IMG/VR virus record: IMGVR_UViG_3300045988_094011
Source: a virus
Length of the DNA stretch: 45,680 nucleotides
Reading direction: 5' to 3' (one strand)
Shown: positions 1-45,680 of the stretch, piece after piece
Layout of the letters: the number at the start of each line of letters is the position of its first letter
Position numbering within the stretch: position 1 is the first letter of the stretch
Notes under the pieces: generated by a model
Database searches by the model: none
What the model was told of the DNA's origin: nothing
Seen by the model: the letters and a program-made list of their open reading frames with translations, nothing else
Program-made: the position numbers and the translations under genes

Positions 1-55
1 TAAATATAGCATAATATTGTCTAAAATAACTTATTCCTACAACTTGTTCTTCTGC
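1..55. repeat. 55-nt sequence identical to 45626..45680 (circular-assembly overlap or terminal duplication)
   Basis: Read directly: bases 1-55 (taaatatagcataatattgtc...gttcttctgc) recur exactly as the last 55 bases of the window. Confidence 0.95.
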
Positions 56-1720
56 CCCACCATTTCCTAAATATAAGTAATAATAGTTAGGAAAATATGT
101 AAATTCATCGTATTCACTAAAGAACATATAACCATGTCCTCCATAAAGAACTAATTGATTACCTACAAGTTTCATACGTTCGGAAGATAGTATTAACTTG
201 TGTATTTGGTTTATATCCGCTGTTTCATCAATAACACTTGATGTAGTGTTTAAATATGTTAAGAAAACATCGTCACCTAAAGTTATTTGAATTTCAAAAG
301 CTTGCTCACTATCCAAACCTGTACATTCAAAAATGTTAGTATTTGAATCCCATGTACCTGGTAAAGTTTTAAAAGGATTTGTAGTTGTGTCTGTGTCACC
401 CGTGTTAGGTCTATATTTTACAGCTAACGATGTTGCAGAACCTGTATAAATGATGTGTATATTAAAAGGGTCATTGTAAGGTACTTTACTTATGGGCTGT
501 ACACTTGTACTATCGCCTTTTTGTACACTACGACTATAGAATACCCCTTTTACTTTTGAGGTTGTACCCGTTGTTTGATAATAATTTAGAGGATTATATG
601 CAAGTACATTAAATCCTATTTGTGTAAGTTCTAAAGCTGTTGGCTTATACAAGTTTTCTTTGTCTAAGCCTATAACTTCAAAAATATCAACTTCATTAGG
701 ATAATTGGTTTTAGCTTGCTTTGTAGTTGGGTCTTGTTTTATCCTTATTATACAATTTTTACCTGTAGGCAAATAAGTGTATCCATTATATGAAACCATA
801 TCTAAAGAATGTAACATTTCTTTTGTATACTTCTTTGAAATTTCTTCATATTGAGAGTCAGCTATATAAATCTCTTCTCCTTCTTCTAAATTAGTGCCTA
901 ATACATTTGTTGAACGTCTTTTTAAATAATACCTATCAAGGCTGCTTGTTGCATTTGTTGGGTCAACACTGTCTAATTCCAAGGATATTGTGTACGTTAT
1001 AGATGATGTTGTTTGTATAGTTGGCTTAATTGTTATAGACATACGTGTCAACATCAAGCTCTCTACACCTACAGATGTATTTGGACCTATAACAACACTT
1101 CCATCTTTCTTTTTTATAATCATATTTTTTGAAGTATAACCTCCCAATAGGATTATACAAGAAAAGACAATACTGTCATTAGGTGCTCCAAATTCCTTAG
1201 TACCTGCAGCAACATCTTCATAAGATTTAAGAAATTCAAAAAAATTATTATTTTGTAAAGTTTGAAAACCTATAATATTCTTAGGTTGAAAATTACGTTT
1301 TTCATGCCAAGTCCATTCACCTTCTCCAACAGAAACAGAATAAGTATATTCTTCACCTGTTTTTATATTACCATCAATAAAACAATCATTAAAATCTTCT
1401 AGCCTTGTAGCCAGTGTTTCTGCACTTTCATTGAACTTATTTGAAATACCTTTAAAGTTTGAACCCCATGTACCATCGTGGTTACCTGTACTTCTTAAAA
1501 GTGTGGGTAACTTTTCTAAAAAAGAAGTAAGATTAGCATCATAAATCCCAGGTCTTTTGGATAACACCCCTTCCTTGGCATCGTAGAAGTTTTTTAATTC
1601 TTTAAATGTAGAATCAACAGCAACATCATCAGCTGTCCTTCTATCAATACCTTTATTGAAGTTGTTTATAACACTATATATTTTATTTGTTCCACCTTTA
1701 AGTGGTTGTGTAGTTGCCAT
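1..1720 (-). CDS. N-terminal ~573 codons of a ~930-aa large tail (nozzle/tubular-B-like) structural protein; continues across the circular junction into 44553..45625
   Basis: ATG at 1720-1718 overlaps the upstream stop (TAATG). The minus frame is open down to base 1 (MATTQPLKGGTNKIYSVINNFNKGIDRRTADD...). Base 1 equals 45626 and is in frame with the listed ORF 44553..45605, with no stop between them (..YYAIFTNKQIKRMTGTFG..). Function is inferred from size and position after the capsid/connector genes. Confidence 0.75.
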   Translation of the reverse strand, partial: MATTQPLKGGTNKIYSVINNFNKGIDRRTADDVAVDSTFKELKNFYDAKEGVLSKRPGIYDANLTSFLEKLPTLLRSTGNHDGTWGSNFKGISNKFNESAETLATRLEDFNDCFIDGNIKTGEEYTYSVSVGEGEWTWHEKRNFQPKNIIGFQTLQNNNFFEFLKSYEDVAAGTKEFGAPNDSIVFSCIILLGGYTSKNMIIKKKDGSVVIGPNTSVGVESLMLTRMSITIKPTIQTTSSITYTISLELDSVDPTNATSSLDRYYLKRRSTNVLGTNLEEGEEIYIADSQYEEISKKYTKEMLHSLDMVSYNGYTYLPTGKNCIIRIKQDPTTKQAKTNYPNEVDIFEVIGLDKENLYKPTALELTQIGFNVLAYNPLNYYQTTGTTSKVKGVFYSRSVQKGDSTSVQPISKVPYNDPFNIHIIYTGSATSLAVKYRPNTGDTDTTTNPFKTLPGTWDSNTNIFECTGLDSEQAFEIQITLGDDVFLTYLNTTSSVIDETADINQIHKLILSSERMKLVGNQLVLYGGHGYMFFSEYDEFTYFPNYYYLYLGNGGAEEQVVGISYFRQYYAIF

Positions 1721-2151
1721 TAAATCCACCCTCTCCAATGTATTGTTACATCAGTTGCATCAACAGGTACCATACGTGCAGAATTTCCACCATAACCTGT
1801 GTCTTCCCCTGTTTCTGGGTCAACTAATAATATTGCATTATCTAAGTTATCTTTAAACTCACTTATAGCTTGTAAGAATCTATTATAATGGAAATCTCTA
1901 TTATTAGTATCTGTGTCATTTGCAGCAATACTATATGCTAAATAAGGTTCCATAAGCCTTAAGCACCATGTTCCTAAAAGAGCTTTATAAGGTGTTTCGT
2001 CTAGATTAGCATCAATAAATAGTGGTAAATTAGTAGAGCATTTAGAATTAACTTCTGCAATACCTGTATTTGCCATACCCACAATGTTTTCATCATTTAA
2101 TTCTTCATCTGTGACATAGTTAGAGTTCTGAACAATATCATTTAATATCAT
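1720..2151 (-). CDS. Head-tail connector/adaptor-like protein (143 aa from the SD-supported start)
   Basis: AAGGAGG lies 8 nt upstream of the ATG at 2151 (MILNDIVQNSNYVTDEELNDENIVGMANTGIAEVN, resembling the gp6-like connector N-terminal pattern). The longer listed start at 2187 falls inside a terminator hairpin. It sits between the capsid and tail genes. Confidence 0.5.
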   Translation of the reverse strand: MILNDIVQNSNYVTDEELNDENIVGMANTGIAEVNSKCSTNLPLFIDANLDETPYKALLGTWCLRLMEPYLAYSIAANDTDTNNRDFHYNRFLQAISEFKDNLDNAILLVDPETGEDTGYGGNSARMVPVDATDVTIHWRGWI

Positions 2152-2167
2152 ATTTATAACCTCCTTT

Positions 2168-2198
2168 AAAAAATAAAGGCTATCCAAAGATAGCCTTT
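2168..2198 (-). terminator. Rho-independent terminator/attenuator after the capsid-proximal genes
   Basis: 10-bp perfect stem AAAGGCTATC / GATAGCCTTT (2175-2184 / 2189-2198) with loop CAAA, followed on the minus strand by ATTTTTT. Confidence 0.7.
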
Positions 2199-2200
2199 TA

Positions 2201-2545
2201 TTATCCTACATATTCCATACCAAGATAGTCTTGTTTTTTAGTAGTGTTTCTATGTTTTTTATCCAAAGTTGCTAAAGCTTTCTTTTCAATTTTTGCTCGT
2301 ACATAATCAGCTATAAAATCTGGAAGCTCTACAGTTCTACCGTCAAATATCAAAAATATGTAAATACCTTGACATGTTGACTCGAAACCATTTGGATATA
2401 AAGCATTATATGCTACCTCACATTTAAATGGTACTCTTTTATTTTTTACCAAATTTGTGTTTTCCTTCATAGCCTTAGAAGCTAATTCAGCATCACTTAT
2501 TTTACTATCTTTAAATACTGCTTTTGTAGTATTAACAGTTGCCAT
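2201..2545 (-). CDS. Hypothetical 114-aa protein downstream of the capsid gene (possible head-associated protein)
   Basis: ORF with an SD (GGAGGAAT) and tight spacing in the structural operon. No motif recognised. Confidence 0.6.
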   Translation of the reverse strand: MATVNTTKAVFKDSKISDAELASKAMKENTNLVKNKRVPFKCEVAYNALYPNGFESTCQGIYIFLIFDGRTVELPDFIADYVRAKIEKKALATLDKKHRNTTKKQDYLGMEYVG

Positions 2546-2574
2546 ATTAATTCCTCCTTAAATTTTTCAAGTTA

Positions 2575-3735
2575 CTAAGCTTGTGAAGCATAAATATCAG
2601 ATGGTCTTGTTAATGGATGTGCAACAGCATGACTAACAATTGTACATGCAACTGGGTCTAATACTTGTGCACCAAATCCCATTGTAATCCATCCTAATGA
2701 AGCAATTTGTCCTAGGTTATCACCTTTCTTAGCTTCAAAACCAAATCTCTTCATTTCAATACCTGCTGATGATAAGTCCATAACAGCATATGCATTTTCA
2801 CCAAATACATAAGTATGGTAAACAGCAACAGATGTATCTACTTCATAATAATTACTTGTTGATGGGTTTCCAGTTGGACTAGATACTGGTGTATATTTAT
2901 AATCAGCTGCAGAAGAACCTGTTCTAGTGTAATATGTTTTACCTGCTTGAACAGATGTATCTGTACTTGCTTTATATGTATTAACTTCCTCAATTACAGG
3001 GTAGTTATATTCCATAAATCTTAAATTATAAACATCATAACTTTCTAATCCATTATCCATAATAGGTTTGTTTGTTTGTCCTGGAACCATAGCTCTTTTT
3101 AATAGAGTTTCATCGTCTAATAAGTCTTGCATACCTTCTGTAGAAGTAACAACAAGATATTTACTAAATCCTGCTTTTCTATGTCCTCTTCTACGAGATA
3201 CCTTCATTTGATTAGCTACTAATCTACAAACATCTAAAGTTAAAATGTTAGTAGACTTAATACTTGTAGCTGTTGGTGTAGCACCTGCATCAACTACATA
3301 GTAAGTACCACCATCTTCTTCGATAGCATCTCTTGTAACTAATTCTAATGTTTCTCCTGCATGACTTACGATTAATGGTCCATATTCAACTAATAATTGG
3401 TCTAAGTTGTATGTTTCAACTTGTCTAGTAACTTCGATATAAGCACCATAAACTGCTACAGTTCCTGTAACTGTTCTAGCACCTACTTTTAATCCTTCAG
3501 GGTTAACACCTTCTGTGATAACGTGTCTGTTATCAGCTACTGGAAGTGGTTTATAACCTCTCCATTGTACTGTGTTAGTACCTTTATTTCTTTGAACTTT
3601 TTGTTTTTCACCAATGTTGTATAACACATGGTCTGACATATTGTAAGCTAGTGCTCTTAATAAGACATTATTGTCAATTTTGGCATTTTGTAAACCAGAA
3701 GCACTTGCTCTAACTGTTGTTAAAGTATTTAACAT
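2575..3735 (-). CDS. Major capsid protein (HK97-fold; pattern reminiscent of N4 gp56-type capsid proteins)
   Basis: 386 aa from the ATG at 3735 (GAGGAG 9 nt upstream). Contains the segment ..ITEGVNPEGLKVGARTVTGTVAVYGAYIEVTRQV.., typical of this capsid family as I remember it. It lies immediately downstream of an acidic scaffold gene. Confidence 0.75.
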   Translation of the reverse strand: MLNTLTTVRASASGLQNAKIDNNVLLRALAYNMSDHVLYNIGEKQKVQRNKGTNTVQWRGYKPLPVADNRHVITEGVNPEGLKVGARTVTGTVAVYGAYIEVTRQVETYNLDQLLVEYGPLIVSHAGETLELVTRDAIEEDGGTYYVVDAGATPTATSIKSTNILTLDVCRLVANQMKVSRRRGHRKAGFSKYLVVTSTEGMQDLLDDETLLKRAMVPGQTNKPIMDNGLESYDVYNLRFMEYNYPVIEEVNTYKASTDTSVQAGKTYYTRTGSSAADYKYTPVSSPTGNPSTSNYYEVDTSVAVYHTYVFGENAYAVMDLSSAGIEMKRFGFEAKKGDNLGQIASLGWITMGFGAQVLDPVACTIVSHAVAHPLTRPSDIYASQA

Positions 3736-3756
3736 AATAATCAACTCCTCTATTTA

Positions 3757-4509
3757 TTAAAATTTACCTGCTAATTGTTTAGCTAAGGTATCTATTTCTT
3801 TGTTTAAAGATTTTGTATCAATTTTTGAAGATTGATTAATAGGTAACTCTTTTCTGATAGTATTTTTTCTTTCCAAATTCTTTTGATAATTAGTACCAAC
3901 GTAGGCACCTAGGATTCTATTTAGAGCTGCTTTAGGCATAGCCATAAGTGAGTCTAATTCAAATCCATCTTTCTCTAAATCTTGGCTTAATTTATCTACT
4001 GCTTGTTCTGATAATTGATTAGCATTAACGAACTCTTGCAGATTAGATACAAAATTTCTTGTTTTCAATTCTGTTGCTGATTGTTCTCTCTCAGCAATGA
4101 TTGAATCTTTTAAATTTCTCATTTCCTCAAGTTCTTGTGCAACTTCTAAAGGTATTCCTTTCTTAGTTGCTTCTCTTTTTACTTGAGCTTCTTTAGCTTT
4201 TTTAATAAACTCATCAGCATCTTTCATACCAAGTTGTTTAGCTAAATCATCGAACTCTTGTAATTTGTTTTGATACTCCTTATTTTGAGTTCTCATTTGA
4301 GCAAAAGCATTGTTTGTAGGCTCACTAGGTGGGTTATCTACATTCTCTTCATCTGCTCCATTATCTGCGTCATCAACAATTTGTTCCTCATCTGACATAT
4401 CATCATCTGTTAAATCAAATGTGTGGTCAAAATCTTCTGATTCTGCAGGGTTGTCAGTATCATCAACAGCTGTACCATCTGTCAATAATTCTTCAAATAC
4501 ATTTTCCAT
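3757..4509 (-). CDS. Scaffolding protein
   Basis: 250 aa with a strongly acidic N-terminus (D/E-rich) followed by a predicted coiled coil. Located directly upstream of the capsid gene. Confidence 0.65.
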   Translation of the reverse strand: MENVFEELLTDGTAVDDTDNPAESEDFDHTFDLTDDDMSDEEQIVDDADNGADEENVDNPPSEPTNNAFAQMRTQNKEYQNKLQEFDDLAKQLGMKDADEFIKKAKEAQVKREATKKGIPLEVAQELEEMRNLKDSIIAEREQSATELKTRNFVSNLQEFVNANQLSEQAVDKLSQDLEKDGFELDSLMAMPKAALNRILGAYVGTNYQKNLERKNTIRKELPINQSSKIDTKSLNKEIDTLAKQLAGKF

Positions 4510-4620
4510 ATTATACCTTCCTTTCTCGCTCTTCTTTTATGTCTTTTCGGTCAGACCATAGTATTATGGGAGTTAGTATCATAACTCTATGTATAATTTA
4601 TCATATTTTAGCTAAAAAGT

Positions 4621-4655
4621 CAAATAAAAATAGTGTATTAATTACACTATTTTAT
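4621..4655. terminator. Bidirectional-looking rho-independent terminator overlapping the endolysin stop codon
   Basis: 8-bp stem ATAGTGTA / TACACTAT (4630-4637 / 4643-4650) with loop TTAAT, an A-run on one side and a T-run on the other. Confidence 0.65.
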
Positions 4656-5546
4656 AATGGCTCCAGTTGATGGTGCAACATATATTTGAACTTTGCCAAA
4701 GTCTCTTGTTTCAATAACAGCTGTGTTTTTAGTAGTCCAATCTAGAATATCATATGTAAGACCACCAAACTTGCTAGGCAATAATTTACCACATTCATTA
4801 CCAACAACAGGTTGCTTGTCCATAGGATAAACATTCCATGATTTTGCAGAAGCTGGTAAATATAATGTTTGTTTAGCAGCAGGTGTTGGTTCTGGCGTAT
4901 CTGATGTTTTAGAATATCCATTTAATCCTGCATTTTTCATAATTGTAGGATAATCTTTATATGCAATGTTTGCATCTAAATAACCATTATATCCATTTAT
5001 TTTACTTTTAGAAGTAAATTGCCACATACCATATGATTTAACATAACCTGGTTTTGCACCATAGATAGCAACCCATTTGTCGTAAGCATCTAAATCAGAT
5101 AAGTTCATCTTTTCTTTAAATCCACTTATATCACTTCCATATACACCCACATAATAGCCTTTGTTTTCAAGTGTTTCACAAAAACCTTTAACAGCTTCTG
5201 TAACACCTGCTTTATTACCAACTTGATGATGTGTATCCTCAACATCTATGTAGATAGGGTATTCAAATTGTTTTCCTTTTAAACAATTATCATACATATA
5301 ATTGGCTTCTGCAACACCTTTATCGTAAGTGTTAGCACAACTATACCAATAAGCTCCTACAGGAATGCCTGTGTCTTTTGCTTGTTTATAAAATGTTTCA
5401 AAGCATTCATCAACGTTATAGCTTACACCTGTTCCCCATCCAGTGAAACCTGCTCTTACTATTAAAAATTCAACTCCTGCATTTTTAATAGCATTAAAAC
5501 TAATTCCTTTTTGATATGCTGAAATATCTAAACCATTTCTTTCCAT
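4647..5546 (-). CDS. Endolysin: N-terminal GH25 muramidase plus C-terminal SH3b-like cell-wall-binding domain
   Basis: N-terminus GLDISAYQKGISFNAIKNAGVEFLIVRAG.. with the later YIDVED segment matches the GH25 lysozyme pattern. The C-terminal ~70 aa look SH3b-like. Adjacent to the holin. Confidence 0.85.
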   Translation of the reverse strand: MERNGLDISAYQKGISFNAIKNAGVEFLIVRAGFTGWGTGVSYNVDECFETFYKQAKDTGIPVGAYWYSCANTYDKGVAEANYMYDNCLKGKQFEYPIYIDVEDTHHQVGNKAGVTEAVKGFCETLENKGYYVGVYGSDISGFKEKMNLSDLDAYDKWVAIYGAKPGYVKSYGMWQFTSKSKINGYNGYLDANIAYKDYPTIMKNAGLNGYSKTSDTPEPTPAAKQTLYLPASAKSWNVYPMDKQPVVGNECGKLLPSKFGGLTYDILDWTTKNTAVIETRDFGKVQIYVAPSTGAIIK

Positions 5547-5548
5547 AA

Positions 5549-5755
5549 TTACTCTCCTTTTTCTTTATTATATTTAACATTAGACAAACCAGTTACAGTA
5601 CCTACAAAAGTTGTTATAGCACTTATTGTAAGTATTATAATTTCAGTATTAAAATTATATATTTTTCCTAAAGAACCTATTAATGTTATCAAAGCTGGAA
5701 TAAATATAAATAAACTATACTTTATTCTGTCATAAGTTTTATCTTTCATTTTCAT
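5549..5755 (-). CDS. Holin (phiLC3-family-like, two transmembrane segments)
   Basis: 68 aa with two hydrophobic helices (YSLFIFIPALITLIGSL and IIILTISAITTFVGTVTGL) and a charged C-terminus. Located immediately upstream of the endolysin. Confidence 0.75.
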   Translation of the reverse strand: MKMKDKTYDRIKYSLFIFIPALITLIGSLGKIYNFNTEIIILTISAITTFVGTVTGLSNVKYNKEKGE

Positions 5756-5774
5756 ACCTTACACCTCCTCTTAT

Positions 5775-6230
5775 TTATAACTCTTCTAGGGTTATTTTTA
5801 TATTATTAAATTCATCTGGGCTTATAGCTGTTCCATCTTTCTTTGTTAGATTAAATGTAATATGTGTGGTATTGCTTGGTGTATCAAACGTATTGTTGTA
5901 CACACCATTTAAGTAAGCATAATTAATGTATGAATTATCAGTACCATAATAAAGAATACCGCCATCAAGATTATTTATAAAACTTTTGTTATTTATAGTA
6001 ATACGATAATGTGTATCAGGTAAAACTTCAAGTTTATGAAGAGAGCACACATAGTTTGTACCAGGTGTAAATGAACCATCTTTATAAGCATAAAGACCAT
6101 TTATTAACTGCCCATCAAAAACATTTTGAAGTGCTTTATATACTAATGTATTCCCTTTATAAATTTTTGCTATCTTGATATTACCTTTGTATACATCTCC
6201 TATTTTCTCAGAATTTTTATAGATTGCCAT
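5775..6230 (-). CDS. Hypothetical 151-aa protein, possible fibre/receptor-binding accessory
   Basis: ORF following the collagen-like fibre gene. The N-terminus has a short repeat (VYKGNIKIAKIYKGNTLVYK). Confidence 0.45.
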   Translation of the reverse strand: MAIYKNSEKIGDVYKGNIKIAKIYKGNTLVYKALQNVFDGQLINGLYAYKDGSFTPGTNYVCSLHKLEVLPDTHYRITINNKSFINNLDGGILYYGTDNSYINYAYLNGVYNNTFDTPSNTTHITFNLTKKDGTAISPDEFNNIKITLEEL

Positions 6231-6233
6231 ATT

Positions 6234-7142
6234 TTATTCCTCTTCTTTTATAAAATAATAAACATTTACATTTTTTGTTGTTAATGCGTCATATTCTGTC
6301 TTTGTTAATACAACATTACGTCCATCTACATATGCTTTATTAGCAGCATCTGTATTATCTGTAGGAGTTGGAACTGTACAACTATTTAAAACTTCAACAT
6401 GGTCTAAAACAGCATCACCAGTTACTATAGCATTTTCTATATGAGCTGTACCAGTAAATGTGGCATCATCAAAGGAACCTGTGCTGCCTGCTGATATTTC
6501 AAGCACTCCATCTTTTTCTTTAATGGATACATTGTCACCAGCTTCAATTTTTATTGCATTTTTACCATTGATTTTGGCATCTTTTCCATCAAAACCTGTA
6601 AATCCTTGAGGACCCCTTGGTAGTGTTAAATCTAAATAAGTAATTTCATTCTTTTCTCTTAATGATGCTAGAGCTCCTCCATACTCAGGTGAAACTTCAA
6701 TTTTACCTATTTTTAACTTTATATCTTTACCATCTCTACCATTTATACCTTGTCTACCGTCCTTTCCAGGTTTACCTTCAGGTCCTCTTTCTCCTTTAGG
6801 TCCTTGTTTTCCATCTTTACCATCTTTTCCAGGTTTACCTTCAGGTCCTCTTTCTCCTTTAGGTCCAGTTTCACCTTTAGGACCAGGAGCACCATCTTTA
6901 CCTTCGGCTTTAATACCTAGTGGTCTACCATTGTAACACCACTCTCCATCAATTATCGAATAATGTTCCAAGTCTGCCATAGTACTTACTAATAATTTCT
7001 GAAAATTAAAATCATCAGGCTTCTTATTTGTAAATTCTTCTAAAGCTTCTGTAAGTTCTTTTATAGATTCATTTACAGAAGCCTCAAAAGAGTCTTGCTT
7101 TTTCTTTAGTTGTGCAATCGCTTTTATAATTCTATCGTTCAT
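6234..7142 (-). CDS. Collagen-like (Gly-X-Y) repeat fibre protein
   Basis: About 60 residues of uninterrupted G-X-Y (GKDGAPGPKGETGPKGERGPEGKPGKDGKDGKQGPKGERGPEGKPGKDGRQGINGRDGKD). AGGAGG lies 8 nt upstream of the ATG at 7142; the listed GTG at 7151 sits in the SD. Confidence 0.8.
   Translation of the reverse strand: MNDRIIKAIAQLKKKQDSFEASVNESIKELTEALEEFTNKKPDDFNFQKLLVSTMADLEHYSIIDGEWCYNGRPLGIKAEGKDGAPGPKGETGPKGERGPEGKPGKDGKDGKQGPKGERGPEGKPGKDGRQGINGRDGKDIKLKIGKIEVSPEYGGALASLREKNEITYLDLTLPRGPQGFTGFDGKDAKINGKNAIKIEAGDNVSIKEKDGVLEISAGSTGSFDDATFTGTAHIENAIVTGDAVLDHVEVLNSCTVPTPTDNTDAANKAYVDGRNVVLTKTEYDALTTKNVNVYYFIKEEE
6766..6866. repeat. Internal tandem duplication in the collagen-like gene (38-nt identical cores, 63-nt period)
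   Basis: ccaggtttaccttcaggtcctctttctcctttaggtcc occurs at 6766-6803 and again at 6829-6866. It encodes the duplicated GPKGERGPEGKPGKDG unit. Confidence 0.9.
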
Positions 7143-7154
7143 GTGAAACACCTC

Positions 7155-9182
7155 CTAAAGACCTAAAGCACTTAGAGCAGCATTAGCATCTTGATTGTCA
7201 TTTATAGATTGTAGACGTTCTGTAAGCTGTCCTTCTAAAGCATTGTTTTGTTCATTTACATTATTAATAGCATTTTGTTGCCCTTGTGCAGCTAAAGCAT
7301 TCTTCATCTCTGTGATTTGTGTTTGATATTCTTTATATGTATTAAAGATATTTTCAACAGTTGTTAAGTCACCATCATCATTTAATACATCTATGATACC
7401 TTGTTGCATTTCTTCTGCTGTTATTAGAGGTTGTCCATTTGGTGTAATTGTACCACCTATATTCATAATTTGAACAATCATATCAGCTTTTTCATTAAAT
7501 GCTTCTTCTGTCATATCGCTAAATCTCTTAAACATTTCATCATAGTTGTCTAATTGAGCAGCTTTAACTAAATCAGGTATATTAATAACTCTATTTGTAT
7601 CTTTGTATTGATTTTGAATAGTATATAAATCTTTCATTAAGTTATATTGTCTATTCTTATCAGATTTACTACGTCCTGCTAATTTAACTGTAAAGTCATA
7701 ATTAATAGTTTCATAAGTATCTTTCATGAAAAATTGCTTAAATGTATATTCACCTTGTTCAGTCTTTTTGGTATCTCTTATATAAATTGTTTGATTTTTA
7801 TAATATCTAGTCATAAATCTAATAATCATACGAGATAGTTTCTCAACATATTTCTCAATTTGTTTAAGAACAGGATTATCTATAACAGTGGCTCTATTAA
7901 CAGCTGTATTAGTACCTTCTGCTGTCGAACCTGCTGTTCCTATATTACCTATATAAGTTTGTGAAATACCTGAATAAGTCTGGATATTATCAACGAAGCT
8001 ATTTTTAATACCTATTAATTGTTCATTTACATCTGGATAATCCATTTGCTTAATAGCTTTTGAAGCATCCCCAGATACTTTCCATACCATACCAACAGCA
8101 TTAGCAAGTTTTGCGACTTTATTAATATCTAATCCACTTTCTTCACTTACTATCCACGTAGGTGTTGAGTAGTGCATAGCAACATTATTAGCAGCACTCT
8201 CAATTAAGTTGGCTACTTTTTGAGGAGTAGTAAGTCCTCTTATTAGAGGTATACCATATGGACTTTGTGGAATAGGTTGCCATTGAAATGGAATTATAGG
8301 GAATTCATCAAATGGATATTCTTCGTCTGTGTCTAAAAGCATATCAGAAATTAAATAATGTATCTTTATATGTGTTACTTTAATTGTTTCTTTTTGTGTT
8401 TCTCCTGTTTCCTTGTCAATAATGACAGGATTTCCATTATCGTCAATAACATCAATGTCCATATCTTCTACATATTTTCTATATACTGTATCAAGAGTAT
8501 ATTCTTCAGCAGAACTTTTTGTATAATCACGTCCTATATAGATATTTCCGTTCTCATTACTAGTATATCCAGCAGGTTTAATTTGTCTTTCTTTTATTTT
8601 ATCTAACCAATCAGGTCTATTTCTCTTTATCCAGTTCTTTGACTTTTGAGATTTTACTACAATATATTCACACTCATCAATGTTTTCAGCTTTTGGGTCT
8701 AAATATACATTACTTGTACTCAAATCCCTAAGAACTATAGAACCTTCTCTACGAGTTCCTGTTCCACCAAAGATAGCACCTTCATCAAATGTTATTTCAG
8801 TGTAACCATTGTCTTGTAAGCATCCATTTTTAACAGCTGCTTCAACTCTATCATCTGCATTAAGTCTAGACCATTCATTTCTATACAAATTGTTTAAAGT
8901 ATTTATAGAATCTATGTCATTTGGACTCAAAGGTTCTAATTCACCATAGTAGCTTTCAGCAAATAAACTACCTAGTCGTAAATCAACGGCATTTTTTAAG
9001 TGATTTATGTCACTTTTTAACATAAATGGAGAATTATCTTTATTTTCGGCTAGGTTCCATTGTAAACCTTCATAGTGTGCCATATTTGTAAGATATTCTT
9101 CATCTCTGTTGCTACTTCTAAAGTCAACAGCTTCATTAATAAGCTTAATTAACTGTTGTTCTAATTTGTTTTCTTCTTCCAT
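7155..9182 (-). CDS. Portal protein
   Basis: 675 aa, positioned after terL, with a Q/N-rich C-terminal coiled tail. The call rests on size and synteny. Confidence 0.7.
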   Translation of the reverse strand: MEEENKLEQQLIKLINEAVDFRSSNRDEEYLTNMAHYEGLQWNLAENKDNSPFMLKSDINHLKNAVDLRLGSLFAESYYGELEPLSPNDIDSINTLNNLYRNEWSRLNADDRVEAAVKNGCLQDNGYTEITFDEGAIFGGTGTRREGSIVLRDLSTSNVYLDPKAENIDECEYIVVKSQKSKNWIKRNRPDWLDKIKERQIKPAGYTSNENGNIYIGRDYTKSSAEEYTLDTVYRKYVEDMDIDVIDDNGNPVIIDKETGETQKETIKVTHIKIHYLISDMLLDTDEEYPFDEFPIIPFQWQPIPQSPYGIPLIRGLTTPQKVANLIESAANNVAMHYSTPTWIVSEESGLDINKVAKLANAVGMVWKVSGDASKAIKQMDYPDVNEQLIGIKNSFVDNIQTYSGISQTYIGNIGTAGSTAEGTNTAVNRATVIDNPVLKQIEKYVEKLSRMIIRFMTRYYKNQTIYIRDTKKTEQGEYTFKQFFMKDTYETINYDFTVKLAGRSKSDKNRQYNLMKDLYTIQNQYKDTNRVINIPDLVKAAQLDNYDEMFKRFSDMTEEAFNEKADMIVQIMNIGGTITPNGQPLITAEEMQQGIIDVLNDDGDLTTVENIFNTYKEYQTQITEMKNALAAQGQQNAINNVNEQNNALEGQLTERLQSINDNQDANAALSALGL

Positions 9183-9196
9183 ATTTCATCACCTTT

Positions 9197-9367
9197 CTAC
9201 TTCTTATCTGTTTCTAAAATATCATTAATATAGTCTAATTGATAATCAGGAACACCCAGTATTGAATAATTTTTTGTGTCTTTTTTCTTTTCTGTAGTTT
9301 GTAATAATTTTTCAATCTTTTCTTGATTTTTAATCAACCATTTTAACTTTCTAAAAAATTTTAGCAT
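9197..9367 (-). CDS. Small 56-aa ORF between terL and portal (below the ORF-track cutoff)
   Basis: The ATG at 9367-9365 overlaps the terL stop (ATGCTAA). It reads MLKFFRKLKWLIKNQEKIEKLLQTTEKKKDTKNYSILGVPDYQLDYINDILETDKK and ends with TAG at 9199-9197, just before the portal SD. Confidence 0.45.
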   Translation of the reverse strand: MLKFFRKLKWLIKNQEKIEKLLQTTEKKKDTKNYSILGVPDYQLDYINDILETDKK

Positions 9368-10962
9368 ATACTATAACCTCCTGCACAACACTGTCTTGTG
9401 TTCATGCTCTCTTCTATATTATCCCTATTTATTATATCAATTATTTCCCTAAAAGACAATGATTTCTTTATGTCTGCATTTCCCTTTCTTTGTTTATCAA
9501 AGAATTCTATGTAATTTGAATATGCAACACGTTTCATATCTATGTAGTCATAAGGAACTTCTTGACAAATATATCTTAAACAGTCCATTAAGTGGTTATT
9601 CTTATCTATAGGCTTCTCACCTAGATTTTTATTCTTATTTCTTTCTTCTTGTGTAGGGTATCTATATTCACAACCCTCACGTAAAGTGTATGTCAAGTCA
9701 TTGAAAAATACAAGTAAACCTGCATACATCATATTTTTAACTCTCTGAATACCATCCTCAATATTGTTTATAGCACATTTTGTCACTATACCATGTTCAA
9801 GTTGTAGTTGTTGTTTATATGTACGACCTGTTGTCTTACTTCTCTTATCTGCAGATGGGTCTATAAGTGGCATATGTAAGCAACCTTGTGGTATATCACT
9901 TATCATTTTCTTAAACTCAGGAGCAACCTGTGCTAAAACCTGATTTGTCTTATAGTATTCTCTATAGAAATAGATTATACCTGTATTTGGGTCTTGTGCT
10001 CCCAGTAAAATAGCAGCTGGGTCATTAATACCTGGGTCATGTGCAATATATCTCGTCCAATCGTCTGGTATTGGAAAGGGCTCACACGTATGACTTAATA
10101 TATCAGGATAAACAGCACCCTCTGCATACTCTATAATACAGTCTACATAAAGTCTTACTTGCTCTGGAGTTAGTGAATTTACAACAGATTGTACAAATCC
10201 AGGTGGTAAGTAAGGATTATCTCTACTACTAGACAGAAATGCAGCCAAATCTGGGTTTCTATTTGTAATTCTCTTCTCATACATTTTTACAGTTTCTGCA
10301 ATAGATTTACTACCTTCTATATGGTCAGATGTAAAAAGTAAATCTCTTATAGGTCCTTGAGCTGGGTTTGAACATATAATACCGACAAAGTGTTCAACAC
10401 CATCTATAATACCATGTGTGTTTCTCAAACGTCTAACACACTCCTGGTAGATTTTAGGACTTATACCTGATGCTTCTTCTATATAGAATGCTGTTATGTT
10501 CATAGAACGAAACTTTTCTTCATCATCACTGGCAAAACCTGTTATTTTATGCCCATTAGTAAGGACTATTTCAATTTCAGCTTTAGTATCAGTCCACTTT
10601 TCCACAAATTTACGTGGTAAGTATTCATCAAAAATAGGCATAATTGCCTTAGAAAGTTGTTTTAGGGTTTGTGCTAGCATAATAGTCTGCCCATATGGTA
10701 CCGTAAGTGCATGATTTATAATCTCCATAACACTTGAGTTAGATTTAGCTGAGCCCATACCACCAATCTGTAATTTTATTTTATGTTTATCTTTGTGCAT
10801 AGCTAATTGATGAGGTAATGGAACATAATGTATGTATGCTGCATCACATGTGTCACAGTAACCATACTTATGATTACTTGTTTTATTAATAGTAATCTTA
10901 CCAACACCACAACATGGACATTTGTATACTAAAAAAGTCTTATCTTCCGATAACTTTTCCAT
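9361..10962 (-). CDS. terL: Terminase large subunit with an N-terminal Cys4 zinc-ribbon-like extension
   Basis: 533 aa with a Walker A-like GGMGSAKS, Walker B-like ITAFYIEEAS and a C-terminal nuclease-type acidic segment (IAHDPG). Strong SD (AAAGGAGG). The N-terminus carries CPCC..x17..CDTC. Confidence 0.85.
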   Translation of the reverse strand: MEKLSEDKTFLVYKCPCCGVGKITINKTSNHKYGYCDTCDAAYIHYVPLPHQLAMHKDKHKIKLQIGGMGSAKSNSSVMEIINHALTVPYGQTIMLAQTLKQLSKAIMPIFDEYLPRKFVEKWTDTKAEIEIVLTNGHKITGFASDDEEKFRSMNITAFYIEEASGISPKIYQECVRRLRNTHGIIDGVEHFVGIICSNPAQGPIRDLLFTSDHIEGSKSIAETVKMYEKRITNRNPDLAAFLSSSRDNPYLPPGFVQSVVNSLTPEQVRLYVDCIIEYAEGAVYPDILSHTCEPFPIPDDWTRYIAHDPGINDPAAILLGAQDPNTGIIYFYREYYKTNQVLAQVAPEFKKMISDIPQGCLHMPLIDPSADKRSKTTGRTYKQQLQLEHGIVTKCAINNIEDGIQRVKNMMYAGLLVFFNDLTYTLREGCEYRYPTQEERNKNKNLGEKPIDKNNHLMDCLRYICQEVPYDYIDMKRVAYSNYIEFFDKQRKGNADIKKSLSFREIIDIINRDNIEESMNTRQCCAGGYSIC

Positions 10963-11116
10963 AATTTACCTCCTTTTTAACACTATGCCAACACCAAACT
11001 GGTTTTTGAACGAACTACTACAAATAGCTTTAAAATAAGGATGGTTAAAAAGTTTTAAGTATAATTCAGTGTCAGCATACTGCTAAAAAGCAGTACATAA
11101 TTAGATTGGAGATTTT

Positions 11117-11291
11117 AGTATCCTTAATAGATACTGTCTAATGATATAATATAGATTTGCACTATATTTCTTACCACGATAGGTTGACTATTGCCTTTGT
11201 TACTTGTCCTATTGTTTTTGCTACAAGTAAGGAATAACTCTTTTTACTATATAAACTATATATCACTAGACACTACCTATTAAAGTAGTGT
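11117..11291 (-). ncRNA. Module U5
   Basis: H1 is ACACUAC-UUUAAUAG-GUAGUGU. An 11-bp helix CUAGUGAUAUA / UAUAUCAUUAG has 1 G-U and closes a ~110-nt internal domain. H2 is AGUAUC-UAUUAAG-GAUACU. Confidence 0.5.
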
Positions 11292-11321
11292 TTTTCTCTT
11301 GTGAGAAATAAAAATGAGCAT

Positions 11322-11437
11322 AGTACTTTAATAAGTACTGTACTAATGATAAAGCCACCACGGACGGTCTTGTCGTTAGAAGAGTCGAACTTCACTTTCT
11401 TACATATCATCAGTACACTACCTACTAGAGATAGTGT
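11322..11437 (-). ncRNA. Module U4
   Basis: H1 is ACACUA-UCUCUAGUAGG-UAGUGU. A 12-bp helix GUACUGAUGAUA / UAUCAUUAGUAC has 1 G-U. The internal domain carries a T-loop-like GAAG-UUCGACU-CUUC. The H2 equivalent is AGUACUU-AUUA-AAGUACU. The tail is AUGCUCAUUUUUAUUU. Confidence 0.5.
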
Positions 11438-11485
11438 TCACTGCTTATCCCCTCGGAGCTCGTCAGCAAATAAAATTAGAACTTC

Positions 11486-11615
11486 TAGTGTCTTATAGAC
11501 ACCATATCAAGTAAATATGTTGGAACAACCTCACTTATAGCAACAAGGTAATCATAGACCTGTCTAGTGTTCTATTTTTATATATTTACTCAATATGCTA
11601 CCTATAAGATAGCAT
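11486..11615 (-). ncRNA. Module U3
   Basis: H1 is AUGCUA-UCUUAUAGG-UAGCAU. A 15-bp helix AUAUUGAGUAAAUAU / AUAUUUACUUGAUAU has 2 G-U. H2 is UGGUGUC-UAUAA-GACACUA (1 G-U). The tail is AGUUCUAAUUUUAUUU. Confidence 0.55.
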
Positions 11616-11817
11616 CACTATTTTCAACATACTTAATATCAACGACATATTAGATATGTGATTTCATGTAGACGACTTCGTTCGTTGTCTAGGGTATTAG
11701 TCGTTTTCCCCACCTCTAAACTAAAGACTTTGTTTACTCTCATAATTAAATAATTTTAACAACTTCTTCGCAAACACAGGATTTTATGCGTTTTCTTAAA
11801 AGTAAAACTAGAACTGA

Positions 11818-11937
11818 TAGTGCCTTATAGACACCATAGAATAGATAAGAACTATATCTTCCCAATGTTCTACTGATTCATATAGTTAACCTTATAGAAC
11901 AGGTTTATCTATCCTATGCTACCTATGAGGGTAGCAC
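11818..11937 (-). ncRNA. Module U2
   Basis: H1 is GUGCUACC-CUCAUA-GGUAGCAU (1 G-U). A 13-bp helix AUAGGAUAGAUAA / UUAUCUAUUCUAU (1 G-U) encloses a possible pseudoknot (AACUAUAU/AUAUAGUU interleaved with GUUCUA/UAGAAC). H2 is UGGUGUC-UAUAA-GGCACUA (2 G-U). A U-rich tail follows. Confidence 0.55.
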
Positions 11938-11965
11938 TAAAGTAAATGAAAAAGTGGTTTTACCT

Positions 11966-12048
11966 GGCACCTTATAGGCACCAATAGACCTAGAACTCTG
12001 AGCATGCTTAATTCTAAATCTATTGCAACCTACGAGGCATCGTCGTAG
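11966..12048 (-). ncRNA. Module U1
   Basis: Given in RNA sense. H1 is CUACGA/UCGUAG (12048-12030, overlapping the stop of the upstream ORF). The long helix is CAAUAGA..UAGAA / UUCUA..UCUAUUG (12025-11982). H2 is GGUGCC-UAUAA-GGUGCC (11982-11966), which pairs only as RNA through two tandem G-U. Confidence 0.5.
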
Positions 12049-12539
12049 ATATCAGGTATTCTTATAATACATATGTTTCTATTATTCTCTAGTTGTTCTT
12101 GTTCTTCTAAGTTCTTAATAAGTTGTAAGTTATCACGTTTATTCTTGGCTGTGGGGTTGGCTAAGTTATCCTCAGCTGCAGCTTTTAAAAGTGTTCTTTT
12201 GTGCTTCTGTATATAAACACTTACGATTCTATCAGCTAAAAAGTCATTCCACTCATCAACTGTCGTGTTACTATACTTATCAGCTAAATCAAACTGATTC
12301 TTAAATATATTCTTAGCCATGTCAGCTGTATATAGACTGGCTAAATAGTTATATCTTTCTTTTTTGTTGTCATCTAAATGGGTAGCCTGAGATAGTGCTA
12401 CAGATAAGGGGTCCTCTAAAGTGAGTTTCCTTTTCTCTTTCTCAATACTCGAATATATGTTTGCTTCTTTATATTCTGAAGAATCCTTATCAAATAAAGC
12501 ACTGGTACCAAAGATGGCATCTAGTTCCTGTTCTGTCAT
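12030..12539 (-). CDS. Putative terminase small subunit / packaging-initiation protein (169 aa), by position only
   Basis: First gene of the minus-strand arm, upstream of terL. The listed start at 12566 would place the promoter -10 box inside the ORF, so the ATG at 12539 (MTEQELDAIF..) is preferred. No diagnostic motif recognised. Confidence 0.35.
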   Translation of the reverse strand: MTEQELDAIFGTSALFDKDSSEYKEANIYSSIEKEKRKLTLEDPLSVALSQATHLDDNKKERYNYLASLYTADMAKNIFKNQFDLADKYSNTTVDEWNDFLADRIVSVYIQKHKRTLLKAAAEDNLANPTAKNKRDNLQLIKNLEEQEQLENNRNICIIRIPDIYDDAS

Positions 12540-12554
12540 ATTATCACCAGTTAC

Positions 12555-12583
12555 ATTATAGCACACTTTTGGTTTTTTGTAAA
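12555..12583 (-). promoter_or_regulatory. Sigma-A-type promoter for the packaging/structural arm
   Basis: The minus strand reads TTTACA-aaaaaccaaaagtgtgc-TATAAT: a 17-nt spacer and a TGTGC extended -10 (-16 TRTG-like). Confidence 0.7.
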
Positions 12584-12772
12584 TTTTTTATTTTTCCCGT
12601 TTTTTTTTATTTTATGGAGTTGGAAGGGAGAAATCTTAATATAATATATCACGCACAGGCAAGGACTCATATAGACATCATTTCAAACCCACCCCAGGTA
12701 TGCGTAACTGTTACACATACAACAAAATATTTTCTAGCTTTCTCTTATTTATGGGCTTCAATTTATAAAATT

Positions 12773-12841
12773 CACATTATTACATAATATGTATATGCAA
12801 CCACTTCTTCACATTATTACATATATTACACATTATTACAT
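12773..12841. repeat. Three direct copies of CACATTATTACAT in the divergent control region (candidate operator/iteron sites)
   Basis: Exact 13-mers at 12773-12785, 12810-12822 and 12829-12841, plus a partial copy (gacacatt) near 12853. Confidence 0.85.
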
Positions 12842-13020
12842 TGTCGAATTATGACACATTGGAAAAAACTATACAGAAAACCTATACATTGAAAATTCAA
12901 TTTGCTCATCTGCTTAACATCAATTTTTTTAAAATTTTACGTTTTTTTGTCGTATTATGTTTAATTGGTTTTCATTATACAGTTATATTATATAATTATA
13001 ATAATATATTTATATAGTTG

Positions 13021-13120
13021 AAAAAAAGATGAAAAAGAAATTTGAAAAAAAAATTTTCACTGACTAGATTAACGCACAACTTGAAAATATTCAAAAAAAA
13101 TGAAAAAATTCACAAAAAAG
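13021..13120 (+). promoter_or_regulatory. Phased A-tract region (UP-element-like, probably bent DNA) upstream of the early promoter
   Basis: Runs of 5-9 A recur roughly every 10-13 bp (near 13021, 13032, 13045, 13093, 13103 and 13114), interspersed with repeated TGAAAAA. Confidence 0.5.
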
Positions 13121-13122
13121 CC

Positions 13123-13151
13123 TTGACATTACCAAAAATTGGTGATAATAT
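13123..13151 (+). promoter_or_regulatory. Strong sigma-A-type early promoter
   Basis: TTGACA (13123-13128), a 17-nt spacer, then TAATAT (13146-13151) preceded by a TG (extended -10). Confidence 0.75.
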
Positions 13152-13176
13152 TAAAGCAGACAAGGAGGAAAACAAG

Positions 13177-13278
13177 ATGAAAAAGTTAAAAAGTTTTATA
13201 GCTAAATATAAGATAATAATACTATTTATATTAGCTACATACGCACTATTATTCATAGATTGTTTACTACATAGATAA
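13177..13278 (+). CDS. 33-aa hydrophobic peptide, first early gene
   Basis: AAGGAGG lies 8 nt upstream of the ATG at 13177. It reads MKKLKSFIAKYKIIILFILATYALLFIDCLLHR, with one predicted TM helix. The listed longer ORF begins upstream of the promoter. Confidence 0.5.
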   Translation: MKKLKSFIAKYKIIILFILATYALLFIDCLLHR

Positions 13279-13348
13279 TAATGCTTTAGGGTTTGCCTGT
13301 TCCCACAAAAACAGGCACAATATAATTAGTAGAATAGGAGATAAAAAT

Positions 13349-13453
13349 ATGACAAAACAAGAATTTATTAAAAAATTAATATTAGCTAGATTAGAAGCAG
13401 AAAGAGTTAGAGTTCTACAAAACTCTACAGAAAATAGAAAGGGGTTAAAATAA
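13349..13453 (+). CDS. Possible 34-aa ORF
   Basis: A weak SD (TAGGAGAT) precedes the ATG at 13349. It reads MTKQEFIKKLILARLEAERVRVLQNSTENRKGLK and its stop is 1 nt before the next gene. Confidence 0.3.
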   Translation: MTKQEFIKKLILARLEAERVRVLQNSTENRKGLK

Positions 13454-13454
13454 T

Positions 13455-13823
13455 ATGACAAAGTATAATTATTTAGAAGCAGTTAAAAACGACGTTAAAG
13501 AATATATGGAAGAAAACAACATTACAGAAGTAACAGAAGATTTGTATGACATATTAATTGATGAGGACAGTATTACAGGTAATATGAGTGGGTCTTACAC
13601 ACTTAATAGATGGCAAGCAGAGGAAAACTTATGCCACAATATGGACTTATTAAAACAGGCTTGTGATATGCTTGGGAGTACTCCTGACCTTAATAATCCT
13701 GAAGCATGTGACGTCACTATTAGATGTTACTTATTAGGTGATGCACTAAATGAGATAGACGAGAAGATGAATTCGAAGTATACAATGCCTATGGTAAAAA
13801 TATTAGAAGAGGAGATGAATTAG
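13455..13823 (+). CDS. Acidic 122-aa early protein (function unknown)
   Basis: ORF with an SD and D/E-rich composition. It lies in the early block next to RadC. Confidence 0.6.
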   Translation: MTKYNYLEAVKNDVKEYMEENNITEVTEDLYDILIDEDSITGNMSGSYTLNRWQAEENLCHNMDLLKQACDMLGSTPDLNNPEACDVTIRCYLLGDALNEIDEKMNSKYTMPMVKILEEEMN

Positions 13824-13825
13824 TT

Positions 13826-14143
13826 ATGAGAATGTACGAATTAGAACCACAATATGACAGTAGAGCAAGCTTTTATGGAAAAGCACAAGTAACTGCAGAG
13901 CATACAATTATTGACAGTGAAGAGCTAAAACTATATAGTTATGGCACTTTAGTTGCAAGCGTTGAGCATACTAACCTTAAAACTATATTTAGATATAATG
14001 GTTACTATTCACAAACTACAACTAGACATCAGAAAGAGTTCTTTTTTCAAGAGGGTTTACATCAAAAAGACTGGGAACTATTAAAGAAACAAGGAACAAT
14101 CACATATGCAGAGAACGGAGATGTTTTAGATGGAAATTTATAA
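13826..14143 (+). CDS. Hypothetical 105-aa early protein
   Basis: ORF with a GAGGAG SD, tightly packed with its neighbours. Confidence 0.6.
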   Translation: MRMYELEPQYDSRASFYGKAQVTAEHTIIDSEELKLYSYGTLVASVEHTNLKTIFRYNGYYSQTTTRHQKEFFFQEGLHQKDWELLKKQGTITYAENGDVLDGNL

Positions 14144-14561
14144 AACTTCAATTAAATTAGTAAGAGAATCAACAGTGCAATATGATAATATTACTATAAA
14201 AAATATAGCTGATGTTATTAAATTAGTTGACAATATAGAAGATATAAAAAACAATGATGTAGAAAATGTTTATATAATTTGTTTGAATAATAAAAATGTA
14301 CCTATAAACTATTCTTTAGTTGCTAAAGGTACTATTAATTCATCAATGATTGACCCAAAAACAATATTTAAAACAATATTATTAAGTAATGCTAGTGCTT
14401 TTATAATGGTTCATAATCACCCAAGTGGAGACCCAGCACCAAGCAAGGAAGATTATGAAATAACAAATATTATAGAAAAGGCTAGTAAGTTATTAGATAT
14501 TAAATTTTTAGACCATATAATTATTGGTGACAATAAGTATATTAGTTGTGTGGAGGTATAA
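14130..14561 (+). CDS. radC: RadC-like JAB/MPN domain protein
   Basis: Contains the JAMM-type signature HNHPSGDPAPSKED..DHIIIG, characteristic of RadC/DUF2466. Confidence 0.85.
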   Translation: MEIYKTSIKLVRESTVQYDNITIKNIADVIKLVDNIEDIKNNDVENVYIICLNNKNVPINYSLVAKGTINSSMIDPKTIFKTILLSNASAFIMVHNHPSGDPAPSKEDYEITNIIEKASKLLDIKFLDHIIIGDNKYISCVEV

Positions 14562-14563
14562 AA

Positions 14564-14839
14564 ATGAATTTTAAAGAATATGATAAGATAATAAAAGAAC
14601 ATAAGTTTGATATGCTATTTATGATTATTTACTATAGTCTACAATGCAACGAAGCTTTTAAAGACTTAAAAGAAAGAGAGATTGAAAGGTTAATCTATTT
14701 TATACATGATGTATACTTAAAAGATGAAAATAACACTGATTTGGGGTATATATGTGACAGGGCTTTGAAACATAAAGAGCAAATATTAAATAATAAAATA
14801 ACAATATCCGAATTTTTAACAGGTTGGTTGTTTATTTAG
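14564..14839 (+). CDS. Hypothetical 91-aa protein
   Basis: A GGAGG SD precedes the ATG at 14564 (MNFKEYDKII..). Confidence 0.55.
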   Translation: MNFKEYDKIIKEHKFDMLFMIIYYSLQCNEAFKDLKEREIERLIYFIHDVYLKDENNTDLGYICDRALKHKEQILNNKITISEFLTGWLFI

Positions 14840-14858
14840 AAAGTAAAGAGGTGTAAAA

Positions 14859-15122
14859 ATGATTTATAAAAATGACAATATTATAGAAAAAGATAATTAT
14901 ATTATAGGAACAATAGAAGATTTAAGGGAATATTTTAGATATCAAATAGCAAGTCTATGTATGACTGGGGAAGAGGAACAAGAGGGTTTTACTACTAATG
15001 TACGTGATATATGTGACTTATTAGATATTTTAGAGGAAGATTTACAACTTTATCCCGATTATGCAACTATAAAAGTATCTAGAATGCAAATGGGTAATTT
15101 TGTAATAGAAAGAGAGGATTAA
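14859..15122 (+). CDS. Hypothetical 87-aa acidic protein
   Basis: ORF with an AGAGGTG SD. Confidence 0.55.
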   Translation: MIYKNDNIIEKDNYIIGTIEDLREYFRYQIASLCMTGEEEQEGFTTNVRDICDLLDILEEDLQLYPDYATIKVSRMQMGNFVIERED

Positions 15123-15123
15123 A

Positions 15124-15246
15124 ATGGAACATATAATTAATGAAGTATTAGAATGGTGTCAAAATGATATGCAATATTTACAAGAGATTATTAACAATTT
15201 ACAAAATATTGTTAATAATAGTGAAGAACAGGAAAGTGAGGATTAA
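15124..15246 (+). CDS. Possible 40-aa ORF
   Basis: The ATG at 15124 follows the upstream stop. It reads MEHIINEVLEWCQNDMQYLQEIINNLQNIVNNSEEQESED and fills the gap exactly. Confidence 0.35.
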   Translation: MEHIINEVLEWCQNDMQYLQEIINNLQNIVNNSEEQESED

Positions 15247-15248
15247 AA

Positions 15249-15662
15249 ATGATACTAGATGAAAAACAAATTGAGTTATTAGATGATATTTTATTCTATT
15301 TAGGTTGTCTTGAGGGAGAAAAAGCACAAGAACTTAATAATAAACTTTATCATGAGATACTAGAAAAAAAGGGAAAATCTAAAAATATAAAAGAATTTCT
15401 TATTAAAAAATATGGGGAGCAGATTTTAAAATATAAAGCAGTTGATTATATTTGCTATATTTTAGACAATTGTTTCAATGGTAACAAAATGAAAATGGGA
15501 GATATACAAAAAGAAGTTGCAACACATTTCCAAACAACAGCCTATGGAGTTGAAAGAGTTATCAGATATTTTAGAATTAATATTATTAATGATATTTCAC
15601 GTTCTAATAAAGCCTTTATATTTAAGTTAGCGTTTGAATATGAAAAAGAAAGGAGTTTATAA
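15249..15662 (+). CDS. Orphan Spo0A C-terminal (DNA-binding) domain-like protein without a receiver domain
   Basis: The C-terminal half KAVDYICYILDN..MGDIQKEVATHFQTTAYGVERVIRYF parallels the Spo0A effector-domain segment as I remember it ([38 protein letters not shown]). The 60-aa N-terminal region is not CheY-like. Confidence 0.5.
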   Translation: MILDEKQIELLDDILFYLGCLEGEKAQELNNKLYHEILEKKGKSKNIKEFLIKKYGEQILKYKAVDYICYILDNCFNGNKMKMGDIQKEVATHFQTTAYGVERVIRYFRINIINDISRSNKAFIFKLAFEYEKERSL

Positions 15663-15664
15663 TT

Positions 15665-15973
15665 ATGAAAGTTAAAACAGTTTATGTAGTTATGTCAGTA
15701 TTTAATAATTTTGAAGATTGTAGCATGAATTACACAGATATTGATAGTGTCTTTACTACTTTATATAGTGCCAAAGAACAAGCTCTAGACGTTTGTTTAA
15801 ACTTAATACATGATGATATGGAAGTTGTCTACACTGAAAGTCACAAAACAACACACAATAGTATTGTACAAGAAATTAGGTATCAACTTAATAGATTTGG
15901 TTATGTTGATTTAAAACAAAAAGTTGGCGATGGAGAAACACGTGTTCATGTTATTGAAAAGGTTGTGTTATAA
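15665..15973 (+). CDS. Hypothetical 102-aa protein
   Basis: ORF with an AAGGAG SD. Confidence 0.55.
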   Translation: MKVKTVYVVMSVFNNFEDCSMNYTDIDSVFTTLYSAKEQALDVCLNLIHDDMEVVYTESHKTTHNSIVQEIRYQLNRFGYVDLKQKVGDGETRVHVIEKVVL

Positions 15974-16128
15974 TGTATGAGGTAGGACTTTTAAATAATA
16001 AAACTAAAAAAGAGTTTACAAAGGTATTTAACAGTGAGAAAACCCTTAAAAGGTTTTTGATAAAGGTGCAAAAAGGTAAAAGCTTAACAGTATTACATAT
16101 AATAAATAATAGTTATCTTTTTGACTAG
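15973..16128 (+). CDS. Possible 51-aa ORF
   Basis: The ATG overlaps the upstream TAA (TAATG). It reads MYEVGLLNNKTKKEFTKVFNSEKTLKRFLIKVQKGKSLTVLHIINNSYLFD. Confidence 0.4.
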   Translation: MYEVGLLNNKTKKEFTKVFNSEKTLKRFLIKVQKGKSLTVLHIINNSYLFD

Positions 16129-16143
16129 AAAGTGAGGTGCACT

Positions 16144-16335
16144 ATGAAACATTACTTGTATAGCAATGATTTATACACTATAGTTATTAACTTTAGTGAA
16201 GAAGTTGAACAAAAGACTTTTCAAGATTTAATTAAAAAATTAGAAAAGGAATATGGAAAAAACTTTTCAAAAGAGTGTTTAAAGGTAGAACTTGACACTT
16301 TAAATGTAAACTACACAATTTCTAATATACTTTAG
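16144..16335 (+). CDS. Hypothetical 63-aa protein
   Basis: A GTGAGGTG SD precedes the ATG at 16144 (MKHYLYSNDL..). Confidence 0.5.
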   Translation: MKHYLYSNDLYTIVINFSEEVEQKTFQDLIKKLEKEYGKNFSKECLKVELDTLNVNYTISNIL

Positions 16336-16336
16336 T

Positions 16337-16365
16337 TTGATTTATAGGAGAATTTGTGATATTAT
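16337..16365 (+). promoter_or_regulatory. Sigma-A-type promoter upstream of the AbrB-like/SNF2 genes
   Basis: TTGATT (16337-16342), a 17-nt spacer, then TATTAT (16360-16365) with an upstream TG. Confidence 0.55.
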
Positions 16366-16389
16366 GAAAAAGATAGGAGGTGTTTTTGA

Positions 16390-16719
16390 ATGAAAACTAT
16401 GGACAGTATGGGACGTTTAACTATACCAAAAGATATAAGAGAACGTCTAAATATGCAAGATGGGTGTGACTTTAACATTATTACAGATGGGGAAACTATC
16501 AAGTTAATACCAGCAATTAGAAAACATCAAATTGATGATGCTGATATGATAGCCTTAAGAAAATTATTTATAATGTTAAAGAGTACTGGTATTTTAGATA
16601 GTTATTATACAGAATTAATGGCTAAAATAACTAAACAAAGTGAGAACAAATGTTTCAAATGTGGAGAAAACTTATTCTTAGCCTCAGATGATACGTTTAA
16701 ATGCTATAATTGTGATTAG
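16390..16719 (+). CDS. AbrB/SpoVT-type DNA-binding protein with a C-terminal zinc ribbon
   Basis: The N-terminus MGRLTIPKDIRERLNMQDG.. is the swapped-hairpin AbrB/MazE pattern. The C-terminus carries CFKCG..x14..CYNC. Confidence 0.7.
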   Translation: MKTMDSMGRLTIPKDIRERLNMQDGCDFNIITDGETIKLIPAIRKHQIDDADMIALRKLFIMLKSTGILDSYYTELMAKITKQSENKCFKCGENLFLASDDTFKCYNCD

Positions 16720-16730
16720 GAGATGATAAT

Positions 16731-18074
16731 ATGATATATGATTTACTATACCCTTATCAAAAGAAAACAGTTGATGAGTTAAAAGATTTAGATAGTTGTG
16801 CATTGTTTTATGATGTAGGTTGTGGTAAATCTATAACATCATTAGCAATGTATGAACAAAAAGTTTTACAAAAAAAATGTAACAAGTTACTTATAGTTTG
16901 TTTATGTGCAAAGTTACAAGAGTGGAAAGAAGATTGCGAGAAGTGGTTTCCATTTAGTAAAACAATTATTCTTGATGGTAAAAAGAAAACCAAACAAATG
17001 TTTGATAGGGGAGAATATGACATTGCAATTATAAACTTTGAAAGAACTTGGAGAAACAATGATTTATTCATGTTAGATAAGAACTTCTATATTATCATAG
17101 ATGAGTCACATAGAATAAAAGAAAGTACAACAAAAGTAGGGAAGTTCATGAAACAACTTGGAATGCTAACTCCCTACAAATGTATTTTAACCGCTACCCC
17201 TATGGGGAATGGTTATATTGACCTTTATAATCAACTATACTTTTTAGGACTTATGGATATGAGTTTGGACTTATTTAAAGAAAAGTTTTGCTATGAGCAA
17301 CTTGTATTTTTCCCAGGTATGAAACCATTTAAAAAGATAGTGGGTTATAAAAATACTGATTATTTAGATTTACTTGTTAATAAATATGCTAGATATTATG
17401 AAAGAAAGATTGATGATAGCCTTGTTCCTAGTGAGATAGTAGTTCCATTTGAGCTTGATAAAAACTACAGTAGAATAGCACGAGAACGCGTATATGAGGA
17501 CATTGTACTTAACAAGGTAAGTTCTAAAAGAATAGGTTTAAAATCATTGTGTAGTGGTACTCTAATAGGTAAGGCTCTTTTAGGAAATGGAGAAGAGGCT
17601 AAAAGAGAATACCAACTTAATACTGATAAATTGGACTGGATTAAAACATTCCTAGAAGATTTTAAGGAAAGAGTTGTTATATTCTATATGTATGACCACC
17701 AAAGAGACCAACTCTATAACATGATAACAAAAATGAAGAGACCTTGTGCACGCTATTGCTCTGCTTTCAAGGAAGAAGATGTATTTAACAATAATGATAA
17801 TGCTGTTGTATTAGTACAATATAAAAGTGGTTCTACAGGTATTGACTGGTTAAAACAAGCATATGTTTCTATCTTCTATTGCTTGCCTGACTCATACATA
17901 GAATTCTACCAAGCAAAAGGGAGACTTAATCGTGTAGGACAAACTAAAAAACCTATATACTATTTACTTGTAACAAAGGGTAAACAAAGTGCAGATTATA
18001 TAAATTATTTAGCATTGAAGAGTAATCAAGATTTTAATGATGAGTGGTTTTCTCAAAATTTTGAAGAGGTGTAA
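16731..18074 (+). CDS. SNF2-family helicase/ATPase
   Basis: Walker A GCGKS, DExH box IIDESHRIK, and C-terminal helicase motifs STGIDW and FYQAKGRLNRVGQTK. Confidence 0.85.
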   Translation: MIYDLLYPYQKKTVDELKDLDSCALFYDVGCGKSITSLAMYEQKVLQKKCNKLLIVCLCAKLQEWKEDCEKWFPFSKTIILDGKKKTKQMFDRGEYDIAIINFERTWRNNDLFMLDKNFYIIIDESHRIKESTTKVGKFMKQLGMLTPYKCILTATPMGNGYIDLYNQLYFLGLMDMSLDLFKEKFCYEQLVFFPGMKPFKKIVGYKNTDYLDLLVNKYARYYERKIDDSLVPSEIVVPFELDKNYSRIARERVYEDIVLNKVSSKRIGLKSLCSGTLIGKALLGNGEEAKREYQLNTDKLDWIKTFLEDFKERVVIFYMYDHQRDQLYNMITKMKRPCARYCSAFKEEDVFNNNDNAVVLVQYKSGSTGIDWLKQAYVSIFYCLPDSYIEFYQAKGRLNRVGQTKKPIYYLLVTKGKQSADYINYLALKSNQDFNDEWFSQNFEEV

Positions 18075-18267
18075 TTATAACAAAACGTAAGTATTGCAAG
18101 GGGGTTAGAGTTGTAAATATTGCAGAATTAAGTAATTACAAAGGTTTTATCTATATTAATGATAAGATTTGGCACTATGGTTGGTGGAGTAATTTGCAAT
18201 ATAGTCAACTTGATAGATATATAAAAAGAAATATGGTATACTATGCCAACAAAATAGGAGGGTAAAA

Positions 18268-18489
18268 ATGGAGATTAAAAAAGAAAATGGTAAATATTAT
18301 GTCAATGGACTAGACTTGCAAGAAGTACTTTCTAATAGAAAACATATAATAAGTTATGTAAACAACCAAATAATTATTGTTAGAAGAATGCTAGCTGATA
18401 ACAAATATAATCAAAGTACAATAATAACTTTAAAAACAAGATTAAAAACTCTTGAAGATGTTAAAAAGGAATTAGATTTAAGAAAGTAG
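18268..18489 (+). CDS. Hypothetical 73-aa protein
   Basis: ORF with a TAGGAGGG SD. Confidence 0.55.
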   Translation: MEIKKENGKYYVNGLDLQEVLSNRKHIISYVNNQIIIVRRMLADNKYNQSTIITLKTRLKTLEDVKKELDLRK

Positions 18490-18499
18490 AGGTGTTGAT

Positions 18500-18754
18500 A
18501 TGACAATAAAAGAAAAACAAGCATGGAGAACTATATTGGCTGTTCTTCAAGAAACAGGCTATGACAGATTTTATGATGAAGAGGTTCATATTGTTGCAGA
18601 ATATTTGCGTAGATGTGAACAACAAGAAAGAGTAATTGATAAAGCAATAGAATATATAGAAAACAAAGTAATTTCTAGTGGAGAAGTCATAGACCAACTT
18701 AGAAAAGTAGAAGTTAAAGAATTACTAGGTATATTAAAAGAGGTGTCAGAATGA
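18500..18754 (+). CDS. LKEVSE-tail paralog A (84 aa)
   Basis: Ends ..LGILKEVSE and shares the motif ..EQQERVIDKAIEYI.. with paralogs B and C. Its stop overlaps the next ATG (ATGA). Confidence 0.65.
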   Translation: MTIKEKQAWRTILAVLQETGYDRFYDEEVHIVAEYLRRCEQQERVIDKAIEYIENKVISSGEVIDQLRKVEVKELLGILKEVSE

Positions 18755-19035
18755 ATTACAGAGAAAAAATAAGAAAAGCAATAGAATGCCCTCAATTTGG
18801 AGATAAATATTATGGAGAATGGGGAGCATTGAATTTAGAACAAAGAACCCTTATAAAAAGGTTGTTAAATGAACTAGATAATGCAGATAATTTCAATAAG
18901 ACAATATATTTAGAAAATGAACAACTAAAAGCATCAATAAATAAAGCAATAGATAAACTTTATACATGGGGAGAAGTATTAGACCCTATCTTTCAAAAGG
19001 AAATGCTAGATATATTAGAGGAGATGTTAAAATGA
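18751..19035 (+). CDS. Hypothetical 94-aa coiled-coil protein (distant member of the same family)
   Basis: The start overlaps the upstream stop. Contains LKASINKAIDKLY and ends ..LDILEEMLK. Confidence 0.55.
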   Translation: MNYREKIRKAIECPQFGDKYYGEWGALNLEQRTLIKRLLNELDNADNFNKTIYLENEQLKASINKAIDKLYTWGEVLDPIFQKEMLDILEEMLK

Positions 19036-19358
19036 AAATAAAACAAAATCATTTATTGAAAATATGCCTACATTTAGAATACTATAAGGAAGATATAACA
19101 GACAGGTATGGTGTTATGTTAACTGATTTTGCAGTAGATAACGATGTTTTAGATAATTTAACTAAAAAGTTGTATGTTACTACTCTTGACAAACAGATTA
19201 AAATGGAGCAAGAAAACAAACAATTAAAAGATAATTGGAATAAATTAAAAGAACTTCTTGTTGAAAAGCAAAAACAAGGCTTAAGTGTTATTTCCACTGA
19301 TTATGTACTCTATAGCATGACAGAAATAGAAAGAGGTGTAAGTGATGATAATAATTAA
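19032..19358 (+). CDS. Hypothetical 108-aa coiled-coil protein
   Basis: The ATG at 19032 overlaps the upstream stop (ATGA) behind a GAGGAG SD. The listed longer start lies inside the upstream gene. Confidence 0.55.
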   Translation: MKIKQNHLLKICLHLEYYKEDITDRYGVMLTDFAVDNDVLDNLTKKLYVTTLDKQIKMEQENKQLKDNWNKLKELLVEKQKQGLSVISTDYVLYSMTEIERGVSDDNN

Positions 19359-19497
19359 AATAATAGGCTTATTAGCATTACTATCTTGTATAAAATATAT
19401 TTATGATAGATTTAACAACAAAAAAGAAGATATAGGGATTGATAATACAATAATTATGTTAGGAATAGTCTTGATTATGGAGCTTATATTTTTATAG
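19345..19497 (+). CDS. Possible 50-aa membrane peptide
   Basis: An AGAGGTG SD precedes the start. It reads MIIIKIIGLLALLSCIKYIYDRFNNKKEDIGIDNTIIMLGIVLIMELIFL, with two hydrophobic segments. Confidence 0.4.
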   Translation: MIIIKIIGLLALLSCIKYIYDRFNNKKEDIGIDNTIIMLGIVLIMELIFL

Positions 19498-19511
19498 AAA
19501 GAGGTATCAGA

Positions 19512-19727
19512 ATGAAAAATGAAATATTAGAAATAACAAAATATATGTTTTTAGAACAACAAGTCAAAAAGCAACAAGAAGTAATAAATAAAGTGATAAA
19601 TTACATAAACAGAGAAAAAACTAAATGTTATGTGGATTGTGGCGAGTATGGAGCACATGAAGACATATATTTAGATGAAATCGAAATAGATACTTTGTTA
19701 AAAATATTAAAAGAGGTGTCAGAATGA
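19512..19727 (+). CDS. LKEVSE-tail paralog B (71 aa)
   Basis: Contains LEQQVKKQQEVINKVINYI and ends LKILKEVSE. It shares a 24-nt identical DNA stretch (19551-19574) with paralog C (22222-22245). Confidence 0.65.
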   Translation: MKNEILEITKYMFLEQQVKKQQEVINKVINYINREKTKCYVDCGEYGAHEDIYLDEIEIDTLLKILKEVSE

Positions 19728-19882
19728 AAATATATTTACTTTTATACAAAGATGGATATCCCAATTACAGTGTTCAAAAAGTAGAAGCTTTTTGGGAATT
19801 GATATATAAATATGAACCAATTTGCATAATTGAAATAACGAAGGATATGTTGAAAAAAATAAAAGAGGTGTCAGATGAATAA
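19724..19882 (+). CDS. Possible 52-aa ORF with a related tail (..KIKEVSDE)
   Basis: ATGA overlap with the upstream stop. It reads MKIYLLLYKDGYPNYSVQKVEAFWELIYKYEPICIIEITKDMLKKIKEVSDE. Confidence 0.45.
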   Translation: MKIYLLLYKDGYPNYSVQKVEAFWELIYKYEPICIIEITKDMLKKIKEVSDE

Positions 19883-20027
19883 GAAGAAATATGATAAGAA
19901 AATACAAAAATATCATAATAAAGCTAAAGAAGTACTTCCTTATAATCTAGCTATGTTCTCTTATTATGAATTAAAAGCAATTTTTTATGAGATGTTAAAG
20001 GAGATTGATAGTAATGAAGATAACTAA
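19875..20027 (+). CDS. Possible 50-aa basic ORF
   Basis: The ATG at 19875 follows the AGAGGTG cassette. It reads MNKKKYDKKIQKYHNKAKEVLPYNLAMFSYYELKAIFYEMLKEIDSNEDN. Confidence 0.4.
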   Translation: MNKKKYDKKIQKYHNKAKEVLPYNLAMFSYYELKAIFYEMLKEIDSNEDN

Positions 20028-20271
20028 AACAATTTGTGATGTTTGTAATGAAGAAACAAGCAATGAAAAAATTGATATACAAGTAATCTTTACTACTGAA
20101 CAAAATGAAGGTAGATGTTGTAAACCTTATTTATGCAATGAAAAATTAAATTTATGTAATAAATGCCTTAACAATGCTCTCTATAATGGCAATTACATAT
20201 ATGCCAAAGGTGCTATGGGACAAAATACTTATTTTTTTCAGAAAAATAGAAAGTCGGGAAAGCAATGTTAA
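20014..20271 (+). CDS. Small zinc-ribbon protein (85 aa)
   Basis: An AAGGAG SD precedes the ATG at 20014. Carries CDVC..x~35..CNKC. Confidence 0.55.
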   Translation: MKITKTICDVCNEETSNEKIDIQVIFTTEQNEGRCCKPYLCNEKLNLCNKCLNNALYNGNYIYAKGAMGQNTYFFQKNRKSGKQC

Positions 20272-20519
20272 AGATTAAAGATATAGATATTTTTACATTA
20301 CATATTGAAGATTGTTATCTATGTTGGGATGTGAAATTAAAAGATAATATTACATATCAAATAAAATATAGAATTGAAAAACATATAACACCATCAGGAA
20401 ACAAAAGTAAAAGAAAAATATATTTTATAGAAAAAGATGAAAAAAAATTAATCTTTGATGATGAGGTTAAGAAAATGTTTAATGCATTTAAAAGACCTTA
20501 TATAGTAAACGGAATTTAG
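20265..20519 (+). CDS. Hypothetical 84-aa protein
   Basis: ORF overlapping the upstream gene end. Confidence 0.5.
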   Translation: MLKIKDIDIFTLHIEDCYLCWDVKLKDNITYQIKYRIEKHITPSGNKSKRKIYFIEKDEKKLIFDDEVKKMFNAFKRPYIVNGI

Positions 20520-20540
20520 AAAGTAGAGAGTGATGAGTAA

Positions 20541-20804
20541 ATGTATGATAAATGTAGTGATTGTGAATACACAAATTATGATAATTTTGTTCAAAAAGTA
20601 GAAACTCAACAAAAAGAGTTTATAAAATATTTAGAAGATGGAATAAAGCAATATACTCCAAGTTTAAGATGGAAACATTATAACGAAGATGGTTTTAATG
20701 ATTATGATGTAGAAAATCCTAGCTGTATTGAAGTACAACCAACCGACAAAATTTTTAAAGAAATTTTACAAAAATACAAAGAAATAATAGGAGATGATAA
20801 ATAA
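20541..20804 (+). CDS. Hypothetical 87-aa protein
   Basis: ORF with an SD-like GAGAGTGATGAG upstream. Confidence 0.5.
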   Translation: MYDKCSDCEYTNYDNFVQKVETQQKEFIKYLEDGIKQYTPSLRWKHYNEDGFNDYDVENPSCIEVQPTDKIFKEILQKYKEIIGDDK

Positions 20805-21061
20805 TGATATTATGGATTAGAACTCAAGATAGAGAAGATTTAAGACCTCAACCATCTTTGAGTATAGAAAAAGTAGAACACAGTGTTACAGGAAAGATGT
20901 GGTACATAGTTAACAATATTAATTTAGATGAAGCTCAAACTTTGGGAACTTATAGAACAAAAAATAGAGCATTAGAAATACTGGATGAGATACAAAATTT
21001 ATTGGAAAATGCTTATACTGGAACTTCAAATATAATTGTATACAAAATGCCAAAGGAGTAG
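20804..21061 (+). CDS. Hypothetical 85-aa protein
   Basis: The start overlaps the upstream stop (TAATG). Confidence 0.5.
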   Translation: MILWIRTQDREDLRPQPSLSIEKVEHSVTGKMWYIVNNINLDEAQTLGTYRTKNRALEILDEIQNLLENAYTGTSNIIVYKMPKE

Positions 21062-21065
21062 AAAA

Positions 21066-21194
21066 ATGAAAATAAAAGATTTTGAAGAATTAAAGAAAAA
21101 ACATTCAAGTTTAAAAATTAAATGCTTGCATGCAAATGGAATTATAAAATTAACTGATAAGCAATTAGATAGTTTAATAGAAAAGAGGAAATAA
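21066..21194 (+). CDS. Possible 42-aa ORF
   Basis: Reads MKIKDFEELKKKHSSLKIKCLHANGIIKLTDKQLDSLIEKRK and fills the gap between the flanking genes. Confidence 0.35.
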   Translation: MKIKDFEELKKKHSSLKIKCLHANGIIKLTDKQLDSLIEKRK

Positions 21195-21195
21195 T

Positions 21196-21489
21196 ATGAT
21201 AAAATGCTGTAATTGTGATAATATTTTTGATGAAAATGCCCTTGTTATTAAAGATATTTGGGTTGAAGCAGAACTTGGAGTATCTGATGATTTTGATTCA
21301 TCTACACATTTTTGTAGACCATGTTGTCCTCATTGTAAAAGTACAACCTTAACACCTTTGCAACAATGTGCTTGCTGTGGAGAATGGTTTGAAAAATTAA
21401 ACGATACAGAAGGCTTAATAAATGGAAACATAGGGTATGTGTGTGACCAGTGTTTTAAAGACAGTGAATGCTATGGAGAGGATGTATAA
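21196..21489 (+). CDS. Cys-rich (multi-CxxC) 97-aa protein
   Basis: Carries CCNC, CRPCCPHC, CACC and CDQC motifs, suggesting two or three zinc sites. Confidence 0.55.
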   Translation: MIKCCNCDNIFDENALVIKDIWVEAELGVSDDFDSSTHFCRPCCPHCKSTTLTPLQQCACCGEWFEKLNDTEGLINGNIGYVCDQCFKDSECYGEDV

Positions 21490-21492
21490 TTT

Positions 21493-21735
21493 ATGAGATT
21501 AACTGATAATCTAAAAAGAGCAATAGATGAACTTCAGACAAGAACAGTACCTTGTTATGAAAGTGATTATATTTTATTAATATTTGATAATAAAACAGTT
21601 TTAAATAAATATAAAATAAAACACAAGTATAGAGCTCCCAACAAAATTTTAATAACTTTAGAAGATTTAAAAAATTTAGCAGGATTGAAATTCAAAAGAT
21701 TTCATTTTGTAACAGATGATGAGGTTTATGAATGA
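21493..21735 (+). CDS. Hypothetical 80-aa protein
   Basis: ORF with a GGAGAGG SD. Confidence 0.5.
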   Translation: MRLTDNLKRAIDELQTRTVPCYESDYILLIFDNKTVLNKYKIKHKYRAPNKILITLEDLKNLAGLKFKRFHFVTDDEVYE

Positions 21736-21869
21736 GCACAAGAAGAGAAAAAGAAATAAAATATTTAATGTATCTAAAAGAAAAATTGATTAGAGAAACT
21801 AAAAAAGAAGTTAAACAATTAAGGTTAGAATATAAACAAATTAATAATAAAAAGAAAAAGGAGAAATGA
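21732..21869 (+). CDS. Possible 45-aa basic ORF
   Basis: ATGA overlap with the upstream stop. It reads MSTRREKEIKYLMYLKEKLIRETKKEVKQLRLEYKQINNKKKKEK. Confidence 0.35.
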   Translation: MSTRREKEIKYLMYLKEKLIRETKKEVKQLRLEYKQINNKKKKEK

Positions 21870-21871
21870 TT

Positions 21872-22114
21872 ATGGATTATCCTTATAAAAAAGGTTGGTG
21901 GGAAACTAAAGACCATAGAAAAATAAAAATAAGTGATATGAAAACTTCACATATTGAAAATACAATTAAATATTTACAAAGACATAGTGATTTTTATGAT
22001 GAGTCTTATGGTAATTTTTGGTTTGAATATGCTGAATACAAAGATAACTCATATTTAGTTGATAAAAAAATAGAAGAGTTGCAGTATGAATTAGATATAA
22101 GAAAGGAGAAATAA
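21872..22114 (+). CDS. Hypothetical 80-aa protein
   Basis: AAGGAG lies 9 nt upstream of the ATG at 21872 (MDYPYKKGWWETKD..). Confidence 0.5.
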   Translation: MDYPYKKGWWETKDHRKIKISDMKTSHIENTIKYLQRHSDFYDESYGNFWFEYAEYKDNSYLVDKKIEELQYELDIRKEK

Positions 22115-22116
22115 TT

Positions 22117-22404
22117 ATGAATAAAGCACCAGAAGTATTAACAAGAATGAGATTATCTTGCTGTTGGGGAGATAGCCTCGATGAAAAAGAATTAAACGAA
22201 GTTGTGGATTACATAAATAATTTAGAACAACAAGTCAAAAAGCAAAAAGAAGTGATTGATAAAGCAGTGAGTATTTTAAAAGATAATTTTGTTTATGATT
22301 ATGTAAGAAGCTGTGATACAACAGATGGAGTTAATTATGAAGAAATAGATACAGAACATTTTACTTATAAAGTATATGAATTATTGAAAGAGGTGTCAGA
22401 ATGA
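22117..22404 (+). CDS. LKEVSE-tail paralog C (95 aa)
   Basis: Contains LEQQVKKQKEVIDKAVSIL and ends ELLKEVSE, with an ATGA overlap to the next gene. Confidence 0.65.
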   Translation: MNKAPEVLTRMRLSCCWGDSLDEKELNEVVDYINNLEQQVKKQKEVIDKAVSILKDNFVYDYVRSCDTTDGVNYEEIDTEHFTYKVYELLKEVSE

Positions 22405-22610
22405 ACTTAAAAGAATTGAAAAAATACTTAGTAATATTTGTAGCACTTATATATGTAACTTTCATAGGTTTTGCTGCAGGATATGTGATGGACAAAGGAG
22501 ATATAAAGAATGAATTAGATAGACAAACTGTAATAAATACACAATTGCAGTTAGAATATAGTGACTTAAAAAGTGCTTATGATTATTTAGAATTGAGTTG
22601 TAAAAATTAA
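22401..22610 (+). CDS. 69-aa single-pass membrane protein
   Basis: Has a TM segment LVIFVALIYVTFIGFAAGYV followed by a coiled tail. Confidence 0.5.
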   Translation: MNLKELKKYLVIFVALIYVTFIGFAAGYVMDKGDIKNELDRQTVINTQLQLEYSDLKSAYDYLELSCKN

Positions 22611-22647
22611 AGAATTGTGTTAATATTAAGATACTAGGAGGTGGTTT

Positions 22648-23346
22648 ATGAACGAATACAGAGATATTGCAAATAGCTTTTTTAGTGTCACTTGTGATTT
22701 AATAACATTTAATTCACGAGAAGAATGGTTAAAGTTAAGACAGCAAGGTATAGGTGGTTCTGATGTAAGTTGCATCATGGGACACAATAATTGGAGAACT
22801 AGAAAAGATATATTTCACAGTAAACAAGTGCTAGAACCTGAAGTATCTAATGATGCTATAGATTTTGGAAATCATTTTGAAAACTTGATATTTCAATCAT
22901 TCTCATATAAATACAGGAATGTATATGCAACCTTAGATTACAAAAACACTATGTTTAGAAATATTTTTATTCCTTACTTTCAAGCATCTTTAGATGGTGT
23001 GCTTGTAGAAAAAGCAACTAATAAAGTTGGTATCTTAGAAATAAAAACAGCACAAAATAAAAAATCAAAATGGTACTATGAAGATGGTTCAAAGGGAGTA
23101 CCACAGGAATATATCGACCAGGCTATACATTACTTTAATACAACTAATGCAGAGTTTGTTGTATTTTACACACTTATTAACTATGACAGAGATGACATTG
23201 ATAGAGATATGGAATTTCTAAAACCTAGAAGAATAAATAGGGAAGATGTGAAAGATTATATGAAAGAAGTTGAACAGGAATGTATAGACTTCTGGGAAAA
23301 TTACGTTAAAAAAGGTGAAGTTCCTAAAAATAGAATAGTATTTTAA
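22648..23346 (+). CDS. YqaJ-type (lambda-exonuclease-like, PD-(D/E)xK) recombination exonuclease
   Basis: Motif GIGGSDVSCIMG near the N-terminus, then SLDGVL...ILEIKT (D..ExK). Confidence 0.8.
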   Translation: MNEYRDIANSFFSVTCDLITFNSREEWLKLRQQGIGGSDVSCIMGHNNWRTRKDIFHSKQVLEPEVSNDAIDFGNHFENLIFQSFSYKYRNVYATLDYKNTMFRNIFIPYFQASLDGVLVEKATNKVGILEIKTAQNKKSKWYYEDGSKGVPQEYIDQAIHYFNTTNAEFVVFYTLINYDRDDIDRDMEFLKPRRINREDVKDYMKEVEQECIDFWENYVKKGEVPKNRIVF

Positions 23347-23365
23347 TAGAAAAGGAGATGTAAAT

Positions 23366-24250
23366 ATGAATGAATTAGTAAAACCTACACTACAAGTTGA
23401 TTTAGATGTAGAAATACCTAAAGTGGAACCTATTAAACATAATTTAAATGTTATTGAAGATTATGCTTTACAACTTAAAAATTTCTATGCAGCACTTGTG
23501 TTTGATGATACACAATATAAACAAGCCAAAGATGAGAGAGCAAAGGTTAATGGTCTTATAAAGAAAATCGCTGATAATCGTAAAGACCTTATTAAGCAAT
23601 ATAATGAACCTATTTCTGACTTTGAGCAAACCTCTAAAAGAATAGAGAAATTATTAGGAGAATCATCGTCATTAATAGATGAATCTGTTAAAAAGTTTGA
23701 GTTTAAACAACAAGAAATCAAAAGAGAACATATTAATGAACTCATTGAAAAAGAAAGAGAAGAATTTATTGCTAGTTATTCACAATATGAAAAAATACTT
23801 AAGGTTTTTGATATTGAGTTTGACAACAGATGGTTTAATAAGACATTTAAAGATAGTGATATAGTTACAGCTATAAAAGAACAGTTTCTTACATATATAA
23901 AAGAATTAGACGTATATAAGAAAGATGCTGAAACAATATCAAATTATTTCAATGCTTTAGATGTGAATCATGTTTTAAATAAAGATGTTTACATAGAAAG
24001 ATATAAATACACAAGAGATGTTAATGGTATCTTGGAAAGTATTAAGAATGATTTAGATGCTAAAAATAAAGAAGCATCTGTAAAAAAGGAAACAGTTCAG
24101 ATTGACCCTTTTGCAGGATTATCTATAAGCACACCTGAAGTAAAAAAGGTTAGTGTTAAATTAGAAGTCCCTGAGGACAAGATGAATTTGTTAATAGATT
24201 TTGCAAAAGTAAATAATATGAAGATGGAGGTTATGAAAGATGGAGAATAA
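23366..24250 (+). CDS. Coiled-coil protein associated with the recombination module (function unknown)
   Basis: 294 aa, K/E-rich, located between the exonuclease and the ERF-like annealase. Confidence 0.5.
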   Translation: MNELVKPTLQVDLDVEIPKVEPIKHNLNVIEDYALQLKNFYAALVFDDTQYKQAKDERAKVNGLIKKIADNRKDLIKQYNEPISDFEQTSKRIEKLLGESSSLIDESVKKFEFKQQEIKREHINELIEKEREEFIASYSQYEKILKVFDIEFDNRWFNKTFKDSDIVTAIKEQFLTYIKELDVYKKDAETISNYFNALDVNHVLNKDVYIERYKYTRDVNGILESIKNDLDAKNKEASVKKETVQIDPFAGLSISTPEVKKVSVKLEVPEDKMNLLIDFAKVNNMKMEVMKDGE

Positions 24251-25082
24251 TATTTATGCAAAACTTAATAGTGTAAGACTTGAATTAAGCAAGGACTTAA
24301 ACAAAAGTGGAAAGAATAGTTATAGCAAATATGACTACTTCCAATTAAAAGACTTTATGCCAAAGGCTATTGAAGAGTGTAACAAACAAGGTCTTTTTAC
24401 AAAATTCTGGATTGATAAAGAAGCACAAGAACTTCCAAGTAAAAAGGTTACACAATATACATACAATGAAGCAGGTGAACCAACAGGAGAAGTTGTTACA
24501 GAAGAACACAATTTTCAATATGTAGAATATGCTTACTTATTAGTTGTTGCTGTAGAAGATGGTACAGATATGTTATTCAAAAAAGAAACTAGAGAAGTAA
24601 ATCTACAAGCATCACAACCTATTCAAAACTTAGGTGGAAAAAATACTTATATGAAAAGATATATGTATATGGATGTTTTTGAAATCAATGAAAATGATAA
24701 AGTAGAAGAACAAACAGGAGCCCCTGTAAAAGTTGAAGTAAAGGAAGTAAAAGCAGCTAAAAAACCTGCAGTTAAACCAGTAAAAACAGTTGTACCAGAA
24801 GTACCAGTTAGTACTGTGGAAATTCCTGTAGCACCTAGTGTTGCACCACAATTACCACAAAGTGATACAGAAGTAAAAGAAGAACAAGCTACTGTAAATA
24901 CAGAAGAGTTAATGTCTATGGAAACAAAAATAGAGTTAGCTAATGTTATAAAAGAAAATGGGTTAGACCCTAGAACAGAAATTGTAGAAATTGCTAAAGA
25001 ATTGGGAACAGATGTACCATTCTTAAAAGAATCAGATAAACCAAAAATATTAGAAATTATAAAAAGAAAGGCTGGTAAATAA
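24240..25082 (+). CDS. ERF-family single-strand annealing protein
   Basis: The N-terminus IYAKLNSVRLELSKDLNKSGKNSYSKYDYFQLKDFMP fits the ERF pattern. There is a low-complexity P/V/K linker. It lies between the exonuclease and SSB. Confidence 0.65.
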   Translation: MENNIYAKLNSVRLELSKDLNKSGKNSYSKYDYFQLKDFMPKAIEECNKQGLFTKFWIDKEAQELPSKKVTQYTYNEAGEPTGEVVTEEHNFQYVEYAYLLVVAVEDGTDMLFKKETREVNLQASQPIQNLGGKNTYMKRYMYMDVFEINENDKVEEQTGAPVKVEVKEVKAAKKPAVKPVKTVVPEVPVSTVEIPVAPSVAPQLPQSDTEVKEEQATVNTEELMSMETKIELANVIKENGLDPRTEIVEIAKELGTDVPFLKESDKPKILEIIKRKAGK

Positions 25083-25084
25083 TT

Positions 25085-25402
25085 ATGAATATGAATGAAA
25101 AACAATTAAATGAAGTTATGGAGGCAATAAAAAAATCAGATGCAGTTTTAATAGAAACAAATAATACAAGCACTGTGGTTGGTAGTAATTTAGATATAAT
25201 GGCATTATTTTGTAAAATGGCACACACTCTTATTAATAAAACAACAATTGATGCTGATATGTTACATGAGGGTATAAATATGGCAAAGGATGCACCTGCA
25301 GACATAACAGAAAAAGATGTAAAAGATGCAGAAAAAAATAGTCGAGGTATTTTAGAAGCTTTAGATAAATTGTTAACTTTATTAGGAAAGGATGAAGATT
25401 AG
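25085..25402 (+). CDS. Hypothetical 105-aa protein
   Basis: ORF directly after the ERF-like gene. Confidence 0.5.
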   Translation: MNMNEKQLNEVMEAIKKSDAVLIETNNTSTVVGSNLDIMALFCKMAHTLINKTTIDADMLHEGINMAKDAPADITEKDVKDAEKNSRGILEALDKLLTLLGKDED

Positions 25403-25403
25403 T

Positions 25404-25871
25404 ATGAATCATATTGTTATAAGTGGTCACTTAGTTGACAAAGTACGTGTAGGAAATACACAAGATGGAAGAACAAGTGCTTTTGGAAAAATAGGAGTTT
25501 ATAATGGCAAGAACAGAGATGGGCAACAACGTGACTCAATGTTCTTTGATATCTCAGCATTTGGAAGAAGTGCAGAACTTCTTAGAGATAATACAGATAA
25601 AGGGTCACCTGTTACAGTTTCAGGACGTTTAGAAGAAGATAAATCAGTTTCTCAAACTAACGGACAAACTTATGTGAATAAAAGAATTATATGTGATGAT
25701 GTTGTTATTTCTGTAAAACCTACACAAAATGTGCAACAAGTACCTGTTCAAAATGTACCAACATATCAACAAATACCTGTACAACCTACACAAAATAGTC
25801 AAGCACCAAGTTATGGATACACAACAGGAACAACAATGCCATATGGAAATATGGACCCATTTGCACAATAG
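25404..25871 (+). CDS. ssb: Single-stranded DNA-binding protein
   Basis: MNHIVISGHLVDKVRVGNTQDG.. is an OB-fold SSB N-terminus. There is a Q/P-rich linker and a C-terminal tip ending MDPFAQ. The start at 25404 is preferred over 25392 on SD spacing. Confidence 0.8.
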   Translation: MNHIVISGHLVDKVRVGNTQDGRTSAFGKIGVYNGKNRDGQQRDSMFFDISAFGRSAELLRDNTDKGSPVTVSGRLEEDKSVSQTNGQTYVNKRIICDDVVISVKPTQNVQQVPVQNVPTYQQIPVQPTQNSQAPSYGYTTGTTMPYGNMDPFAQ

Positions 25872-25881
25872 GAGGTAAGTT

Positions 25882-26526
25882 ATGGAAATATTTAAGACTG
25901 AAAAGAAAGAACCTATTAAATTTAGAAATTTTAAATTTATAGGCTATCATAAAGACTATGGTAATGCTTGTTATTATTATAAATCATTACCTAGAGATAA
26001 TTTTGAATTAATGGAATGCATGCTAGAAGGCTCTAAAAAACCAGAGATAGGAGCAGGAACTTCTGTTAAAATAATAGATGCTTTTATGTCTAGCTATCTA
26101 TATAATCTTATAAACGATGTAACCTACATAGACACTGCATCATTTGTTAAAAATGTTTTAGAAACAACTTACAAAGATTTCACTGAAAAACAAAAAGAAG
26201 GTATGCTTAAACAATTTAATTCTGTAGTACCTAATGAAATCAAAAATTCTGATAGTTATAAAAAGTATAAGAAAGATGGGTTTAAAATTCTTTACTGTAG
26301 TAACGATGAAACACCTGAAAGAAAAATGGGCATTGTAAACATCGTAATGGTTAAAGAAGAAAAGATTGTAAGTAAAGACAAAAGAATAAATGTAAACAGA
26401 GCTTATACAATTTTTAAACCTTTTAAATTTAGAGTAGCACCTAGTTATCTAAAAGGTGAATCTAAAACTAAATATTTAGAAGAAAATATTAGAGAAATTG
26501 TGGTGTGTCATGATTTATTAAAATAA
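25882..26526 (+). CDS. Hypothetical 214-aa replication-module protein
   Basis: ORF with a TAGGAGG SD. No motif recognised. Confidence 0.55.
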   Translation: MEIFKTEKKEPIKFRNFKFIGYHKDYGNACYYYKSLPRDNFELMECMLEGSKKPEIGAGTSVKIIDAFMSSYLYNLINDVTYIDTASFVKNVLETTYKDFTEKQKEGMLKQFNSVVPNEIKNSDSYKKYKKDGFKILYCSNDETPERKMGIVNIVMVKEEKIVSKDKRINVNRAYTIFKPFKFRVAPSYLKGESKTKYLEENIREIVVCHDLLK

Positions 26527-26544
26527 AAGAAAGAAGGGAACTTT

Positions 26545-29391
26545 ATGCAATTACATTTTTTTGAGGATTACATCAAAGATATGTTTGATAAAAATAAAAT
26601 AGATACTATGTTCCCTGATGATAAGGGCAACATACCGATGTGTTGCCCTTTCATTCACACCAAAAAAGAATTTGATAGTAATACTTGGGAAGAAAAAGAA
26701 GTAGAATACTACGAAAGTATTCCTAGTTCTAGTATAAACTTAAATATGAGAATTTTTCATTGTTTCACATGCAACCGTACATATAAAGAATTAGAGTTTG
26801 CACAAGAAGTTCTTAAGAAAGATAAAGAAAGTATTATAAGAGAGTATACAACTAAAGAAGCTCTACAAAATGACACTTTAAATTGGTCTGAAAATCAACA
26901 TAAATTCTTATTAGAAAATAAAGATGTGCTAAATAAGCTTTATGAGCTTAAAATAACCCCTGAAACTATAAGTGAGCTTAAACTAGGTTATATTACAAAT
27001 TGTCTTGCTACACCTGTTTTTAAAAATGGTTCTCTTATTAACATAGCAAGATACAATATAAATAAAATTCCTGATAAACCAAAGAATGAATACAATAAGA
27101 ATGCTAACATGGGTGATATAATTCCTTTTGATATTTGGAAAAATGACTTTAGAGATACTATTATTTGTGAAGGTGAAAAAGATATGCTTGTTGCACGAAG
27201 TCAAGGTTTCAATGCAATTACTTTAACTGGAGGAGCACAAGCAGCTTTACAAAATGATTATTTACCCTACTTTGAAGGAAGAAATGTATTTATATGCTAT
27301 GATAATGATGATGCAGGAAAACAGGGTTCTCTGAAAAGATATAAAGAATTAAAAGAAAAGTGTAATGTAGGTATCACTAATATAGGAAGTGTTTGTGTTC
27401 TAAATAAAGAAGATGTCACTGATTTCTTTATTAAGTATAATAAAAATGCACAAGATTTTATACAGTTATTAAATGAGCATTCTAGAAAGCCTAGTGAAGA
27501 AGAGTTAAGAGAAGTTAAAGTCAAAAATGAAATAAAAAGTAGTAAGATAGAAGATAACATAAGAAACAGTATCTTCAAAAAGGCTTCTAAATCAACTCTA
27601 CAAATAATAGCAACTTGTACTGAAACTTATGCTGTGCCTGAATATGCTATATTTAAACCTTTACATGATGTAGAAGATGACAGTATAGAAACAAAATCGT
27701 GGTATTTATCAAGTACACATGAAAACTTTCTAGAGTTAATAGAGGGTACTGTAAAAACAAGAGAAATACCAGACATTATAGCAAGTCTATTAGGATTAAA
27801 TCCTAAATGGAGAAATCTTTATAAAGTTGATATGGGAACTTTACAAACTATTTACAAAGTAACTGTAGCTGATGTTGCTCTAGAAAACGATGATAAGGCT
27901 TCAGAGTTTGTTATAGATATGTACTCAAAGATACCTTTAGAGATAGGAAATATTTATGAGATAACTTATAAATTATACCCACATCCTAAACAAGGTAGAA
28001 AGATAATAGCCATTGCAAATGATGTAAAAGAAACAAGTTATGCGTTTGATACAAATAATATGGAGTATATAGATAGTCTAAATAGATTTAAAAGTCATGG
28101 TTCTATAGAAAACAAAATAAATGAATTGTATGAAAGTGCCAAATGTCATATAGCACCTTACCTAAATAAAGACATTTGGTTTGCTATGGACCTTGTATTT
28201 AATTCACCTTTAGATATAACTTATAAAAATGTTATGAGAGGGGCTCTAGATATATTTGTATTAGGAGACACAAGAACAGGTAAATCTGAAACTTCTAAAG
28301 CTCTAAAACAACTTTATGATTTTGGTGAGATAGTACCTCTAAAAACAGCAACAGTTGCATCACTAATTGGTGGTACTGATGATAAAATAAAAAAGACTAA
28401 ATTAGGTGTAATACCAAGACATCATAAAGAGCTAATTGTTATGGAAGAATTTAGTGGGGCTCCTATGGACTTTATAAAAACTTTAACAGAAATCCGTTCT
28501 AGTAATATGGTTAAAATCTACCGTGTTGCAGGAGATATACAAACACCTTGTAAATTAAGAATGATAACTATATCTAACCCTATAAGTGAGAATGGGCAAT
28601 TGATGACATTGTCATCTTACCCAAACGGAGTAGAACCTATTAATGAACTAATAAAATCTCCTGAGGACATTGCCAGGTATGATGCTTTTATACTTTTTCC
28701 TAGAGTACATACTCTATCAAATCCTTTCGGAACAAAAGTAAATAATGATTTAAAAATAGATAGTAAACATTATCAAGTTAAGAGTAGATGGATTAAAGCA
28801 CTTACACATGAAAATGTAATAATACCTAACGATTTAGGAAGTTACATATTTGAAAAGAGTTTGGAGTTAAATAATATATTTGAGTGTAGCTTTACAGTTT
28901 TCGGAAGTGAAACTGATAAGAAAATAGCAAGAATGTCTGCATCTTTAGCTTGTATGTTATGTTCTACAACTGATTATAAACACGTTATTGTTACAAAAGA
29001 ACATGTAGACTATATTATCAATTTCTTAAAAAGAATTTATGATAATAATATATTCAGATTACGTGAGTTTGCTAATGAAGAAAAATCTTATAGTACTGTT
29101 GTAGAAAAAGACACAGCAGACTTAGAAAAAATATACCCTAAAAATGTAACATTTATTGATTTCTTAGCTAATACATCTAAAGTAAATAGAAATGAATTGA
29201 TGACTGTTTCAGGGTTAAGTAAAGATGATTTTAGTAAGATTTTTAACTTATTAGTAGCAAGAAAATTTATTAAATTAAGTAAAGACTTAGTGGCACCAAC
29301 TGTTAAATTTAGAGAAACTTATAGAATCATGAACAAATCATTTAATTTAGCAGACAGTTCCAACATAGATACTTCCACTAATATCTTTTAG
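26545..29391 (+). CDS. Fusion of a DnaG-type primase (zinc finger plus TOPRIM) with an MCM-like AAA+ helicase
   Basis: Zinc site CCPFIH..HCFTCN. TOPRIM motifs ICEGEKDMLV and YDNDDAGKQG. AAA+ features are Walker A LGDTRTGKSE, Walker B LIVMEEFSG and ARYDAFILF, resembling the MCM arginine-finger SRFD motif. Confidence 0.7.
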   Translation: MQLHFFEDYIKDMFDKNKIDTMFPDDKGNIPMCCPFIHTKKEFDSNTWEEKEVEYYESIPSSSINLNMRIFHCFTCNRTYKELEFAQEVLKKDKESIIREYTTKEALQNDTLNWSENQHKFLLENKDVLNKLYELKITPETISELKLGYITNCLATPVFKNGSLINIARYNINKIPDKPKNEYNKNANMGDIIPFDIWKNDFRDTIICEGEKDMLVARSQGFNAITLTGGAQAALQNDYLPYFEGRNVFICYDNDDAGKQGSLKRYKELKEKCNVGITNIGSVCVLNKEDVTDFFIKYNKNAQDFIQLLNEHSRKPSEEELREVKVKNEIKSSKIEDNIRNSIFKKASKSTLQIIATCTETYAVPEYAIFKPLHDVEDDSIETKSWYLSSTHENFLELIEGTVKTREIPDIIASLLGLNPKWRNLYKVDMGTLQTIYKVTVADVALENDDKASEFVIDMYSKIPLEIGNIYEITYKLYPHPKQGRKIIAIANDVKETSYAFDTNNMEYIDSLNRFKSHGSIENKINELYESAKCHIAPYLNKDIWFAMDLVFNSPLDITYKNVMRGALDIFVLGDTRTGKSETSKALKQLYDFGEIVPLKTATVASLIGGTDDKIKKTKLGVIPRHHKELIVMEEFSGAPMDFIKTLTEIRSSNMVKIYRVAGDIQTPCKLRMITISNPISENGQLMTLSSYPNGVEPINELIKSPEDIARYDAFILFPRVHTLSNPFGTKVNNDLKIDSKHYQVKSRWIKALTHENVIIPNDLGSYIFEKSLELNNIFECSFTVFGSETDKKIARMSASLACMLCSTTDYKHVIVTKEHVDYIINFLKRIYDNNIFRLREFANEEKSYSTVVEKDTADLEKIYPKNVTFIDFLANTSKVNRNELMTVSGLSKDDFSKIFNLLVARKFIKLSKDLVAPTVKFRETYRIMNKSFNLADSSNIDTSTNIF

Positions 29392-29400
29392 GAGGTTATT

Positions 29401-30306
29401 ATGAATTTAAAAGAAAATAAAAGACTTAAAGAGATTAAATTATCTATGTATATCAATCATATTGATAAAGCAAAAGACAAACTATTATACAGTAGATTGA
29501 TGAAGTTATTAAGCTGTTTAGTTGCTACACTTGGAAGAGATGCACATAATACATTCTCCAAGATAGTAGAATATAGTATAGGAGAAAATTTTCTAAAGGC
29601 AGCTCCTAAAGAACTTGTAGCAACTTGCAGAACCTTCTTTTCAAACAAAAAAGCAGCTGAGAAGATAGGTATAACTAATTCATCTTTCTATAACAGATAT
29701 AGAGATTTGTTAGATAGGGACTTCATAACTGAAGAGTTTGTTGAGTCTTTACATCCTATGTTTGAAACACAAGAGGAACAATTTGTTATAGATTTCCTAC
29801 TAAGTTTTATTGAGAATTTTAAGTATGACGTGGGGCATTATGATGCAGAATTAAAGGACAAAGAAAGAACCTTAGAGATAGAATTCTGGTTGATATACGA
29901 CAAAGTTATGGGAATTTTACAAAATAGTATAGTCTTTGATAAATTCATATTTAATATATGTAATATATTTGAAATTGACTATGGTTCTATAGCACATCTA
30001 AAAAACAGTATACATCTGATAAATAGGTCTTACCCTAATTTCAGATATAATAATAGATACTTTATGCAAGAATTAGTATACTTATATACCAAAAAAGGCT
30101 TGAATAAAAGTGCAATAAGTTCTAGAGTACTTGGTAAAGACTTTTCATTCTTGTATAGGGGTACTAATAAGAAATATAATGACTTAATAGATAGTGACAA
30201 TGTGGAATGGCAATATGTTCCTACTCTTGACTGGGAACATATACAAAGGGGTGATGTTATGAAATTTATAGAATTGTTTCATTCATGGGTGATGTACGAT
30301 GTATAA
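29401..30306 (+). CDS. Hypothetical 301-aa protein (possible replication initiator/loader with HTH)
   Basis: ORF between the primase-helicase and the polymerase. Has an HTH-like segment AAEKIGITNSSFYNRYRDLL. Confidence 0.45.
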   Translation: MNLKENKRLKEIKLSMYINHIDKAKDKLLYSRLMKLLSCLVATLGRDAHNTFSKIVEYSIGENFLKAAPKELVATCRTFFSNKKAAEKIGITNSSFYNRYRDLLDRDFITEEFVESLHPMFETQEEQFVIDFLLSFIENFKYDVGHYDAELKDKERTLEIEFWLIYDKVMGILQNSIVFDKFIFNICNIFEIDYGSIAHLKNSIHLINRSYPNFRYNNRYFMQELVYLYTKKGLNKSAISSRVLGKDFSFLYRGTNKKYNDLIDSDNVEWQYVPTLDWEHIQRGDVMKFIELFHSWVMYDV

Positions 30307-31984
30307 TGATACTCAATTTTTGTTCAATAAATATAACTATAAAACACTAGAAGTAAAAAACCAAAAAGACATCGAAGAGATGGAATGGGATTTTGCTTTT
30401 AGCAATACACGATATTTTGCATATGATACAGAAACAACAGGTTTAAATTTCATAAAAGATATACCTTTCTTAGTAATATTTGGTTTTGACAAGAATATAT
30501 ACTATTGGGATGCAAACTATAAAGAGGCTACTTGTGCAATGTTTAAGATAGTACAAAAAACAGATAAAATGTTGTTTGCACATAATGCTAAATATGATTA
30601 TCATATGTTACATAACATAGGAACACCTATACCAGACGCCATTGAGTTGTCAGATAGTATTACACTATTTAGATTAATAAGTAGTTGTGATGATGATTTC
30701 CAAAGTATGCGTCTTGAAAAACTAGGAGAAAAATATGTAGACCCTAGTGCAAAATTTGCAGGACACGAAATCAAAAAGAGAATAGAACATATGAAAGCTG
30801 AACGTAAAAAGATGGTATGTAATAACTATAAAGCATTAACAGGAGAAAAATCATACACAAAGGCTTGGGAAACATTTACTAATAAAGTAAGATTTATAAC
30901 AAAATATCATGAGTGTTTTGATGATTATAAAGAACCAGGCTATTATGATGTTTATCTAGAAAATCCTGAATTAGTAAAAATGTATGCTATTGATGACGTT
31001 GTCATAATACTTGAATTTTTAAATAAAGCAGGTGCTATCTATGCTAAAAAATACTGGAGTAAGGATGGCATAGATACAAGAACATGGAAAAGAGAAAATA
31101 AACTGATTAGAGGTATTGCTACTATGGAACGTAATGGTTTCAAAGTAGACGTAGATTACCTTGTTAATTCTCACTACAGAATAGAAAAGTTTAGAGAGCT
31201 ATTATATGATAAATTGCATGAACTTACGCATAGTACATGGAAAGTAGGACAACACGTAGAGATTAAGAAGTTCTTTCACAATGAATTTGGTTTAGACCTT
31301 GAAAAGAGTGATAAGAAAGCTATACAACAACTTACGCATCATGAAGATGTTCGTATTTCTGAAATAGCTAAACTAATCATAAAATTAAGAACAGTAGATA
31401 AATGGCTATCTACGTATATTGATGGTGTTTTAAATAAAATAGTTGAAGTTGATGGTGAATGGCGATTGTATACATCTATTAATAATAATGGTGCTGTAAG
31501 TGGTCGTGTAAGTTGTGACCTACAACAGATGCCTAAATATGCCATAAATGAAACCGATGATGATAATGAGCTACTTTTAGATGAATCTGTTACTGATGAC
31601 GATGGTGTAGAATTATTTCACCCTAGAAAATTTGTTATACCTAGTACAGGTTATAAGTTGTACTTTGAAGATTATTCACAAATGGAATTAAGAATACAAG
31701 CATACTACACCATTTTAGTAGGACATACAGATTATAATCTATGTAGAGCATATATGCCCTATGATTGTAAACTAAAAGATGGTACATTGTTTGATTACAA
31801 AAATCCAGAACATATAAAGCATGCTTATGACTGGGAATGGTTTAATCATGATGGTACAGAATGGGAACCAACAGACTTACATACTAAGACAACTCTTACA
31901 GCATTCCCTGAATTTAAAGATAGAACAGATACAAAAGAGTTTAAAAAGAAATGGCGATATTTGGGAAAATCGACTAACTTCGCT
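30299..31984 (+). CDS. Family A DNA polymerase, exon 1 (3'-5' exonuclease domain, motif A, first half of motif B)
   Basis: Exo I FAYDTETTGL, Exo II/III-like AHNAKYDYHML, and motif A FEDYSQMELRIQAYY. Motif B begins RYLGKSTNFA and is then interrupted. The listed ORF runs a few codons into the intron (..EMIIC stop). Confidence 0.8.
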
Positions 31985-32647
31985 GAGATGATAATATGTT
32001 AAGAACTTTTGTTTGTAAAAAATGTGGTATTACATTTCAAAAAGAAATGAAGACATCTTATGCATGGTATTGTGAAGATTGCAGAAAGAAAAGAGACGTA
32101 GAAATAAGTATGTCTGTTAAGAAACGAAAAGCACCTACAACTGAAGTGGGAGTAGGCAGTGGAAATAGTTCTAAGAACAAAGGACATTACACACATGGAA
32201 GTTTTAAAACAGGTATACAAGCCTACAGAAATATCTACAAAGACAATCACAAAGAATTAAAATGTGAGCTATGTGGTAGCACAAAATACTTATGTATTCA
32301 TCACATAGATTCTAATAGATATAATAATGATGTAGCAAATTTACAATGCTTATGCAAAAGTTGTCATCAAAAACATCACATAAAAAGAAACAAAAAAGGA
32401 CAGTTTACGGCGAATTAAAACTGTGTGAACCTTGACAAGGGTGTCCTAGAGATAGGGCTAACGAGGGAAGCCTAAGTCAGAAATGATATGGTAATCTCGT
32501 GCCAAGCCTCTTATGAGGAAGGTGTAACGACTATGGGTGATGAATGTAACCCAGTACACTAACTATTGTCACGTTAGTGGAAGTGCACAGCAACTCATTG
32601 AGTTGAAGAAATAGTCTAGTCCTTATGGAAACATAAGGTAGTACACG
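31985..32647 (+). mobile_element. Group I self-splicing intron (663 nt) carrying an HNH homing-endonuclease ORF
   Basis: It splits polymerase motif B. The 5' splice site follows a U (31984) and the intron ends in G (32647). GGCGAA at 32409-32414 can pair with the exon end UUCGCU with a terminal G-U (P1). GNRA-capped helices are present: GUCCUA-GAGA-UAGGGC at 32443-32458 and CCUUAUG-GAAA-CAUAAGG at 32621-32638. The 3' part is noticeably GC-richer. Confidence 0.75.
31996..32418 (+). CDS. HNH homing endonuclease (intron-encoded)
   Basis: HNH motif CELCGSTKYLCIHHIDSNRYNNDVANLQCLCKSCHQKHH, with an N-terminal zinc ribbon CKKCG..CEDC. Confidence 0.85.
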   Translation: MLRTFVCKKCGITFQKEMKTSYAWYCEDCRKKRDVEISMSVKKRKAPTTEVGVGSGNSSKNKGHYTHGSFKTGIQAYRNIYKDNHKELKCELCGSTKYLCIHHIDSNRYNNDVANLQCLCKSCHQKHHIKRNKKGQFTAN

Positions 32648-33136
32648 AAAAATTATGGTTGTGGAGCTAAAACATTAGCATCTAATTTGAACATAGACTT
32701 AGAAACAGCAACAAAATTGTCTGATGCCTATAATAGTGCATATCCTGGTGTTATAGAATATCAAAAAGTGGTGCAAACTGAATTAAACATGAAAGGCTAT
32801 GTAACTAACTTATATGGTAGACGTTATTACCTAGAGAATAGTACAAACTTCTACAAAGCAAATAACTATCTTATTCAAGGAACAGGTGCTGATGCCTTAA
32901 AAGAAGTTGAAATAAAGATATGTGATTATCTAAAAGACAAGAAGTCTAGATTTATATTACCTATACATGATGAGCTAGCCATAGAAGTACACCCTGATGA
33001 AGAAGCATTTGTACCACAAAAAGTGCAAGAGATTATGCAAAGTGTGGGGGATACTATAAAGTGGGTGCCTATGGTAGCAGAAGTAGAAGCTACTGAAACC
33101 AATTGGGCAGAAAAGAAAGAGGTAAACTTTGAGTAA
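32648..33136 (+). CDS. Family A DNA polymerase, exon 2 (rest of motif B, motif C)
   Basis: Reading KNYGCGAKTLASNL.. in frame with the listed ORF 32687..33136 completes motif B (KSTNFA|KNYG). Motif C is PIHDELAIEV. Confidence 0.75.
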   Translation, partial: KNYGCGAKTLASNLNIDLETATKLSDAYNSAYPGVIEYQKVVQTELNMKGYVTNLYGRRYYLENSTNFYKANNYLIQGTGADALKEVEIKICDYLKDKKSRFILPIHDELAIEVHPDEEAFVPQKVQEIMQSVGDTIKWVPMVAEVEATETNWAEKKEVNFE

Positions 33137-33416
33137 AGAACAGAATATACAAACCTCTATAATGAATTATATTAGTTCAATAGGTGGTTTACCTCTAAAA
33201 TATAATAATATGGGTATCTATGCTACAGCAGGTGTGCCTGATATAATAGCATGTATAAAAGGAAGATTTGTTGCTATAGAAGTAAAAAAACTAGGTGGTA
33301 AACCATCGGCTTTACAAAAAGCATATATTAAGGCTATAAATGAAATAGGAGGGCTTGCCTTTTGGGCAGACAATCTAGATGATGTTAAGGACAAATTAAA
33401 AGAGCTACTTAGTTGA
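33129..33416 (+). CDS. VRR-NUC domain nuclease
   Basis: GVPDIIACIKGRFVAIEVKK matches the PD-(D/E)xK VRR-NUC core. A TTG start follows an AGAGG SD and overlaps the polymerase end. Confidence 0.7.
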   Translation: MSKEQNIQTSIMNYISSIGGLPLKYNNMGIYATAGVPDIIACIKGRFVAIEVKKLGGKPSALQKAYIKAINEIGGLAFWADNLDDVKDKLKELLS

Positions 33417-33432
33417 AGCTCTTTTTCTTTTC
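33398..33432. terminator. Bidirectional rho-independent terminator formed by the overlapping 3' ends of convergent genes
   Basis: Stem AAAAGAGCU / AGCUCUUUU (33398-33406 / 33417-33425) with a 10-nt loop. A T-run follows on the plus strand (tttttcttttc) and TTTAATTT follows on the minus strand. The two stop codons (33414-33416 plus, 33405-33407 minus) lie inside the hairpin. Confidence 0.7.
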
Positions 33433-36400
33433 ATTCTATTTAATTTTATACTATTACTAGCTGTCATTTCCTGAATAGTAGGTACATCCATACCTTGATT
33501 TTTTAATTGCTTTATAATAGCCTGATATTGTTCCATTTGGTCATACAATCCACTATTGACAACATTTTCTTGTTTAGTGTTTTGTAATACAGACCTAAAT
33601 ATCTCTGACCACAACTCACTAGATGATTTATCACCACTACTTTTCTCCAGTATTGCAGCTACTTTCTTAATTATGTTAGTAGAAACATTTTGTAATCCAA
33701 AGTTATTAAGTATTAACTCAGCACCATCAGTAACACTTGAAATACCTGTATTATCTATGCCTAGTTTGGCTAGATTGGTACTTATGGTGTTATACTTAGT
33801 GTCTTGACCAGTAAATAAGTTTTTTCCTGTGACAGCCTCTACAGGTGCCTTAATAAGGGGTGTTGCAGATGCTACTACACGTTGTAATGGTTTTGATATA
33901 AATTCACCTAAGTCTGATAGTGGTAGATTAGCTTTTAGGAACAATTGGTTACCGTCATCATCAGTAGCACCTGGTATAGGTATTTGCATACTTTCTTTTT
34001 GATATTGATAGTAACTATCTTCTGGTAAATCTTCATAAGTAGCATTTAATGCTTTTACAACATTCTTATACTTACGTGTGTTTTTAAATATGTTAGTCGC
34101 TTGGAACATTAAATTTTGTTTAGTGAATGTATAAAAAGGTATTATCTTTTTAACTACATTTTGCTCAAATTCACTCATATTTGAAGGGTCCATTAAAGCA
34201 TATTTAACAGCTTGTACAGGGTCTTTTGCATTCAATCTTTTTAAATACTTACCACCTTTTGCAATATCATCATTGGCATACATTAGTAAAGCCATACGGT
34301 TCATTGCATCCATGCTATTATTCATTTTCATATTTATATCAGAAACTTTATTAATTATGTTTTTATTTCCACCAAGTTTTAGTCCTTGTTGTACTTTTTG
34401 TAAATCTTGTACAGCAGTACCAGCTTGATTAAATCCTGCATTTGTAAATTGTTTAATTAAATCCCAAGTTGCAGATTCTTCAGCAGTTAATTTTGTACCT
34501 TTGGAAATCTTTTCTATAATACTATTCATACTATTTAAAACTTTTGTAGCTCTTGCTTGATATTTAGGAATTTGTCCTACAGGCATACCACTTAAGTACA
34601 TATTCAGTGTGTTACCTGTGTAGTTTCTAACTTGAAAACCAGGTGTTAAAACTGAGTACTTTTTGAATAGATTATTAATTTTATCTGTTAAATTAAGAAT
34701 GGCATTTACTTCTTTAGTGTTTTTTGTTGCAACACCTATTAAAGATGCAACACGTCTATCCATGTAATAAGTGTTCCCACGAAGATTATCCATCACACCT
34801 CTTAATTCTGGACTTATTTTTCCTTCTGATATAAGTGTTTGAACATCATTTAGTCTATCTGCAACATTTTTACCACTTACTCTTACCCAACCATTAGGTA
34901 CCTTATATCCCACATTTTCTACAGTTCTTACTACATTTGCATCATTAAATACTCCCATAGCTAAAGCATCTCTAAACACTATTGCTTCTCTGTTGGTGTA
35001 TTCGGCATTCTTTACAAAGTCTTCTAGACCTGCATAGAAGTTTAGGTCAAATAAAGTTTCACCTGCTTGTGATTCTAAAATAGATTTGGTTTTTGCTAAG
35101 TCCTTGATTTGTTTATCTACAGCAGCATCAGCAGCCTCATCAATACTTCCTAATTTAAAGTTTGTATTTTTTATAGCACCGTCTATACTTGAATTTAAAG
35201 CAGTCAAACTTTCTGTTAATTGTGTTTGTTTAAATGTTGCTTGCTCTCTAGCACTCTTTAATCTATCCAATTTTAGAGTTTCATTTGCATACTTTTGCAT
35301 ATTCTTAGCATTGTTATCTAAAGCCTTCATTGTAGTGTTATCTACATGACCATCAATAATATCTGTAACTTTTCTTAAACTATTTCCTTTTTCTTCAAGT
35401 TGTTTATTTATTTTACCAATCTTATTTGCAATATTTTTTACAGTTTTTTCATCTAAATTATCAACATCTGCTAACTTCTTAGTTAAACTATTTAGTTGCT
35501 TATTTAAATCACCAATATCTGCTGTGTTTTTAACAAGACTTTTTGTAACAGATTGGTCTTGTATTTTTGTAGCTTTATCAAGTATGTCGTCAGTTACTCT
35601 GTCTGTTATTTTTTTAAGATTACTGTTTGTATCATTAATTTTAGAAGAGAGATTGTCTACAGTTGTATTTACTTTAGAAAGTTTTTCATTAAGTTTTTTC
35701 ATTTTAACAGAGTCACTTTTCAAACCTTTTAACTCTGTCAAAGTATTCTGTAGTGTAGTTCTTTGTGTATTTGAGTATTTACCTTTAAGATTTTCTATTT
35801 GTTTACCTACTTGCTCTATTTCCCTTGCTTTTTCTGCTTGATATTGTCTGTTTGCTATAACAGCAGGTTGTCTGTATTCTTGACTAGAAAAAGAATCACC
35901 AGCAGAAAAACCATATCTTTTCAAGTTTTGTTGTCTTAAAGACTCTATACTGTTTTGTATTGTCTCCTTTTCAGCTGCACTCAAATTAGGGTCACTTAGT
36001 TTCGATGTTAGATTAGCTATTTGTGTATCTATATCAGAAGCTGTACCTTTTGCCTTTCTTATGTAACCTTGTCTATTAACTATATCACCATAATCAATAC
36101 CTGTTACGTCTTTTATGTTTTCTGCAATTTGTTTGTAACCTTGTTTATGGCTTTCTACTAAATTCATAAACTCTGGGTTATTTGAAAGCTCTGCTAAACG
36201 AGCGAGTTCATCTGCATTATATTCTAAATTATAATTTAAAGCTAAATTATTTACAGCTTTCTTAAAATCAGCATTTTTGTTAAATTGTTTTAAGGCTTCT
36301 TTGTTTTCTATTCTTAAGATACTGTTTTGATTTCTTAAAGCAGTTAATTCATTCTGAGCTTTCCTCAATTCATCAGGACTTAAGGTACCACTTGCTATAG

Positions 36401-37607
36401 AATCTTGCAATGCTTGTATTGCAGCTGCCTTAGTTTCACTAGTTGCATCTGTTGTAAGCTTTAAAGGTATATTAGAAGCCTCACTTGTTTGCTCTAATAA
36501 ATTTTTTATTGTATTAACACTTTCTTCACTACCTGAAAACTCTCCTGTTTCAATTAATTGTTTTATTGCATTTTTACCTCTAATTGTTGTATCCTTTGTA
36601 CTCTGTATTAAATTAGTGATATCTTCTGCAACTACTTTTTGTTCTTTTGTTAAAGCTTTCGCTAATCCAGAATCTGCATTTTCTTTAACCCATTTTTGAA
36701 CTGTATTTCCTTTAGTCTTTAAAAATGAATTTAAAGAAGTTAAATCATCTGCATATTTTCCAACATCTTTAGATGTATTTAATACATAATTATATGATAA
36801 ATCTTCTAAATTATCTATTGTACCTCTTGATAATTGTTCTATTAATGCTTCAGAATCTTGTGCACCACGTGCACTTGCCTTTAGTTTTCCTACAGCTGTT
36901 TTTCCTTGAGCAAATGCATCTTGAAAACCACGTTTTACATCAGCATAACCTGAAGCTCTTTTTCCAAAATCAGCTAAAGACAAACCTTGTGAAGCTAGAA
37001 AAGCTTCTTTTGTCATACCTGCTTGGTCTGCAAGTTTTCCTATTTTATTTAACTCAGCTTTGTCAAGTACCTGTAAACCTTTTGTAACACCTTTGTCTAA
37101 TACATTTACGCCTTTCTTTACACCTTTTTTAGCAAGGTTCATAACAGCATCTGACGCACTCTTTCCTCCAAAAAGTGCCCAATCCATAGGGTCACCTACA
37201 ATGTCAAGACCAAAACCAAGAACATCAGATAAGTCTAATTGCCCTTCAGTATCTGGCAGACCTAATCTGTCTACCAATATATCTTTACCTGATGTCTTTG
37301 TTTCTCCTGTTATACCTTCCCCTAAACCTGATAAGAAGTCACCACCAGACAAGGCTTCATTAACACCTGTAAATAAAGCATTACGTGGTCTATCTAAAAT
37401 TTCAAATATATCAAAAAGGACATTTTGGTCTTTTTCAAGATTCAATGCCTTTTCTACTACATTTCTTGTATCTGTTGCTTCTTCTGGGTCAATTCCTACA
37501 TTTTTTAATCTTGTTTCATAATTTTTAATTTGATTTTGAAGTTTATCTGTGGAGCTTTGTGTACTAGCAGAACTAGTTTTTTTTGTTTTAAATCTTTGTG
37601 CTGCCAT
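33405..37607 (-). CDS. 1400-aa virion protein (internal core/ejection protein or tape-measure-like)
   Basis: Largest ORF, with a strong SD (AAGGAGG) and long coiled-coil/low-complexity central region. It is the last gene of the structural arm. Function is inferred from size and position only. Confidence 0.5.
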   Translation of the reverse strand: MAAQRFKTKKTSSASTQSSTDKLQNQIKNYETRLKNVGIDPEEATDTRNVVEKALNLEKDQNVLFDIFEILDRPRNALFTGVNEALSGGDFLSGLGEGITGETKTSGKDILVDRLGLPDTEGQLDLSDVLGFGLDIVGDPMDWALFGGKSASDAVMNLAKKGVKKGVNVLDKGVTKGLQVLDKAELNKIGKLADQAGMTKEAFLASQGLSLADFGKRASGYADVKRGFQDAFAQGKTAVGKLKASARGAQDSEALIEQLSRGTIDNLEDLSYNYVLNTSKDVGKYADDLTSLNSFLKTKGNTVQKWVKENADSGLAKALTKEQKVVAEDITNLIQSTKDTTIRGKNAIKQLIETGEFSGSEESVNTIKNLLEQTSEASNIPLKLTTDATSETKAAAIQALQDSIASGTLSPDELRKAQNELTALRNQNSILRIENKEALKQFNKNADFKKAVNNLALNYNLEYNADELARLAELSNNPEFMNLVESHKQGYKQIAENIKDVTGIDYGDIVNRQGYIRKAKGTASDIDTQIANLTSKLSDPNLSAAEKETIQNSIESLRQQNLKRYGFSAGDSFSSQEYRQPAVIANRQYQAEKAREIEQVGKQIENLKGKYSNTQRTTLQNTLTELKGLKSDSVKMKKLNEKLSKVNTTVDNLSSKINDTNSNLKKITDRVTDDILDKATKIQDQSVTKSLVKNTADIGDLNKQLNSLTKKLADVDNLDEKTVKNIANKIGKINKQLEEKGNSLRKVTDIIDGHVDNTTMKALDNNAKNMQKYANETLKLDRLKSAREQATFKQTQLTESLTALNSSIDGAIKNTNFKLGSIDEAADAAVDKQIKDLAKTKSILESQAGETLFDLNFYAGLEDFVKNAEYTNREAIVFRDALAMGVFNDANVVRTVENVGYKVPNGWVRVSGKNVADRLNDVQTLISEGKISPELRGVMDNLRGNTYYMDRRVASLIGVATKNTKEVNAILNLTDKINNLFKKYSVLTPGFQVRNYTGNTLNMYLSGMPVGQIPKYQARATKVLNSMNSIIEKISKGTKLTAEESATWDLIKQFTNAGFNQAGTAVQDLQKVQQGLKLGGNKNIINKVSDINMKMNNSMDAMNRMALLMYANDDIAKGGKYLKRLNAKDPVQAVKYALMDPSNMSEFEQNVVKKIIPFYTFTKQNLMFQATNIFKNTRKYKNVVKALNATYEDLPEDSYYQYQKESMQIPIPGATDDDGNQLFLKANLPLSDLGEFISKPLQRVVASATPLIKAPVEAVTGKNLFTGQDTKYNTISTNLAKLGIDNTGISSVTDGAELILNNFGLQNVSTNIIKKVAAILEKSSGDKSSSELWSEIFRSVLQNTKQENVVNSGLYDQMEQYQAIIKQLKNQGMDVPTIQEMTASNSIKLNRMKRKRASTK

Positions 37608-37621
37608 AATATTCCTCCTTT

Positions 37622-38698
37622 TTATCGTCTATTGGCATAGTCATACCAAGCTTTAAGATTACTTAATGATGTCTTACTAATAGAATCACTTGTGCCTAAA
37701 CCTGCATTACCAAGAAGACTTAAAAGGTCTGACCTATAGTCACTATACAATTTATCACGTTTTTGAGCACTATTTGTTCCAGTTGCTTCCTTTTTAAATT
37801 TTTCTATAAGAGCTTCAGCACTTGAACTTGCACCTGCTGCAGCATCTCTCGCTTGTGCAGCCATTTGTGCAAGAGCTAATCTATTACTTGCAGCTTGTGC
37901 AGCAGCTGATGCTCTTCTATTAGCTTCTGCTTCTTGTGCTTGATATTGAATATTAGCTTTGTTAGTAGCAGCTTCTGCTTCTATAGAACTTAGAGCATTG
38001 TTATATACAGCTAAAGCATTTGCAAGTTTAGTATCAGTATCTTCTTGTCTTTGTGCTAATGCAGTTCTTAACGCATCCATAGTTTGTTGATTTTCTGTAG
38101 CTAAATTACTTATATCTTGACCTTGACTTATTAAATTTTGAAGTTGTGCCAATTGTTGTAAACCACTTCCTGCCAAACCTCTAGCTGAAGTTCCTATTCT
38201 CGATTGTCTATCAGCTTCTGCTCTTGCAGATTCCAATGCTGATTGTCCTAAAAGATAAGACCTTTTTTGATTTTCTACATTTTTAGCATTTTCTTCTTGA
38301 TATCTTTTTAAAGATGTTAGTAAATCACCACGTGTTGTTTCATAAGTTTGTTTTGCAGTGGCTTTGTTTGCAGCAGCTGCTTGGTCATAAGCACTCAAAA
38401 TCCCTGATAGGTCTATATTACTTCCACCATAACCTCCACCTCCAGAGCCTAAATCTCCAAAAGCAGACATAAATTCATTGGTTGCTTTATCTAAATCATA
38501 ACCTTGTAAAGTAGGCTCTGCTATAGAAGGTGTATAACCACTTGTAGATGTACTACTTGTTGAACTTTTTACAGGTTGAAACTTAAGTAAATAATCTCTA
38601 GCATCTGTTGCACTACTCTTTGTTGGATTATAAGGTGTCATTAATTTATTTGTACTTTTTTTTGTTGAATGATATGGGGTTGACAATCCACTAGCCAT
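37622..38698 (-). CDS. 358-aa Ala/Gln-rich coiled-coil virion protein
   Basis: AAAGGAGG lies 8 nt upstream of the ATG at 38698 (MASGLSTPYHS..). The listed longer start overlaps the promoter. It sits directly upstream of the 1400-aa gene. Confidence 0.6.
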   Translation of the reverse strand: MASGLSTPYHSTKKSTNKLMTPYNPTKSSATDARDYLLKFQPVKSSTSSTSTSGYTPSIAEPTLQGYDLDKATNEFMSAFGDLGSGGGGYGGSNIDLSGILSAYDQAAAANKATAKQTYETTRGDLLTSLKRYQEENAKNVENQKRSYLLGQSALESARAEADRQSRIGTSARGLAGSGLQQLAQLQNLISQGQDISNLATENQQTMDALRTALAQRQEDTDTKLANALAVYNNALSSIEAEAATNKANIQYQAQEAEANRRASAAAQAASNRLALAQMAAQARDAAAGASSSAEALIEKFKKEATGTNSAQKRDKLYSDYRSDLLSLLGNAGLGTSDSISKTSLSNLKAWYDYANRR

Positions 38699-38734
38699 AT
38701 TAATTCCTCCTTTATAGTGTATTTTATCACTATA

Positions 38735-38763
38735 ATTATAGCACAATTTGTGTATTATGTAAA
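38735..38763 (-). promoter_or_regulatory. Sigma-A-type promoter for the 358-aa/1400-aa gene pair
   Basis: The minus strand reads TTTACA-taatacacaaattgtgc-TATAAT, with a 17-nt spacer. The architecture and TGTGC-TATAAT match the promoter at 12555-12583. Confidence 0.7.
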
Positions 38764-38957
38764 CAAAAAGAACCATCAAGGTCCTTTTTACCAGTATGGA
38801 AATATTTAATTAATGGAGGGCTCGGAGAATTTTGCAATCTCAATCAAGGTGTTGCAGACCTATGCCTTACTTTTTGGCTACGAACCCACTTAAGAGGCTT
38901 TATACCTCTTTGATTTCACATTTAAAATGTCTTATCCTTCTTATTCATTATTTAATA

Positions 38958-39326
38958 CTATCTATAATTTTTAGGAACACACCACACGCACCATATGCGT
39001 CTGTTGCTACAATCAAATGTATCATACAAAACACCGTCTATAACAGCTGTAATATGTCCTTCCATTGTTACCAAGTATGTACCATGTGGATACTCTTCAA
39101 CAAACTCCCCTACTAATTTAGAACAATGGGGTACTCTTTTATATCTTTCATCAAGGTAATCTTCAACAAAGTTGACATCATCTAAAAGAATACCATCACA
39201 TTGTGCCATATCACTTAATTTTTCATAAGTTTCATCCCACGTTTTACCTTCTGCTAACGATATAGCTCTTACTACACAATCATTAACGAAGTTTCCACGT
39301 GCGTTTGTGTTTAAGAATCTATACAT
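38958..39326 (-). CDS. Papain-fold (C39/NlpC-like) cysteine peptidase-like protein, 122 aa
   Basis: Candidate catalytic Cys in NDCVVRAIS and His in MEGHITAVIDGVLYD, in the Cys..His..Asp order typical of the fold. Inferred from motif spacing only. Confidence 0.4.
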   Translation of the reverse strand: MYRFLNTNARGNFVNDCVVRAISLAEGKTWDETYEKLSDMAQCDGILLDDVNFVEDYLDERYKRVPHCSKLVGEFVEEYPHGTYLVTMEGHITAVIDGVLYDTFDCSNRRIWCVWCVPKNYR

Positions 39327-39862
39327 TACATTTCACTTATATGTTTAGAATAACGTCTAATAAGATTCATTTCATCTTGGGAATTTGCATCTTTCTTTAG
39401 CATTTCCATAAATTCAGCAACACTTTGCAACATATACTCTAAAGTAATCATTGAGTTTTCTTTGTTACTTTGTTTGTCATGACCATAGGTTTCTCTGTCA
39501 GCAACATAAGCATCATAAGATGACATTAATGTCCTCATTGTATCATCATTATGATATGTCATACCATCTGACATATAACGACCTCTACTGTCTCTCATTC
39601 TACGTCCATAAGGATAATCATAATCTCTACCATAACGATTATCTTCATATTTACCGTAGCTATCATAATCTCTGTATCTCATTGTCATAGCCTCCTTCTT
39701 TGCTTTCCAATATTTTTCATTTTCAATATCTTTATGTATATCTATTAATTTATATAATAAATCTACATTTGCTATCTGAAGCCCATCTTTTGTGATGTCA
39801 TCCATCATTTTTTCGACTTCTTGCTTAACTTTTGGAATTATCTCTTGTTTTTCCTCTTCCAT
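39326..39862 (-). CDS. 178-aa protein with an R/Y/D-rich central low-complexity region
   Basis: Strong SD (AAGGAGGTG). The central segment is RYRDYDSYGKYEDNRYGRDYDYPYGRRMRDSRGRY. No family recognised. Confidence 0.55.
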   Translation of the reverse strand: MEEEKQEIIPKVKQEVEKMMDDITKDGLQIANVDLLYKLIDIHKDIENEKYWKAKKEAMTMRYRDYDSYGKYEDNRYGRDYDYPYGRRMRDSRGRYMSDGMTYHNDDTMRTLMSSYDAYVADRETYGHDKQSNKENSMITLEYMLQSVAEFMEMLKKDANSQDEMNLIRRYSKHISEM

Positions 39863-39875
39863 TCAAGACACCTCC

Positions 39876-40340
39876 TTAAGCTCTTTTACTAATACTAAAT
39901 ATAGCATTTGTGATAATAGGTGTTTGTGTTGCTGTAGCTGTTGTTCCTGTTGCACCTGCATTTACAGTTGGAACAGATGCAATAGTGATTGTAGAATTAG
40001 CATTGCAACATACTCTTATCTTCTTATTGAAAGATATATTAGCTAAATCTCCAGCAGCTGCTAAAGTTTCAGCACTTACAGTATTAGGTACTAAAATTCC
40101 ATCAATATAAAGACCTAAAGCAACAATACCTGCTGTTGCACTTGTAACAACAGCACTTAAATCTAATTCATAGGTACCACCTTGTGATATTTTATAAAGT
40201 GGTGAGCCTTCTGTGTGTTGAAGCCATCCACAGCAATTAGCTGACCTACTTCTATAGTCATCTTTTGTAAATGTGACAGTACTTGAATTAGATGTCAAAG
40301 CTATAGGTGTATTAATTACACTTTCTATCATTATTATCAT
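39876..40340 (-). CDS. BclA C-terminal/C1q-TNF-like jelly-roll domain protein (~154 aa)
   Basis: The sequence pattern ..GGTYELDLSAVVTSATAGIVALGLYIDGILVPNTV..ITIASV.. and the Thr/Ala-rich tail resemble BclA-C/C1q-type domains. The start is ambiguous (40340 or 40331). Confidence 0.4.
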   Translation of the reverse strand: MIIMIESVINTPIALTSNSSTVTFTKDDYRSRSANCCGWLQHTEGSPLYKISQGGTYELDLSAVVTSATAGIVALGLYIDGILVPNTVSAETLAAAGDLANISFNKKIRVCCNANSTITIASVPTVNAGATGTTATATQTPIITNAIFSISKRA

Positions 40341-40356
40341 TCCTTTCCTCAAATTT

Positions 40357-40423
40357 GCACAATATTTTTAAAAATATTGTGCATTTTCCACTTGTGAGTG
40401 GACTTTTTTACAATGTATTGTGC
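40357..40423. promoter_or_regulatory. 26-bp perfect palindrome plus an extra half-site upstream of the BclA-like gene (candidate operator)
   Basis: GCACAATATTTTTAAAAATATTGTGC at 40357-40382. A further TATTGTGC occurs at 40416-40423 inside ACAATGTATTGTGC. Confidence 0.6.
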
Positions 40424-40427
40424 ATTT

Positions 40428-40461
40428 TTAAATAAAAAGATAGGTTTTTAAGCCTATCTTT
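40428..40461 (-). terminator. Rho-independent terminator after the 246-aa gene
   Basis: Stem AAGATAGG / CCTATCTT (40437-40444 / 40453-40460), followed on the minus strand by TTTATTT. A second hairpin GCGTCTT/AAGACGC lies at 40475-40498. Confidence 0.65.
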
Positions 40462-40554
40462 AACACTCATCCCTGCGTCTTGTTTATATTTAAGACGCAA
40501 GATGATAAGTTTTTGCATTTCCTGTAATCAGGTTTCCTAAATAGGCTTCTGCAA

Positions 40555-41295
40555 TTAAATTATAGTTGTCCCATTATAGCAGCCATTGTTACATCCACAG
40601 TAGGGATTTGGAACAATGTAACTTGGTGAAGGACAAGGTTTTAATTGGTCAATTAGATATGTGTTTTGTGCTGATTGACTAGCAGCTAAACGTAATGCAT
40701 TAATCTCATTTTGTTGAGCAGTAATTTGAGCATTTTTGTCTTCAATTCTATTAGCAACGATTTCATCGTGTAATGCACGGTAGTTGCAATTTACAGCATC
40801 TACAATGTCACGAGTGTTCATATTCATTGTGTTTTGTAATGCACAAGTGCTTTGAGATAAGTTGTAGTTTACACCTTGAATAGCACTTTGTGTCTTACAG
40901 CAGCAATCTGCTAATTGACTTGATACACCTTGTATAGCATTTCTAGTTTCATAACCATTTGTCATGATTGCATTATTAGTGCCAGCAAAACCATTTAATA
41001 GACTAGTGTTCATAGCATAGAAACCATCACATATTCCATTTTGAATGTATCTTGATTGAGCTGTTAAATTACTAAATCCATCACTTAATTGACGTTGGAT
41101 AGTAGCGAAATCAGAAGCTAAAACATAGTTATCTGCTGCTCCACTTCCATTATTGCCGAATCCATTTCTACCCCAGCCCATGAAGGCAAAGATTAGAAAT
41201 ATGATAATCCACCAGCCATTACCGTCTCCAAAACCATCATTTGTGTTTCTTCCTGATAATAGAGCTACATCTGAAGCAGTTAATCCATCTCTCAT
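40555..41295 (-). CDS. 246-aa membrane-anchored repeat protein with a Cys-rich C-terminus
   Basis: One TM segment (WWIIIFLIFAFMGW) flanked by G/N-rich segments. It has repeated ..NAIQGVSSQL../..SAIQGVNYNL.. units, a coiled coil, and the tail CPSPSYIVPNPYCGCNNGCYNG. Confidence 0.55.
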   Translation of the reverse strand: MRDGLTASDVALLSGRNTNDGFGDGNGWWIIIFLIFAFMGWGRNGFGNNGSGAADNYVLASDFATIQRQLSDGFSNLTAQSRYIQNGICDGFYAMNTSLLNGFAGTNNAIMTNGYETRNAIQGVSSQLADCCCKTQSAIQGVNYNLSQSTCALQNTMNMNTRDIVDAVNCNYRALHDEIVANRIEDKNAQITAQQNEINALRLAASQSAQNTYLIDQLKPCPSPSYIVPNPYCGCNNGCYNGTTII

Positions 41296-41360
41296 ATTTA
41301 TTCTCCTTTCCTATATTTAAAATACTTGGAACTTGCAGATTAAATATATAACCAAATATT

Positions 41361-41588
41361 TTATTTAAACATGTTCTTAAATTTATTAAACTCTGCATCA
41401 AAATCTTTTCCTTGTTCCTTAAACAAATTTCTAGCAAAGTTTTCAATACCTTCAGTATCTCCTTTATTTGCCATGTCCATTAAGTTATTAAAAATAGGAT
41501 TACTATTATTTTGACCAAGCATCTGCATAACCATTTCTTTAGGATTACTCATGCCTATCATTCCTTTTATCATCTGAATAGGATTCAT
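41361..41588 (-). CDS. Hypothetical 75-aa Met/Asn-rich protein
   Basis: ORF with an AAGGAGG SD. Confidence 0.5.
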   Translation of the reverse strand: MNPIQMIKGMIGMSNPKEMVMQMLGQNNSNPIFNNLMDMANKGDTEGIENFARNLFKEQGKDFDAEFNKFKNMFK

Positions 41589-41591
41589 ATA

Positions 41592-41990
41592 TTAAGCCTC
41601 CTTTTCAACATTTATTTTAGTCTTGATGTCTTCAAATTCTTTTCTTAAATTATCTAAATCTTCTTTTAGCTTATCAAAGTCCTCATTCTTATCTAATGTT
41701 TCTTCCTTTTCAATTACTGGTTTATATAATGTTATTTTACTCATACCATTAGGTTGTAATTGCTTAGTGACAATTGCACTACCATTTGTTAGAGGGAAGT
41801 AACTAATAGAACCATCTAAAGGTATATCAATAGCCTTGACAACATCTAAACTATCTACCACTTTACCAAGTATATTTGTTTGTTGCATAGGTGACACAGT
41901 TGGTATATATGGTTGTGCCAAGTTAGGTTGATTCATCATATTAATAGGCTGATAACGTTGATTTTGATTAAAATAATTATTTCCGTACAT
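41592..41990 (-). CDS. Hypothetical 132-aa protein with a Q/N-rich N-terminus and acidic coiled C-terminus
   Basis: ORF with a TAAGGAG SD, the first gene after the terminator at 42083-42115. Confidence 0.5.
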   Translation of the reverse strand: MYGNNYFNQNQRYQPINMMNQPNLAQPYIPTVSPMQQTNILGKVVDSLDVVKAIDIPLDGSISYFPLTNGSAIVTKQLQPNGMSKITLYKPVIEKEETLDKNEDFDKLKEDLDNLRKEFEDIKTKINVEKEA

Positions 41991-42082
41991 TTTACCATCT
42001 CCTTAACTAAACAAAAGGAGACAAAGTCTTATTGATTGAATACTCATCATGCTTTCTCTCCTTTCTGATTATATTTTCTCAC

Positions 42083-42115
42083 ATAAAAAAGAACCTTGAT
42101 GTTCTCTTAAGGTTC
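42083..42115 (-). terminator. Rho-independent terminator after the sigma-r4-like gene
   Basis: Stem GAACCTT / AAGGTTC (42091-42097 / 42109-42115), followed on the minus strand by TTTTTTAT. It begins 3 nt after the stop codon. Confidence 0.7.
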
Positions 42116-42117
42116 CT

Positions 42118-42375
42118 TTATAGTTCATTTTTATGTTTTAGTATAATTTGTCTTATTTTAGCTATATGTCTTTTCATATAACTCATTGATTTTGGTTTAT
42201 CATTTTCTCCTACAAGTTCTTCTGCAATGTCTAATTGGGCTATGCCGTCTAAATAATATCTTGTAGCAATATATCTGTCGTCTTCATCTTTGATATACTC
42301 ATCAATGATGTGTTCCCAACTAGACCTAGGCTTGTCAATTAAAGCACTATCTATTTTTATTCTTGCTTTGCCCAT
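42118..42375 (-). CDS. Sigma-70 region-4-like HTH protein (85 aa), putative late transcription regulator
   Basis: DRYIATRYYLDGIAQLDIAEEL....MSYMKRHIAKIRQIIL follows the region 4.2 pattern (RYxL.G....eIAeeL..S...V.R....a...L). Regions 2 and 3 are absent. Confidence 0.5.
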   Translation of the reverse strand: MGKARIKIDSALIDKPRSSWEHIIDEYIKDEDDRYIATRYYLDGIAQLDIAEELVGENDKPKSMSYMKRHIAKIRQIILKHKNEL

Positions 42376-42497
42376 TGTAGGTCACCTTATTCTGTATAGG
42401 TTTTCCAAGGAATACAAACTTAAAGATGTCTGCTATAGTAAGATTATTATGACCATTGTTAATTCCAACGCCACGTCCTACAGCCTTCCCATCTTTT

Positions 42498-42758
42498 CTA
42501 GTCATTTTTGCTAGTTGTTGACTCATTTATAACATCTCCTTGCGTTCCTTCATTTATGTTATTTACTCCGTGACCTTCTTGGTAATATTTAGAAAATTCA
42601 AAATTATTTATGAAAGACATAAACATATAAAATGATAAACCAAGTATAATCACTAAGACTATTATTATTGCAAACATAAATTTTATAATACTATTTCTGT
42701 GTTCTATATCCTTTTCATAAGCTATAAAAGGCACATTTATCATACTTTTCTTTTCCAT
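42498..42758 (-). CDS. 86-aa single-pass membrane protein
   Basis: TM segment FMFAIIIVLVIILGLSFYMFMSFI. Its start overlaps the upstream gene end. Confidence 0.5.
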   Translation of the reverse strand: MEKKSMINVPFIAYEKDIEHRNSIIKFMFAIIIVLVIILGLSFYMFMSFINNFEFSKYYQEGHGVNNINEGTQGDVINESTTSKND

Positions 42759-42759
42759 C

Positions 42760-43089
42760 CTAATTCTCCTTTACTGGTATTTTATTAAATTTTATAACTA
42801 ATTCTTCTATATAACTGTTTCCACCCATCTTTTTATATTGTTGATACATGTAATTAACATTTTCCTTCTCATATATAGGAACAGAACCAACACTATTGTA
42901 CACATAGTACTTGCTTGTAATGTTACTTCTAAGAAGGCAGATTAGAGCATCATGTTGTAAAGAATCTTCTGAAAGATGTAAATTCTTTTTCTTATTTTTT
43001 TCTTTACATTTACTCACAATTATGTTTAAAAAAGTGGTTATCCAAAAGGTTATTATACAAGTTATTGCTGTTATTAATATTGTTTTCAT
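42760..43089 (-). CDS. 109-aa N-terminally anchored membrane protein
   Basis: TM segment ILITAITCIITFWITTFLNIIV followed by a basic stretch KCKEKNKKKN. Confidence 0.5.
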   Translation of the reverse strand: MKTILITAITCIITFWITTFLNIIVSKCKEKNKKKNLHLSEDSLQHDALICLLRSNITSKYYVYNSVGSVPIYEKENVNYMYQQYKKMGGNSYIEELVIKFNKIPVKEN

Positions 43090-43104
43090 CCTTTTTATTC
43101 CTTT

Positions 43105-43533
43105 CTAATCAGTTGTTTTTGTATATTCTATTACTAATTTACCATTATGTATTGCATCTTCTCCAGTTGGAATATAAACAGTGATTTTTTTTGTTTGTGA
43201 ATCATAATATGTTACTGTTTTCTTTATTAATGAAGCCTGATATTTAGTTTGATAAGTTACAATTCCTTCTATTTTTGATATCTCAGAAATGTTTAAAGCA
43301 GACACGTCAAATATTTGGTCAAGCCCTGTGTTTATTGCTGATATAGAATATACTTTTCTATATAAAGGTTTCCCTAGCCACGTTCCAATAACTTGTTCAT
43401 TTTTAGAATAAATAAGTTTGTTATTTATATAATTACAACTATATGTATCAGTTGTGCTTGTACTGTAAGCATCATGTATTTGATTATCAGCAAACTCTGA
43501 TGGTTGCTGTGTTTTTCTTAATAATTTTGACAT
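43105..43533 (-). CDS. 142-aa protein downstream of the tail fibre (possible fibre tip/receptor-binding or chaperone)
   Basis: ORF with a GGAAGGTGG SD. The call is by position only. Confidence 0.4.
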   Translation of the reverse strand: MSKLLRKTQQPSEFADNQIHDAYSTSTTDTYSCNYINNKLIYSKNEQVIGTWLGKPLYRKVYSISAINTGLDQIFDVSALNISEISKIEGIVTYQTKYQASLIKKTVTYYDSQTKKITVYIPTGEDAIHNGKLVIEYTKTTD

Positions 43534-43534
43534 A

Positions 43535-44551
43535 CTATTTCCACCTTCCTATTACCATCCAATATGCATCAGGACTCCTGCTATTATCAGTATTATTAAA
43601 TCCTTTTAATGCTAGTGTGGTTGTATTAAATGAGTCTATTGCAAAATCTACACTCCCCATCGTTGAAGATGTAGAATTACTTTGCATACTTATTCCAGCC
43701 CATAATGTAATCAATGTTGGCATAGGTAATGTAATATATATATCTGTATATGAATTTTCAGGAATAGAATATGTACTACTTCCATATTCTATAATAGTAC
43801 CATCTGCAAGTTTAATCCAATTTCCATTAGCATTACTCCCACTCGTTTCTGATATTTCTTCATATCCTGTTGGAACAGTCGTTCCATCATATTCTACAAT
43901 AGCTCCTATTGGAAGAGTGTCACCCGTAGAACCAGGGTTTCCTTGAGGACCCGTTGCTCCTGTATCTCCTTTAGGACCCTTTGGGAGTACTAAGTTAAGA
44001 GTCTGCGTAGGTGATTCTCCTTCTATCGTTGCACTTGCTGTACTACCTGCTTCAACAGTACCTATAGATAAGTTATTAGCAGGTCCAGGGTTTCCCTGAG
44101 GTCCTGTTTGCCCTTGCTCTCCTTGACTACCCTGGGGTCCTCTTTCTCCTTGTGGACCCTGTGGTAATACTAAATTAAGTACCTGGTTAGGTGAATCACC
44201 AACAATGGCTGCATCTGCTGTTGCACCACTTGTGACTGTTCCAATAGTTAATATGTTAGAAGGACCTGCAGCACCAGGGCTTCCTGGGTCACCTTTAGGA
44301 CCTAAAGGTCCAACATTAACCCAGTCATCATTTAACCAAGTATAGAAATCAGAACCTACTAGATAGCCATCACCAGCTTCACCTGTTGGATGTGCTACTT
44401 TTAAAGCAGCTTCAGTTTCATAAGAACCTAATATCGTGACCGATGATAAATCTTTAAAAGCTTCTTTAATTACATTAAAATTATTATTAAGCTCTTTAGC
44501 AAACAGTTTATCGCCATCTTTAAAATTGATTTTTAAACTGACATTTGGCAT
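43535..44551 (-). CDS. Tail fibre with collagen-like Gly-X-Y tracts and a duplicated ~60-aa module
   Basis: Three G-X-Y tracts. One module is duplicated: NILTIGTVTSGATADAAIVGDSPNQVLNLVLPQGPQGERG.. and NLSIGTVEAGSTASATIEGESPTQTLNLVLPKGPKGDTG... Strong SD (TAAGGAGGGG). Confidence 0.75.
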   Translation of the reverse strand: MPNVSLKINFKDGDKLFAKELNNNFNVIKEAFKDLSSVTILGSYETEAALKVAHPTGEAGDGYLVGSDFYTWLNDDWVNVGPLGPKGDPGSPGAAGPSNILTIGTVTSGATADAAIVGDSPNQVLNLVLPQGPQGERGPQGSQGEQGQTGPQGNPGPANNLSIGTVEAGSTASATIEGESPTQTLNLVLPKGPKGDTGATGPQGNPGSTGDTLPIGAIVEYDGTTVPTGYEEISETSGSNANGNWIKLADGTIIEYGSSTYSIPENSYTDIYITLPMPTLITLWAGISMQSNSTSSTMGSVDFAIDSFNTTTLALKGFNNTDNSRSPDAYWMVIGRWK

Positions 44552-44552
44552 A

Positions 44553-45625
44553 TTACCCCTCCTTAACTTTCTTAACTTTGTATGATATTCCTATAGATGC
44601 TATAGCAAAATTATGTGTATTTCTGTTTCTTATTGCAATACCTTTCTTAGGAACACCATCTACCATAAGTGCACTTGTATCATCAAATCCATCTGTTATT
44701 TTTATCTTTATAGCTTTTCCTTTTTGACCAACTCTTATCTTTATTTGTTGAACTGTTTTATTACCTAAAGTATCTTTACCTAAAATAAATTCACCTAAAA
44801 CCTTACTAGGCTGTAAAGTGCTAACATAGTAGTAAGTATCTGTCTCTGCATTGTATTTTACTTGATATTCAACAGGATTAACAACTATTCTATCATCAAC
44901 CCAAACAGTTATATAAAGAGGAACAGCATATTCTGTATCATTAAATAACTTTATATAAATATCTTTAAACTTCTTGTTATTTGTTGGATAACCTAAATGT
45001 AAGTTATGTGTTTCTAATTCGGATATAAATCCTGCACCATCTTGGTGTCTTTCATCTTCATCTAAAAACTCTAAATTAGAAAATCTAAATAAACGTAAGT
45101 CCATCTTACTAAATGTAGCTTCAGTGTAATCACTATTATATGTATAATTGTACATAGGAACAACAAAGAAATTACCATATTTATCATAGATTTTAGTTTC
45201 AAATAATGAGAAGAAAGGAAAAATCTTTTCATTTATACTATCTTTACTATCTCCATTATACACCTCTTGTGTCAAAGCTTCAAGGTCATATTCATAAAAA
45301 GCACCTGTTTCTGTATCATAAATAAACCAAGTCTTGCCATCATTCTTTACAATAATATAATTGTTATTCATTGTAAAAGATTCTAGGACATTACTAGAGT
45401 TTAATTCATCACCAAGTAACACATCTACCTTTTCAACATTTTCAGTACCTTCACCTAAATAACCTTGTTTTAGAGTATATATACCATCACTTCCTAAAAA
45501 GAATAGATTGTTACCAACAGCTCTTATAGTATTACCATTAGAACATCCAACAAAGTCATTTAAAGGGTAAACTCCGAAGTTATCTGCTCCAAATGTACCT
45601 GTCATTCTTTTTATTTGTTTATTTG
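44553..45625 (-). CDS. C-terminal part of the same ~930-aa tail structural protein (wraps from 1..1720)
   Basis: Frame arithmetic: (45626-45605) is divisible by 3, and the seven codons 45626..45606 read T N K Q I K R with no stop. The internal M at 45605 has no SD, so the listed 350-aa ORF is the tail end of the wrapped gene. Confidence 0.75.
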
Positions 45626-45680
45626 TAAATATAGCATAATATTGTCTAAAATAACTTATTCCTACAACTTGTTCTTCTGC
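45626..45680. repeat. Second copy of the 55-nt overlap (same as 1..55)
   Basis: Exact identity with 1..55. The unit genome length is therefore 45,625 bp. Confidence 0.95.

Follow-up and report, generated by a model that had tools for sequence, protein, structure and literature searches.

Exchangeable structured RNAs in a common frame upstream of the terL gene of a phage

The ORF-free gap and its units

The window considered here is a stretch of 45,680 nucleotides of viral DNA (IMG/VR record IMGVR_UViG_3300045988_094011). On its minus strand lies terL (9361..10962), encoding the large terminase subunit, and upstream of it an ORF of 178 amino acids (12030..12566). Between the two is a gap free of ORFs, 10963-12029, directly ahead of terL and on the same strand. 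A sequence-only reading of the window had presented this gap as the sole long non-coding stretch of the genome, filled by five RNA modules, U1 to U5. The gap does contain U1-U5, but neither part of the description holds as worded. The region 12567-13454 is likewise poor in ORFs, with only short ones that start at TTG, and the gap holds two further elements: unit X, of about 190 nt, and a structure of about 135 nt at the ribosome-binding site of terL, which I call U6.

The upstream ORF had been called terS-like, a label that is positional only. The ORF is syntenic with terL and has 228 homologues, all unnamed, but it matches no profile of Pfam, PHROG, or the PDB. Foldseek found no significant fold match to its AlphaFold2 model (pLDDT 75): the best PDB match had an E-value of 1.5, the small terminase of HK97 one of 8, and the one viral match is uncharacterized. 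I considered whether the gap might be an exon or intron of terL and rejected the idea. TerL is complete in the window, its gene free of introns, and the group I introns or other inserts found in relatives sit inside terL (at residues 68/69, 311-313, and 459).

The five modules are where they had been placed on the minus strand, and the order claimed for them is seen: a hairpin (H1), a long helix (P), and a second hairpin (H2). The exception is U1 (11966..12048), which has no canonical H1, only half of its motif (12036-12026); the motif there, TCGTAGGTTGC, is the first frame motif of the gap, and the TAG stop codon of the upstream ORF lies within it. U1 is an almost empty cassette, in which a helix of 16 bp (12025-12010 with 11997-11982) closes a loop of 12 nt and is followed by H2 (11982-11966; GGUGCC-UAUAA-GGUGCC). 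The equivalent position holds a cargo (so I call the RNA enclosed by P) of 73 nt in locus L012 and of 41 nt in locus L229.

U2 (11818..11937) has a frame of type A, with H1 at 11937-11916, P formed by 11917-11905 and 11848-11836, and H2 at 11837-11817, and its cargo is a pseudoknot RNA of 56 nt (11904-11849). In U3 (11486..11615), P (11596-11580 with 11520-11504) and H2 (11503-11487) belong to a frame of type B, which encloses 59 nt (11579-11521). The type C frame of U4 (11322..11437; P 11416-11405 with 11351-11340, H2 11339-11322) encloses 49-53 nt that include a hairpin resembling a T arm, GAAG-UUCGACU-CUUC, and the type D frame of U5 (11117..11291; P 11271-11259 with 11148-11136, H2 11135-11117) encloses 110 nt. 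What had been taken for a spacer between U2 and U3 is unit X (about 11800-11630), a conserved RNA with no frame, composed of a 5' hairpin (AAACRC..GUGUUU), a helix (UUUAGAGGURGGG..CCCUAGA), and a long-range helix (CAACGAA..UUCGUUG). The gap ends with U6 (10963..11098), the leader of terL, in which the ribosome-binding site is preceded by a long helix, GCUGACACUG../..CAGUUUGGUGUUGGC, and this in turn by the hairpin GUACUGC-UUUUU-AGCAGUAU.

The P helices pair as had been proposed, and U-rich tails are indeed present 3' of U2, U3, and U4. The helices were also said to be unrelated in sequence. In fact only a few types can be distinguished, and these are kept across phages; the helices of U4 and U5 have UGAUAUA/UAUAUCA in common. 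The idea that the five modules are paralogs is right for their frames and wrong for their inner domains, which belong to unrelated families of RNA and are exchanged from frame to frame.

No occurrence of the H1 and H2 motifs was found elsewhere in the window, and none of 50,697 GenBank phage records searched by blastn matched the gap. The modules had been thought to fit no known class of RNA, and Rfam bears this out. At gathering thresholds the sole match in the whole window is a tRNA at 38817-38887, outside the gap, and within the gap the families of phi29-type pRNA, ROOL, GOLLD, tRNA-like RNAs, and self-cleaving ribozymes do not reach threshold. Even at E <= 10, the region 10900-12150 gives just five matches at the level of chance (miRNA, snoRNA, FopS), all far below thresholds. 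Neither ARAGORN, which reports no tRNA anywhere in the window, nor the Rfam tRNA model (RF00005) finds one in the gap.

Folding on the sense strand

Slightly extended, the helices of U1 through U5 contain 122 Watson-Crick pairs, 16 G-U pairs, and one A-C pair. The earlier count, 11 G-U and no A-C, was therefore right in its excess of G-U and incomplete in its numbers. The claim that H2 of U1 pairs only as RNA is correct, its two central G-U pairs being A-C mismatches on the opposite strand. The same bias pervades the family of related modules described below, where over 48 distinct frames the ratio of G-U to A-C is 105:10 in the outer stalk, a part of the alignment on which the module search did not draw, and 34:4 in H1. 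What is conserved, as had been supposed, is the folded structure of the transcribed strand and not palindromes in double-stranded DNA; a strand asymmetry of this kind argues against sites that act as duplex DNA. Calculated energies point the same way. The minimum free energy (MFE) of the whole gap is -299.9 kcal/mol in the sense orientation and -249.6 in the antisense, each unit has a lower MFE in the sense orientation, and the z-score favors the sense strand for every unit but U3 (antisense -4.7, sense -3.8).

The loop and 3' arm of H1 are complementary to the 5' arm and loop of H2, and an extended helix can therefore form in place of the two hairpins. The extended helix is the MFE fold of U1, U3, U4, and U5, and constrained folds of U2 and U3 put the two alternatives at nearly the same energy. 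Both show covariation. Over 23 aligned pairs and 48 frames the extended stalk is 97.2% paired, 17 of the 23 pairs exhibit double changes, and the covariation score is 0.692, as compared with 0.259 for shuffled alignments and at most 0.136 for slid controls, counts that draw on sequences related to each other and on modules for which the pairing of P was itself a search criterion. The covariation that had been noticed among the paralogs of the window is strong in the frame alignment of the family. Viewed as DNA, the same ends give inverted repeats of 25-28 nt with 81-88% complementarity (I1, I2, I3; 73% in I5); a further inverted repeat, I4, belongs to U6.

One frame in many phages

A first scan of IMG/VR with a degenerate motif returned mostly chance matches, which were filtered by a finder that takes structure into account. 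Of the 269 sources fetched, 79 proved under strict settings of the finder to contain modules, 124 in total, and shuffled copies contained none. The H2 motif occurs in 30 metagenome contigs. Amongst 185,579 species genomes, the motif appears only in one phage-sized contig, binned with a gut Bacilli MAG, and in one probable chance match.

The consensus frame begins with (GCUAYC)-YUWAUA-GGUAGY, followed by one strand of P, and ends with the other strand, P', followed by RGURYC-UAUAAG-(GRCAC). G16, G17, A19, and G20 on the one side and G51, U52, and A60 on the other are invariant, as is a G-G mismatch. Near-identical frames are found in phages that have almost no proteins in common. Conservation of sequence thus goes far beyond what a generic processing stalk needs, which implies either a specific partner or very recent spread.

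What the frames enclose varies from 8 to about 350 nt. One cargo may be found in different frames, and one frame with different cargos; in U1, L186, and L005 the frame is empty. All of the modules are co-oriented with the flanking genes and tRNAs.

A rival reading is that the modules are selfish palindromic DNA, akin to miniature inverted-repeat elements (MITEs), that would move between phages and insert at module boundaries, with RNA folding a by-product and the inner sequences passengers. Bacterial MITEs that fold in RNA are well known: Correia/NEMIS, ERIC, RUP, and BOX. The modules are like them in having ends that resemble terminal inverted repeats (25-30 bp), in length (80-400 bp), in lying between genes and being co-transcribed, and in forming long RNA hairpins that could be substrates of RNase III. 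Their presence or absence differs among close relatives, and phages with almost no proteins in common have near-identical frames, as just described. Two unrelated upstream ORFs terminate at TAG within TATAGGTAGC, HNH and other genes are found in the slot too, which makes it a hot spot, and the terL genes of relatives are rich in introns. Ends like inverted repeats, empty frames, and polymorphism of presence and absence are all things that fit selfish DNA too.

It is hard, however, to see why such elements should take a single orientation, the orientation of their neighbors, or preserve G-U over A-C in so lopsided a ratio. MITEs have a common interior derived from a parent; the modules instead enclose structured RNAs, including real tRNAs and a pseudoknot, that are individually conserved and covarying. 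No target-site duplications were seen by inspection of the flanks, there is no transposase among the annotated ORFs in or near the arrays, and the modules are confined to phages, being absent from bacterial chromosomes in the species genomes searched (apart from the probable chance match). In short, the terminal inverted repeats of a MITE are there, and the common interior, the insertion in both orientations, and the target-site duplications are not. I regard an origin as selfish DNA as quite unlikely.

The cargos

Four of the RNAs in the window, the U2 pseudoknot, unit X, and the cargos of U3 and U5, are independent structured RNAs. The U2 cargo belongs to a family found in nine phage contigs, 93% paired and with double changes in 13 of its 32 pairs; the pseudoknot helix, GUUCUA:UAGAAC, is paired in every case and has two covarying pairs. 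Unit X recurs as a conserved RNA in 13 contigs or more, of which L174 and L223 show compensatory changes (A>G / U>C). It gives no thermodynamic signal (z = -0.1). Relatives of the U3 cargo are found within other types of frame in L079, L195, L237, and L238, and one inner helix covaries (CAGGU/ACCUUG versus CAGCA/UGCUUG). The U5 cargo recurs in type C frames of L079, L226, L227, and L228. The U4 cargo has no relative in the IMG/VR scan. Elsewhere the cargo may be a tRNA: tRNA-Trp in L168 and, in L139, an Arg-like tRNA for which the inner part of P serves as acceptor stem.

Then there is the company that the modules keep. tRNAs lie on the same strand as the modules in 13 of 13 and 11 of 11 loci, and ROOL RNA directly adjoins modules in seven (L112, L187, L240, L241, L256, L260, and L261). 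The same frames and cargos (U2, X, U3, and U5) turn up again in such loci, with tRNAs of like orientation and with ROOL adjacent. The gap is a co-oriented cluster of RNAs with no ORFs, its contents common to tRNA/ROOL loci, and it probably belongs with islands of that type.

Turnover of the island and packaging

The position of the gap next to terL had been taken, as speculation, to suggest a role in packaging or in the virion, which might be that of an RNA like the pRNA of phi29 or that of a pac site, DNA palindromes read by the small terminase. In favor are the repeated palindromic hairpins of the gap and the fact that in other lineages, too, the modules precede terS or terL. Like pRNA, the modules are phage non-coding RNAs encoded near packaging functions. 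The resemblance ends there. Neither pRNA nor any other Rfam family matches the modules, which are multiple, unrelated to each other in content, and dispensable in close relatives. The relatives that lack the island have the same upstream ORF and TerL proteins 59-81% identical to that of the window, and in three of them (L002, L010, and L011) the two genes are separated by just 0-14 bp. In others the slot is occupied by a metallophosphatase gene, by HNH ORFs, or by another ORF. Conversely, the window, L012, and L229 share an upstream ORF that is 99% identical, yet they possess three different islands with different numbers of cassettes. Other phages have arrays that stand alone with a terminator-like end, and the locus is of the tRNA/ROOL type. 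The strand asymmetry of G-U pairs speaks in addition against a duplex pac site. Comparison amongst these phages would seem largely to refute a function in packaging, and I consider one highly improbable.

Probable transcription and the leader of terL

A promoter-like site, TTTACA-17-TGnTATAAT, is found at 12583-12555, and the RNA of the island is probably transcribed together with the late (packaging) genes. The region might instead serve purely in cis, as a leader of the late operon that stabilizes or punctuates the mRNA, causes pausing or attenuation, or tunes the translation of terL, and no RNA need be released. U6 argues for this. When it adopts its predicted extended fold, the hairpin region is taken up in pairing with AUAGUGUUAAAAAGGAG, and the ribosome-binding site of terL is masked. 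U6 is present also in L012, L229, and L008, and the same design in a different sequence is found in L014 (z = -6.5), where again the ribosome-binding site is predicted to be hidden. In L003, L005, and L006 the last module ends with ...CTTATAAG, followed by a ribosome-binding site and ATG. There are also the U-rich tails 3' of H2, and several unrelated lineages have their arrays immediately ahead of terS or terL.

Against this, the terminator scan reported no H2 of the window, the one H2 and tail that it judged terminator-like being in L168. The arrays of L168 and L079 are separate units closed by terminator-like sites before terS, and some relatives, as noted, do without any gap. Moreover, control in cis needs no changing set of unrelated conserved cargos, nor tRNAs, nor ROOL. 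A leader that acts in cis and does nothing else is an unlikely account of the island, though hiding or exposing the ribosome-binding site of terL through the choice between hairpin and extended helix may well be how U6 works.

A model of framed cassettes

I propose that the gap is an accessory island of non-coding RNAs, of the tRNA/ROOL type, made up of framed cassettes for the expression and maturation of small RNAs, a proposal that I give an even chance of being right. The frame can adopt either of two folds: two hairpins with a helix of 12-17 bp between them, or a continuous stalk of about 24-30 bp. The stalk would join the 5' and 3' ends of the cargo, acting both as an insulator of folding and as a stem for maturation, to be cut by an RNase specific for double strands or hairpins, most likely of the RNase III or mini-III type. 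The stub left after cutting may protect the small RNA that is released. With P of 11-20 bp plus 11 or so further pairs, the extended helix exceeds the duplex of at least about 20 bp expected of an RNase III-type stalk, a length that would fit the substrates of double-strand RNases. Once released, the cargos might act in trans, possibly supplying tRNA or serving as decoys in the conflict between phage and host.

The model also offers a means by which contents change. Frames that are nearly identical would provide homology for the swapping of [P-cargo-P'] units between co-infecting phages, which would explain the extreme turnover of the island.

Stalks of this sort have ample precedent. The 5' and 3' flanks of bacterial rRNA and scRNA pair into stalks that are cut by RNase III or mini-III, and the tRNA cluster of phage T4 holds the stable RNAs C and D. 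In the modules, too, the flanks of the cargo pair, several RNAs would share one transcript, and tRNAs are clustered with them. Here, however, many unrelated cargos in unrelated phages have a single frame sequence in common, the stalk has to compete with two flanking hairpins, and cleavage is something I propose by analogy.

No candidate for an enzyme acting on the frame was found near the arrays or among the annotated ORFs of the window. PHROG annotation of 24 of the larger ORFs of the window gave only genes for replication, recombination, and structure, plus an HNH endonuclease. Clustering of 1,021 ORFs from 49 loci that bear modules turned up no RNase, ligase, Ro/Rsr, or RtcB; the recurrent neighbors are terS, terL, portal, a RusA-like resolvase, an HTH-like ORF, and proteins without a name. 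One protein of 87 amino acids (20541-20804 in the window) is common to many of the phages with modules. It has no significant Pfam domain, its sole match, to RmuC (E = 0.079), being far below the cut-off.

Some observations sit uneasily with framed cassettes: unit X, which has neither a frame nor a thermodynamic signal, the orphan cargo of U4, the failure to find a candidate enzyme, and the conservation of the frame sequence beyond the needs of a processing stalk.

A bolder form of the idea deserves mention. The frames might constitute a dedicated RNA socket, a bistable stem recognized in a sequence-specific manner by a factor of the host or phage and used to express, mature, and exchange small structured RNAs, an RNA analogue of the integron that would operate alongside the ROOL nanocage RNA in phage-host conflict. 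I put this forward tentatively, as possible and no better than that. Integron cassettes with their attC sites and the mobile PeSL (promoter/stem-loop) cassettes of T4-type phages provide the comparison: they likewise have a conserved, strand-specific, structured boundary and exchangeable contents that are arrayed at a fixed slot and rapidly reshuffled. The modules differ in that the contents are non-coding RNAs, the boundaries pair across the cargo, and the exchange would proceed by homologous recombination. No integrase is found among the annotated ORFs of the window or the recurrent neighbors, and the frame motifs, TATAGGTAGY and RGTRYYTATAAG, do not match the core sequences of attC (RYYYAAC/GTTRRRY). 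The socket design and its function appear not to have been described previously.

Relation to known islands and significance

Islands of tRNA genes in phages and prophages are known to carry ROOL or GOLLD RNAs (PMC5737381, PMC12286853). The framed modules resemble these islands in occurring within co-oriented tRNA clusters, adjoining ROOL in the loci given above, and in their setting, phages of the Firmicutes type from gut or rumen; a terminal stem also closes ROOL, and at about 28 bp it too is long. The island of the window differs in having neither ROOL nor tRNA, in the small size of its units (80-175 nt), and in the common frame with exchangeable contents, on which both papers are silent. 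A catalogue of structured RNAs, drawn like this work from IMG/VR, lists 14 motifs upstream of genes for large terminases as well as tRNA-like motifs (PMC10690425), and it may already include some of the individual modules. As judged from the descriptions in its main text, the catalogue presents single motifs with no function assigned and makes no mention of a common frame, swapped cargo, or adjacency to ROOL. More generally, the available portions of the literature on ROOL and GOLLD, on tRNA islands, and on phage structured RNAs contain no description of a frame of this design with swapped cargo.

ROOL and GOLLD are amongst the most striking RNAs of bacteria and phages with no known function, the one clue being that they sit near tRNA islands. 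It is now evident that islands of this kind also hold small RNAs with a common frame, conserved in sequence and capable of two states, whose contents are freely exchanged. The factor that reads the frame, and the RNAs that accompany ROOL, may offer a handle on what the islands do. No fewer than four new motifs of conserved, structured RNA come from this one window: the U2 pseudoknot, unit X, and the cargos of U3 and U5. If the frame is indeed a natural stem for insulation and maturation, then it could serve as a tool for the expression of arbitrary small RNAs. Should the idea of a socket prove correct, the phages would possess a library of tRNAs, tRNA mimics, the U2 pseudoknot, unit X, and others, useful for example as decoys for defenses that target tRNA or other RNA, and several of the cargos would represent new classes of functional RNA. 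The locus is one of the hypervariable accessory regions of phage genomes, made up of genes for RNA rather than genes for protein.

The gap before terL

The gap of 1067 nt (10963-12029) is bounded by terL (9361-10962, minus strand), which matches PHROG_2 and Terminase_3, and by a 178-aa ORF (12030-12566, also minus). The sequence-only reading had it filled by five units of structured RNA. All five, U1 to U5, lie where that reading placed them on the minus strand, each a hairpin (H1), then a long helix (P) closing an internal cargo, then a second hairpin (H2). They do not account for the whole gap: the stretch between U2 and U3 (unit X, ~11800-11630, minus) is a separately conserved RNA, and the last 135 nt (U6, minus) fold much like a frame, with the ribosome-binding site of terL hidden in the extended fold. 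The design of U6 recurs in a relative, L014, with different sequence. U1 is essentially an empty frame, that is, H1, P and H2 with almost nothing inside. No further copies of the H1 and H2 motifs occur elsewhere in the 45.7-kb window.

Counted on the minus strand, the helices of the five units contain 122 Watson-Crick pairs, 16 G-U pairs, and one A-C. The minimum free energy (MFE) of the whole gap is -299.9 kcal/mol in the sense direction versus -249.6 in the antisense, and sense lies below antisense in every unit, with sense z-scores of -3.3 to -6.7. The G-U bias, the lower sense MFE, and the covariation described below show, by comparison of sequences, that the structures belong to the sense strand, as had been claimed, and are under selection for pairing.

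The sequence-only reading could not match the architecture to a known class, nor did the searches: in Rfam 15 the gap has no match at gathering thresholds and only chance-level matches at E <= 10. ARAGORN found no tRNA, and no DNA similar to the gap was found in GenBank phage records.

One frame, two folds

A structure-aware finder, applied after scans for the motifs in IMG/VR, metagenomes, and GTDB genomes, recovered 124 modules, 96 of them distinct, from 79 of the 269 sources fetched; shuffled copies yielded none. One probable chance match aside, the H2 motif appeared in 185,579 species genomes only on a contig of 48 kb, the size of a phage, which is binned to a Bacilli MAG from the human gut; the modules are therefore phage-borne. 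The motif also stands on very long metagenome contigs (L243, 218 kb; L265, 124 kb; L268, 168 kb, human gut), which may be large phages or else prophages within bacterial chromosomes, and from which the host could be identified. The frames are nearly identical, although most of the phages that carry modules have almost no proteins in common with the window. P sorts the frames into a few types, A to F, and an H2 beginning GGTG goes with an H1 ending GGTAGC, one beginning AGTA with GGTAGT.

The 5' arm and loop of H2 are complementary to the loop and 3' arm of H1, so P can be extended by ~11 pairs into a single stalk of ~24-30 bp. This stalk is the MFE fold in U1, U3, U4, and U5; in U2 and U3 it lies within ~2 kcal/mol of the two-hairpin fold. 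When 48 distinct frames are aligned, with a linker in place of the cargo, 97.2% of cells in the stalk are paired, and double changes occur in 17 of 23 pairs. Covariation scores 0.692, where shuffles give 0.259 and slid registers at most 0.136. Because pairing of P was a search criterion and pairing of the outer stalk was not, the outer 11 pairs are the informative ones. There G-U outnumbers A-C by 105 to 10, pair 21-50 is CG in 32 frames and UA in 14, and pair 12-59, which sets loop against loop, is UA in 31 and AU in 11.

The H1 5' arm is present in 40 of the 48 frames, missing where an ORF, ROOL, or tRNA precedes the module, and the H2 3' arm is missing where a ribosome-binding site comes next. 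One pair outside P the extended fold has an invariant G-G mismatch, while the hairpin fold pairs both Gs normally, so both folds seem to be maintained. Conservation of the frame sequence points to a specific, putative partner; clustering of neighbour genes revealed none.

The cargos

Within one frame type a cargo can be as short as 8 nt or as long as about 350, and cargos are unrelated between phages. Individual cargos are nonetheless conserved families, recurring in different frames. That of U2 is found in 9 contigs and folds as a double hairpin of 55 nt with a pseudoknot of 6 bp: it is 93% paired, with double changes in 13 of 32 pairs, and the pseudoknot is 100% paired with two covarying pairs. 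The U3 cargo, whose inner helix covaries, occurs also in L079, L195, L237, and L238, and the U5 cargo in L079, L226, L227, and L228, there in C-type frames. Unit X, which has no frame, recurs in 13 contigs or more, and one of its helices, a long-range one, shows compensatory changes. The U4 cargo is an orphan in IMG/VR, with a T-arm-like hairpin, a feature of 4 of 60 cargos versus 0.08 expected. Some cargos are tRNAs: a tRNA-Trp with CCA (L168) and an Arg-like tRNA in which the inner part of P serves as acceptor stem (L139). Frames and cargos are separable and quickly exchanged.

The slot in relatives

Among IMG/VR relatives whose TerL is 59-84% identical to that of the window, the distance from the homologue of the 178-aa ORF to terL varies widely: about 0-14 bp in L002, L010, and L011, 110 in L009, 185 in L014, 370 in L003, 430 in L005, 460 in L008, and 1060-1130 in L012 and L013. 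The slot holds framed modules in L003, L005, and L012, ORFs containing HNH in L013, an ORF in L008, and, in L230 (2250-3305), L231 (4465-5385), and L232 (1347-2267), a gene for a metallophosphatase (Metallophos), with module-like hairpins ahead of it. The window, L012, and L229 have upstream ORFs that are 99% identical, yet three different islands. With cargo lengths in nucleotides, the window reads U1(12), U2, X, U3, U4, U5, U6; L012 reads A(73), A(44), E(about 130), further elements, D(154), U6; and in L229 a B-type helix enclosing 41 nt of cargo sits between U1 linkers, followed by A(38), E(104), U6. The A-type helix of L229 carries a compensatory change, G-C to A-U.

The sequence-only reading had suggested, as speculation, a packaging-related or otherwise virion-associated role. 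Islands that differ or are absent in such close relatives exclude an essential packaging role, and that the gap is a packaging RNA or a pac DNA site, contradicted by these comparisons, is very improbable indeed. The finding in the gap is real, but it is not a packaging element. The relatives show the slot to be accessory and hypervariable and the island, to judge from these genomes, dispensable.

terL itself is interrupted in L010, L011, L012, L013, L014, L019, L229, and L234, at three sites (residues 68/69, 311-313, and 459), by inserts of 222-998 bp. Rfam identifies the 68/69 inserts of L013 and L019 as group I introns, and one insert, in L234, has an HNH_3 ORF; the window's terL has none of the relatives' inserts. 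The region around terL attracts mobile DNA. Might the modules be selfish, MITE-like DNA themselves? Their inverted-repeat ends and polymorphism would fit, but it is quite unlikely, given modules in a single orientation, the G-U bias, and cargos that are structured and sometimes tRNAs.

tRNA and ROOL islands

ROOL and GOLLD, large non-coding RNAs without known function, lie near phage and prophage tRNA islands (PMC5737381, PMC12286853). The gap is homologous to such islands. Wherever tRNA genes lie in or beside an array (13 of 13 loci from IMG/VR, 11 of 11 from metagenomes), they share the strand of the modules, and ROOL (RF03087, 157-175 bits) directly adjoins modules in L112, L187, L240, L241, L256, L260, and L261, some of which may be near-duplicates of one another. 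The usual order is tRNA-Gln, ROOL, module(s), tRNA-Leu. In L112 (11086-11700) and L187 (3100-2480, minus) ROOL is closed by a ~28-bp terminal helix, AATATTAATRTTCTTTGACAATTTGTTAAA / TTTAACAAATTGYCAAAGAATATTAA, which begins directly after the CCA of tRNA-Gln and stops exactly at TAGGTAGC, a motif of the module that follows; the lack of spacers suggests one tightly packed precursor. In L174 (5390-5420) the 3' end of tRNA-Ile (..GCCUACCA) doubles as the 5' arm of the next H1, CCUACC-AAUUUUAUA-GGUAGC, so that hairpin and mature tRNA end are mutually exclusive.

In other lineages a RusA-like or HTH-like gene is followed by the array, then terS (PHROG_51), terL, and portal, and a terminator-like site of the same strand closes the array. 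In both the RusA lineage and that of the window, the stop codon of the upstream ORF is the TAG within TATAGGTAGC. Repeated ATGTCC(C/G)A boxes lie between an HTH-like ORF and the array just downstream (L079 2690-2750, L168 5950-5990, L174 5215-5250); a phage regulator that drives transcription of the array may bind them.

Other features of the window

A polA-like DNA polymerase gene (30299-33136, plus) is split: a 567-aa ORF matching positions 655-1026 of PHROG_17 is followed by an HNH endonuclease ORF (31996-32418) and a 149-aa ORF (32687-33136) matching positions 1086-1238. It looks like an HNH-associated interruption, judged from the ORFs. Far from the island, between two minus-strand ORFs, Rfam finds a tRNA that ARAGORN missed (38817-38887, minus, 42.9 bits), by eye a divergent gene resembling tRNA-Cys(GCA), with an odd T-loop and its CCA encoded. 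A second ORF-poor stretch (12567-13454, ~890 bp), with only short TTG-start ORFs, is where minus- and plus-strand gene blocks diverge and GC skew changes sign; it contains a promoter-like site, TTGACA-17-TAATAT (13123-13151, plus). A 1400-aa ORF (33405-37607, minus) and the next ORF, of 385 aa, have no PHROG match.

A model for the cassette

I propose, giving the whole picture an even chance, that the cassette is a unit of expression and maturation. The frame would bring both ends of the cargo together in a stalk whose length suffices for a double-strand RNase, would insulate the folding of the cargo from its neighbours, and would leave behind a stub that protects. Homology for cassette exchange would come from the conserved linkers, H1 and H2, and U6 would put the same choice of hairpin or stalk to use on the terL ribosome-binding site. 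U6 and the position before terL would also suit a purely cis-acting leader, but it is too much to ask of a leader that its arrays stand alone elsewhere with such diverse cargos, and I consider it unlikely.

The literature searched, on ROOL/GOLLD, tRNA islands, and phage structured RNAs, contains no description of these frames; single motifs may already stand in the published IMG/VR catalogue (PMC10690425). To the tRNA/ROOL islands, themselves poorly understood, the analysis adds an undescribed frame of modular design and several new structured RNA motifs, and the comparative context makes the island more interesting than its first description did.

Follow-up and report, generated by a model that had tools for sequence, protein, structure and literature searches.

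The gene at 15249-15662 on the + strand of the window, i.e. the whole stretch of 45,680 nucleotides analysed here, encodes a two-part protein in which a two-helix module (residues 1-45) is followed by a diverged and shortened homolog of the Spo0A effector domain (residues 46-137). The protein has neither the receiver domain nor helix alphaE of Spo0A and is not a Spo0A ortholog (K07699/COG5801).

The gene and its product

The open reading frame runs from ATG to TAA and comprises 137 codons and the TAA stop, as given by both the ORF list and the sequence. It had been proposed by a sequence-only reading of the window; the frame was present as described, and the sequence quoted for it was exact.

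15249..15662, + strand: complete gene; the 137-aa product is identical to GenBank DAP38440.1
15236..15242, + strand: ribosome-binding site GTGAGGA, 6 nt before the ATG, read from the sequence
13123..13151, + strand: candidate early promoter (TTGACA, 17 nt, TAATAT, with an upstream TG), found by consensus scan and conserved in the related contigs L001 and L047

The ORF begins 2 nt past the stop codon of an upstream 40-aa ORF, and the next ATG follows 2 nt after its end, indicating that it is part of a tightly packed operon. The 3' end of the 40-aa ORF contains the ribosome-binding site, and translational coupling within an operon is suggested by this overlap. The candidate promoter at 13123-13151, a strong consensus match, heads this + strand operon, with the Spo0A_C-like gene located 2.1 kb downstream. 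Early expression, as assumed in the sequence-only reading, agrees with the position of the gene in the early/replication-strand operon. An AbrB-family regulator neighbours the gene in the same operon.

The ORF is a real gene under purifying selection in both of its modules. Comparison with a 90%-identical homolog in contig ERZ27279214 (L001) gave a dN/dS of 0.115 for the whole gene, the values of the two modules being 0.14 (residues 1-45) and 0.10 (residues 46-137).

Homology of residues 46-137 to the Spo0A effector domain

When the single sequence was searched, the Pfam family Spo0A_C (PF08769) was the top match (E=1.2e-3), with residues 61-108 aligned to positions 13-63 of the 104 in the profile, but the score of 19.2 bits was below the gathering score of 25 bits. 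Single-sequence searches of PHROGs and NCBIfam gave nothing useful, and no match was obtained by phmmer against the PDB, by tblastn against 50,697 GenBank phages or by nucleotide megablast of the gene region. When 1.84 billion representative proteins were searched exhaustively with phmmer, only six homologs were obtained at E up to 1e-3, and two rounds of profile searching extended the family to about 20 proteins, which outside the clade of the window are free-standing proteins of 91-104 aa. A 996-aa repeat protein (P0002, E 2e-11 over 8 stretches) was left out as repeat-inflated. Precomputed PF08769 assignments were found on 11 relatives, and all 20 aligned family members matched Spo0A_C at E up to 0.01 (best 9.3e-9).

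Profile comparisons pointed to the same domain. With a five-sequence profile searched against the PDB, 1LQ1 and 1FC3 ranked first and second. Alignment of the family profile by hhalign with residues 150-267 of B. subtilis Spo0A, a reference sequence that was checked and is identical to 1LQ1, gave 92.5% with an E-value of 5e-7, and alignment with a profile of five canonical effector domains gave 94% with an E-value of 1.5e-7 (query 12-89, template 12-110). Identity to Spo0A_C was only about 23-26%, and at such low identity the DNA specificity may have drifted. Judged from these comparisons, the protein belongs to Spo0A_C by transitive homology, without passing the curated cut-off itself.

The AF2 model of residues 44-137 (pLDDT 92.7, pTM 0.84) was compared with the PDB by Foldseek. 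The six best matches were Spo0A chains of 1FC3 and 1LQ1 (probability 0.96-1.00, TM 0.57-0.68, rmsd 2.8-4.7 A), while the next fold reached a TM of at most 0.47. The E-values of these matches were weak (0.1-0.4), which is usual for helical domains of about 90 residues, where ranking and the gap to the next fold count. Of the eight highest-ranking PDB matches of the full-length model (pLDDT 81.8), five were Spo0A chains. In the viral structure library BFVD the best matches were all annotated as 'Sporulation initiation factor Spo0A C terminal' and came from uncultured phages.

15384..15659, + strand: Spo0A_C-like domain, residues 46-137, with helices equivalent to Spo0A alphaA, alphaB, alphaC, alphaD and alphaF (Pfam, hhalign, AF2, Foldseek against PDB and BFVD, MAFFT)
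15495..15584, + strand: helix-turn-helix, with the equivalent of alphaC at residues 83-94 and that of the recognition helix alphaD at residues 98-112 (helices H40-50 and H55-69 of the C-domain model, aligned to Spo0A)
15552..15566, + strand: codons of E102, R103 and R106, corresponding to E213, R214 and R217 of B. subtilis Spo0A (alignment with VERAIRH)

A global MAFFT alignment with Spo0A 150-267 was collinear from alphaA to alphaF. The stretches FLIKKYGEQILKYKAVDYICYIL and IQKEVATHFQTTAYGVERVIRYFR each aligned with a stretch of Spo0A, SNKAFIFKLAFEY aligned with TNSEFIAMVADKL, and the motifs 'KYG..YKGF' and 'TNxxFI' were collinear with 'EIG..IKGY' and 'TNSEFI'. Residues E102, R103 and R106 were invariant in all 20 family members; the only other invariant positions were L51, Y55 and Y62, which are hydrophobic or aromatic residues of the core. 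According to the 1LQ1 paper, E213, R214 and R217 of Spo0A reportedly contact and read bases. A possible sign of drift in specificity is a Cys of the window protein in alphaB, where Spo0A and most of the relatives have an Arg.

A chance similarity of some generic helix-turn-helix would be in keeping with the single-sequence Pfam score and with the Foldseek E-values, but it is contradicted by the matches of all 20 relatives to Spo0A_C, by the hhalign result over the whole domain, by the clear gap between the six Spo0A chains and the next fold, by the uniform annotation of the best viral folds and by the collinear alignment. We regard it as effectively refuted. The homology of residues 46-137 to the Spo0A effector domain is genuine, and the sequence-only reading, which had proposed a phage-encoded homolog of this domain, is borne out by the family-level Pfam matches, by hhalign and by the predicted fold. 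The Pfam comparison that it had suggested succeeded for the family and fell short of the cut-off for the single sequence, while the suggested comparison of an AlphaFold model with the Spo0A effector domain returned Spo0A chains in the first six places. The signature of the recognition helix, which had been aligned by eye, is kept, with FQTTAYGVERVIRY aligned to its Spo0A counterpart. The Spo0A-like part had been put at about 75 aa; its homology stands, but its extent is about 90 aa (residues ~46-135).

Deletion of helix alphaE

The alignments with Spo0A contained a single gap, which was located opposite 'AWSRGNIDSISSLFGYT(VS)' of the B. subtilis protein (about residues 223-241) and comprised 18-19 columns with MAFFT and 17 with hhalign. 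The model of residues 44-137 has just a 7-residue loop between the equivalents of alphaD and alphaF, and the Pfam match skips the profile positions beyond ~63-72.

15585..15605, + strand: short loop, residues 113-119, replacing the end of alphaD, alphaE and the flanking loops (MAFFT and hhalign gaps; model)

The domain of the window protein is a shortened Spo0A_C variant from which about 17-19 residues including helix alphaE have been deleted, and this deletion is common to the whole phage family. The complete six-helix arrangement of Spo0A, on which the sequence-only reading had counted, is thus not intact, as two alignments and the model agree.

Helix alphaE is reportedly the part of Spo0A through which sigma-A promoters are activated (Buckner et al. 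1998). Kumar, Brannigan and Moran 2004 (J Bacteriol 186:1078) reportedly found it to be needed for sigma-A-dependent activation of the spoIIG type, and dispensable for sigma-H-dependent activation and for DNA binding. With alphaE deleted, occlusion of DNA or repression would be more likely than activation. Of the two modes of action that had been offered for the protein, activating or blocking, the blocking one is the likelier, and activation at sigma-A promoters is unlikely.

The N-terminal module

15249..15383, + strand: N-terminal module, residues 1-45, with two predicted helices at residues 5-20 and 24-40 (AF2, pLDDT about 70)

Residues 1-45 gave no Pfam or PDB match even at E up to 10, and their identification as a receiver, a Spo0E-like domain or another known domain was rejected for this reason. 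Response_reg was likewise without a Pfam match in the 137-aa protein. Since the N-terminus is moreover too short and all-helical, the protein has no receiver, as had been claimed. The description of the N-terminus as 60 non-homologous residues unlike CheY was right as to the lack of similarity to CheY and wrong as to the length, which is about 45 aa.

A stand-alone ORF of 49 aa (P0003), located in the early region of another phage and followed there by an unrelated ORF, shared 67% identity with the N-terminal module. The module was missing from the other 18 of the 20 family members. Taken together, this indicates that the window protein is a small phage module fused to a mini Spo0A_C.

Proposed action on the host

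In the reading that we prefer, the protein, being without receiver and alphaE, would occupy 0A-like sites, act there by repression or competition and keep the host from sporulating while the phage replicates; we consider that this could equally well be right or wrong. Because the receiver is absent, DNA binding would not be gated by phosphorylation, and sites resembling the 0A box (TGNCGAA) could be occupied from the start of infection. Because alphaE, the surface that contacts sigma-A, is absent as well, the protein would most likely act as a repressor or competitor and not as an activator. It would thereby mimic the repressive arm of Spo0A~P, and host Spo0A~P would be blocked at the promoters that it activates, so that the host would be held in the vegetative state and out of sporulation during phage replication. 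The N-terminal hairpin may, speculatively, supply the dimerisation that is normally given by the phosphorylated receiver.

A further proposal, which we think rather unlikely in its entirety, is that the mini Spo0A_C is a dedicated dominant-negative mimic of Spo0A. It would be bound constitutively at 0A boxes, possibly including those of oriC, without recruiting sigma-A RNA polymerase, and host sporulation or replication would be locked during lytic growth; in the clade of the window the hairpin would replace phosphorylation-driven dimerisation. If this were true, it would be the first mechanistic case of a phage disabling the master switch of sporulation with a stripped-down copy of it.

The unique N-terminal module, which is fused to the domain in the clade of the window and is under purifying selection, would also suit a protein decoy, i.e. 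a protein that titrates a host factor with which the Spo0A effector domain interacts, for instance an inhibitor or RNA polymerase sigma, or that heterodimerises with host Spo0A through this module. The surface contacting sigma-A is deleted, however, the invariant residues lie on the DNA-recognition helix and not on a protein-interaction surface, and 18 of the 20 family members do without the module, which makes a decoy very improbable.

Sporulation is a means by which the host escapes phage infection, and it is also a trap for phage genomes. Spore formation furthermore governs the transmission and persistence of gut Firmicutes. A phage-encoded Spo0A DNA-binding domain that is independent of the signal would let the virus override the sporulation decision in these bacteria. 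The deletion of alphaE turns this preferred reading into a specific and falsifiable prediction, namely repression or competition and not sigma-A activation.

Phage genome, host and position of the gene

The window is an essentially complete phage genome of ~46 kb with a GC content of ~30%. Modules on the minus strand encode the large terminase, the portal, the major head protein, collagen-like tail fibres and a GH25-type endolysin. The plus-strand block between ~13.2 and 33.4 kb carries the genes of numerous small early proteins, RadC, the AbrB-family protein, an SNF2 helicase, RecE/Erf/SSB, a primase and a family-A DNA polymerase. No integrase was found among the scanned ORFs of the window, and no tRNA was detected in it with ARAGORN. 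The identical protein occurred on 17 assembled contigs from samples that include human-gut metagenomes; 12 of these contigs are 20-50 kb in length (e.g. 46,894 bp), and host flanks were present on none. The Spo0A_C-like gene is carried by a bona fide phage genome.

The closest relatives of the endolysin, with 70% identity in the catalytic part and 52-67% in the wall-binding part, belonged to low-GC MAGs that came from herbivore guts and were labelled 'Bacilli bacterium' or 'Clostridia bacterium'. More distant relatives of the wall-binding domain came from Virgibacillus and its allies, and no further phage genes were shared at the endolysin loci of the MAGs. The endolysin relatives point to a low-GC gut Firmicute as the host; no host could be named from them, and the host may be non-sporulating or may even lack Spo0A. 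That the host is known only to this level is the main weakness of the preferred reading, in which sporulation is hijacked.

In related phages with short homologs, the replication genes are arranged as YqaJ/RecE, DUF1351, Erf, SSB, a 947-aa primase and Pol A, followed by a convergent gene of ~1300-1470 aa. In most of these phages the short homolog follows Pol A immediately and closes the replication module. In the window, the site after Pol A holds a C-terminal piece of the Pol A gene, which is split by an HNH endonuclease ORF, and a VRR-NUC-like ORF; a second Spo0A_C paralog at this site was rejected on these grounds. Unlike the copies of most related phages, the Spo0A_C-like gene of the window sits among the early genes, and by this differing position it is a mobile accessory gene within the phage group.

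The position after Pol A in most related phages, at the junction with convergent late genes, fits a phage-internal role equally well. The protein would then be a regulator of phage transcription or replication with an anciently captured Spo0A_C fold and with sites on phage DNA, in the early control region or at an early-to-late switch, and it would have no role in sporulation. A host that may not form spores would be in line with such a regulator. The invariance of exactly those residues with which Spo0A reads bases speaks against it, suggesting that the ancestral specificity has been kept, which would be useful mainly at host 0A boxes.

The usual place of the family in the replication module, adjoining Pol A, would also agree with a block of host replication, in which the protein would behave like Spo0A~P and bind Spo0A boxes that overlap DnaA boxes in the oriC of the host. 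In B. subtilis, Spo0A~P binds such overlapping boxes and affects the copy number (PMC5295017), and a DNA-binding-only domain without alphaE would suffice for occlusion. This proposal is entirely inferential, and the effect of Spo0A at the oriC of B. subtilis is minor compared with Sda and SirA (PMC5295017); we consider it quite improbable.

0A boxes in the phage DNA

12842..12848, + strand: TGTCGAA, matching the 0A-box consensus perfectly, in the divergent early control region; a possible target
12948-12954: one-mismatch box TGTCGTA

The box at 12842 comes directly after three CACATTATTACAT repeats. Both boxes were conserved in the ~90%-identical contig L001, where the first is the only TGTCGAA in 11.9 kb, a conservation that is tempered by the overall identity of 91% in the control region. 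A perfectly conserved TGTCGAA beside CACATTATTACAT repeats, in the divergent early control region of the clade of the window, would be expected of a phage-internal regulator. The same applies to the clustering of two of the nine core-preserving 0A-like boxes of the genome within the 0.6-kb control region, which is a region chosen post hoc.

Against this, 0A boxes were not enriched in the genome as a whole, with two occurrences of TGTCGAA against 1.06 expected and four of TGNCGAA against 4.26 expected. The control region of a distant relative (L056, in which the neighbouring gene is 56% identical) contained no TGNCGAA, and conservation of the 0A box in a distant relative was rejected accordingly. 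Weighing position and boxes together, we regard a purely phage-internal regulator as possible but on the unlikely side. As a candidate target, the TGTCGAA of the control region is only a weak lead and is not taken as evidence.

Relation to known systems

The find is not novel: annotation and hypothesis alike are already public. The member P0037 of the 90%-identity cluster of the protein is DAP38440.1, which differs at no position and bears the title 'MAG TPA: Sporulation initiation factor Spo0A C terminal [Caudoviricetes sp.]'. Truncated spo0A homologs carried by phages were described by Schwartz et al. (mBio 2023; PMC10294663), who published the same receiver-less hypothesis. Control of the Spo0A regulon independent of phosphorylation is proposed there. 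The homologs of that article, DAP38440.1 and the BFVD entry A0A8S5U7U3 are like the window protein in being phage-encoded, in comprising the effector domain only and in coming from human-gut metagenomes. There is no difference in kind from this class of homologs, and the deletion of alphaE and the N-terminal fusion are details of a sub-family. In the literature searched, neither DNA-binding or phenotype data for any phage Spo0A_C protein nor an experimental follow-up of the article by Schwartz et al. were found, and the phage spo0A gene class is known from bioinformatics only. The discovery value is small, with the alphaE deletion and the N-terminal fusion as useful refinements. The well-conserved and abundant human-gut example described here, with its 17 contigs, is a reasonable candidate for a first experiment on this gene class.

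Compared with the Spo0A effector domain itself (PF08769; 1FC3, 1LQ1), the phage protein shares the order alphaA-alphaB-alphaC-alphaD...alphaF, the helix-turn-helix and the VERxIR signature; it differs in the absence of receiver and alphaE, in its low identity and in the extra 45-aa module at the N-terminus. A constitutive form of Spo0A, sad67, is a receiver deletion. The isolated DNA-binding domain of Spo0A binds its legitimate targets in unphosphorylated form, and G2, C4 and G5 of TGTCGAA are read specifically by Spo0A (PMC3485338). The engineered domain (PMC3485338) thus resembles the phage protein in that removal of the receiver lifts the need for phosphorylation in DNA binding. In contrast to the phage protein, both this construct and sad67 keep alphaE and activate sigma-A promoters.

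A virulent Firmicute phage is linked to 0A boxes also in the case of phi29, whose promoters and replication are reportedly repressed when Spo0A of the host binds (Meijer et al. 2005; Castilla-Llorente et al. 2006). That phage carries 0A boxes and uses the Spo0A of its host, whereas the phage of the window encodes a Spo0A-like protein of its own and has at most one or two boxes.

Stand-alone Spo0A_C copies without a receiver also occur in the GenBank 'Bacteriophage sp.' contigs MT835743 (164 aa) and MT835614 (113 aa). Unlike the window protein, these receiver-less copies retain the alphaE segment (e.g. 'AAWLKGDVDALYNEFGET'), and they are 31-40% identical to B. subtilis Spo0A_C. At least one of the top GenBank 'phage' matches to Spo0A_C, MT835504, was rejected as a phage precedent, since it encodes a full-length Spo0A with receiver and is probably a bacterial contamination. 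The Spo0A_C copy of MT835614 adjoins a SpoIVB-like gene, and this contig may be bacterial.

An AbrB-family gene and the early control region

The Spo0A_C-like gene (15249-15662, plus strand) shares its operon with a gene for an AbrB-family DNA-binding protein, which lies 730 nt downstream and is kept in the approximately 90%-identical contig L001 (ERZ27279214) and in locus L047. The C-terminal tail of this protein carries a zinc-ribbon-like CxxC...CxxC arrangement. In Bacillus subtilis, AbrB is a transition-state regulator under Spo0A repression; the phage thus has look-alikes of both AbrB and Spo0A. The early operon also encodes a RadC-like protein, in which the motif HNHPSGDPxPS is intact.

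Early genes
14130-14561, plus strand: RadC-like protein with a JAB domain (Pfam E-value 2.8e-38)
16390-16719, plus strand: protein with an AbrB-family DNA-binding domain (TIGR01439 hit of 33.5 bits, exceeding the model's cut-off)

Three copies and a degenerate fourth of the motif (T)TCACATTATTACAT occur at 12765-12860 in the divergent early control region, all perfectly conserved in L001. These repeats look like operator sites of some regulator. The only 0A box of the control region directly follows the third copy.

Database records of phage spo0A

Two contigs from human faeces, L052 and L053, are labelled 'UNVERIFIED Bacteriophage sp.' in GenBank. In L052 the receiver-less gene is located immediately 3′ of the peptidase gene, and the gene order spoIVB-spo0A is a bacterial arrangement. 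Some, at least, of the records listed as 'phage spo0A' may be pieces of bacterial DNA.

Spo0A genes in these records
L053 (MT835504.1), 1994-2854: full-length Spo0A with receiver domain, two 0A boxes upstream
L052 (MT835614.1), 1930-3342: 113-aa receiver-less Spo0A_C and SpoIVB-like peptidase gene

Residues 35-87 of the window's Spo0A_C-like protein were matched in eight stretches by P0002, a metagenomic long tandem-repeat protein of 996 aa (E 2e-11, 37% identity), a score that is probably inflated by the repeats.

Structured elements and a tRNA

A stretch of about 1.07 kb without a convincing ORF, located between the terminase gene and a 178-aa divergent gene, is packed with repeated hairpins of the types GTGTC-TTATA-GACAC, GCTACC-TATAAG-ATAGC and ACACTAC-CTATTAAA-GTAGTGT. 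No family reached its gathering score in an Rfam scan of this stretch. It could harbour several small structured RNAs side by side, or be a site of packaging or replication. Amid the late genes, Rfam called a full-length tRNA (1-71); ARAGORN found no tRNA in the window.

Non-coding features
10963-12029: hairpin repeats (families D1-D3, D12 and D13; inverted repeats I2, I3 and I11)
38817-38887, minus strand: tRNA (42.9 bits versus a gathering score of 29)

The Pol A locus

The gene for the family-A DNA polymerase (30299-33136, plus strand) is in two pieces, the second of which begins after a 268-nt gap behind an HNH endonuclease ORF. Related phages L003 and L044 encode Pol A as an uninterrupted, single 724-aa protein. 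The split may reflect an intron or homing-endonuclease insertion, or else a truly split polymerase.

Pol A pieces
30299-32002, plus strand: N-terminal part, 567 aa
31996-32418, plus strand: HNH endonuclease ORF, between both pieces
32687-33136, plus strand: C-terminal piece, with motifs LIQGTGADALK and PIHDELAIEV

In a related phage (L008/L009), a gene for a 522-aa Stealth_CR2/GT2 glycosyltransferase (422-1990) lies 3′ of the mini Spo0A_C gene, separating it from a VRR-NUC-like ORF. This insertion suggests that accessory genes favour the position 3′ of Pol A as a hotspot.
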